Origin: a virus
Taxonomy: Duplodnaviria > Caudoviricetes
Strand: one strand, 5' to 3'
IMG/VR virus record: IMGVR_UViG_3300029930_000011
Coordinates: 1 to 29,139 of that record
DNA length: 29,139 nucleotides
Under the pieces are notes generated by a model. It had not been told where the DNA came from and ran no database searches. It was given only the letters and a program-made list of their open reading frames with translations. The translations under genes and the position numbers were made by a program. Position 1 is the stretch's first letter, and every line of letters begins with the position of its first letter. Shown one piece after another: positions 1 through 29,139 of the stretch.

Positions 1-198
1 CTCTGCCAGGAGAATACGGGGAGCAACAACTACAATCGTTTGATCAGAATATCCACAGTGAAACTGCAGTTCTGCATCACGGATCATCTTCAAAGTCTTA
101 CCACCACCAGTAGGAACAATGATCTGTCCCTTTGTATGCTGTTGCATCAGATCCACAGCACGTTCTTGGTGAGGACGAAGTTCGATCACAGGTCTCAT
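1..198 (-). CDS. SF2 (DEAD/DEAH-like) helicase, N-terminal 66 aa, runs off the window; not in the ORF track
   Basis: Manual translation from ATG at 198: MRPVIELRPHQERAVDLMQQHTKGQIIVPTGGGKTLKMIRDAELQFHCGYSDQTIVVVAPRILLAE. Shows Q-motif LRPHQ, Walker A PTGGGKT and motif Ia VVVAPRILLA. Confidence 0.9.
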   Translation of the reverse strand, partial: MRPVIELRPHQERAVDLMQQHTKGQIIVPTGGGKTLKMIRDAELQFHCGYSDQTIVVVAPRILLAE

Positions 199-211
199 TG
201 CGTATGAAACT

Positions 212-240
212 ATTATAGCAGAAAACCGCCCCTGGTGCGA
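212..240 (-). promoter_or_regulatory. sigma70-type (early) promoter of the helicase, extended -10
   Basis: Minus strand TGCTATAAT (220-212); weak -35 TCGCAC (240-235) 17 bp upstream; 13 nt before the ATG. Confidence 0.7.
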
Positions 241-299
241 CCCAATGGACGGTTCTTAAAGTGGCTTAGACCTTTGTGTTCAACCTAGGCAAAGGTATT

Positions 300-641
300 C
301 TACTTGGGTTCTTGTGTGTTGTCAAGACCAAGATCACTTTGGATTGTAGAAAATCTATCTTCCCAGTTGGATGAATCTACTCCCCATTTTTCAAGAGGAC
401 AGGAATCCAAGATCATTCTTGCTTTTGCGGGAATATAACATCCACATTCTATACAACGATTTTCTAATTCATCAAACTTATCACAAGATTTACAAGTTGT
501 TGTTCTTTCTTTGTAAACCTCATCAGATACAAATAAAACTTTATCTTGATTTTTTGAAAGATAGTTAAGTAAATCCCAAGTAAATCCAGCAAGGTTTTTT
601 CCTTGTTGTATTAGTGAAGGATACTGTTGGTCTTCGGACAT
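300..641 (-). CDS. Small Cys-rich protein (DUF6171-like), probable metal binder
   Basis: Pattern R-x3-CKSC-x8-CIECGC-x3-K-x6-SCP-x2-KW, recognised by eye; has its own late-promoter-like box. Confidence 0.7.
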   Translation of the reverse strand: MSEDQQYPSLIQQGKNLAGFTWDLLNYLSKNQDKVLFVSDEVYKERTTTCKSCDKFDELENRCIECGCYIPAKARMILDSCPLEKWGVDSSNWEDRFSTIQSDLGLDNTQEPK

Positions 642-663
642 ATTTCAATTCAGTAACTAAAAA

Positions 664-671
664 TATTTAGA
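664..671 (-). promoter_or_regulatory. T4-type late promoter variant TCTAAATA
   Basis: Lies 22 nt upstream of the ATG at 641; the same octamer recurs before three other genes. Confidence 0.6.
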
Positions 672-675
672 GTGC

Positions 676-1923
676 TCAATAAATGCTTCCTTTAACTGTA
701 CTCGAATTAATAGATCCAGAAACATCATATCTACCACCATCAGTTGAGTTAATAGCTTTACCTTCTATTCCCGCAAAGTATTCATCTGTTACCTCTTGTC
801 CGTGTTGTGCCCAGTCACCACCATCACCACCTCTTCCACCATCTTCACCCCTTCCTGCCGCTGGAACTCTATTTCCACCACAAGGTGTTGTAGAATCTGC
901 ACCAGGATTACCAGGTTCACCAGATGTAGAACCGCCTTGATTATTATATCCTCTTGCGTTTCCACCCTTTCCACCTCTACCACCAAGACCTCCTAGGAGA
1001 GTAGTTCTCTTTTCACAGTTACGACCTTGGAGATATTGGGAACACGCAGTGCATCCGCAGTTAAATAAACCACAACAATAACTATAACTTTGACAGCAAC
1101 CACCGCGCCAAGTTGATACTTCAGTAAATCCACCTGGGCACCCAGGCATCCCTCCACAACCCTGTGTTCTTGTACCTTCTACACACAATCCGTCAGAACC
1201 ATTTCTTCCTGTTCTTCCTCTTTCACCTCCTCCACCACCTGCCCAAACTCTAGAACCAGATGAGATGAAAACTCTACAATTATTTCCTACGGCATTAAAC
1301 TGAAGAGCATGAAATCCATTTTCACCATCCTGATCACCATTACTTGTTCCAGCTGGGTTAAACCAGTTTCCTCCTCCTCTACCACCAAATCCTAGAATAG
1401 AACCATAAACTTCAATTCTTACATTATGTACAGTAAATCCGGTAGCTAACTGTGCAGCTGCTTGTCCTGTTTGAACACTACCACAGGTTCCAGTAATTTT
1501 AATAAACTTTTGAATATTTTTAGTGTGATTTCCAGTAAATCCCCCACTCACACCATCTCTACCACTATCGCCACCACCAGACCAATCAATACCTGTCATT
1601 ACCAGTGACGAATTGTATCTACCCATTCTAAATCCAGGTTCATTTGGATTTGATGAATTGTCATCAGTTCCACTTTGAGTTGCAGTATATCTTTTTACTG
1701 AATTTCTAAACTGCGACAGTTTTAAATTAGAACCAGTAGATATTTGTTCATTCTCTGTAGAATCTGGTACAACTGGGTTTTCTGCCGATGTACTGGTGTT
1801 CCTTCTAAGATCTAATGCACTAATTACACCACTAGATCTTTCTGCGAAATTTGTCCTTAAAGAACTAAACGAAATAGGTCCGCTGGAATAATAAGGACCT
1901 GATTTTACTACTGAAACTGACAT
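676..1923 (-). CDS. Glycine-rich receptor-binding protein, T-even gp38 adhesin-like, with Cys-rich insert
   Basis: Gly-rich blocks GSILGFGGRGGG, VWAGGGGGERG, GGLGGRGGKGGNA and GEDGGRGGDGGDW separated by variable loops; follows fibre genes. Confidence 0.65.
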   Translation of the reverse strand: MSVSVVKSGPYYSSGPISFSSLRTNFAERSSGVISALDLRRNTSTSAENPVVPDSTENEQISTGSNLKLSQFRNSVKRYTATQSGTDDNSSNPNEPGFRMGRYNSSLVMTGIDWSGGGDSGRDGVSGGFTGNHTKNIQKFIKITGTCGSVQTGQAAAQLATGFTVHNVRIEVYGSILGFGGRGGGNWFNPAGTSNGDQDGENGFHALQFNAVGNNCRVFISSGSRVWAGGGGGERGRTGRNGSDGLCVEGTRTQGCGGMPGCPGGFTEVSTWRGGCCQSYSYCCGLFNCGCTACSQYLQGRNCEKRTTLLGGLGGRGGKGGNARGYNNQGGSTSGEPGNPGADSTTPCGGNRVPAAGRGEDGGRGGDGGDWAQHGQEVTDEYFAGIEGKAINSTDGGRYDVSGSINSSTVKGSIY

Positions 1924-1938
1924 TACTCAATGCCTCCT

Positions 1939-3918
1939 TTAATGGAAATCGGTCCAGGCAATTCCAGTATATCCTTGGAACTTTTTGGTGGTTGTATTAA
2001 AAACAATTGCACCTTCATAAGTTGATAACCCTGTTCGCTGCCCATCAGTTACAATCGGAACGATCATAAATGATCCCACTCCACCAAAATGATTACTTCC
2101 AGCTCCGCTGAAATCTGCGGCAGATCTATATTGTGTTGTGCCAACACCAATTGCACAAGTTGAATCCAGAATAACAATCGTGCTATTAATTCCCGAAACT
2201 GAATTTGAACTTAAAGTTGTTGTTCCACCATACACACCAACTCCACTTCCATCATCTAGATTTGTACCACCAATTGCAACACTTTGGAGAACACTTGAAC
2301 CAACAACACTTAATGAATTGGTTGTGGTTGTTGTTCCAATACCAATATTACCAAACAATCCTAGTTTATTTCTTGCATCTAGTGGAGCAGTTGGTAGAGT
2401 TGTTCCAATACCAACGGATGATCCAACTGTTAAGTTGTTTGATACTGATGCATTGTAAATTGTCGAAACACCAGATGTTTGATAAACTCTTGTCGCCTCA
2501 ACGGCAAAAATGTTTCCAGATAGGCTACCAGAAACAGTTACATTTCCAGAAATACTTACATTTCCACCAAACCATGCATTTCCAGTTACGGTAGAAGTTC
2601 CAACAACATGAATTTTGTGATCAGGATTTGTTTTACCAATACCCAAGTCTCCACCATAAGTCAGGGTCATTAATGGAGCAGCAAGATTCTGTCCATAGAA
2701 CCATTTAAATGATCCAGTTGTAAATCCAACAACTGGGAATCCAGCATTTAAATAATAGTTGAAATCACCTTGATCACCATTAATCAAATCAAATGCTCTA
2801 GCAGTATTACCAAATCTGATTACTGCAGTGCTGTCGCCAATGCCAGCACCAGATGTTTTCTGCTGTCCAAGAATGATCTGCGACTCACTAGATCCGATAA
2901 GTTCTATTTCTGCAAGACCAGTTTTTAATATTTGGACATCTTTAGTTGGAGTTACTGATCCAATACCAAGTTTTCCACTAAACGATGCCGAAAGTGCAGT
3001 TCCTCCAGCACCAATATGTAATGATTGAGTAGTTACAATACCTGTTACATTAGCGTTTGTGGCACCTATACTTGTAACACTTGTAATACTTGTTGCTGCA
3101 ATTGAAGTTGCAGTAATGTTATTAACTAGAATATCTGGATTGCCAATCAAACTTCTTGCGGTTGTTGCAATACCAATCAAGTTTCCTGTCACATTTCCAG
3201 TGACATTTCCAAAAATATTTCCACCAACTGTTCCAATAAATCCACCAGTTGCTGTTACAACTCCAGAAAGATTTAAATTATTGGGTATGTTTGAATTGGC
3301 AAGTTGAGGAACTCTCGCAGTAGCGATTGTTCCTGATGAAATATTATCGGCATTGATGAGAGTTAGATTAGAACCAACACCATAAAACTGACTTGCTGTA
3401 ATAATACCTGTAGCACGAATATTACCAGTTGAATCTATTCCAACACCATTTGTAAATGCGCCAAGATTATTTGTACCAGCAACTTGGAACGCATATCTGG
3501 GATCATTGGTGCCGACACCGACAAAACCTGTTGCATAAATGCTGGTAAATCCCAAACCAACATCAGTATCAATCCATTGAGATGTTGGAAGGTTTAATAG
3601 ATTTGCCCCATCACCATAATAAGTAACAACACCAGTTCCAGATGCGGTTATAATTCCACTTCTAATACTGACACCAGCCCCAATGATACTGGTGGATATT
3701 GATAAGTTTTCAATTGTTCCCGTAGTTACGGTTAATGATGGCGTATAAATCTGATTTGCCGTAACTAATCCAACGATTTTTGCCGTGCCACGAACATCTA
3801 AAATTTCCGTTGGAACGGTTGTTCCAATTCCAACCAGACCAAGCGGATTTACAACTAGATTATCATCATCAACCTGAACACCATTGCGAAAATTAAATGT
3901 CTTTCTGATATTCGCCAT
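1939..3918 (-). CDS. Tail fibre / virion structural protein
   Basis: Repeated (V/I)G(I/V)GT(T/N)xP motifs, GNVTGNVTGN repeats and a Gly/Thr/Ser-rich beta composition; C-terminal GAIVFNTTTKKFQGY...W motif. Confidence 0.8.
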   Translation of the reverse strand: MANIRKTFNFRNGVQVDDDNLVVNPLGLVGIGTTVPTEILDVRGTAKIVGLVTANQIYTPSLTVTTGTIENLSISTSIIGAGVSIRSGIITASGTGVVTYYGDGANLLNLPTSQWIDTDVGLGFTSIYATGFVGVGTNDPRYAFQVAGTNNLGAFTNGVGIDSTGNIRATGIITASQFYGVGSNLTLINADNISSGTIATARVPQLANSNIPNNLNLSGVVTATGGFIGTVGGNIFGNVTGNVTGNLIGIATTARSLIGNPDILVNNITATSIAATSITSVTSIGATNANVTGIVTTQSLHIGAGGTALSASFSGKLGIGSVTPTKDVQILKTGLAEIELIGSSESQIILGQQKTSGAGIGDSTAVIRFGNTARAFDLINGDQGDFNYYLNAGFPVVGFTTGSFKWFYGQNLAAPLMTLTYGGDLGIGKTNPDHKIHVVGTSTVTGNAWFGGNVSISGNVTVSGSLSGNIFAVEATRVYQTSGVSTIYNASVSNNLTVGSSVGIGTTLPTAPLDARNKLGLFGNIGIGTTTTTNSLSVVGSSVLQSVAIGGTNLDDGSGVGVYGGTTTLSSNSVSGINSTIVILDSTCAIGVGTTQYRSAADFSGAGSNHFGGVGSFMIVPIVTDGQRTGLSTYEGAIVFNTTTKKFQGYTGIAWTDFH

Positions 3919-3932
3919 CGTTGTTTTTTAGT

Positions 3933-3940
3933 TATTTATT
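3933..3940 (-). promoter_or_regulatory. T4-type late promoter AATAAATA
   Basis: Overlaps the stop of the upstream gene; 14 nt before the ATG at 3918. Confidence 0.65.
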
Positions 3941-6848
3941 TGTTATAATTATCTTTGAGATCATCAATATCATTTTTAAGATCTTTAATTGATTCAATTA
4001 GAAGTGGAATAAGTTTGTCATATTTCACAGTCAAATAGTTATTATCTGCTGGAGCAGGTGCCACTGCTTCTGGAAGAACTTCTTGAACATCTTGCGCCGA
4101 AACTCCAGAGTGTCTTTTATTTGGATCAAATCCTATTTTTTCTCCAGTTTCATTAAAGTTATAGGTAAATCCGTTGAGTTTTTCAACTTTATCTAGAGCA
4201 TTCTCAATACACTTTTGATTTCCTTTCAATCTTTCATCAGAGACAAATGCGAAAATATTACCACCAGCAGATATTTCTCCAGCACCAGTAACTGTTAGTG
4301 TTGCTCCAACTATTGAACCTGGTGTTCCAGATGTTATGGTTGGGACAGATGCTATCGACGCCGTTCCAGATGATGCACTCGCAGTTGTTGTGGGTGCAGT
4401 TGGTAGTGTGGGGGATGTTATTCCGTTGTAAAAATAATATATTTGAGTTCCTACTTTTTGGAAAGTACCATTTAATACGGTAATTTCCATATTATTCCAG
4501 GCATCGGCACCATTACTATCACTCAACTGAACTCTTTTGTTATTTGTAGGATCAACTCTAATTGCAATTCGATCAAGTCTACCGAACTGAGTTCCATCTG
4601 AATCTGTTGCTGGACCACCACTCGCATTGACACGATTATTAGATCCAACTAGATAATATCCATTTCTGATTTCTAATGTAATTGATGTTCCATTTGATAT
4701 AGAACTACTAAACATTTGAATACCATAGATTCCTAGGGTGTTTCGATCAGCTGCATTGTGAGTTATCGTAAATCTTTCATTAACTCTCTCACTACTTGAA
4801 ATACCATATGTTGGTGTAAAGGTAGGATTTGGAGTTGTAGTTGTCGTTGTAAATTGGTAGAGAATTTTAACTGGAGTCCCCATTGTGTTGTATGGAACTC
4901 TATGCCAGTTTGTATCAGTTGCACTTGTTGGTGCGATACCAGTAAAAAAGTTTGTTTGATCTTCAATATTATTTCTTAAATATGTTTTAAGATTTAATGG
5001 AGACAAGTTTCTATTATTTTGTATCAGACAAGCTATTAATCCGGCGGCAACTGGACAGGCAGAACTTGTCCCATTAAAATATCTGTCATTAAATCTAGCA
5101 GTTGTTGAGATTTGATATGGATTTTGATATTGATCAGCAAAAGGCGTGGTTACGACATTAGTAGCGTGTGATGCTGATAGATTTCCATCACCTGGTGAAT
5201 AAAAATCAACTCCAGTTCCTCTATTTGTGTAATCCCCGTCAGTTGCGGATCGTGTCTCTCCAGATCTAGCTAGTCTTTCTTTACCAGATCCTGCAGCAAG
5301 ATATGTACTATTCGTTTCTCCACCACCACTAGAAAAAGCTCCAGTATATTCGTCATCAATTGCCCCAATTATGAATGTTTTATATGCAGTTTCTCCGTTT
5401 CTATATCCAATTTGTGATGGATAACCAGGTCTATTTAAATATCTAGTTCCAAGACTACTACCATCGGCAACAAAATAGTTGTTGAAATTTGGATCAGTTG
5501 GAGATGCAAGATATCTGCCATTATTACCAGCTGCTACGACGACTATTACACCAGAATCAACAAGTTCTCTACCTGCTTCAATGTAAGTAGTGTCATCTCT
5601 AATGAAAATTGGATATCTGTTTTCTATCCTTTTGGTTTGTAAAAAACTGACATCGGTAAGAGATTCTGTCCTAACTGCATCTCCACCTTGGTAGGAATAA
5701 AATCCTCCACCAATAGGAACTGAAGAAAAAAGTTCCCAACTATTTGATGAAACTGTTGGATTTTTAGATCCAAATTTTGGATTATTTGGTTTGTTTTGAT
5801 GAAATATTTTTTGAATATCAAAAACTGTTTCGTCATTAACACCACCTGTTGCGCCTGTAAAATCTTTCGATATTGCCCATTTGTTAGCATTAAATGCCCA
5901 TCCAAAGTTTTTTCCATATGTTAAGGATGCACATGGAGTTCCGTGATCACCTGCTGCTGTCGTTGCTGGTGGTGTTGTTCTATTTGCGCCACAATGATTT
6001 GCACGTGTGTAATCATTTGGGATCACAATTCTTCCAAAATCAGGATATCCTGAAGATCTTTTATATCCAGCTCCAGAAGAACCTCCATCCCACCATTCTC
6101 TAGCAACACTTTCCTTTGGAACTAGTGTGCCGTCCCATCTTCTTTCTAATCTTGTTGATGGACTGGCATCAAACCATTGTGGATCCAAATAATAAGGTGC
6201 ATCAAGAACAAGATCTAAAACTCCACATGTTCCACTTCTTGATAGAACATTTCCTCGTATATAATTGGGGGGTGTATATTCATCATATGTAAACTCTGGA
6301 TGTCCAAAAAATACACCATTATCAACTACAATAACATCAATATCAGTGCCATCATAATTATATTCAACATTTTGATTTAATACAGTATTTGGATTTGGTG
6401 GCCACGGATTATTTTTTTGAGCAGATCTTAAGATCTGATATCCAGTTCTATAAAATTCTCCCGATGTCGCACCATCATAAAGTCCTACGGGTGGAGCTTG
6501 TGTGTAATTAATTCCATCATTGCTGACTTTTAATGCTCTATAATTTCTTACAGCAGTTGGATATTTGAGAACCGATAAAGAAGACTTTGGTATAACATTT
6601 TCGTGATAATCAGGATCTAAATTTATACAATTAATACGAGGATCATTTCTTAATATTTCGGATTCTTCATCCGTCATTAAATAAGTGCTTCTTGTCGGAC
6701 TATGGGGAATTTCTTTAACACACTCTAAAGATCTAGACGGAATATTATCTTCTAATGTTCCATCCTGCATCAATAATTTATGAACAACACTCCAATCTTC
6801 AGCAGTTTTGGCTACGATCTGATAATACTTTTTTTCCATTTTTATCAC
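3936..6848 (-). CDS. Subtilisin-like S8 serine protease fused to a C-terminal peptidase S74 intramolecular chaperone; probable virion appendage
   Basis: Intact triad motifs DVIVVDNG, GDHGTPCAS and NGTSSACPVAAG, plus oxyanion VVAAGN. C-terminus SDERLK...GVSAQDVQEVLPEAV...VKYDKLIPLLIESIKDL. Confidence 0.9.
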   Translation of the reverse strand: MIKMEKKYYQIVAKTAEDWSVVHKLLMQDGTLEDNIPSRSLECVKEIPHSPTRSTYLMTDEESEILRNDPRINCINLDPDYHENVIPKSSLSVLKYPTAVRNYRALKVSNDGINYTQAPPVGLYDGATSGEFYRTGYQILRSAQKNNPWPPNPNTVLNQNVEYNYDGTDIDVIVVDNGVFFGHPEFTYDEYTPPNYIRGNVLSRSGTCGVLDLVLDAPYYLDPQWFDASPSTRLERRWDGTLVPKESVAREWWDGGSSGAGYKRSSGYPDFGRIVIPNDYTRANHCGANRTTPPATTAAGDHGTPCASLTYGKNFGWAFNANKWAISKDFTGATGGVNDETVFDIQKIFHQNKPNNPKFGSKNPTVSSNSWELFSSVPIGGGFYSYQGGDAVRTESLTDVSFLQTKRIENRYPIFIRDDTTYIEAGRELVDSGVIVVVAAGNNGRYLASPTDPNFNNYFVADGSSLGTRYLNRPGYPSQIGYRNGETAYKTFIIGAIDDEYTGAFSSGGGETNSTYLAAGSGKERLARSGETRSATDGDYTNRGTGVDFYSPGDGNLSASHATNVVTTPFADQYQNPYQISTTARFNDRYFNGTSSACPVAAGLIACLIQNNRNLSPLNLKTYLRNNIEDQTNFFTGIAPTSATDTNWHRVPYNTMGTPVKILYQFTTTTTTPNPTFTPTYGISSSERVNERFTITHNAADRNTLGIYGIQMFSSSISNGTSITLEIRNGYYLVGSNNRVNASGGPATDSDGTQFGRLDRIAIRVDPTNNKRVQLSDSNGADAWNNMEITVLNGTFQKVGTQIYYFYNGITSPTLPTAPTTTASASSGTASIASVPTITSGTPGSIVGATLTVTGAGEISAGGNIFAFVSDERLKGNQKCIENALDKVEKLNGFTYNFNETGEKIGFDPNKRHSGVSAQDVQEVLPEAVAPAPADNNYLTVKYDKLIPLLIESIKDLKNDIDDLKDNYNK

Positions 6849-9800
6849 TTATTGTTTTTAAGATCTTCAATTTCTTGCTTGAGTTCTTTGATTGCCTCAA
6901 TTAGCAATGGAACTAACTTATCATATTTAACACTTAAATAGTTGGGATTGAGTGGGGCAGGAGTGACAGCCTCTGGAAGAACTTGCTGCACTTCTTGTGC
7001 AGAAACACCAGAATGAGAAATGGATGGATCATAACCCAGAGATTGTCCAATATCATTAAAGTTATAAGTAAATCCTCTGAGTGAAAGAACTTTGTCTAGA
7101 GCATTATCAATTGGTTTAATGTTTTCTTTCAATCTCATATCAGAAGCAAATGCAGTGATATCACCACCAGCAATAATATCACCAGAAACAGAAACTGATG
7201 CTCCAGTAATTGCTCCACTTACTGTGAGACTTGCACCAGTAATGGCACCAGTTGCTGCCATTTTTCCCGTGGCTTCAACACCATCAGTAACAGTTTTGAA
7301 TTTAAGATTGGCATCATAGTACAAACTAGCAGATCCATTTTCTTCAAACAGAGCTAATTGTTCTGATCCATTTGCACTCTTTACACTCAGTGTATTTGTA
7401 TTGACAAATAAACTTCCTGTTCCACTATCAGTGATGTAGGAGTTTGAACCATCGTGAGTTATAGTTAAGTCATCACTGTTTCCAAACTTTAATATACCAG
7501 CATCGTAAAGTTTAACGTTTCCGCCAAAGAAAGCATTTTGGGCAACACTTAATATACCACATATATTGGTGTTCTTTCCAATACCAACACCACCAGTAAC
7601 AACTAAAGCACCAGTTGTGCAACTTTCTGATTGTCTATCATTTCTAAACTCAACAGTTCCACCCACTCTTAGATTATTATTCAGAATTAACTGACGATTC
7701 ATTCTTACATCTTCGTTGAAAGTCACTGGACCTTCAAACTGAGAAAGAAGTTGATTGGAGTTTCCACCCTCTACAAGAATTCTTTCCTTAACAATGACCT
7801 CATCAAATACAACACTTAATCTGTTTGGATCTTGTCCAGTTACAGTTGGTTTTGGAATATCATAAGAAATAACGGTGCCACTGGCAGCAGCTGTCTTAGT
7901 ATTTCCACTGAAAACATCACCATTACTGTTCATACCAGTGTAGAGAACAGATCCACAAGCAGTTTCTTGTGATTGTGCAAGGAAATCTTCTCTCTCGGTC
8001 AATGTCTTGAGTTGAACCTGTGGCAATCCAGTTGAATAGTTGCCAGGACCATATCCAAGATATTCGAATGTATGTCCAGATGCTCTTGCAATAGATGGAC
8101 GATGGAACTGAACAGGAGCGAGTTTAATTTTTCTGATTGGAACTCCACTTGAATGATTTTCAATGATTGTTCCCATTGATCCACGAATTACCGTGATCTC
8201 ATCATTGCTAGCGCCACTCAAAGTGCTGCTCGTAATTCTCATAATCTCATTATCAATCTGAATATAAGATCCAAGTGGGAATCTCCCAGTTGTTCCAATT
8301 CCAGAGGATTCTCTCAATCTAACTTTGAACGAAGCATCAGATCCAATGCTTTCGTTAAGAACCATTGTTTCTCTATCATAAATGATAAGTCCTCTTATAC
8401 CAAGATTTTCTCCAAGTTTATCCGCACTTGCGCTGTTAGCGGACAAACCATGTTTTAAGAGATAATATGCATCAGAAATTGATTTATCAGTTTTTGCAGA
8501 GAAAGTTCTTACACTGCTTGATGTGCCAACAACAAAATCTCCAAGATTGTTGTTGCTTGAATCTAAAATTCTAAATGAACTACCAGCAAGAAGTCCATGA
8601 TAAGATCCAGCTAAGGCACTGAATGTAGAAATGCCTGTTGTATTATCATAACTATCTTGCTGAATAATTGAAAAAGGTCCTAAAGGAACTACATATTGCC
8701 CAGCGACCGCTATAGGATCTCCTGCGGTTTTTGCAATCGAAATCGCACTTTTGTTTGATGTACTTGAAATTCTAAAATATCCGCCAGCGGTTGTACCAAT
8801 ACCAGTGACCTGAATATAGTTATCTCCTGTAGTGGAGATACCTGCAGTGGTAATTGTAATGTTAGCCTGTGGAGTTCCACCAATTTTAGAACTGTCAAAG
8901 TATAAAGTTTCACCAGTTGTGTATCCAGAACCACCCTCAGTAATGGTGGCAGATGTAACTGCGCCACCACTAACTGTTACAGTTGCGGTCGCTCCATCCC
9001 AAACCGCAGATGCAGGAGAAGAAGCATCATTGAATAGTTTTACGTTATAATAAGTGCCATTTGTATGACCAGATCCACCATTTAATGTTGTATACTGCTT
9101 AACACCAGCAAGTTGATGCTCTCTTGATAATGTAAGTGTCGCAGAGCTTGTTGAGTTTGATACTGAAGAGATTTCAATTCCATAATCAAAAGTTTTATAA
9201 AACTTGTCGATTGTTTCTCTTGTGATACTCTTTTTGAGATCATTAGTAACTATATCACCAAGAGGAGATCTCTTGGCATATGTTTTTGCCGATTGTGGAT
9301 TATCGTTATAATTGTCTTTATCTAGTTGTGGATATAGGTCAACTAGATTTTGTGAATACTTAAGATCAGTAAATTCGGTTACAATGGAGTTAGATGCGTT
9401 TAATAAGTAGAGGTAATATACGCCATCTTGAACTCCATAGATGTATGGAGAAATAACTTCTTTTCTATAAACATAAAGATTTGATTGGCAGTCACTTCGT
9501 TCAAATCTTGGAAGTGCAGTTGTTCTAATGTTTGTATTATTTGTAAAACTTCCTACATCGTGTACAATACCGAAAACATCTGTTGTTGAATAAGTGAAGC
9601 TCTTATCGTTAACTACAGAGACAACATTAAATGTTCCGTTATATCCACGATTTACGGTTCCTGCAGTATTACTAGAACTCGTAACATTTTTAATAATAAT
9701 CTGATCGTTTACTTTCAAATTATGTGGTTTATCAGTTAAGACTGTAACGATTGCTGGAGGACCAGAATCATAAGTACAAGTTGTTATAAATCTTGGATTA

Positions 9801-12376
9801 CGATTATAATCGTATAAAGTTGGATCAGTAAGTGAAAGTGAGGTTGTGGTAAAGTCAGAATTATTTCTTACATTTGTTGACTTGGAATCTTGAAGAACAA
9901 ATCCATCTCCAGGTTCTCTACCATTTACAAGTTCTTTTGGAACAACATATCTTACTTTATAAAGTCTTTCATCTAAACTTCTACTATCTTCTTTTCTAAT
10001 AAAATATGATATCTCAGTCTCTGGTGTGGTCAGTCCACTAATATAAGTGTACAGTGAACTTGCAGCATTAACGTGCAAGAACCACTGCCCATACACAGCA
10101 TCCCATTGAATTGGGTGCCCTAGATCTCCTGCATCTTTATCTGAGACCCTACTAATAATTTTGAGTTCTGTTCCAAGATATGAAGTAACATAAATTGGAG
10201 TTATTGCATTGGCATTTGTCTTTGATGATGAAATTTGTATTTGATTTGCCGCAAGTGAAATTCCATCAGTTCTTGCCACACCATCGGTTGTATTTTTTTC
10301 ACTTGTAATCGCATAATAAACAGTATTTGGTTCAATATTTTCTGGATAATCACCACTTTCACTAATAATTCTTATCGTTTCACCATTTTTAAGGGTGTGT
10401 CCAGATGCGATTGTATAAATTGAATTCGTATCAGAAATTGTCGCAGTGTAACTCTTCTCTGAAGTTTTTGTCCCTAGAGCAATTGAACTACCCACACTTA
10501 CTTCATTATCAGTCATTAAGACTGTTGCAAAATTGTTTCTGCTATCTACATAAATTTTTTCATCAAACTTAGAACCAATTCTATATCCTTGAGAAACAAT
10601 TGGCGGAGCAATATCTCTACTCTTATATCCTAAAAGATACAAGTGACTAGAAATACCAACAAACTTTGTTCGTGTGACATCAAATTGTAACCATTCAATT
10701 TCGCTATCTTCACTTACGATTGCTCTTGGAGTAACAATGTTTGTAATATATCCCTTATCATCTTTATCGAATGCTTCTTTTCTAAATCCATCAGCAGCAA
10801 GTGAGTGTTGTCCAAAGTTTGAGTTTGAGTTAGTAATTGAAGCATCACCACCAGACTCAACTTCAAAGTGTTTGTTAAAACCAATTGCAAATACAGAAAC
10901 AACTTGAATGAATGAATCATTGCTCACTTTAATATGAGTTGTTTTCCACCCTGTTCTGTAAATAGCTTCAGGATCTAAATGATAAACATATTCTTGATTT
11001 GTTGATGATGACTCAGATGCAAGTCTTGCACCAACAACCTTCGAAATACCAATTCCATCATAACGTCTAGAAGACTTATTGTATTTTACAAATGCACGGT
11101 CGTCTTTTTGTAGAGATACAGCAGTGAACTGTGCAACAACCATTGAACGGAAACCAGATGCCTTGCTTCCATCAGCGTGCATACCCTGCATTCCCCATAC
11201 CGAACGCAGAGAGATATTGAACACATATGGAGATGCACCAGAAACCGTATCGGTTTCGATTGTAACAGTTGCAGATGCACCACTTAATCCACCAGCAGGA
11301 CCAGCAGGAAGGTTAGGTCTTACATAAGGGAGAACATAAGTAAAGGTTGTCTCATTAACTACATTTTGAACCTTAGTAGAAATATTGTAATCATTTTCAT
11401 TAACACCACGAATTTTGATCGGAGTTCCTGCGCTCAATTCGTGAGCAACTGTCGTGGTGACGGTTACAATTGAACTTGGAGTTGCACCATCTCCAGAAAT
11501 AATACTTGAAATATTAATTGAATCTGCTTGGAATGCACCAACGATTTCCCATTCTGGCCTCAACTTAGCAAATGAGTTTGCATCTGCTGGGAACTTTTGA
11601 TCAATATCTCTGTTTGATGCTCTGTTAAAAGCATTACTGATCTTACTGTAATACATGTCAAGATCAGTAAGACCATATGTTCCAACTTGATTTACACCAT
11701 CAGCGTACTCAAAACAAGTTAGCTTATGGTGAGAGAATGTTGGTTTTACCTGATTTAAAGTTGAAAAACTTTGTGGATCTGTATAAACTAAACCATTCTC
11801 ATCCGCATCAAATAGAGAGAACTGCCAGAAGTAGCAAGCACCAGTAATTCTGAAGATTGCACTATTTGGGGCGGCAGAATCTGTTGGGTTTGGAACATAC
11901 TTTGGACGCAGTTTTGTCTTTCTTAAGTCCAGACCAACAATAGAAGTGCCTCGTGGGACAATAACGCCACCATTAACACTGTTAAACTTATAAAGAATAT
12001 TGTCTGTCTGAGTTAAGTCAAAGTTAGAATCTAGTGTTAAAGTTAAAGTGCTTTGGGCAGCAGTTTCAGTTCCAGATGGACTAACTGCTTTTGCAACTCC
12101 ACTGGCATCATAAATTGCAAAACCAGGTCTATTATCAATTAAGTGTTCACCTGGAAACAACATAATTGTTGTTTTTTCGGTAATATCGTTATCGTTTCCT
12201 CTCAGATATGAAAACCTTGCTGATTCTAAAAGAGCCCTCTGCACCGTCTTGAAGGGCTTGGTCATTGAGTTGCCTTGATTCTCAATACCATCAGTAGCAT
12301 CAAGGTCATTGGGGTTAACATAAAGAATACGACCTTCTGTATTCTTAATAAAATTCTCAAGCTTGTTTAAAGGCAT
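6845..12376 (-). CDS. Large tail fibre / virion structural protein with C-terminal S74 chaperone
   Basis: N-terminal ILYVNPND...GNSMTKPFKTVQRAL typical of cyanophage fibres; repeated H(E/N/T)LxxGxxI modules; C-terminal SDMRLKENI...SAQEVQQVLPEAV...VKYDKLVPLLIEAIKEL. Confidence 0.85.
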   Translation of the reverse strand: MPLNKLENFIKNTEGRILYVNPNDLDATDGIENQGNSMTKPFKTVQRALLESARFSYLRGNDNDITEKTTIMLFPGEHLIDNRPGFAIYDASGVAKAVSPSGTETAAQSTLTLTLDSNFDLTQTDNILYKFNSVNGGVIVPRGTSIVGLDLRKTKLRPKYVPNPTDSAAPNSAIFRITGACYFWQFSLFDADENGLVYTDPQSFSTLNQVKPTFSHHKLTCFEYADGVNQVGTYGLTDLDMYYSKISNAFNRASNRDIDQKFPADANSFAKLRPEWEIVGAFQADSINISSIISGDGATPSSIVTVTTTVAHELSAGTPIKIRGVNENDYNISTKVQNVVNETTFTYVLPYVRPNLPAGPAGGLSGASATVTIETDTVSGASPYVFNISLRSVWGMQGMHADGSKASGFRSMVVAQFTAVSLQKDDRAFVKYNKSSRRYDGIGISKVVGARLASESSSTNQEYVYHLDPEAIYRTGWKTTHIKVSNDSFIQVVSVFAIGFNKHFEVESGGDASITNSNSNFGQHSLAADGFRKEAFDKDDKGYITNIVTPRAIVSEDSEIEWLQFDVTRTKFVGISSHLYLLGYKSRDIAPPIVSQGYRIGSKFDEKIYVDSRNNFATVLMTDNEVSVGSSIALGTKTSEKSYTATISDTNSIYTIASGHTLKNGETIRIISESGDYPENIEPNTVYYAITSEKNTTDGVARTDGISLAANQIQISSSKTNANAITPIYVTSYLGTELKIISRVSDKDAGDLGHPIQWDAVYGQWFLHVNAASSLYTYISGLTTPETEISYFIRKEDSRSLDERLYKVRYVVPKELVNGREPGDGFVLQDSKSTNVRNNSDFTTTSLSLTDPTLYDYNRNPRFITTCTYDSGPPAIVTVLTDKPHNLKVNDQIIIKNVTSSSNTAGTVNRGYNGTFNVVSVVNDKSFTYSTTDVFGIVHDVGSFTNNTNIRTTALPRFERSDCQSNLYVYRKEVISPYIYGVQDGVYYLYLLNASNSIVTEFTDLKYSQNLVDLYPQLDKDNYNDNPQSAKTYAKRSPLGDIVTNDLKKSITRETIDKFYKTFDYGIEISSVSNSTSSATLTLSREHQLAGVKQYTTLNGGSGHTNGTYYNVKLFNDASSPASAVWDGATATVTVSGGAVTSATITEGGSGYTTGETLYFDSSKIGGTPQANITITTAGISTTGDNYIQVTGIGTTAGGYFRISSTSNKSAISIAKTAGDPIAVAGQYVVPLGPFSIIQQDSYDNTTGISTFSALAGSYHGLLAGSSFRILDSSNNNLGDFVVGTSSSVRTFSAKTDKSISDAYYLLKHGLSANSASADKLGENLGIRGLIIYDRETMVLNESIGSDASFKVRLRESSGIGTTGRFPLGSYIQIDNEIMRITSSTLSGASNDEITVIRGSMGTIIENHSSGVPIRKIKLAPVQFHRPSIARASGHTFEYLGYGPGNYSTGLPQVQLKTLTEREDFLAQSQETACGSVLYTGMNSNGDVFSGNTKTAAASGTVISYDIPKPTVTGQDPNRLSVVFDEVIVKERILVEGGNSNQLLSQFEGPVTFNEDVRMNRQLILNNNLRVGGTVEFRNDRQSESCTTGALVVTGGVGIGKNTNICGILSVAQNAFFGGNVKLYDAGILKFGNSDDLTITHDGSNSYITDSGTGSLFVNTNTLSVKSANGSEQLALFEENGSASLYYDANLKFKTVTDGVEATGKMAATGAITGASLTVSGAITGASVSVSGDIIAGGDITAFASDMRLKENIKPIDNALDKVLSLRGFTYNFNDIGQSLGYDPSISHSGVSAQEVQQVLPEAVTPAPLNPNYLSVKYDKLVPLLIEAIKELKQEIEDLKNNK

Positions 12377-12408
12377 TTTTCTATTTTCTTTGAGATCTCA
12401 TTATCTTT

Positions 12409-12416
12409 TATTTATT
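12409..12416 (-). promoter_or_regulatory. T4-type late promoter AATAAATA
   Basis: Overlaps the TAA of the 101-aa ORF; 32 nt upstream of the large fibre ATG. Confidence 0.6.
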
Positions 12417-12717
12417 CCAGTAAATCCTCCTCGTTATATTCATATTCAAGATCATCTGGCATATCTTCTGGGTTCTCTAACTCAACTGGAAAGAAGCAAG
12501 GATGCACTTCTTCGTCAATCAAGTAGAATGAAGTTCGGTATAAGTCTTCTGGTTCAAACGATCTATTCTTATCTGCTGCTCTGCATAGGTCTTGGTCATA
12601 TAAGTGACCATCAGGCATTTCATCAAACGTAAAGGGAACGTGATTGATGAAATACATCTTCACGATCATAGTGCCGTTGTTATACCAGCAATATGCGTGA
12701 TCTATGCGATAAGACAT
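12412..12717 (-). CDS. Hypothetical protein with acidic C-terminus
   Basis: 101 aa, co-oriented with neighbours, fills the gap, and preceded by AATAAATA. Confidence 0.75.
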   Translation of the reverse strand: MSYRIDHAYCWYNNGTMIVKMYFINHVPFTFDEMPDGHLYDQDLCRAADKNRSFEPEDLYRTSFYLIDEEVHPCFFPVELENPEDMPDDLEYEYNEEDLLE

Positions 12718-12737
12718 AGGGGTTTTCCCATATCTTA

Positions 12738-12745
12738 TATTTATT
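12738..12745 (-). promoter_or_regulatory. T4-type late promoter AATAAATA
   Basis: 20 nt upstream of the ATG at 12717, immediately after the last tRNA. Confidence 0.55.
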
Positions 12746-12749
12746 TTTA

Positions 12750-12822
12750 TACCCGTGGACAGATTCGAACTGTCGCTTGAACGATTTTAAGTCGTTTGCC
12801 TCTTCCGCTGGGCTACACGGGC
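12750..12822 (-). tRNA. trnL: tRNA-Leu(TAA), 73 nt, short variable loop, CCA not encoded
   Basis: GCCCGTG TA GCC CAGCGGAAGA GGC A AACGA CTTAAAA TCGTT CAAGC GACAG TTCGAAT CTGTC CACGGGT A. Confidence 0.9.
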
Positions 12823-12827
12823 GTAGG

Positions 12828-12900
12828 TGCTCCTTGTGGGGAACGATCCCACCTCTGCCGAATTATGAGTTCGGTGCATTCACCAGATTGCTAAAGGAGC
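12828..12900 (-). tRNA. tRNA with CAT anticodon, probably Ile2 (lysidine) rather than Met
   Basis: GCTCCTT TA GCA ATCTGGTGAA TGC A CCGAA CTCATAA TTCGG CAGAG GTGGG ATCGTTC CCCAC AAGGAGC A. Has C4:G69 and C5:G68 as in Ile2 and no initiator hallmarks. Confidence 0.8.
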
Positions 12901-12903
12901 GGG

Positions 12904-12991
12904 AGGAGAGATCCATACAGTGAAACAGAAGCGCACAATAAGTCATAGGACTGTTTCATTCCGACTTACAGGCAGGGTTTTTCACTCTCCT
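12904..12991. ncRNA. Putative structured RNA with pseudoknot, family unknown
   Basis: Outer stem AGGAGAG(12904-10)/CTCTCCT(12985-91); inner stem TGAAACAG(12921-28)/CTGTTTCA(12951-58); loop TAAGTC(12939-44) complementary to GACTTA(12963-68). Confidence 0.55.
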
Positions 12992-12998
12992 TTTTTCA

Positions 12999-13050
12999 AG
13001 TAGGTTTCCTGTTGCTTATCCTTTAAAACCCACTACAAAATGGATAAGCA
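12999..13050 (-). ncRNA. H-type pseudoknot RNA, candidate abiF-like motif
   Basis: Perfect 9-bp stem UGCUUAUCC/GGAUAAGCA; loop AGUGGGUUUU pairs with downstream GAAACCUACU (10 bp, 2 G-U, which work only on the minus strand). The family name is from recollection and unverified. Confidence 0.6.
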
Positions 13051-13052
13051 GA

Positions 13053-13140
13053 TACGAGTGCCTGGATTCGAACCAGGTCAAAGCCGCTAATCTGGCGGAA
13101 AGAGTTTATAAGACTCCTCTGACTACCAAGTCTCACTCGC
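13053..13140 (-). tRNA. Non-canonical tRNA with TAT anticodon (nominal Ile), 88 nt, long variable arm
   Basis: GCGAGTG A GAC TTGGTA GTC AGA GGAGT CTTATAA ACTCT TTCCGCCAGATTAGCGGCTTTGA CCTGG TTCGAAT CCAGG CACTCGT A. Confidence 0.8.
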
Positions 13141-13150
13141 AATACAAATA

Positions 13151-13324
13151 CTACTGAGCCTCGTTGTTTAACTCGGTGTGTATTCGTATCAAATCTTCAT
13201 CTGCGGGCATCATCACTGCTGCCTGCCCGTCATCGTTGATGATACCTATGCGCTCACCGTTTTCTACACGAGTCATAAGTTCATCCCATCGTTCTTGAAA
13301 CTCTTCCACGGTAAAAACTTCCAT
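13151..13324 (-). CDS. Phd/YefM antitoxin-like protein, 57 aa; not in the ORF track
   Basis: MEVFTVEEFQERWDELMTRVENGERIGIINDDGQAAVMMPADEDLIRIHTELNNEAQ follows the Phd/YefM beta-alpha-alpha-beta-beta pattern (ELxxRVENGExIxI...AVMMP); TAATG coupling to the upstream ORF. Confidence 0.7.
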   Translation of the reverse strand: MEVFTVEEFQERWDELMTRVENGERIGIINDDGQAAVMMPADEDLIRIHTELNNEAQ

Positions 13325-13524
13325 TAGTTATCATAGATAGCAAGATCCGCATACTCAATCTGTTCAGGATCCAGTTGATCGGTTACCACTTCAAGAACGT
13401 TCATAAACTCTTCAACAGTCTCACATTCTACCAGACGCTCGCTGCCTTGATCACTCAACAGCAGGAAGGTGCGGGTGCAGACATCAATCACAATACCTTG
13501 AACGGCTTCTTGTGCGGTGCTCAT
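13324..13524 (-). CDS. Small acidic hypothetical protein, 66 aa
   Basis: First gene after a perfect sigma70 promoter; stop overlaps the next start; 15 D/E versus 2 R and no K. Confidence 0.8.
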   Translation of the reverse strand: MSTAQEAVQGIVIDVCTRTFLLLSDQGSERLVECETVEEFMNVLEVVTDQLDPEQIEYADLAIYDN

Positions 13525-13549
13525 CGGGGGTTTTCTTGATTACCTGAAT

Positions 13550-13578
13550 ATTATATAGGGTCTTGGGGCGGGTGTCAA
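13550..13578 (-). promoter_or_regulatory. Perfect-consensus sigma70 promoter
   Basis: TTGACA (13578-13573), 17-bp spacer CCCGCCCCAAGACCCTA, TATAAT (13555-13550). Confidence 0.9.
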
Positions 13579-13582
13579 GGGG

Positions 13583-14053
13583 TCAGAAGTAATTAATGTT
13601 GAGGACCAGTCTCCCAGGTTCGTCCGTGCAGGTCGTTCCTGTATGCTTAATGTTACTATCAAACTTAACTAGTCTATTCCTTACACTATTCACCTTTTCA
13701 CCTGTTTCAAACATTGTATAACCGTTATTGGTGTTTAAGTATAAAACAGCGGTAGTAATATCTGGATAATCAATATGTAAAGCATCAGTATGTTCAACTA
13801 AGTTCTCTGTCCAAGGATTGATATTAACTTTTATACGAACCAAGGAACGCATTTGAAGTTTAGATCTCAGAAATTTTACATACTTGAAATATACTAATGG
13901 TTCATCATTTTGGTAAAAACAATGAGTGAATTGGCAATATTTACTTTGATTTGTAACAAGACCAAAAAACCAAGGAAACTCTAAGTCTGATACTAGATTG
14001 TAAATCTGATTAAACTCTTCATTGGTCAAAAAATCATCAATAATCTCAATCAT
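13583..14053 (-). CDS. 2OG-Fe(II) oxygenase superfamily protein
   Basis: HxD (LHID), TAVLYLN, NRLVKFD, distal His (KHTG) and terminal R-x-V-L-N-I-N. Confidence 0.85.
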   Translation of the reverse strand: MIEIIDDFLTNEEFNQIYNLVSDLEFPWFFGLVTNQSKYCQFTHCFYQNDEPLVYFKYVKFLRSKLQMRSLVRIKVNINPWTENLVEHTDALHIDYPDITTAVLYLNTNNGYTMFETGEKVNSVRNRLVKFDSNIKHTGTTCTDEPGRLVLNINYF

Positions 14054-14055
14054 AA

Positions 14056-14544
14056 TCAGTCAGGTTTTGTTGGCCAAAGTTCGTGATTTTCGTCTCTTAC
14101 TAACTCTCTATATTGCTCTTCGGTGATGGTTTCTGGAAGATCTCTCAGTTGTTGGCGATAAACTCTCCATGCTTCTTTTTGTTCTTCTGTCAAAACATTA
14201 TCTGGAACTTGAGTCCAATCACTATGTGTCAGTCTGATTGATCTCAACTTACGAAGAATCCTTGGCCAGTTTCTTTCCCACTCCCATTCATATTCGATTC
14301 TTGCGTGCTCATCCGCAATTCTTTGCTTCTCATTTTCGTGGCATACAACTGCCTGTTCATATGTTCCTAGTTCTTCAATACGTTCATTACTAGTTTCATC
14401 ACGAAACTCAACTTCACCCCACGTGTCATACCATTGAACGGCGTGAACGTCATTGGGAACCCAAGACCAGTCAGTGCTAATACCAGAATATGCCTCACCA
14501 TCAATAATGATTGTCTTGTCTGGGACTATGATTGTAAGTCTCAT
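14056..14544 (-). CDS. Tail fibre assembly chaperone
   Basis: C-terminal R..RL..SDWTQVPD...W..YRQQLRDLP...WPTKP motif. Confidence 0.85.
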   Translation of the reverse strand: MRLTIIVPDKTIIIDGEAYSGISTDWSWVPNDVHAVQWYDTWGEVEFRDETSNERIEELGTYEQAVVCHENEKQRIADEHARIEYEWEWERNWPRILRKLRSIRLTHSDWTQVPDNVLTEEQKEAWRVYRQQLRDLPETITEEQYRELVRDENHELWPTKPD

Positions 14545-14897
14545 TCTTCTTTCTCCTCAGGTGACTCTTCTAACATCTGAATGGGTTGTTCTAACGGAGC
14601 AATTCTGGTTGGAATGACTCCGTGCGTTAATGCTTTTATGTATAACTGTTGATTGGAATGATTTGCCTTTACCACTTCATTGCGGAATGATTCCACTGCC
14701 GCTCCTGCCTGATTTGTCTTTTGAGTAATGTCCATTGCCATATAAGGCATCCAGGCAACGGCACAAGCAGCTTCATCAATTGGTTCTCCTGTGTTTGGAT
14801 TGGTTCCCCTAACTCTCATAAACCAGGCACATTTCTCTTTTACACAATCTTTTTTAATCAGTGGGCAAAAAGTTCCACTATCTTTCGATTTACCCAT
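14541..14897 (-). CDS. Hypothetical 4-Cys protein associated with the fibre module
   Basis: CPLIKKDC-x4-CAWF...ACAVAW; ATGA overlap with the chaperone gene. Confidence 0.7.
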   Translation of the reverse strand: MGKSKDSGTFCPLIKKDCVKEKCAWFMRVRGTNPNTGEPIDEAACAVAWMPYMAMDITQKTNQAGAAVESFRNEVVKANHSNQQLYIKALTHGVIPTRIAPLEQPIQMLEESPEEKEE

Positions 14898-14904
14898 TCA
14901 AATA

Positions 14905-15768
14905 TTAGTTTCTAGTACATATTATAACATCAATATATTGAACTGCAAAGTCCATTGAACTTCCACTAAAACTACTACTTACACTGCCACTTAATCCGTG
15001 ACTGTGATCTGATTGCGAAATCCCGTGTGAGTGAGAATCACCACTTCCTGCACCACCTGTCGTATCTCCTCTTGTAAATGGGCGGTTGTCATTATCGTGT
15101 CCGTTGTTTGAACCTTCAACGCTGCTACCAAAGTTTCCATAGTTGCCATTGTTTTCTGCAAAAAAACCATTTTCAAAACTGTGACCGTGATTTGCTAGTT
15201 GTCCAGTTGATAATGTGGTTCCATTTACACTGATATTTGCAGAAGCTCCGCTAGTGCTTCCAGAAAAAGAGGAACTTACAGAACCGCTGGGTGTTCTACT
15301 GGTAAAAACACTGGTAAAAGCAGTCGAACCACCAGATCCTCCACCAGTACCAGATACAACTCTCAAAGACTTATCATTATGTGTGGTAACTTTTGTCCAA
15401 CCAGTTGGTGCTGCCGCCTGATAAAACAGCATCGAAGTTCCCGATGGAATTGCTTCAACTGGTGTTGCAACTTCTGCCCAGGAAGGGACAAATCCTGGAC
15501 CATTAGACTTTAAAAAATACCCAGAAGTTCCTGGATTAATATAAGAAGTTGTTGGTTCATCACCAACTACAGATTGATAAGGAATAGCACCAGTATTTAA
15601 ACCAACTACATTTTTTGATTGTAAGTTTTGTGCATATTTTACAGTTACTACATTTTCAGGTTGATCTAGACCATAAACTTTCCCAAAAAAAGTTACATCA
15701 TTCTGAAAATAAACTTCATTATTGAATGATGATAAATCCGATAGATTTTCTTTATCTTGAAATGACAT
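14905..15768 (-). CDS. Short tail fibre with collar-like domain and HxH needle motifs
   Basis: IPSGTSMLFYQAAAPTGW collar-like start; NHGH, SHSH and DHSH motifs; terminal VQYIDVIIC strand. Confidence 0.75.
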   Translation of the reverse strand: MSFQDKENLSDLSSFNNEVYFQNDVTFFGKVYGLDQPENVVTVKYAQNLQSKNVVGLNTGAIPYQSVVGDEPTTSYINPGTSGYFLKSNGPGFVPSWAEVATPVEAIPSGTSMLFYQAAAPTGWTKVTTHNDKSLRVVSGTGGGSGGSTAFTSVFTSRTPSGSVSSSFSGSTSGASANISVNGTTLSTGQLANHGHSFENGFFAENNGNYGNFGSSVEGSNNGHDNDNRPFTRGDTTGGAGSGDSHSHGISQSDHSHGLSGSVSSSFSGSSMDFAVQYIDVIICTRN

Positions 15769-15778
15769 AACTACCTCA

Positions 15779-16318
15779 CTATAATACTCCTAATACTGCA
15801 AGTGCAGATTCTGTTACATATGTGCCCTTAAAAGCTTTGAACATAAATGTCGATTTTTGTGGGGCGAGATTGCCAGCAAGAGCATCGCAGTTTGCAATAT
15901 TGCTCTTAAGTGTAATTTTATTTCCTGCTTGAATTTTAATATTGTTTCCTGCGGTTAAATTTAAATTTTGATCAGCATCCACAACAATATTGGCACCACG
16001 AATTCTAACTTGTCCATTTTTTTCTGCCGTGATCCAAATATCTCCATTTTTTCCAGTAATAATGACATCAACACCTGTTTCAGTGCTCTTTTTTCCTGCA
16101 ACAATTTCAATTGATTGATCATTATAAATGTGAAACATTCCACCGTGGTTCATACCAACAAGTGAAACATCTTTGTTATCTGTTATACCATAAAGATCAT
16201 AGAGAGTACTACCATTTAAACCCATTTGAGGATTTCCAGTATCAATTCTGAAGTTAGAACTGAAACTATGAGTCTTTCTTCTCTGCCAGTTTTGTTTATC
16301 AAAAGGTCTTTCTGCCAT
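15779..16318 (-). CDS. Probable spike beta-helix protein (gp5 C-terminal-like)
   Basis: About 8-residue beta repeats (ADQNLNLT AGNNIKIQ AGNKITLK); starts 1 nt after the gp5 stop. Confidence 0.55.
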   Translation of the reverse strand: MAERPFDKQNWQRRKTHSFSSNFRIDTGNPQMGLNGSTLYDLYGITDNKDVSLVGMNHGGMFHIYNDQSIEIVAGKKSTETGVDVIITGKNGDIWITAEKNGQVRIRGANIVVDADQNLNLTAGNNIKIQAGNKITLKSNIANCDALAGNLAPQKSTFMFKAFKGTYVTESALAVLGVL

Positions 16319-16319
16319 T

Positions 16320-18407
16320 TTACTTAGTGATACAATCTATTTGTTGCTTAATCTCACCCTGATAGGTTGGTCTTGGCTTAAGTCTTGCCTTCAGAATGGC
16401 GCCATAACCTGTTGAGGTCTTAACTTCAAGTTCTGGTAGATCTCTAATCTCTGTAATATCCTCCAAATCAGTATTTATTGGGAATATCTTGATGATATCT
16501 CCAGCGGTTCCAACTTCAATCTTATATTCAACGGTTGGATTATTTGTATCAATTACCGTGTCGGTATTCTTATACCCAGTTCCAGGATTAATGATGCCAA
16601 TGGCATTGATTACATAAGGTGGTTTAGGACTGGTTGTATCAAGTTTGTCACTAACTGGATAGTTTTCACCTTCGGAAACAATGTAAATATCAATCACTTC
16701 TTTATAAGTTGGTGATGTTTCATCATAATCAACCACTGCTCTGGCTATTGCACCATATCCTTGATTACACTTATCTACAATTTCAACATATGGTGGGTAA
16801 TCATATCCACCACCACCAGTAAGAATGTCAAATCCAATAACACTTCCAGTTGCAGATGCCCCTTCACCTACGATTGATCCAAGAATTGCGGTTGCCGATG
16901 CTCCAGTTCCAGTGCTTCCAAAGAGTTTAACTTCAACACCAGCGCAAGAAAGTGGTGGTCCACCATAGCAGTCAGAAACAATTCCTTCAAATCCTAGTGT
17001 GGAGAACCCTGAGTTAAATATATCTAATGATCCAACTTCTTTTGCCAGGTCGGTGAGTTCTTCACCAATGTTTGTAGAATATTCCGCCAGTGCATATGCA
17101 GCATTTGCAGTCTCCATAATCTTTTGTAGCGAAACACCTGGAGTATTTGTTGCACCTTTACCGATTGTCCATCGATCTGTCTGAGCATTATAGTTTGGTG
17201 CAATTTCATTACAAGACTCACTGACTGCAGCACTTAATAGTCCACCAACACTTGATCTCAAAGAAGAAACAAGATTGAAACCCATTAAAATTTTTTCAAC
17301 GCCACTGAGAACAGGAGACAATAAAGATTCAACTGCTCCGATAATGTGATTAACTAGACCACCAACAAATTGATCGGCAATACAAGTTGAAAAGTTAGTA
17401 ACATTTTCGGCAACTGACTTAAGGAGACCATTGATTATGTTGCCGATTGATGCAAGGACGGAGTTTGCAATACAAGGTAGAGCATCTTGAACTAACTTTA
17501 CAGGTAGTACCATTGCCTGTTGTGCAGCAACACCTGCTTTGTGGGCAATAAATGTGCTTTTGGTAGCGGCAAAAACAAGAGCATATACAGTTCTATAAAG
17601 AAGCTTGAGACCTGCATTTAAGACCGGTGCAAGAACTTCATATAAACTATTAATCATTCCATTAACAAGACCACTTGCAATCTTTTGAATCTTGGCAGTG
17701 ATTTTTCCAATCTCCAGATTAATAAATGCTCTCGCTTCACCGAGAGCACCTTTAACATTATCAGTTATGGTTTGAATTTGATTAACAAAATTATTGATCT
17801 CTGTCGAGATCTTATCAAGCATATTCGATGGTGATGAACTTGCTGCCTTAACAATATCGCCAATACCACTATATGCAGACCTTTCCTCAGGTCCAATCTT
17901 TTGTGCCTGTTGAGGACTTACATTTCTTGGTGATTTAAGTGCGTTGGCATTTTGCTCATTCGCCTGATTTGCAGGAAAATAAGATCCATCATTCTTTATT
18001 TTATTTGTATATCCAGTAAATGGTAAAAAAGGACTGATATAAGTGTTACTTGGAACTTGTGACGTTCTTCCGAAAACTCCAAGTATTACTGGAACTTGTG
18101 CATTATCACCATCTAGAAAGAACCCAAATACGGTATCACTTGGAGAGATTGCAACAGTTTGTGCCTGATTTCCTGCACCAGATCCAGAAGTGGTTGATAA
18201 CAGAACTTGTGCCCAAGGTAGATCTTCATTTGGAAGATCGGCAGTGCTGTATGGGTGATATCCCATAATACGCACTTTAAATCTATTTCCCCACCCAGCA
18301 CCATTAAGTTGTCCGCCGTGACTTTCTTCTGGTGGAATTTGACCTATCCACCAACGGAATCCATCTCTACCAACAAAATTACTTTTTATGAGAGACTCGT
18401 CTATCAT
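16320..18407 (-). CDS. gp5: Baseplate hub / central spike protein gp5-like (OB-fold N-terminus, no lysozyme domain seen)
   Basis: GFRWWIGQI...RFKVRIMGYH...DLPWAQV...VFGFFLDGDNAQVPVILG. Confidence 0.85.
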   Translation of the reverse strand: MIDESLIKSNFVGRDGFRWWIGQIPPEESHGGQLNGAGWGNRFKVRIMGYHPYSTADLPNEDLPWAQVLLSTTSGSGAGNQAQTVAISPSDTVFGFFLDGDNAQVPVILGVFGRTSQVPSNTYISPFLPFTGYTNKIKNDGSYFPANQANEQNANALKSPRNVSPQQAQKIGPEERSAYSGIGDIVKAASSSPSNMLDKISTEINNFVNQIQTITDNVKGALGEARAFINLEIGKITAKIQKIASGLVNGMINSLYEVLAPVLNAGLKLLYRTVYALVFAATKSTFIAHKAGVAAQQAMVLPVKLVQDALPCIANSVLASIGNIINGLLKSVAENVTNFSTCIADQFVGGLVNHIIGAVESLLSPVLSGVEKILMGFNLVSSLRSSVGGLLSAAVSESCNEIAPNYNAQTDRWTIGKGATNTPGVSLQKIMETANAAYALAEYSTNIGEELTDLAKEVGSLDIFNSGFSTLGFEGIVSDCYGGPPLSCAGVEVKLFGSTGTGASATAILGSIVGEGASATGSVIGFDILTGGGGYDYPPYVEIVDKCNQGYGAIARAVVDYDETSPTYKEVIDIYIVSEGENYPVSDKLDTTSPKPPYVINAIGIINPGTGYKNTDTVIDTNNPTVEYKIEVGTAGDIIKIFPINTDLEDITEIRDLPELEVKTSTGYGAILKARLKPRPTYQGEIKQQIDCITK

Positions 18408-19747
18408 TTGTTATTTGTTCCGTATTTTCCAAAAGTATCTCTAATTAGTTTCATTGAAGTATACGATCCTGTCGTGTCAAAGTGATGACACAATTCTTTT
18501 ATCATATATAGACCGCTTTGATCCTGGTCATATTCCTTCTTATCAGATATTGTAGTTTTTGGAAAAAGGCATTCAATAATATCACCTGCTCTCAAATTTG
18601 TATTAGATGGAATAGTCATTGACAACGTTTGTGTGAATAAAACATTGTATCTCATAATCGCCTGAGACTGATATTCAAATGGATCAGAATTTGGTTGTCT
18701 AGAAACACCTTGTTCAAGAGTTCCAATATCTAAAATTTGTGTGAGTATTCTTGATGGGACATCACCAAGAGTTTCATTTGCTCCTGGAGATATTTTCGGA
18801 AGCGTTAATTTTTTACCAAGATTTTTAGATTTTCCTGCATAATCTTCTAGTTTAAATAATCCTTCCTCTGGTCTTGTAAATGTGAAGTTAAAAGGATTAT
18901 AAAACATTCTATAACTTGAATAAGTTCCAAGTCTTAGTTTTTCTAAAAGATTTTGATTTCTATTTGTATAATAAGATAAGATGTTAAAGTCTGCATCTAC
19001 CTGTGCCGCAGATACATTAACTTGACTATAGATATAAGTCGCTTTTGGTTCTTGTGTAATTAAATTATCAATGGACTTAAAATGAAATCCATCCTTAGTT
19101 TGGAAAAAAACAAATCCAGCAGTTGAATCTTTTTTTGCTGTTTCTGGAACTGCCTTCGATGCTAACCAAACCAGAACAGTAAATGGTTTACGAAGATTTC
19201 CAATAAATCCATACTTATTAGAAGTTTGATCAACATCTATTCTTTTATTTGTTCTTAGATATTCTTGAATAATATTTTCTACTGATGAAGAAATAGATGA
19301 CGATGTTTGATATTTTTTAACAACTCTTGAAGTTTCATTTGTGATTGCCTCACGAGATACCAGATTTAAAACAAAAGACTCTCTTTGTGTTTCACTAAGA
19401 ACATTTGTAATACTTGAAACATAAAGATAATCTCTAGGGTTCGTTGCAAAATCTAGACCAGGATTTTTCTCAGAGTTTCCTGCTATTTTGAGTGCAACTC
19501 TTTCCCCACCTCTGAGGGGTAAACCATTGTAGATAGATTGTAACTCACCATCAGGTCTACCTTGATTGTCAGATCCAGCTATTGAGTTACCTGTATTTGT
19601 TACAATGATCTTAGCAGTAATTGTTGGCGAGAAAATATCCTCATAATAATCAATAGAAACCGCACCAAGTTTGATATCAACCGTCTTTTTTTGATCGGCA
19701 GATTCTATAAAAAGTTGTTCATATATTGACTTATTAATCGCTGCCAT
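18404..19747 (-). CDS. Baseplate hub protein (gp27-like)
   Basis: YYEDIFSPTITAKI...LPLRGGERV; FFQTKDGFHFKSIDNL; LRAGDII...SGLYMIKELCH; sits between tape-measure-like genes and gp5. Confidence 0.65.
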   Translation of the reverse strand: MAAINKSIYEQLFIESADQKKTVDIKLGAVSIDYYEDIFSPTITAKIIVTNTGNSIAGSDNQGRPDGELQSIYNGLPLRGGERVALKIAGNSEKNPGLDFATNPRDYLYVSSITNVLSETQRESFVLNLVSREAITNETSRVVKKYQTSSSISSSVENIIQEYLRTNKRIDVDQTSNKYGFIGNLRKPFTVLVWLASKAVPETAKKDSTAGFVFFQTKDGFHFKSIDNLITQEPKATYIYSQVNVSAAQVDADFNILSYYTNRNQNLLEKLRLGTYSSYRMFYNPFNFTFTRPEEGLFKLEDYAGKSKNLGKKLTLPKISPGANETLGDVPSRILTQILDIGTLEQGVSRQPNSDPFEYQSQAIMRYNVLFTQTLSMTIPSNTNLRAGDIIECLFPKTTISDKKEYDQDQSGLYMIKELCHHFDTTGSYTSMKLIRDTFGKYGTNNK

Positions 19748-21700
19748 TTATGTGTATGCTAGATCTAGTAAAAGTTTTTGTGCTATCATTCTATTTAACG
19801 GAATTTCATCGGATCCCATAATATTTAAACCTCCACTTTCACCACCACCCATTGATATTTGCTGTTGAGGTTGTTGTGAAGGTAAGGGAATAAAGATAGT
19901 CTGTCCTCTTCTTTCTTGTGCCAGTTGCTGTTCTTGCTGTTGCTTTTGCTCTGCAGTAAGTCCTTGAACCTGAGCTGCTGATATTTGAGTTCCTCGTTGG
20001 ACGGCAGCAGCTGCTCCTGTTTTCCTACCAATGTCCAAAAGATTTAAATATGGTTTTGGATTAATAGGTCTTCCATTGGGACGAACCTCATAATGTAAGT
20101 GTATTCCCGATGACACACCAGTATTGCCTATTTCACCGATCACTTCACCATTATATGCTCTACCTTTTTGAACCATTATTCTTGCGAGGTGTGCAAAATA
20201 ATAGTCAGTGTTGCCTGATTTAATGATTACAAGATTTCCATAACCACCAAAAACTCCAGCAAATATCACTGTACCAGATGCTTTGAATCCAACATACCAT
20301 CCAGTTTGTCCACCGGTATTAATATCAATACCTGCATGACTTCTCCCACCTCTTCTTGGAGCCCCATATAATCCACCTTTTTCGGTTAGATTGACAGTTT
20401 TTGTTCCACCAGCAGCAATATTGACAGTATCAACTACGGAACTTCTTCCAGTTACTGCTGGAGATGGAGGCACTGCTGCGGGTAAATTAAATGGAGCTGG
20501 ACCTTCTTTTCTAATAGGATCTCCTCTATTTGGATCTGTAAGAAACTGATTATCACCTGCACCACCACGCCATGCAGTTCCAGGGAGACGACCATTCGGA
20601 TTATTTTGTGGAGATGCTCTAAAATCAAATGCTCCACCAACAAATTTTGCAGAGTTTGCTTGTAAAGTTGGATTTTGAATGTCTGAAATAATTCTCAAAA
20701 GAGTTGCTTTACTTTGTCCTGACCACTTAGCAGCATCTTCTAATGTTTGAATTTGTCTAAATGCTTTTGGACCACCAGGTCTTTTCCATACTCCCTCAAA
20801 TGCTACATTCTTTCCACCAGTTCCAGCAGAAAGAATGTCCGTATAAGTTGCACCATATCTCCCAGATGCTTTTCTATTCACAACAACTTGCATCATATCA
20901 ACGGTCGATTGTGGACCACTTCCTTCCGTAGCAAGAGCAGCAGCAATCCGATACATTTCTGCAGATTTAGGATCTGGTAACCCAGTTCCAGGCAAACCAG
21001 GTTCCACATCAGGTGGCGCTGCTGGTTGTCCTGTTTCATCAATGTCAAGTTGATCAAATCCAAGGTTCAATGGTTGAGATAAAAGATTGATTGCAATATC
21101 AAAACTTCTTTCCATACCTAAGAAACCAGTTTGAATTTGATTGAGACCATTTTGAATTTGTTGATTTTGACTATCAAAATCAAATGTAATTAAACTTCTA
21201 AATGCTCCAGTGATTAATGTTCCAAATCCAGAAAGTGATGTCGTTAAACCAGACACAAATCCTCTAAGAACTCCAACCAAACTAACAATTCTTCGTATGA
21301 GTTGTTCTCCTAATTTAATAATGGTTGGTAAGTTTATCAGTAACCAACCAACCATCAAAGTTCCAACAAAATCTATTATTCTTCCTAGAAACCCCTTTGT
21401 ACTATTAGAAATAACTTTTCCTTGTCTTTTAATTGCACCACCAATTCCAGAGGCTTCAACGATATCTTCTCTTTCTCTTCTTCTTACTGCCTCTCTTCTT
21501 TTTTGAAAATTTGTTTTATCAAAACTTAGTGCTTGCCTTCTTTCACGATTTGCTAAAGTTAATCGTTTATTTGTTTTAAGTGTTGATTTTTGAGCACTAT
21601 CAAGACTTTTATTAAAAGAATTCACAGACTTACTAATATTCGCCACTCCTATTGAAGATCTAATAAGAGTTCTTTGAACTTGCTGCGTTGTTGCTGCCAT
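19748..21700 (-). CDS. Tape-measure-like tail protein with SleB/Hydrolase_2-like and M23 peptidase domains
   Basis: Coiled-coil/amphipathic N-third; ALATEG...QVVVNR; M23 Zn motifs HAGID, YFAHL and HLHYEV. Confidence 0.8.
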   Translation of the reverse strand: MAATTQQVQRTLIRSSIGVANISKSVNSFNKSLDSAQKSTLKTNKRLTLANRERRQALSFDKTNFQKRREAVRRREREDIVEASGIGGAIKRQGKVISNSTKGFLGRIIDFVGTLMVGWLLINLPTIIKLGEQLIRRIVSLVGVLRGFVSGLTTSLSGFGTLITGAFRSLITFDFDSQNQQIQNGLNQIQTGFLGMERSFDIAINLLSQPLNLGFDQLDIDETGQPAAPPDVEPGLPGTGLPDPKSAEMYRIAAALATEGSGPQSTVDMMQVVVNRKASGRYGATYTDILSAGTGGKNVAFEGVWKRPGGPKAFRQIQTLEDAAKWSGQSKATLLRIISDIQNPTLQANSAKFVGGAFDFRASPQNNPNGRLPGTAWRGGAGDNQFLTDPNRGDPIRKEGPAPFNLPAAVPPSPAVTGRSSVVDTVNIAAGGTKTVNLTEKGGLYGAPRRGGRSHAGIDINTGGQTGWYVGFKASGTVIFAGVFGGYGNLVIIKSGNTDYYFAHLARIMVQKGRAYNGEVIGEIGNTGVSSGIHLHYEVRPNGRPINPKPYLNLLDIGRKTGAAAAVQRGTQISAAQVQGLTAEQKQQQEQQLAQERRGQTIFIPLPSQQPQQQISMGGGESGGLNIMGSDEIPLNRMIAQKLLLDLAYT

Positions 21701-21701
21701 A

Positions 21702-23246
21702 CTAGATCACCACATTATAGTGTATCTGAGAATATAATGTATAGAAATTATCAGGATTTGAAGTTGCAAATGATGGTATATAATTAGCAGGAGTAGAAGA
21801 AGATCCCGATGGCGCCGATACCGCCGCTGCAGCAGGTGTTGGAGGTATTGGGATAACTGTTGGTGGTGGTTCTGGTAATGGACCAACTTTTTGCGTCATT
21901 TCAGTCATATCTTGTTTGATTGGAGTAATCTGTGCATCCAACAAACTAACTTTATCTGGACTTTCAAAAAATGAACTAGCAACACTAGAAGCATCTGCAG
22001 TAGTTTGTGTTCCAAGTATCTGAGCAATATTGATTTCACCACCTTCTGCTTTCTGTCTAAAATCTTGACCTTGTTCTGCAGACTTTATACCATCTTTACC
22101 AGACCCTGTTAAGTCAAGATTAGAACCAAAAGATAATGATGTAATCTTATTATTCATTGGTTGTGAAAGCATTGATGGATCAACTCCTGGTCCACCACTT
22201 GCTTCTTGTTTTGGCACTAAAAAGTCATATCCTTTTTTATAAAGATCCACTACAGGACCAAAACCAAATATTCCTGTTGCTAAAGTTACTGGTACTTTAA
22301 AAAATCCAGGAACAAATTTTGAAGCTGTGCTTGCAAGTCCCCCAACGGTTGCTGCAGCTGCAGTATTAGTGGTTATTGCCTTAGCTGGATCTTCACCTTG
22401 CATCATATCAAATATTCCAGCACCAAAACCCAGCAAGGCATTTGATGGTGAAAATGGTGTTGCTGCTGAAGTTGCAGCACTAGCTGCAGCAGCTCCGGTT
22501 CTACTAAATCCTGGTAAAAGTTTTTTTATCTTTGGAATAATTTTATCTGCGGCACCTTTAATTCCATCAAGAAGTGCCTGTACAGGTCTTACAAATAGAT
22601 TATTTGAAACTGCGGCAAGTACTTTACTAACAACTCTTGTTATAATATTGTATAGACCAACTAATCCAAATCGTATTGCCGCGTATATACCACCAATGAC
22701 CCCAAGAGTTTTGACAACACTATTCTTGATATCATTTAATTTAGTTTTGTTATTTTCATTCAGAGCTTTAATTGTTTCTATACCTTGATTTAATAACCAT
22801 CCTGATAAAAGAACGGTAAAAAATCCTATTAAACGAGATAGCGTGAATGATGCTTTTGCCGCAACTCTTTGAACTGGAGAAACTAAAGCACTCTGTATTT
22901 TTCTTTCAATGACTGCTTCTTTTCCTTCTCTTAATTGCTGCTCCGCAAGTGTCCTTTCTTGATTTTGGTTTTGTATTTCTCTTTGTCGTTCTAGTGCTGC
23001 ACCAGTTCCAATATTTGCAGACATTAAAGTGAGTGATCCGTTCAAAGCATCCATTTTTTGAGAAATGGATTGCAGTTGTCCAGCAACTGTGTTTAATGCC
23101 AGAGAGTTTCTAGAAATTAAAGTAGTTGTAACTGGATCTGGTTGAACAACAGGGGGTGGAACTGCTCTGCCCGTGAACATATCGGCAGACACAGTTCTTC
23201 TGGCAACTCTCAAACCTCCTGATAGTGGCGATTGTACCTCAGCCAT
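21702..23246 (-). CDS. Tape-measure / baseplate hub-like protein (gp29-like)
   Basis: Coiled coil then Ala/Gly-rich amphipathic helices; directly follows gp26/gp51. Confidence 0.55.
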   Translation of the reverse strand: MAEVQSPLSGGLRVARRTVSADMFTGRAVPPPVVQPDPVTTTLISRNSLALNTVAGQLQSISQKMDALNGSLTLMSANIGTGAALERQREIQNQNQERTLAEQQLREGKEAVIERKIQSALVSPVQRVAAKASFTLSRLIGFFTVLLSGWLLNQGIETIKALNENNKTKLNDIKNSVVKTLGVIGGIYAAIRFGLVGLYNIITRVVSKVLAAVSNNLFVRPVQALLDGIKGAADKIIPKIKKLLPGFSRTGAAAASAATSAATPFSPSNALLGFGAGIFDMMQGEDPAKAITTNTAAAATVGGLASTASKFVPGFFKVPVTLATGIFGFGPVVDLYKKGYDFLVPKQEASGGPGVDPSMLSQPMNNKITSLSFGSNLDLTGSGKDGIKSAEQGQDFRQKAEGGEINIAQILGTQTTADASSVASSFFESPDKVSLLDAQITPIKQDMTEMTQKVGPLPEPPPTVIPIPPTPAAAAVSAPSGSSSTPANYIPSFATSNPDNFYTLYSQIHYNVVI

Positions 23247-23412
23247 TCATCCCCTGTTTTAAGTTTTCTTCTTCAATATATTGCTTGAGAAGAGAAAGAT
23301 AAATTTCTCTCTCCCAAGGTATCATATTTTCTAACTCTGTCAAGCTATATTTATGGTGTTGCATCAAGGCAAAATTGACTTTGTAGTATGACTCAAGATC
23401 CTCGTGAGCCAT
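23239..23412 (-). CDS. gp51: gp51-like baseplate hub assembly protein, 57 aa; not in the ORF track
   Basis: MAHEDLESYYKVNFALMQHHKYSLTELENMIPWEREIYLSLLKQYIEEENLKQGMNG; fills the gap between gp26 and the next gene. Confidence 0.85.
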   Translation of the reverse strand: MAHEDLESYYKVNFALMQHHKYSLTELENMIPWEREIYLSLLKQYIEEENLKQGMNG

Positions 23413-23414
23413 AC

Positions 23415-24131
23415 TCACCCGAAAAAAGCTGACAAACCCTCCAGAACAACTTCACTTTCAACACCAGTCTTCGGATTGGTAACCTTAATATTATGAGATA
23501 GTTTTGGCATTGTATCAAAGAACTTTTCAATTTCTTTAAATTGCTTTGAACTCAGTTGCTCAACAAACTCTAAAAGTTCTTTTTTAGTACAATCAGATGC
23601 AGCCCAAGATTCTTCTTCGGAATAAATTTGTTCAATACAAGAAGCAATCAAATCAAATGTTTCTGCAACTCCAATATCACCACTTGAGAAATTATTTTTG
23701 ATAAACTCATCCATTGAAGGATATTTCATTCTAAGAGTTAGATTATCATCTAGTTTAATGTCTCTAGAATGATTATCATCAATCTGAACTTTAATATCAT
23801 CTAGATTGATTAGTGTTGGGACTTGAGTTATATTATCGTCTGGGCAAGTAATCATAACTTCAACATCTTCTCCAACAGACTTTCCACGAATGTTCAAGAA
23901 GAGATATTCAATGTCAAAGGTAGAAAGTTCATTAACTTTAACACCTTTAGTCAAAATACAGGAAGATATGACATTTTTTACGGCGTTTGCTATCTGTTTA
24001 TTATCTTCGCTTTCCATTGCAATAATTAAAATCTTTTCTTCTTTAACTAGAAAAGGTCTGTATTTAATGGATTGGTTTAATGAAGGTATTTCCAACTCAT
24101 ATGTTGGTGTAGAAATCTTTGGTAAAGGCAT
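23415..24131 (-). CDS. gp26: Baseplate hub assembly protein gp26-like
   Basis: MPLPKISTPTYEL...YRPFLVKEEKIL...FDIEYLFLNIRGKSVGE...FFDTMPKL...LEGLSAFF. Confidence 0.9.
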   Translation of the reverse strand: MPLPKISTPTYELEIPSLNQSIKYRPFLVKEEKILIIAMESEDNKQIANAVKNVISSCILTKGVKVNELSTFDIEYLFLNIRGKSVGEDVEVMITCPDDNITQVPTLINLDDIKVQIDDNHSRDIKLDDNLTLRMKYPSMDEFIKNNFSSGDIGVAETFDLIASCIEQIYSEEESWAASDCTKKELLEFVEQLSSKQFKEIEKFFDTMPKLSHNIKVTNPKTGVESEVVLEGLSAFFG

Positions 24132-24154
24132 AATAACCTACAAATCATTAAAAA

Positions 24155-24162
24155 TATTTAGA
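24155..24162 (-). promoter_or_regulatory. Late promoter variant TCTAAATA
   Basis: 23 nt upstream of the gp26 ATG; overlaps the upstream stop. Confidence 0.6.
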
Positions 24163-25003
24163 GAGTTCTTCTAGTGCCTAATTGTTCTCCAGTTCCTCTT
24201 CTTCCAGATAAAGTTTCATAGATTTGTCCAGTAACAATCGCCTCACCAGGAGGAACATCAAAAGGTCTAAATCTTACACCACCACCTCCAGATGCTCCAG
24301 CAGACATTGGAACATAAAGTGGTCTATTTTGCGAAGTTTCATTTATAAAACTTGTTGTCGAAGATGAATCTTTATTGTTGTCTTCTCTTCTGGCAACATC
24401 AATACTATGAGTTCTTCCGCAAACATATCGCTCATAACTAAATGAAGCACTTGCCTTTAAAATTGAAGAAGATTCATATGATACTGATGTTGAATTAAGT
24501 GCCAGTGGAAATAATCCGTAGAATGTATATTCAATATATCTTCTATAATCTCTGTCAAATTTTATAATTCTTGTTGCATTTGTTTTATATTGTTCTGGAT
24601 ATCTCATCCTAAAATGATACCCTGATTTGTATGGGGATTCTCTAGATCCACTAGAAATAAACTCCATCCAATGCTCTAAAAACTTTAAAGTCTTATATGC
24701 ATGATCTACATAAAACTCTAAATCTATTTGAGTAAAAGTTCTGGTGTGCGCCATCTTTTCAGCAACACCTGTAAAGTTTCCAACAATATCTGTTGTTGCA
24801 AAAGAACTTCCAGGTAAAGAAGCACTATTGCACAGAAGTCCTATAGACTCACCAATAAATCTTGTGTCAATTTCTCTTGCCCTTAAATAATCTCTTAAGT
24901 TTGGAGATAGACCACCAAAAATCACTTGATAGTGTGAAGTCTGTGCAAGTCTTCCAAAAAGTGGTTTGAACTCTGATATCTTCCTTGGTATTGGTGCTGG
25001 CAC
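24158..25003 (-). CDS. Tail-tube-fold protein (gp54/gp19-like tube initiator), GTG start
   Basis: LLCNSASLPG...LEFYVD...FLEHWMEFI...GLFPLAL...ASFSYERY tube-fold pattern. Confidence 0.7.
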   Translation of the reverse strand: MPAPIPRKISEFKPLFGRLAQTSHYQVIFGGLSPNLRDYLRAREIDTRFIGESIGLLCNSASLPGSSFATTDIVGNFTGVAEKMAHTRTFTQIDLEFYVDHAYKTLKFLEHWMEFISSGSRESPYKSGYHFRMRYPEQYKTNATRIIKFDRDYRRYIEYTFYGLFPLALNSTSVSYESSSILKASASFSYERYVCGRTHSIDVARREDNNKDSSSTTSFINETSQNRPLYVPMSAGASGGGGVRFRPFDVPPGEAIVTGQIYETLSGRRGTGEQLGTRRTL

Positions 25004-25011
25004 TCTAAATA
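25004..25011 (+). promoter_or_regulatory. Late promoter variant TCTAAATA for the gp4 operon
   Basis: 32 nt upstream of the ATG at 25044. Confidence 0.6.
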
Positions 25012-25036
25012 CCTATTGTGAGCGTTTGAGTATAGT

Positions 25037-25044
25037 TATTTAGA
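25037..25044 (-). promoter_or_regulatory. Late promoter variant TCTAAATA for the leftward tail operon
   Basis: 33 nt upstream of the GTG at 25003. Confidence 0.6.
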
Positions 25045-25475
25045 TGTCATATAAGGGAAAATACAAACCATCATATCCAGAAAAATATAAAGGAGATCCC
25101 ACAAATATTATATACAGATCATTGTGGGAGAGAAAATTTTGTGTATACTGTGATTTGAATGAAAATGTTTTGGAGTGGGCATCGGAAGAAAAGTGTGTTG
25201 CCTATAGATCTCCGATTGATGGTAAGGTTCATAGATACTTTCCAGACTTTATGATTAAAGTCAGAGAAGAAAATGGGTCAATTAAAAAATATGTGATTGA
25301 GATCAAACCAAAACGGCAAACTATTCCACCACCAAAACCAAAAAGACAGACCAAAGGATATGTCTATGAGGCATATGAGTATGCCAAAAACCAGGCAAAG
25401 TGGGCGGCAGCAAGAGAATGGTGTGCTGATCGTGGTTATGAGTTCAAGGTTATTACTGAGAATGAACTTTTTTAG
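25044..25475 (+). CDS. gp4: Head completion nuclease gp4 (TnsA-like PD-(D/E)xK)
   Basis: KYKGDPTNIIYRSLWE...HRYFPDF...IEIKP...NQAKWAAA...FKVITE. Confidence 0.92.
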   Translation: MSYKGKYKPSYPEKYKGDPTNIIYRSLWERKFCVYCDLNENVLEWASEEKCVAYRSPIDGKVHRYFPDFMIKVREENGSIKKYVIEIKPKRQTIPPPKPKRQTKGYVYEAYEYAKNQAKWAAAREWCADRGYEFKVITENELF

Positions 25476-25528
25476 TTATAGATAATAAAAAAATTGAAAA
25501 TAAAACCAGATGAAAGTATATTATACAT

Positions 25529-25936
25529 ATGCCTAGAAAAACTCTTAAAGAAAGACAACAGAAAAACGTTACAGATACTGATATTCATGAAAACCGTGTT
25601 CGTCCAGTATTGGATGGTATCACTGGAAAAGAAAGTGGTGATGATCTGATGCTTGAACTTTTGGAAGTTATTCAAGAGAGTGGAAAAATTCCTCAAGCAG
25701 GTAAATTTTATATTTTTGTATATAATGCAAAGACCCCAAACATTCAATATGATCAAAATCCATTGGTTGCAGTGACGGATGTTTATAAATGGGGATTTCG
25801 TGGAATAAATCTACATTGGGGAGAAACTCGTCAATATACCTGGGATGAAGTGGCAGGATCATTGTATGAGGTATATCCTTCAGAGATTAAGGACTTACAA
25901 GCATTACCTTTTGCAAATTTTCGGATAAATACTTAA
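25529..25936 (+). CDS. gp2-like DNA end protector, short form
   Basis: GKFYIFVYNAKT...YDQNPL...GFRGINLHW resembles the gp2 core. Confidence 0.6.
   Translation: MPRKTLKERQQKNVTDTDIHENRVRPVLDGITGKESGDDLMLELLEVIQESGKIPQAGKFYIFVYNAKTPNIQYDQNPLVAVTDVYKWGFRGINLHWGETRQYTWDEVAGSLYEVYPSEIKDLQALPFANFRINT
25924..25931 (+). promoter_or_regulatory. T4-type late promoter GATAAATA
   Basis: 18 nt upstream of the gp48 ATG. Confidence 0.6.
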
Positions 25937-25949
25937 AAAAGTAGCATAA

Positions 25950-26984
25950 ATGCCTCTCAATGTCGGTGCTCCAATAGGTAGTGAAGCATATTCAGCCGCT
26001 GCCACACAAAATGCTTATGCCAATGCCTATGGTACTGCGACTGCTGCTGCGACAAATGCAACTCCCAACAAAACTATTTTCAGATATCCACTAGACAGAA
26101 TAGATGCAACTTCTGATTTTCTTGAGATAAAAATATTCGATTATGTTCCAGGTAGTTTTGGTATATCAGGCGCCAGAGTACAATCACAAACAGCACAACA
26201 AAGACTAGCACCATATCAACAAAAAGCAAAGTATTATATAAAGTTACCAATACCACAATCAATCGCAGATATCACTTCTATTACTTGGGGTGATGATACT
26301 TTAAATCCATATCAAGCAGGTTTAATTTCTCTTGCAAATCGTGTTCTTACTGAAAAACCTGGCGGACCTAAAGCACCTAAAGCTACAGCTGAAAATGCAA
26401 TTCAATTACTTAAGAGTACCTTTTCTGAAGCATTTAACGATCCAAGAAATCAAAACGCACTGCAAGCGTTCATGGCGGCACAAGCAGCCAATCTTGCTAA
26501 TGCAAACGTAAGTGCAGAAAATTTAGTATCAAGAGCGAGTGGTCAAATTTTACAATCAAATCTAGAACTTATTTTTCAAGGTATTAATCTCCGCACATTC
26601 CCATTTGTTTTTGATTTAGCACCAAGATCTAGTACCGAGGGTCAAGAAATCAAAGATATTATAAGAATTTTTAAAAAAACAATGTCTGCAAGAAGTGGAA
26701 ATGCAGGCATTGCACAAAACAGTAATGTTGGATTGTTTATTGGATCTCCAAGTCTGTATCAACTGACATATCGAAGTGGAAGTGGACCACACCCCTTTTT
26801 ACATAAATTTAAACCCTGTGCATTGAGCGATATCAGCGTTAACTACACTGCATCAAACACATATGCAACTTATGATGATGGCACACCAGTTCATATGCAA
26901 ATGACATTAACATTTAAAGAAATCAATCCAATATATGCGGAAGATTATGATACACCTGAAGGAGAGGGAGGAGTAGGTTACTAA
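25950..26984 (+). CDS. gp48: Baseplate tail tube cap gp48
   Basis: FRYPLD...IKLPIPQSI...NLELIFQGINLRTFPFVFDLAPRS...FKPCALSDISVNY...LTFKE. Confidence 0.88.
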   Translation: MPLNVGAPIGSEAYSAAATQNAYANAYGTATAAATNATPNKTIFRYPLDRIDATSDFLEIKIFDYVPGSFGISGARVQSQTAQQRLAPYQQKAKYYIKLPIPQSIADITSITWGDDTLNPYQAGLISLANRVLTEKPGGPKAPKATAENAIQLLKSTFSEAFNDPRNQNALQAFMAAQAANLANANVSAENLVSRASGQILQSNLELIFQGINLRTFPFVFDLAPRSSTEGQEIKDIIRIFKKTMSARSGNAGIAQNSNVGLFIGSPSLYQLTYRSGSGPHPFLHKFKPCALSDISVNYTASNTYATYDDGTPVHMQMTLTFKEINPIYAEDYDTPEGEGGVGY

Positions 26985-26985
26985 G

Positions 26986-27687
26986 ATGTCATACTTTAGA
27001 GAACTACCAGATTTAGAATACCAATCACCTTTACCAGATAAAATTTCTTCTAGAGAGTATGTGAGAGTTAAAAATTTATTTCGTAGAGTTAAACTTTTGG
27101 ATTGGTTGCAAGATAAAGCAACTCTATACAATAAGTATCAGATCTTAGAAGGTGAAAGACCTGATACTGTTGCCGAAAAAGTTTATGGTCGTTCGGACTA
27201 TGATTGGATTATTCTGCTGACCGCCAATATTATTAATGTGAGAGATCAGTGGCCACTTTCAAATAAAGACTTATATACATTTGTTGAGAACAAATATGGT
27301 TCTACAAAAATCAATGATATTCATCATTATGAAACGATTGAAGTTAAAGATAGTAAAGGAAGATTAGTTCTTCTTAAAAATCAAATTGTTGATTTGAATT
27401 TCACTATCAATGTTCCCTATAACGAAACTTATACTGGATTTCGTACTTATGGTAATATTTCATATGCACCAGATACAAATGGGAACATTAATCCAGTTAT
27501 AGGTATTTCTAATTATGAATATGAAGTTGAAAAGAATGAAAAGAAGAGACAAATTTATATTCTTAAATCAATCTACTTACAACAGTTTATTAATGATATG
27601 AGAGTTGTTATGAACTATGATCAGAGTTCTCAATACATTGATAGTAAGTTAATCCGTACAGAGAACACTCGTCTCATCGGTCCATAA
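26986..27687 (+). CDS. gp53: Baseplate wedge subunit gp53 (LysM-like)
   Basis: MSYFRELPDLEY...EGERPDTVAEKVYG...DWIILLTANI...QWPLS...HHYET...NYEYE..NE.KRQI.ILK. Confidence 0.92.
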   Translation: MSYFRELPDLEYQSPLPDKISSREYVRVKNLFRRVKLLDWLQDKATLYNKYQILEGERPDTVAEKVYGRSDYDWIILLTANIINVRDQWPLSNKDLYTFVENKYGSTKINDIHHYETIEVKDSKGRLVLLKNQIVDLNFTINVPYNETYTGFRTYGNISYAPDTNGNINPVIGISNYEYEVEKNEKKRQIYILKSIYLQQFINDMRVVMNYDQSSQYIDSKLIRTENTRLIGP

Positions 27688-28266
27688 TAGTTTCAGTTTC
27701 TTATCAAACATCATCACATAACGGTGCTTACGGGAGCGTTCTCTCCATTCTCCCTCGGCACCTTTTACTTTGCCTCTTGAATGTTTGGTGCCGTCTGAAT
27801 AATAGAAATCTTTCTTTGCGTCTGTAAGACCGCAATATTTAAAGTTACAAGCACGATAGATTGTACCGCTATGAAAGTCGCTATCAGCATAAGATATAAT
27901 CGCTGAGACCTCTGTGTCTTTGCGAAACTGTCTAATCGCTTTTGCAACGAACCAAGAAGTAATGTTGTACTCCTGTGACTGGATATCTGGGTGGATGCAA
28001 AGTCTTGAGAGTTCGAAGAGTCCTTGCTGTTGGTTTCGTTCAAGACCAAATGCTCCTTTTGCTATTTCTGGAACTGGAAGTCCTGTGAAGATGCAGACTC
28101 CCTGCAAACCACCAATATTTAGTGGAGAGTACTCATTTTTCTTGAAAAGACCATAGTTGTATCCAGACTTAAATCCTTTGGATATGTCCTTCAGGTAATG
28201 ATATTTGAGCAGCAGTTCCCCTGCTTGTTGCTTGGTAATTCGGTCAATGTAAAAATCCGACTTCAT
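27649..28266 (-). CDS. Mom-family (GNAT-like) putative DNA adenine modification enzyme
   Basis: KYHYL, FELSRLC and IISYADSDFHSGTIYRACNF match the Mom-family pattern. Confidence 0.75.
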   Translation of the reverse strand: MKSDFYIDRITKQQAGELLLKYHYLKDISKGFKSGYNYGLFKKNEYSPLNIGGLQGVCIFTGLPVPEIAKGAFGLERNQQQGLFELSRLCIHPDIQSQEYNITSWFVAKAIRQFRKDTEVSAIISYADSDFHSGTIYRACNFKYCGLTDAKKDFYYSDGTKHSRGKVKGAEGEWRERSRKHRYVMMFDKKLKLLWTDETSVLCTD

Positions 28267-28295
28267 AAAAAAAGGGGGGAGTCCTCTGCTCCCCC
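28267..28295 (-). terminator. Rho-independent terminator after gp32
   Basis: GGGGGAG-CAGAGGA-CTCCCCC followed by C and T7. Confidence 0.85.
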
Positions 28296-28297
28296 AT

Positions 28298-28325
28298 ATT
28301 ATACCACAGAATCAGTCTTCGGCAA
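28298..28325 (-). promoter_or_regulatory. sigma70-type promoter with extended -10, likely for the mom-like gene
   Basis: TTGCCG (28325-28320), 16 bp, TATAAT (28303-28298) preceded by TGG. Confidence 0.6.
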
Positions 28326-29139
28326 GTTTGGCAAAGTATGAGAGTGCGTCATCATCTTCATCTTCTTCAACCGCAGCACGACGGGTGGGTTGAAGATTGT
28401 TGAGTTCAGTACGAAGATCTTCATCAAGATCCTTCGCAGGACCACGAGAATACTCTTCCTCATCGGCAACATCAGGATCCTGATAACGAGGAGTGCCTTT
28501 GGTGCCAAGCACATACTCAAGGCGCTTCTTGAGTTCATCATAGGACTTGAACTGATCGGCAGCGGTCAGTTCGGCAAGAGAGAACTGCTTTTTCCACACT
28601 GCTTCCATTGCGTCATCATCATCCAGAAGAGGAGAGGGAGCAGCAAACTCGGAGGAGTCATAGTTACGATAACCAGCAACGTTCTTCGCTTTCAGTTTGA
28701 AGTTGGCACCCTGCCAGAAATCAAACGGATCAATCGCTTCCTCATCTTCAAACTCGGGTTGCATCGCAGCGGTGAGTTTGTCGAAGATCTTCTTACCGTA
28801 CTTGAACAGGAACACCTTACCTTCGTTGGCAGGGTTGGCAGGATCCTTCACCACATAGATGTTGGACACATAGGTCAGTTTACGCTTCTGCTTACGTGCC
28901 AGTTCTTTGCCAGCATCGGTGCCGTTGTTCCACAGTTCGGAGTTCAGTTCGGACACAGGATCCTTCTGACCCAGGGTGGTCAGTGAATTTTCTATGAACC
29001 ATCCGCCAGGACCTTGGAAGGCGTGGGAGTACAGTTTCACAAACGGCAGATCTTCGCCGTTAGGAGCAGGCAGGAAACGGATCACGGCATAACCATTGCC
29101 GCTCTTATCTACATCCAGTTTCCACACACGGTCGTCAGA
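28312..29139 (-). CDS. gp32: Single-stranded DNA-binding protein gp32, 5' end outside the window
   Basis: Frame open to the window edge: SDDRVWKLDVDKSGNGYAVIRFLPAP...YGKKIFDK...YRNYDSSEF, with acidic tail DDDALSYFAKLAED. Confidence 0.97.
   Translation of the reverse strand, partial: SDDRVWKLDVDKSGNGYAVIRFLPAPNGEDLPFVKLYSHAFQGPGGWFIENSLTTLGQKDPVSELNSELWNNGTDAGKELARKQKRKLTYVSNIYVVKDPANPANEGKVFLFKYGKKIFDKLTAAMQPEFEDEEAIDPFDFWQGANFKLKAKNVAGYRNYDSSEFAAPSPLLDDDDAMEAVWKKQFSLAELTAADQFKSYDELKKRLEYVLGTKGTPRYQDPDVADEEEYSRGPAKDLDEDLRTELNNLQPTRRAAVEEDEDDDALSYFAKLAED

Follow-up and report, generated by a model that had tools for sequence, protein, structure and literature searches.

A conserved cyanophage tRNA cassette with a GAU-armed tRNA-Ile(UAU) and an optional 150-nt structured RNA

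Organization and conservation of the cassette

The window (the whole 29-kb stretch of DNA that was analyzed) is a piece of a T4-like cyanophage genome and makes up its entire sequence record; its best DNA matches are the Synechococcus phages S-SRM01 and S-SKS1. A tRNA cassette occupies positions 12750 to 13578 of its minus strand, between baseplate genes and a long tail-fiber gene, and the flanking baseplate and tail genes lie on the same strand. From the promoter to the conserved 3' neighbor, the following features were identified.

13550..13578, minus strand: perfect sigma-70-type promoter (TTGACA-17-TATAAT); sole perfect site in the window, with 0.05 expected from base composition
13324..13524, minus strand: acidic protein, 66 aa; profile matches to DUF7294 (Pfam) and phrog_662
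13151..13324, minus strand: predicted Phd/YefM-fold protein, 57 aa, acidic, ATA-rich, with a conserved C-terminal tail; phrog_375, "Phd-like antitoxin"
13053..13140, minus strand: atypical 88-nt tRNA-Ile(UAU), from tRNA prediction
13084..13098, minus strand: second arm of the tRNA(UAU), a stem whose loop bears GAU; covariation at 2 of its 4 stem pairs
12901..13050, minus strand: 150-nt structured RNA ("module A"), from covariation; no Rfam family
12826..12900, minus strand: tRNA(CAU), from tRNA prediction; likely a tRNA-Ile2 (lysidine type, reading AUA)
12750..12822, minus strand: tRNA-Leu(UAA), 73 nt, from tRNA prediction; short variable loop
12412..12717, minus strand: phrog_4134 open reading frame (ORF), conserved 3' neighbor of the cassette, from a profile match and recurrent synteny

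The original prediction had described a perfect promoter amid late structural genes, followed by a 66-aa acidic ORF, a coupled Phd/YefM-like ORF and tRNAs with UAU, CAU and UAA anticodons, and each of these elements was recovered in its place. The acidic ORF contains 15 D/E against 2 K/R residues and shares one base (TAATG) with the Phd-like ORF. No terminator was found between tRNA-Leu(UAA) and the phrog_4134 ORF. The exact TATAAATA late promoter was absent from the whole window, which holds mostly structural genes. Elsewhere in the window, a gene for a Mom-like DNA modification protein (27649-28266, minus strand) adjoins gp32, and a tail protein with a peptidase domain is encoded at 19748-21700 (minus strand).

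Of 90 relatives, 77 have a promoter similar to TTGACA-17-TATAAT ahead of DUF7294. In addition, a TAAATA late-type motif was located near the start of the Phd-like gene in 64 of 90 relatives, a sigma-70 site ahead of the UAU tRNA in 24 of 139 and an extra one ahead of the UAA tRNA in 36 of 71. The one-promoter layout is thus the version of this phage's lineage; many relatives have a cassette divided by putative internal promoters. Cyanomyoviruses have been reported to use early and late promoters that overlap (PMC2984593). In several loci (L017, L088, L102 and others), the internal promoter before tRNA-Leu(UAA) is itself an inverted repeat, possibly an operator or a hairpin.

The order DUF7294, Phd-like gene, tRNA(UAU), tRNA(CAU), tRNA(UAA), phrog_4134 recurred across 162 mapped loci, which were fetched via the two proteins or by DNA likeness and from which 71 distinct cassettes were drawn. 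The closest association was that between the Phd-like gene and the tRNA(UAU). The tRNA began no more than 70 nt 3' of the gene in 147 of 184 unique Phd-like genes and lay within 700 nt in 4, and no such tRNA was present in 33; these 184 are the genes with at least 150 nt of downstream sequence, distant loci included, and 7 of 191 were dropped for lack of room. The same adjacency is seen in S-SM2, SynMITS9220M01 and RB11-B and in the distant S-TIM54, whereas S-SCSM2R lacks it. DUF7294 precedes the Phd-like gene in 95 of the 147 cases with an adjacent tRNA(UAU). In S-SM2, DUF7294 is encoded at 21.6 kb and the Phd-like gene at 142.3 kb, 120 kb apart, and the two genes are unlinked in marine phages. 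As the pairing of the Phd-like gene with the tRNA(UAU) is kept while DUF7294 and the promoters vary, these two genes form the core of the cassette.

The slot occupied here by the 150-nt RNA proved variable. Among the 71 cassettes, it held the 150-nt RNA (module A) in 2, an 80-nt module B in 4, a 78-nt module C in 10 and inserts longer than 700 nt in 28, and in S-SRM01 it contains an HNH gene. The cargo of the slot is interchangeable, and the 150-nt RNA is an accessory outside the core. The 80-nt element (L102:3478-3557) is identical in 6 loci. The 78-nt element, located between the CAU and UAA tRNAs (L116:3714-3791, L056:3352-3428 and 8 more distinct copies), contains a stem that closes it, further stems inside and a likely pseudoknot, and had no Rfam match when L116 or L102 was checked. 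A further unannotated element is common to S-SKS1 (L002:3353-3488) and S-SM2 (L416:870-942), between tRNA genes of these isolated marine cyanophages. A short palindromic hairpin (TATTCG, 5 to 10 nt, CGAATA) is repeatedly found next to tRNAs and HNH inserts, with 68 strand matches across the loci, and in L004, L012 and L046, for example, it lies directly 3' of the UAU tRNA. One contig (L440) contains two tandem units of Phd-like gene, tRNA(UAU) and tRNA(CAU). Near the cassettes of L390, L404 and L490, tRNAs with an ATA anticodon were called, possibly UAU tRNA variants or miscalls.

The two-armed tRNA-Ile(UAU) and a probable supply of AUA and UUA decoding

In 31 variants of the tRNA-Ile(UAU), the 27 predicted pairs were 99.5% paired and 17 showed two-sided changes. 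The molecule has a 7/5 acceptor-T branch, in which the 7-bp acceptor and the 5-bp T stem both covary, a single base between the acceptor and the D stem, a 4-bp D stem closing a 4-nt D loop, and an anticodon stem of 7 bp; an extra hairpin of 4 bp is present as well. The anticodon loop, with its 7 nt including UAU, is canonical, and together with A73 it conforms to a cloverleaf. The loop of the extra hairpin likewise has 7 nt, with GAU at positions 3 to 5, which is the register of the anticodon in a normal tRNA-Ile(GAU).

The GAU arm loop was present in 21 of 21 long UAU tRNAs, compared with 0 of 90 long-armed Leu, Ser and Tyr tRNAs, in loci fetched without use of the motif; the 21 group into about three related scaffolds. 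Among matches to a GAT pattern, 55 of 99 in genome records of bacteria and archaea were tRNA-like, as were 76 of the 120 viral matches listed. As these scans demand GAT, they indicate the breadth of GAU-armed tRNAs rather than the invariance of the motif. Carriers include Pyrinomonadaceae arrays and Nostoc. The arm is not required, as a plain UAU tRNA without it is present in 41 of the 71 cassettes.

An alternative fold is available to the long tRNA, in which bases 21-24 pair with 58-61 rather than with 40-42 and the GAU hairpin stacks into an equally long arm under the D stem. Both conformers, with the UAU arm or the GAU arm, can pair fully in 31 of 31 variants. The switching pairs are almost invariant, so that their covariation support comes from one sequence, a Nostoc variant that alters position 23 together with both its alternative partners. 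The UAU conformer was calculated to be about 5 kcal/mol more stable by an energy model without coaxial stacking. The alternative pairing was present in only 7 of 68 forms whose anticodon stem has the normal length of 5 or 6 bp.

Pair 4-69 of the tRNA(UAU) is C-G in only 8 of the 31 variants; C4-G69 is an identity element for isoleucyl-tRNA synthetase (IleRS). The IleRS of Escherichia coli charges the UAU anticodon at 1.1% efficiency, and the Trp residue responsible is kept in species that carry tilS (PMC3575796). Because a Trp-type IleRS charges UAU so poorly, the GAU arm would offer a charging route. From its loop register and its distribution, the GAU arm likely aids loading by the host IleRS. 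The tRNA would then fold with either the 7-bp UAU arm or the equal GAU arm, the GAU form being charged and the UAU form decoding. A wider reading would make the Ile tRNAs of phages and tRNA arrays a widespread two-armed switch, in which the GAU arm docks IleRS and the UAU arm reads AUA, bypassing lysidine and TilS, and which is paired in cyanophages with an AUA-gated Phd-fold protein; we regard this general form as doubtful, perhaps a one-in-four proposition. The tRNA-Ile(UAU) of Mycoplasma mobile also uses the UAU anticodon for AUA. There, however, it is the IleRS that is changed (Arg865; PMC3575796), whereas in the phage the tRNA itself differs, with an added GAU arm and a core that is reshaped.

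Alternatively, the long tRNA(UAU) might not be charged with Ile at all, its arm serving as a class II variable arm for LeuRS or SerRS, or the molecule remaining uncharged and diverting IleRS, TilS or an anticodon nuclease as a decoy. Precedent comes from the allo-tRNAs of Acidobacteria, which resemble the phage tRNA in UAU anticodon, long arm and toxin-antitoxin (TA) neighborhood and which either follow Ser or Ala charging rules or are inactive (PMC5389517). However, allo-tRNAs have an 8/4 or 9/3 acceptor/T branch, and the 7/5 branch of the phage tRNA places it outside that class. The core of the tRNA(UAU) is non-canonical, and a weak Rfam likeness to tRNA-Sec was detected (30.6 bits, against 47). 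Against this stand its canonical anticodon loop, the slot that the long form shares with plain UAU tRNAs and the length of the arm loop, which is 7 nt with GAU compared with mostly 3 to 5 nt (140 of 165) in Leu, Ser and Tyr arms. Nor was there any sign of AUA recoding: ATA codons in the window genes aligned mostly with Ile or Val, in 10 of only 15 columns. Overall, we consider a tRNA that is not charged with Ile to be improbable.

The remaining tRNAs fit a role in codon supply. Homologues of the tRNA(CAU) are variously annotated as tRNA-Ile2, tRNA-Ile or tRNA-Met. It carries the pairs G1-C72, C4-G69 and C5-G68, the latter two of which we take to be TilS determinants. A weak match to the Rfam model "Plastid-ycf2" at 12827-12900 on the plus strand is the antisense of this tRNA; judging from gene order, that model presumably overlaps the plastid trnI-CAU. 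The short form of tRNA-Leu(UAA) accounts for 30 of 50 distinct UAA tRNAs in unbiased loci. In L049, L078, L064 and L286, the tRNA-Leu(UAA) gene is broken by an insert of about 250 nt, with a weak group I intron match in L286.

The window has about 37% GC, and ATA occurs 130 times and TTA 198 times in its 25 genes. AUA and UUA codons are scarce in GC-rich picocyanobacteria. By decoding rules, the UAA tRNA would read UUA, and the lysidine-modified CAU tRNA and the UAU tRNA would both read AUA. As these tRNAs serve codons often used by the phage, codon supply can explain the cassette without a toxin. A comparable limitation has been described for phage Syn9 in Synechococcus WH5701, where scarcity of Leu(UAA) tRNA blocks the phage and tRNA loss is a shown route to resistance (PMC11726456). 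This passive resistance involves the same UAA anticodon and likewise has tRNA scarcity limiting phage translation; it differs in that the work concerns Leu and Arg tRNAs, with AUA tRNAs absent and no "Ile" in its main text (PMC11726456).

The 150-nt RNA between the tRNAs

Where the original prediction had seen two structured RNAs, our analysis supports the structure but not the separation. The 150-nt RNA consists of a 5' hairpin (P1), an enclosing helix (P2), a hairpin with a bulge (P3), one covarying pseudoknot and two invariant or near-invariant pseudoknot pairings. Since P2 (columns 60-66 with 146-152) encloses the predicted second RNA and the loop of the first can pair inside it, 12901-13050 is best read as one unit. 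Pattern scans retrieved 36 distinct full copies; 4 are of a short form, and covariation was assessed on the 32 long ones. The 46 pairs were 97.6% paired and 15 of them changed on both sides; in line with the original prediction, the region between the tRNAs is a conserved structured RNA and not plain spacer. None of 500 shuffles reached the real value, and slid controls were 41 to 53% paired with 0 to 3 such pairs. The alignment has a mean column identity of 90%, and the structure was drawn from the same sequences as were tested.

Covariation was detected in P1, P2, P3 and the 3' pseudoknot. The latter, an H-type pseudoknot of columns 93-100 with 128-135, covaries at 4 of 8 pairs and sits in the second predicted RNA; the pseudoknot attributed to the first, a 4-bp pairing in the 5' domain, is invariant in all 32 sequences, so that covariation neither shows nor refutes it. 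A 7-bp pairing of the P1 loop with the 3' domain had one-sided changes only. In the short form, the 5' domain and an enclosing helix are kept and the interior is swapped. In L299, L308 and L321, the 5' domain alone is left and runs into a tRNA-Leu(UAA) whose 5' strand is damaged, in the manner of a deletion.

Among 37 distinct 5' contexts, 24 placed the RNA directly after the UAU tRNA and 9 placed its start 7 nt past a normally spaced promoter; in a tenth promoter context, the spacing has collapsed. The promoter-led copies mostly lie ahead of tRNA-Gly, in another tRNA cluster. From these contexts, the 150-nt RNA is a single mobile RNA gene, with a promoter or a tRNA defining its ends. Its ends, which meet tRNA ends or the promoter, also fit the earlier proposal that tRNA processing releases it, with RNase P and tRNA 3'-end nucleases presumably cutting out the tRNAs and so freeing it. 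Contigs from 8 of 24 RNA runs, all with small shares, provide weak hints only: all 8 cover the UAU tRNA and one 89-nt contig corresponds exactly to 13053-13141. Likewise as weak hints only, X9 alone among the 8 extends into the 150-nt RNA, and three show relatives without it.

The RNA had no Rfam family at E <= 1 (whole window) or E <= 10 (local), where only weak, chance-level rows were returned, and it matched no known self-cleaving ribozyme or riboswitch in Rfam. Searches with blastn against isolate phages gave short chance matches only. With the covariance model R1, neither 5 isolate genomes nor 4 of 5 IMG/VR relatives gave a real match, the four weak matches (E 0.2 to 0.9) being chance-like; the fifth relative contains only the 5' part of the RNA. 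Its motif was also absent from 6 supplementary files of PMC10690425 (Fremin 2023), although the RNA may be among the candidates of that study.

The original prediction cited pseudoknot-RNA antitoxin mimics such as pseudo-ToxI as a precedent. The 150-nt RNA resembles ToxI, pseudo-ToxI and abiF RNA as a small phage RNA with a pseudoknot. It differs from them in being a single copy of 150 nt, with no tandem repeats within 12901-13050 and no match to the Rfam families, ToxI and abiF included. The nearest architecture is the T4 tRNA cluster, which combines early-expressed tRNA genes with the small RNAs RnaC and RnaD of unknown function (PMC9697503). There, RnaC and RnaD are classed as late, whereas the 150-nt RNA is optional, pseudoknotted and moves between two clusters. 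The 5' domain is invariant and rich in single strands, which suggests a protein as its ligand and prompts our guess at a decoy; a stable protein-binding decoy is the role we find most likely, although it is offered tentatively and is the weakest step of the proposed mechanism. RnaC and RnaD are positioned inside the T4 tRNA cluster.

The Phd-like protein and the function of the cassette

The Phd-like ORF scored 21.5 bits against Pfam PhdYeFM (PF02604), below the gathering cutoff of 29.8. Its predicted model (pLDDT 79) has a beta-alpha-alpha-beta-beta N-terminal fold, with P1 Phd, YefM and VapB46 as top matches, and superimposes on the N-domain of P1 Phd with an rmsd of 0.9 A over 41 columns (E 6e-3); the structure search gave no match at E <= 0.001. 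For DUF7294, a confident predicted model yielded no clear or informative fold match in the Atlas or the PDB. The Phd-like protein shares the N-terminal dimerization fold of Phd, YefM and VapB46 antitoxins, but it is 57 aa long, is tied to a tRNA gene and has Glu, Gln and Asp where VapB46 has basic (Arg) positions. The net charge of the family averages -11 (range, -3 to -16). With the basic VapB46 residues turned acidic and a net charge of -11, repressor action is unlikely. The C-terminal motif is kept in distant members.

The original prediction regarded the gene as an orphan antitoxin, and this was confirmed for the three families sought: genes for PIN, Fic/Doc or YoeB toxins were absent from 5 of the 5 related genomes searched, and no cognate toxin gene lies beside the Phd-like gene, whose neighbors are DUF7294 and a tRNA. 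No cellular homologue was confirmed among 194 pattern matches in GTDB genomes, obtained with a close-relative pattern only. These features fit a putative toxin-binding mimic stripped of operator binding, although an AUA-rich gene would be an odd design for a mimic needed at once. The protein would act as a Phd-fold dimer with an acidic surface, probably not binding DNA and most likely gripping a host toxin via its conserved tail. Orphan antitoxins of cyanophage S-CREM1 have already been proposed as anti-TA factors, TA pairs being present in Synechococcus CB0101 (PMC9964418). The orphan state is the same as proposed there; S-CREM1 was absent from the 16 tblastn matches.

The codon usage of the Phd-like gene raises the possibility that it is an AUA sensor, its translation requiring that AUA be read, with either the product or a stalled ribosome tuning the adjoining tRNA-Ile(UAU) in a loop like that of bldA. 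In Streptomyces, bldA provides such a codon-gated loop. ATA accounts for 56 of 150 Ile codons in the Phd-like gene against 255 of 1367 in neighboring genes (34 representatives, 70% clustering), and among Phd-like genes next to a UAU tRNA it makes up 41 of 90 Ile codons, compared with 15 of 60 among the others. A-ending codons other than ATA are not enriched, CGA excepted. The upstream DUF7294 gene shuns both ATA and TTA, with ATA at just 3 of 330 Ile codons in 102 homologues. A motif ATA-CGA-ATA close to the Phd-like stop is nearly fixed, but further non-preferred codons are fixed too. At 60% clustering, the paired test fails, as only 8 of 16 representatives exceed their neighbors in ATA (p 0.20), and the clusters are related. 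S-TIM54 has the tRNA(UAU) but no ATA in its Phd-like gene, and the acidic residues at VapB46 basic sites argue against regulation by repression. We therefore judge the sensor unlikely. Two other candidates were rejected: TTA enrichment in the gene, seen in close relatives, was gone after clustering (14 of 103 against 415 of 1552), and pairing of ATA-CGA-ATA with the tRNA leader, possible in the window, was missing in most relatives.

The original prediction had combined antitoxin mimic, pseudoknot antitoxin RNAs and replacement tRNAs into one immediate-early operon against RNase toxins, for which the perfect promoter, the toxin-free Phd fold, the covarying RNA and the proposed role of phage antitoxins against the CB0101 TA pairs (PMC9964418) can be adduced, but which we consider very unlikely: the 150-nt RNA was present in 2 of 71 cassettes collected irrespective of whether they contain it, DUF7294 is unlinked in S-SM2, internal promoters and TAAATA motifs divide the cassette in relatives, and nothing in the analysis ties any part to an RNase toxin. 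Likewise, what had been put forward as an undescribed system is a common cyanophage tRNA cassette rather than a fixed anti-toxin operon; two of its parts, the GAU-armed tRNA and the optional 150-nt RNA, do appear undescribed. No previous description of either was found in the open literature searched, including parts of PMC7609411, PMC7824862 and a Minerva preprint.

The reading we favor, with somewhat better than even confidence, is that of a conserved cyanophage tRNA cassette that boosts AUA and UUA reading early, with the GAU arm letting the host IleRS load the tRNA(UAU) and the optional 150-nt RNA riding along. Host RNA polymerase would start at the observed consensus promoter. Biochemistry has a gap in the charging of UAU tRNAs where the host IleRS rejects U34, and genes of this kind are carried by hundreds of phages. 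If the GAU arm acts as proposed, the split of synthetase recognition and decoding over two arms would be a new design principle, useful in genetic-code engineering. The 150-nt RNA represents a new covariation-supported family in the tRNA clusters of freshwater-type cyanophages, and further RNAs without a name lie in the spacers of these clusters. Finally, that a Phd-fold gene is so closely tied to tRNA-Ile(UAU) in distant cyanophages points to an unrecognized host pressure on AUA decoding.

Follow-up and report, generated by a model that had tools for sequence, protein, structure and literature searches.

A predicted two-domain pseudoknot RNA in cyanophage tRNA clusters, and the possibility that it acts as a decoy of host defence

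A compact H-type pseudoknot (PK1), encoded on the minus strand at positions 12999-13050 of a cyanophage sequence, is, as judged from its conservation, the first (5') of the two domains of a predicted non-coding RNA gene, conserved and about 150 nt long. The whole RNA (13050-12905, minus strand) fills the spacer between tRNA-Ile(UAU) and tRNA-Met. It belongs to a real RNA family of a known broad kind, the stable small RNAs of phage tRNA clusters, and this family is probably undescribed. We tentatively favour the reading that the ~150-nt RNA, likely cut from an early tRNA precursor, would be a stable decoy for a host RNA-binding defence protein, e.g., a toxin RNase, a role that we hold to be possible rather than probable. 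The earlier note on this DNA had proposed a phage-borne decoy without a cognate toxin; this idea, which draws on genomic context, is applied here to the ~150-nt RNA rather than to the 52-nt knot.

The window, i.e., the whole stretch of 29,139 nt that was analysed, is a 29-kb linear virus record of 13% estimated completeness. It is a fragment of a T4-like cyanophage; among its ORFs are tail and baseplate genes and a gp32 gene of T4-like type, and all 54 records matched by the DNA surrounding the pseudoknot are of Synechococcus and Prochlorococcus phages. On the minus strand, the order is promoter, DUF7294, Phd/YefM-like gene, UAU tRNA-like gene, 150-nt spacer, tRNA-Met and tRNA-Leu. The promoter is of sigma-70 type (TTGACA-17-TATAAT, 13550-13578, 12/12 consensus matches) and likely drives the whole downstream unit, from DUF7294 through the tRNA genes. 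DUF7294, the first ORF of the unit (13324-13524, 66 aa; PF23966, E 3e-21), is followed by a gene for a 57-aa Phd/YefM-like antitoxin (13151-13324; phrog_375, E 9e-12), whose PF02604 match (E 2e-4) is under the curated cut-off. This gene, missed in the earlier note, lies ~100 nt upstream of the RNA, and no toxin partner for it is found in the window. The UAU tRNA-like gene (13053-13140, ARAGORN), which has a long variable arm and is unreported by the Rfam tRNA model, has its 3' end 2 nt before the RNA, its discriminator base being 13053. On the other side, tRNA-Met(CAU) (12828-12900), whose 5' end is 4 nt past the closing helix of the RNA, and tRNA-Leu(UAA) (12750-12822) are called by both ARAGORN and Rfam. 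All these features are on the minus strand.

Some observations on these neighbours can be added. The long-arm UAU tRNA-like genes of relatives have three different tRNA bodies (L346, L361, L370), across which the variable-arm loop CAGAUUA is nearly unchanged, and other phages have short canonical tRNA-Ile(UAU) genes in their place. The Phd/YefM-like gene is widespread (187 related stretches); in almost every one of 80 loci that were retrieved, the next gene is a tRNA or tRNA-like gene with UAU anticodon. Further away, the window holds a Mom-like DNA modification gene (PF25680, 27649-28266, minus strand), another likely anti-restriction function.

Stem 1 of PK1 is made of nine perfect Watson-Crick pairs (13050-13042/13021-13013) and begins 2 nt past the tRNA discriminator base, in agreement with the stem and the starting point initially described. 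After a U-rich loop 1 (13041-13035), the loop-tail helix comprises in the window the 10 pairs that had been announced (13034-13025/13008-12999, two of them G-U), but the tenth is unpaired in 16/25 sequences, and the conserved stem 2 is therefore one of 9 bp (13034-13026/13007-12999). When the 29 kb are scanned for equally strong pseudoknots, this site alone is found, on the minus strand only, which agrees with the strand proposed before. Such a pseudoknot occurs in 0/60 dinucleotide-model resamples of the 29 kb, in a test that is post hoc, its thresholds being taken from the observed element. Nested folding of the site is unremarkable (z -1.2). Of the unit 12999-13050 as first delimited, the pseudoknot is real, but the conserved unit extends further, via a UGAAAA tail or linker (12993-12998, minus strand) and a second domain, to 12905. 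The UGAAAA tail is invariant in 26/26 distinct sequences and is kept whichever element comes next. An extended stem 2 of 15 bp, pairing loop 1 with the tail, was considered and set aside, as it seems, by reasoning, sterically incompatible with stem 1.

PK1 homologues are present in 52 other records (25 viral and 27 metagenomic, with some assemblies represented twice), which together with the window make 53 records, 43 distinct 300-nt contexts and 26 distinct pseudoknot sequences, all in cyanophage-type tRNA clusters. They come from viral-contig scans, by patterns and in one case via a protein, and from one metagenome scan, in which 27/29 matches are genuine. A stem-1-anchored scan gives 23 genuine matches out of 49, and the 119 loci listed with a stem-1-only pattern are mostly chance, four of them being homologues. 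Over 16 counted pairs, 99.5% of the cells are paired among the 26 distinct sequences, while slid pairing registers are only 21-63% paired. Both sides have changed in 4/7 counted pairs of stem 1 and in 1/9 pairs of stem 2, which is matched by 0/500 shuffles; the sample consists of closely related sequences and the shuffle control ignores relatedness. The stem-2 covariation is that of one pair, in three sequences, and several of the search patterns prescribed parts of stem 2, or loop 1. The same helix is recovered, however, when stem 1 or the 3' domains serve as the anchor of the scan. In addition, a diverged copy (L419, 45 bits), found by a scan anchored outside stem 2, keeps both stems through compensatory changes, with one A-C mismatch, and retains the U tract and the tail.

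Several other candidates are not homologues. Model matches in L243, L316, L317, L318 and L423 were rejected as chance, and so was a 26-bit match in L321, which by inspection falls within a helicase-like reading frame. A recurring family (L007, L008 and about 20 similar loci), in which the letters of stem 1 enclose another loop, of 18 nt, is unrelated by the element model.

In PK1, U11-U14, U23-U25 and A44-A46 are invariant in 26/26 distinct sequences. As the loop-1 U tract runs parallel to the AAA with which stem 2 meets the junction, we predict that the two form U-A-U major-groove triples, i.e., a triple helix, which would give the RNA a compact, nuclease-resistant 5' end. Pyrimidine-motif triples are reported to be common among H-type pseudoknots (PMC7583470). 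Triple-helix pseudoknots of this geometry are those of telomerase RNA and of the SAM-II, SAM-V and preQ1-II riboswitches; the likeness is one of fold, and neither a Rfam match nor a template region nor a regulated gene is found here. The RNA could accordingly be considered as a small-molecule-binding aptamer or sponge of SAM-II/SAM-V/preQ1-II architecture, with which it has in common the H-type fold, the U-rich loop and the predicted triples, and the very high conservation of its unpaired bases would suit such a role. This is nevertheless improbable, as there is no Rfam riboswitch match at E<=10, the element downstream is usually a tRNA and not a regulated ORF, and the base preceding the AAA tract varies (U, G, A or C). 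For the three riboswitch classes named above, we found neither the Rfam match nor the regulated downstream ORF by which they would be recognised.

The second domain is most often of a type that we call A (12905-12990 in the window, minus strand; 33 sequences), which follows PK1 in 40/53 records, window included. It is closed by a 6-bp helix (12990-12985/12910-12905) and contains a second H-type pseudoknot, PK2, with a stem (12969-12960/12950-12938) interrupted by a 3-nt bulge and a loop (12957-12951) that pairs with 12928-12922 over 7 bp. In type A, 98.6% of the cells are paired and 10/23 pairs have changed on both sides among the 33 sequences, four of these ten falling in the pseudoknot helix (0/500 shuffles). 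A shorter hairpin, type B, follows PK1 in 8/53 records and has in common with type A a purine-rich closing strand and short flanking motifs. In three records PK1 is directly followed by tRNA-Leu; as they represent a single context in which tRNA-Met is also missing, they probably derive from one deletion. The last two of the 53 records are cut at the contig end.

[quoted passage not shown] A tRNA end (ARAGORN) lies 0-2 nt upstream of PK1 in 28/53 records, and in 13/53 (10/43 contexts) stem 1 is preceded, exactly 7 nt after the -10 box, by a TTG(A/G)CA...TAT(A/G)AT promoter. The promoter form occupies another slot, before tRNA-Gly where the downstream tRNA was called. Upstream of the remaining copies there is a small hairpin (6/53) or something else (6/53), namely five apparent promoter remnants and, in L419, by inspection, a tRNA-like gene. 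No terminator was found on the minus strand. A small ORF behind a linker AAGGAG was rejected by inspection, its start being 1-2 nt from the SD-like motif and its length variable. In RNA libraries, searched as assembled contigs of small run shares, a contig spanning tRNA-Ile and the pseudoknot is present in 1/7 runs. Another RNA-library contig, which joins 12900 to 13051, was considered as a product of splicing; it is best read as an empty-slot relative, because such alleles exist in DNA, and neither contig is counted here as a sign of expression or splicing.

The 3' trimming of tRNA-Ile and the cleavage of tRNA-Met by RNase P belong to standard tRNA end processing. Together, the trimming of the former and the RNase P cut at the latter would release the RNA from its precursor, and where the RNA has its own promoter, transcription would set the 5' end. 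The start of the RNA 2 nt after the tRNA, seen in many records, might also suggest a ribozyme that, in the manner of the HDV-like theta ribozymes, removes the 3' trailer of the tRNA by self-cleavage, but we give this very little credit. HDV-like ribozymes of the theta type have a nested double pseudoknot with P3/L3, P1.1, P4 and a catalytic C; here no P3/L3 or P4 can be drawn upon inspection of the alignment, there is no Rfam ribozyme match, and the RNA is also found after a promoter, with the closest tRNA 36 nt away.

PK1 invariably marks the 5' boundary of a unit, close to a tRNA end in 28/53 records or to a -10 box in 13/53, and might alternatively act in cis, as a 5' shield or processing element stabilising the downstream domain or tRNA. 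The decay initiated by RNase J/E depends on the 5' end, and a 5' pseudoknot would block it. The 3' domains are never found without PK1 in our pattern scans, PK1 stands directly before tRNA-Leu in three records, and a simple hairpin of ~27 nt fills the same slot in many relatives, all of which would fit a shield. In most relatives, however, these tRNAs are processed although the spacer is empty, and the three PK-only records, being one context without tRNA-Met, may reflect one deletion. The invariant unpaired bases go beyond what a mere block would need, and no role would be left for the 3' domain. We therefore judge a shield unlikely.

Among the loci of the Phd-like gene that neighbours the RNA, the 80 closest all lack the element; their Ile-Met spacer is empty or contains a ~27-nt hairpin or a longer ORF, of HNH type where checked. 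The 50 related records that were searched whole, of which only three are at least 90% complete and the largest had part of their candidates scored, yield one 16-bit noise match. The element model has no match in S-SRM01 and S-SKS1, and a match of 16 bits only in S-CREM1. From its absence at syntenic loci and in related records, we conclude that the element is a rare optional cassette. On the host side, covered by one exact degenerate pattern alone, 185,579 prokaryote genomes give two matches, neither of which is able to form stem 1, and BLASTN against plasmids and annotated phages returns noise only. The ~27-nt hairpin is itself conserved in the Ile-Met slot of many relatives (L327, L334, L339, L242) and sometimes lies directly ahead of the pseudoknot; it has no Rfam match in L256/L257.

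This distribution bears on the idea of a phage housekeeping or scaffold RNA, comparable to T4 RnaC/RnaD, manA or GOLLD, which would bind a phage or host protein or self-assemble, without relation to defence. The RNA is a non-coding, structured unit bounded by tRNA genes, and in this it resembles the stable RNAs RnaC and RnaD, which are also non-coding, 119-139 nt long, encoded in the tRNA cluster of a T4-like phage and of unknown function. The T4 cluster is reported to encode two such RNAs, of 139 and 119 nt, whose function is unknown (PMC9697503). Two further structured RNAs, manA and wcaG, lie in the same cyanophage clusters (see also PMC2864571), and manA RNA is reported to form RNA-only cages (bioRxiv 10.64898/2026.07.01.735769), which also speaks for a scaffold. 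Loop 1 is moreover complementary to the tail, and could allow intermolecular pairing. On the other hand, the RNA has no similarity to RnaC/D or to any Rfam family. RnaC has a tRNA-like fold with a T-arm and gives no sequence or model match, whereas our RNA has two pseudoknots and is optional; manA and wcaG are distinct families that neither overlap nor match it. Because the RNA is absent from 80/80 syntenic loci, a housekeeping role fits poorly, and we consider this explanation rather unlikely.

Another identity had been suggested in the earlier note, in which PK1 was said to resemble the abiF motif and possibly to mimic this antitoxin RNA. The covariance-model check that it called for gives 0 matches of Rfam abiF (RF03085) to the site at E<=10, while the same model scores 52 bits in 2/2 positive controls (S-CREM1 and record L172). 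Fold and length also differ: the present element is a 58-nt pseudoknot, whereas the abiF of S-CREM1 is a hairpin, abiF (RF03085) being 37 nt long, and abiF motifs are described as hairpins of 33-37 nt (bioRxiv 10.1101/2025.04.15.648962). What the two have in common is their location, as abiF motifs do occur as orphans in the same cyanophage tRNA clusters, that of S-CREM1 just before tRNA-Gly. Record L172/L260 even carries both this RNA and a true abiF, as separate elements ~700 nt apart. A mimic of abiF is, with all this, hardly credible, and the orphan cyanophage abiF motifs are better candidates for an AbiF decoy. The S-CREM1 abiF is reported in PMC9964418. No Abi_2 gene is found in the complete S-CREM1 genome or in the L172 record, and abiF is thus an orphan there. 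True abiF motifs are also seen in cyanophage records L001 (1232-1268), L260 (684-720) and L424.

As for the corresponding proteins, the absence of any abi or toxin gene in the window, as previously stated, is borne out by the 26 ORFs scanned. A cognate abiF gene adjoining the element in relatives was likewise not found: Abi_2/AbiF is absent from 5/5 large carrier records (45-62% complete), and neither it nor another toxin family appears among 53 neighbour ORF cluster representatives. Searches for cyanobacterial AbiF are uninformative, with none cyanobacterial among 60 listed of 408 records obtained via plasmids, and no cyanobacterium named among the best 120 of 4609 protein homologues.

The decoy reading is favoured because the RNA is rare yet near-invariant, moves between slots, is under an early promoter and has as neighbours an orphan-looking antitoxin, tRNAs and an orphan abiF. 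Once released, it would act in trans, binding a host defence protein, a target to which the context points. The element moves between tRNA slots, it forms one unit with the orphan-looking Phd/YefM gene, and the same clusters hold a true abiF motif without an Abi_2 gene. The link between the Phd gene and the RNA is not specific, since this gene is present in all 80 loci without the RNA. Phage tRNA-rich regions are reported to counter host defences, and that of T5 is described as having few known anti-defence genes (both PMC11555353), the latter counting against a decoy.

Type III antitoxins are the closest precedent for such a function. They are described as pseudoknots of the H type, with cleavage at A-rich sites (PMC5086642, PMC4627078, PMC12283969), and a phage RNA mimicking ToxI (pseudo-ToxI) has been reported (PMC3475682). 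Our RNA has, like ToxI, CptI and TenpI and like pseudo-ToxI, an H-type pseudoknot core, a similar size and an A-rich 3' tail. It differs from ToxI/CptI/TenpI in being single-copy, without a toxin gene or a 5' tail, and fused to a second domain, and its U-rich loop 1 suits major-groove triples, while ToxI/CptI use the other loop. The PK1 unit is not tandemly repeated, the type III layout (repeats before a terminator and a toxin gene) is absent at the site, and the A-rich flank is the invariant UGAAAA on the 3' side, with nothing comparable on the 5' side. The Rfam ToxI model (RF02519), to which the earlier note had also referred, has no match at the site, its sole match in the window being at 8861-8886 (10.7 bits). 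The decoy reading is weakened by this lack of a ToxI match and of tandem repeats or an A-rich 5' tail, and by the lack of a cellular copy. Also against it, the phyla from which type III systems are reported are few, and the ToxN family occurs chiefly in Firmicutes and Fusobacteria (PMC5086642), and ToxN and Abi_2 profiles give no signal in the one cyanobacterial control genome scanned.

A more far-reaching and doubtful version of the decoy reading is that a triple-helix double-pseudoknot RNA is a sponge for a defence nuclease of picocyanobacteria, regulated by RNA and as yet undescribed, the tRNA clusters of cyanophages being swappable arsenals of RNA decoys. If this were true, such arsenals would hold this RNA, orphan abiF and others, and the RNA would be a bait for finding the host system. 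A decoy role in itself would suggest that cyanobacteria have a defence system under RNA control that has yet to be described.

Whatever its function, the RNA represents a family that is absent from Rfam and has covariation support and sharp boundaries. Rfam scans of the site (gathering, E<=10) return tRNAs and noise only, and those of the diverged and short forms have no match to the element. Neither RNA domain has a match in annotated phages or against T4 RnaC/D. In the accessible text of the literature on abiF and structured RNAs of cyanophages, and on pseudoknot decoys of phages, we found no description of the element. It may be among the candidates of PMC10690425; motif searches in four supplementary files of Fremin 2023, whose tables possibly do not include sequences, give no match. 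Stable RNAs with no assigned function are a long-known feature of T4-like tRNA clusters, and the three natural forms of this one (long, short and pseudoknot-only) are built-in structure-function controls. A compact, optional RNA located beside orphan antitoxins makes the idea of counter-defence directly testable.

Finally, the clusters bear other insertions and cassettes. Several records (L002, 2137-2556; L124, L163, L173), with or without the RNA, have an insertion ahead of tRNA-Met that consists of an HNH-type ORF and a TATAAATA late-promoter hairpin. The tRNA-Leu gene is apparently split by a group I intron in L262 (1793-1980, Rfam) and in L260 (~1040-1390, minus strand, by inspection). In L260 (400-2300, minus strand), a promoter cassette (TTGACA...TATGAT) is repeated in front of nearly all small RNA genes of the cluster.
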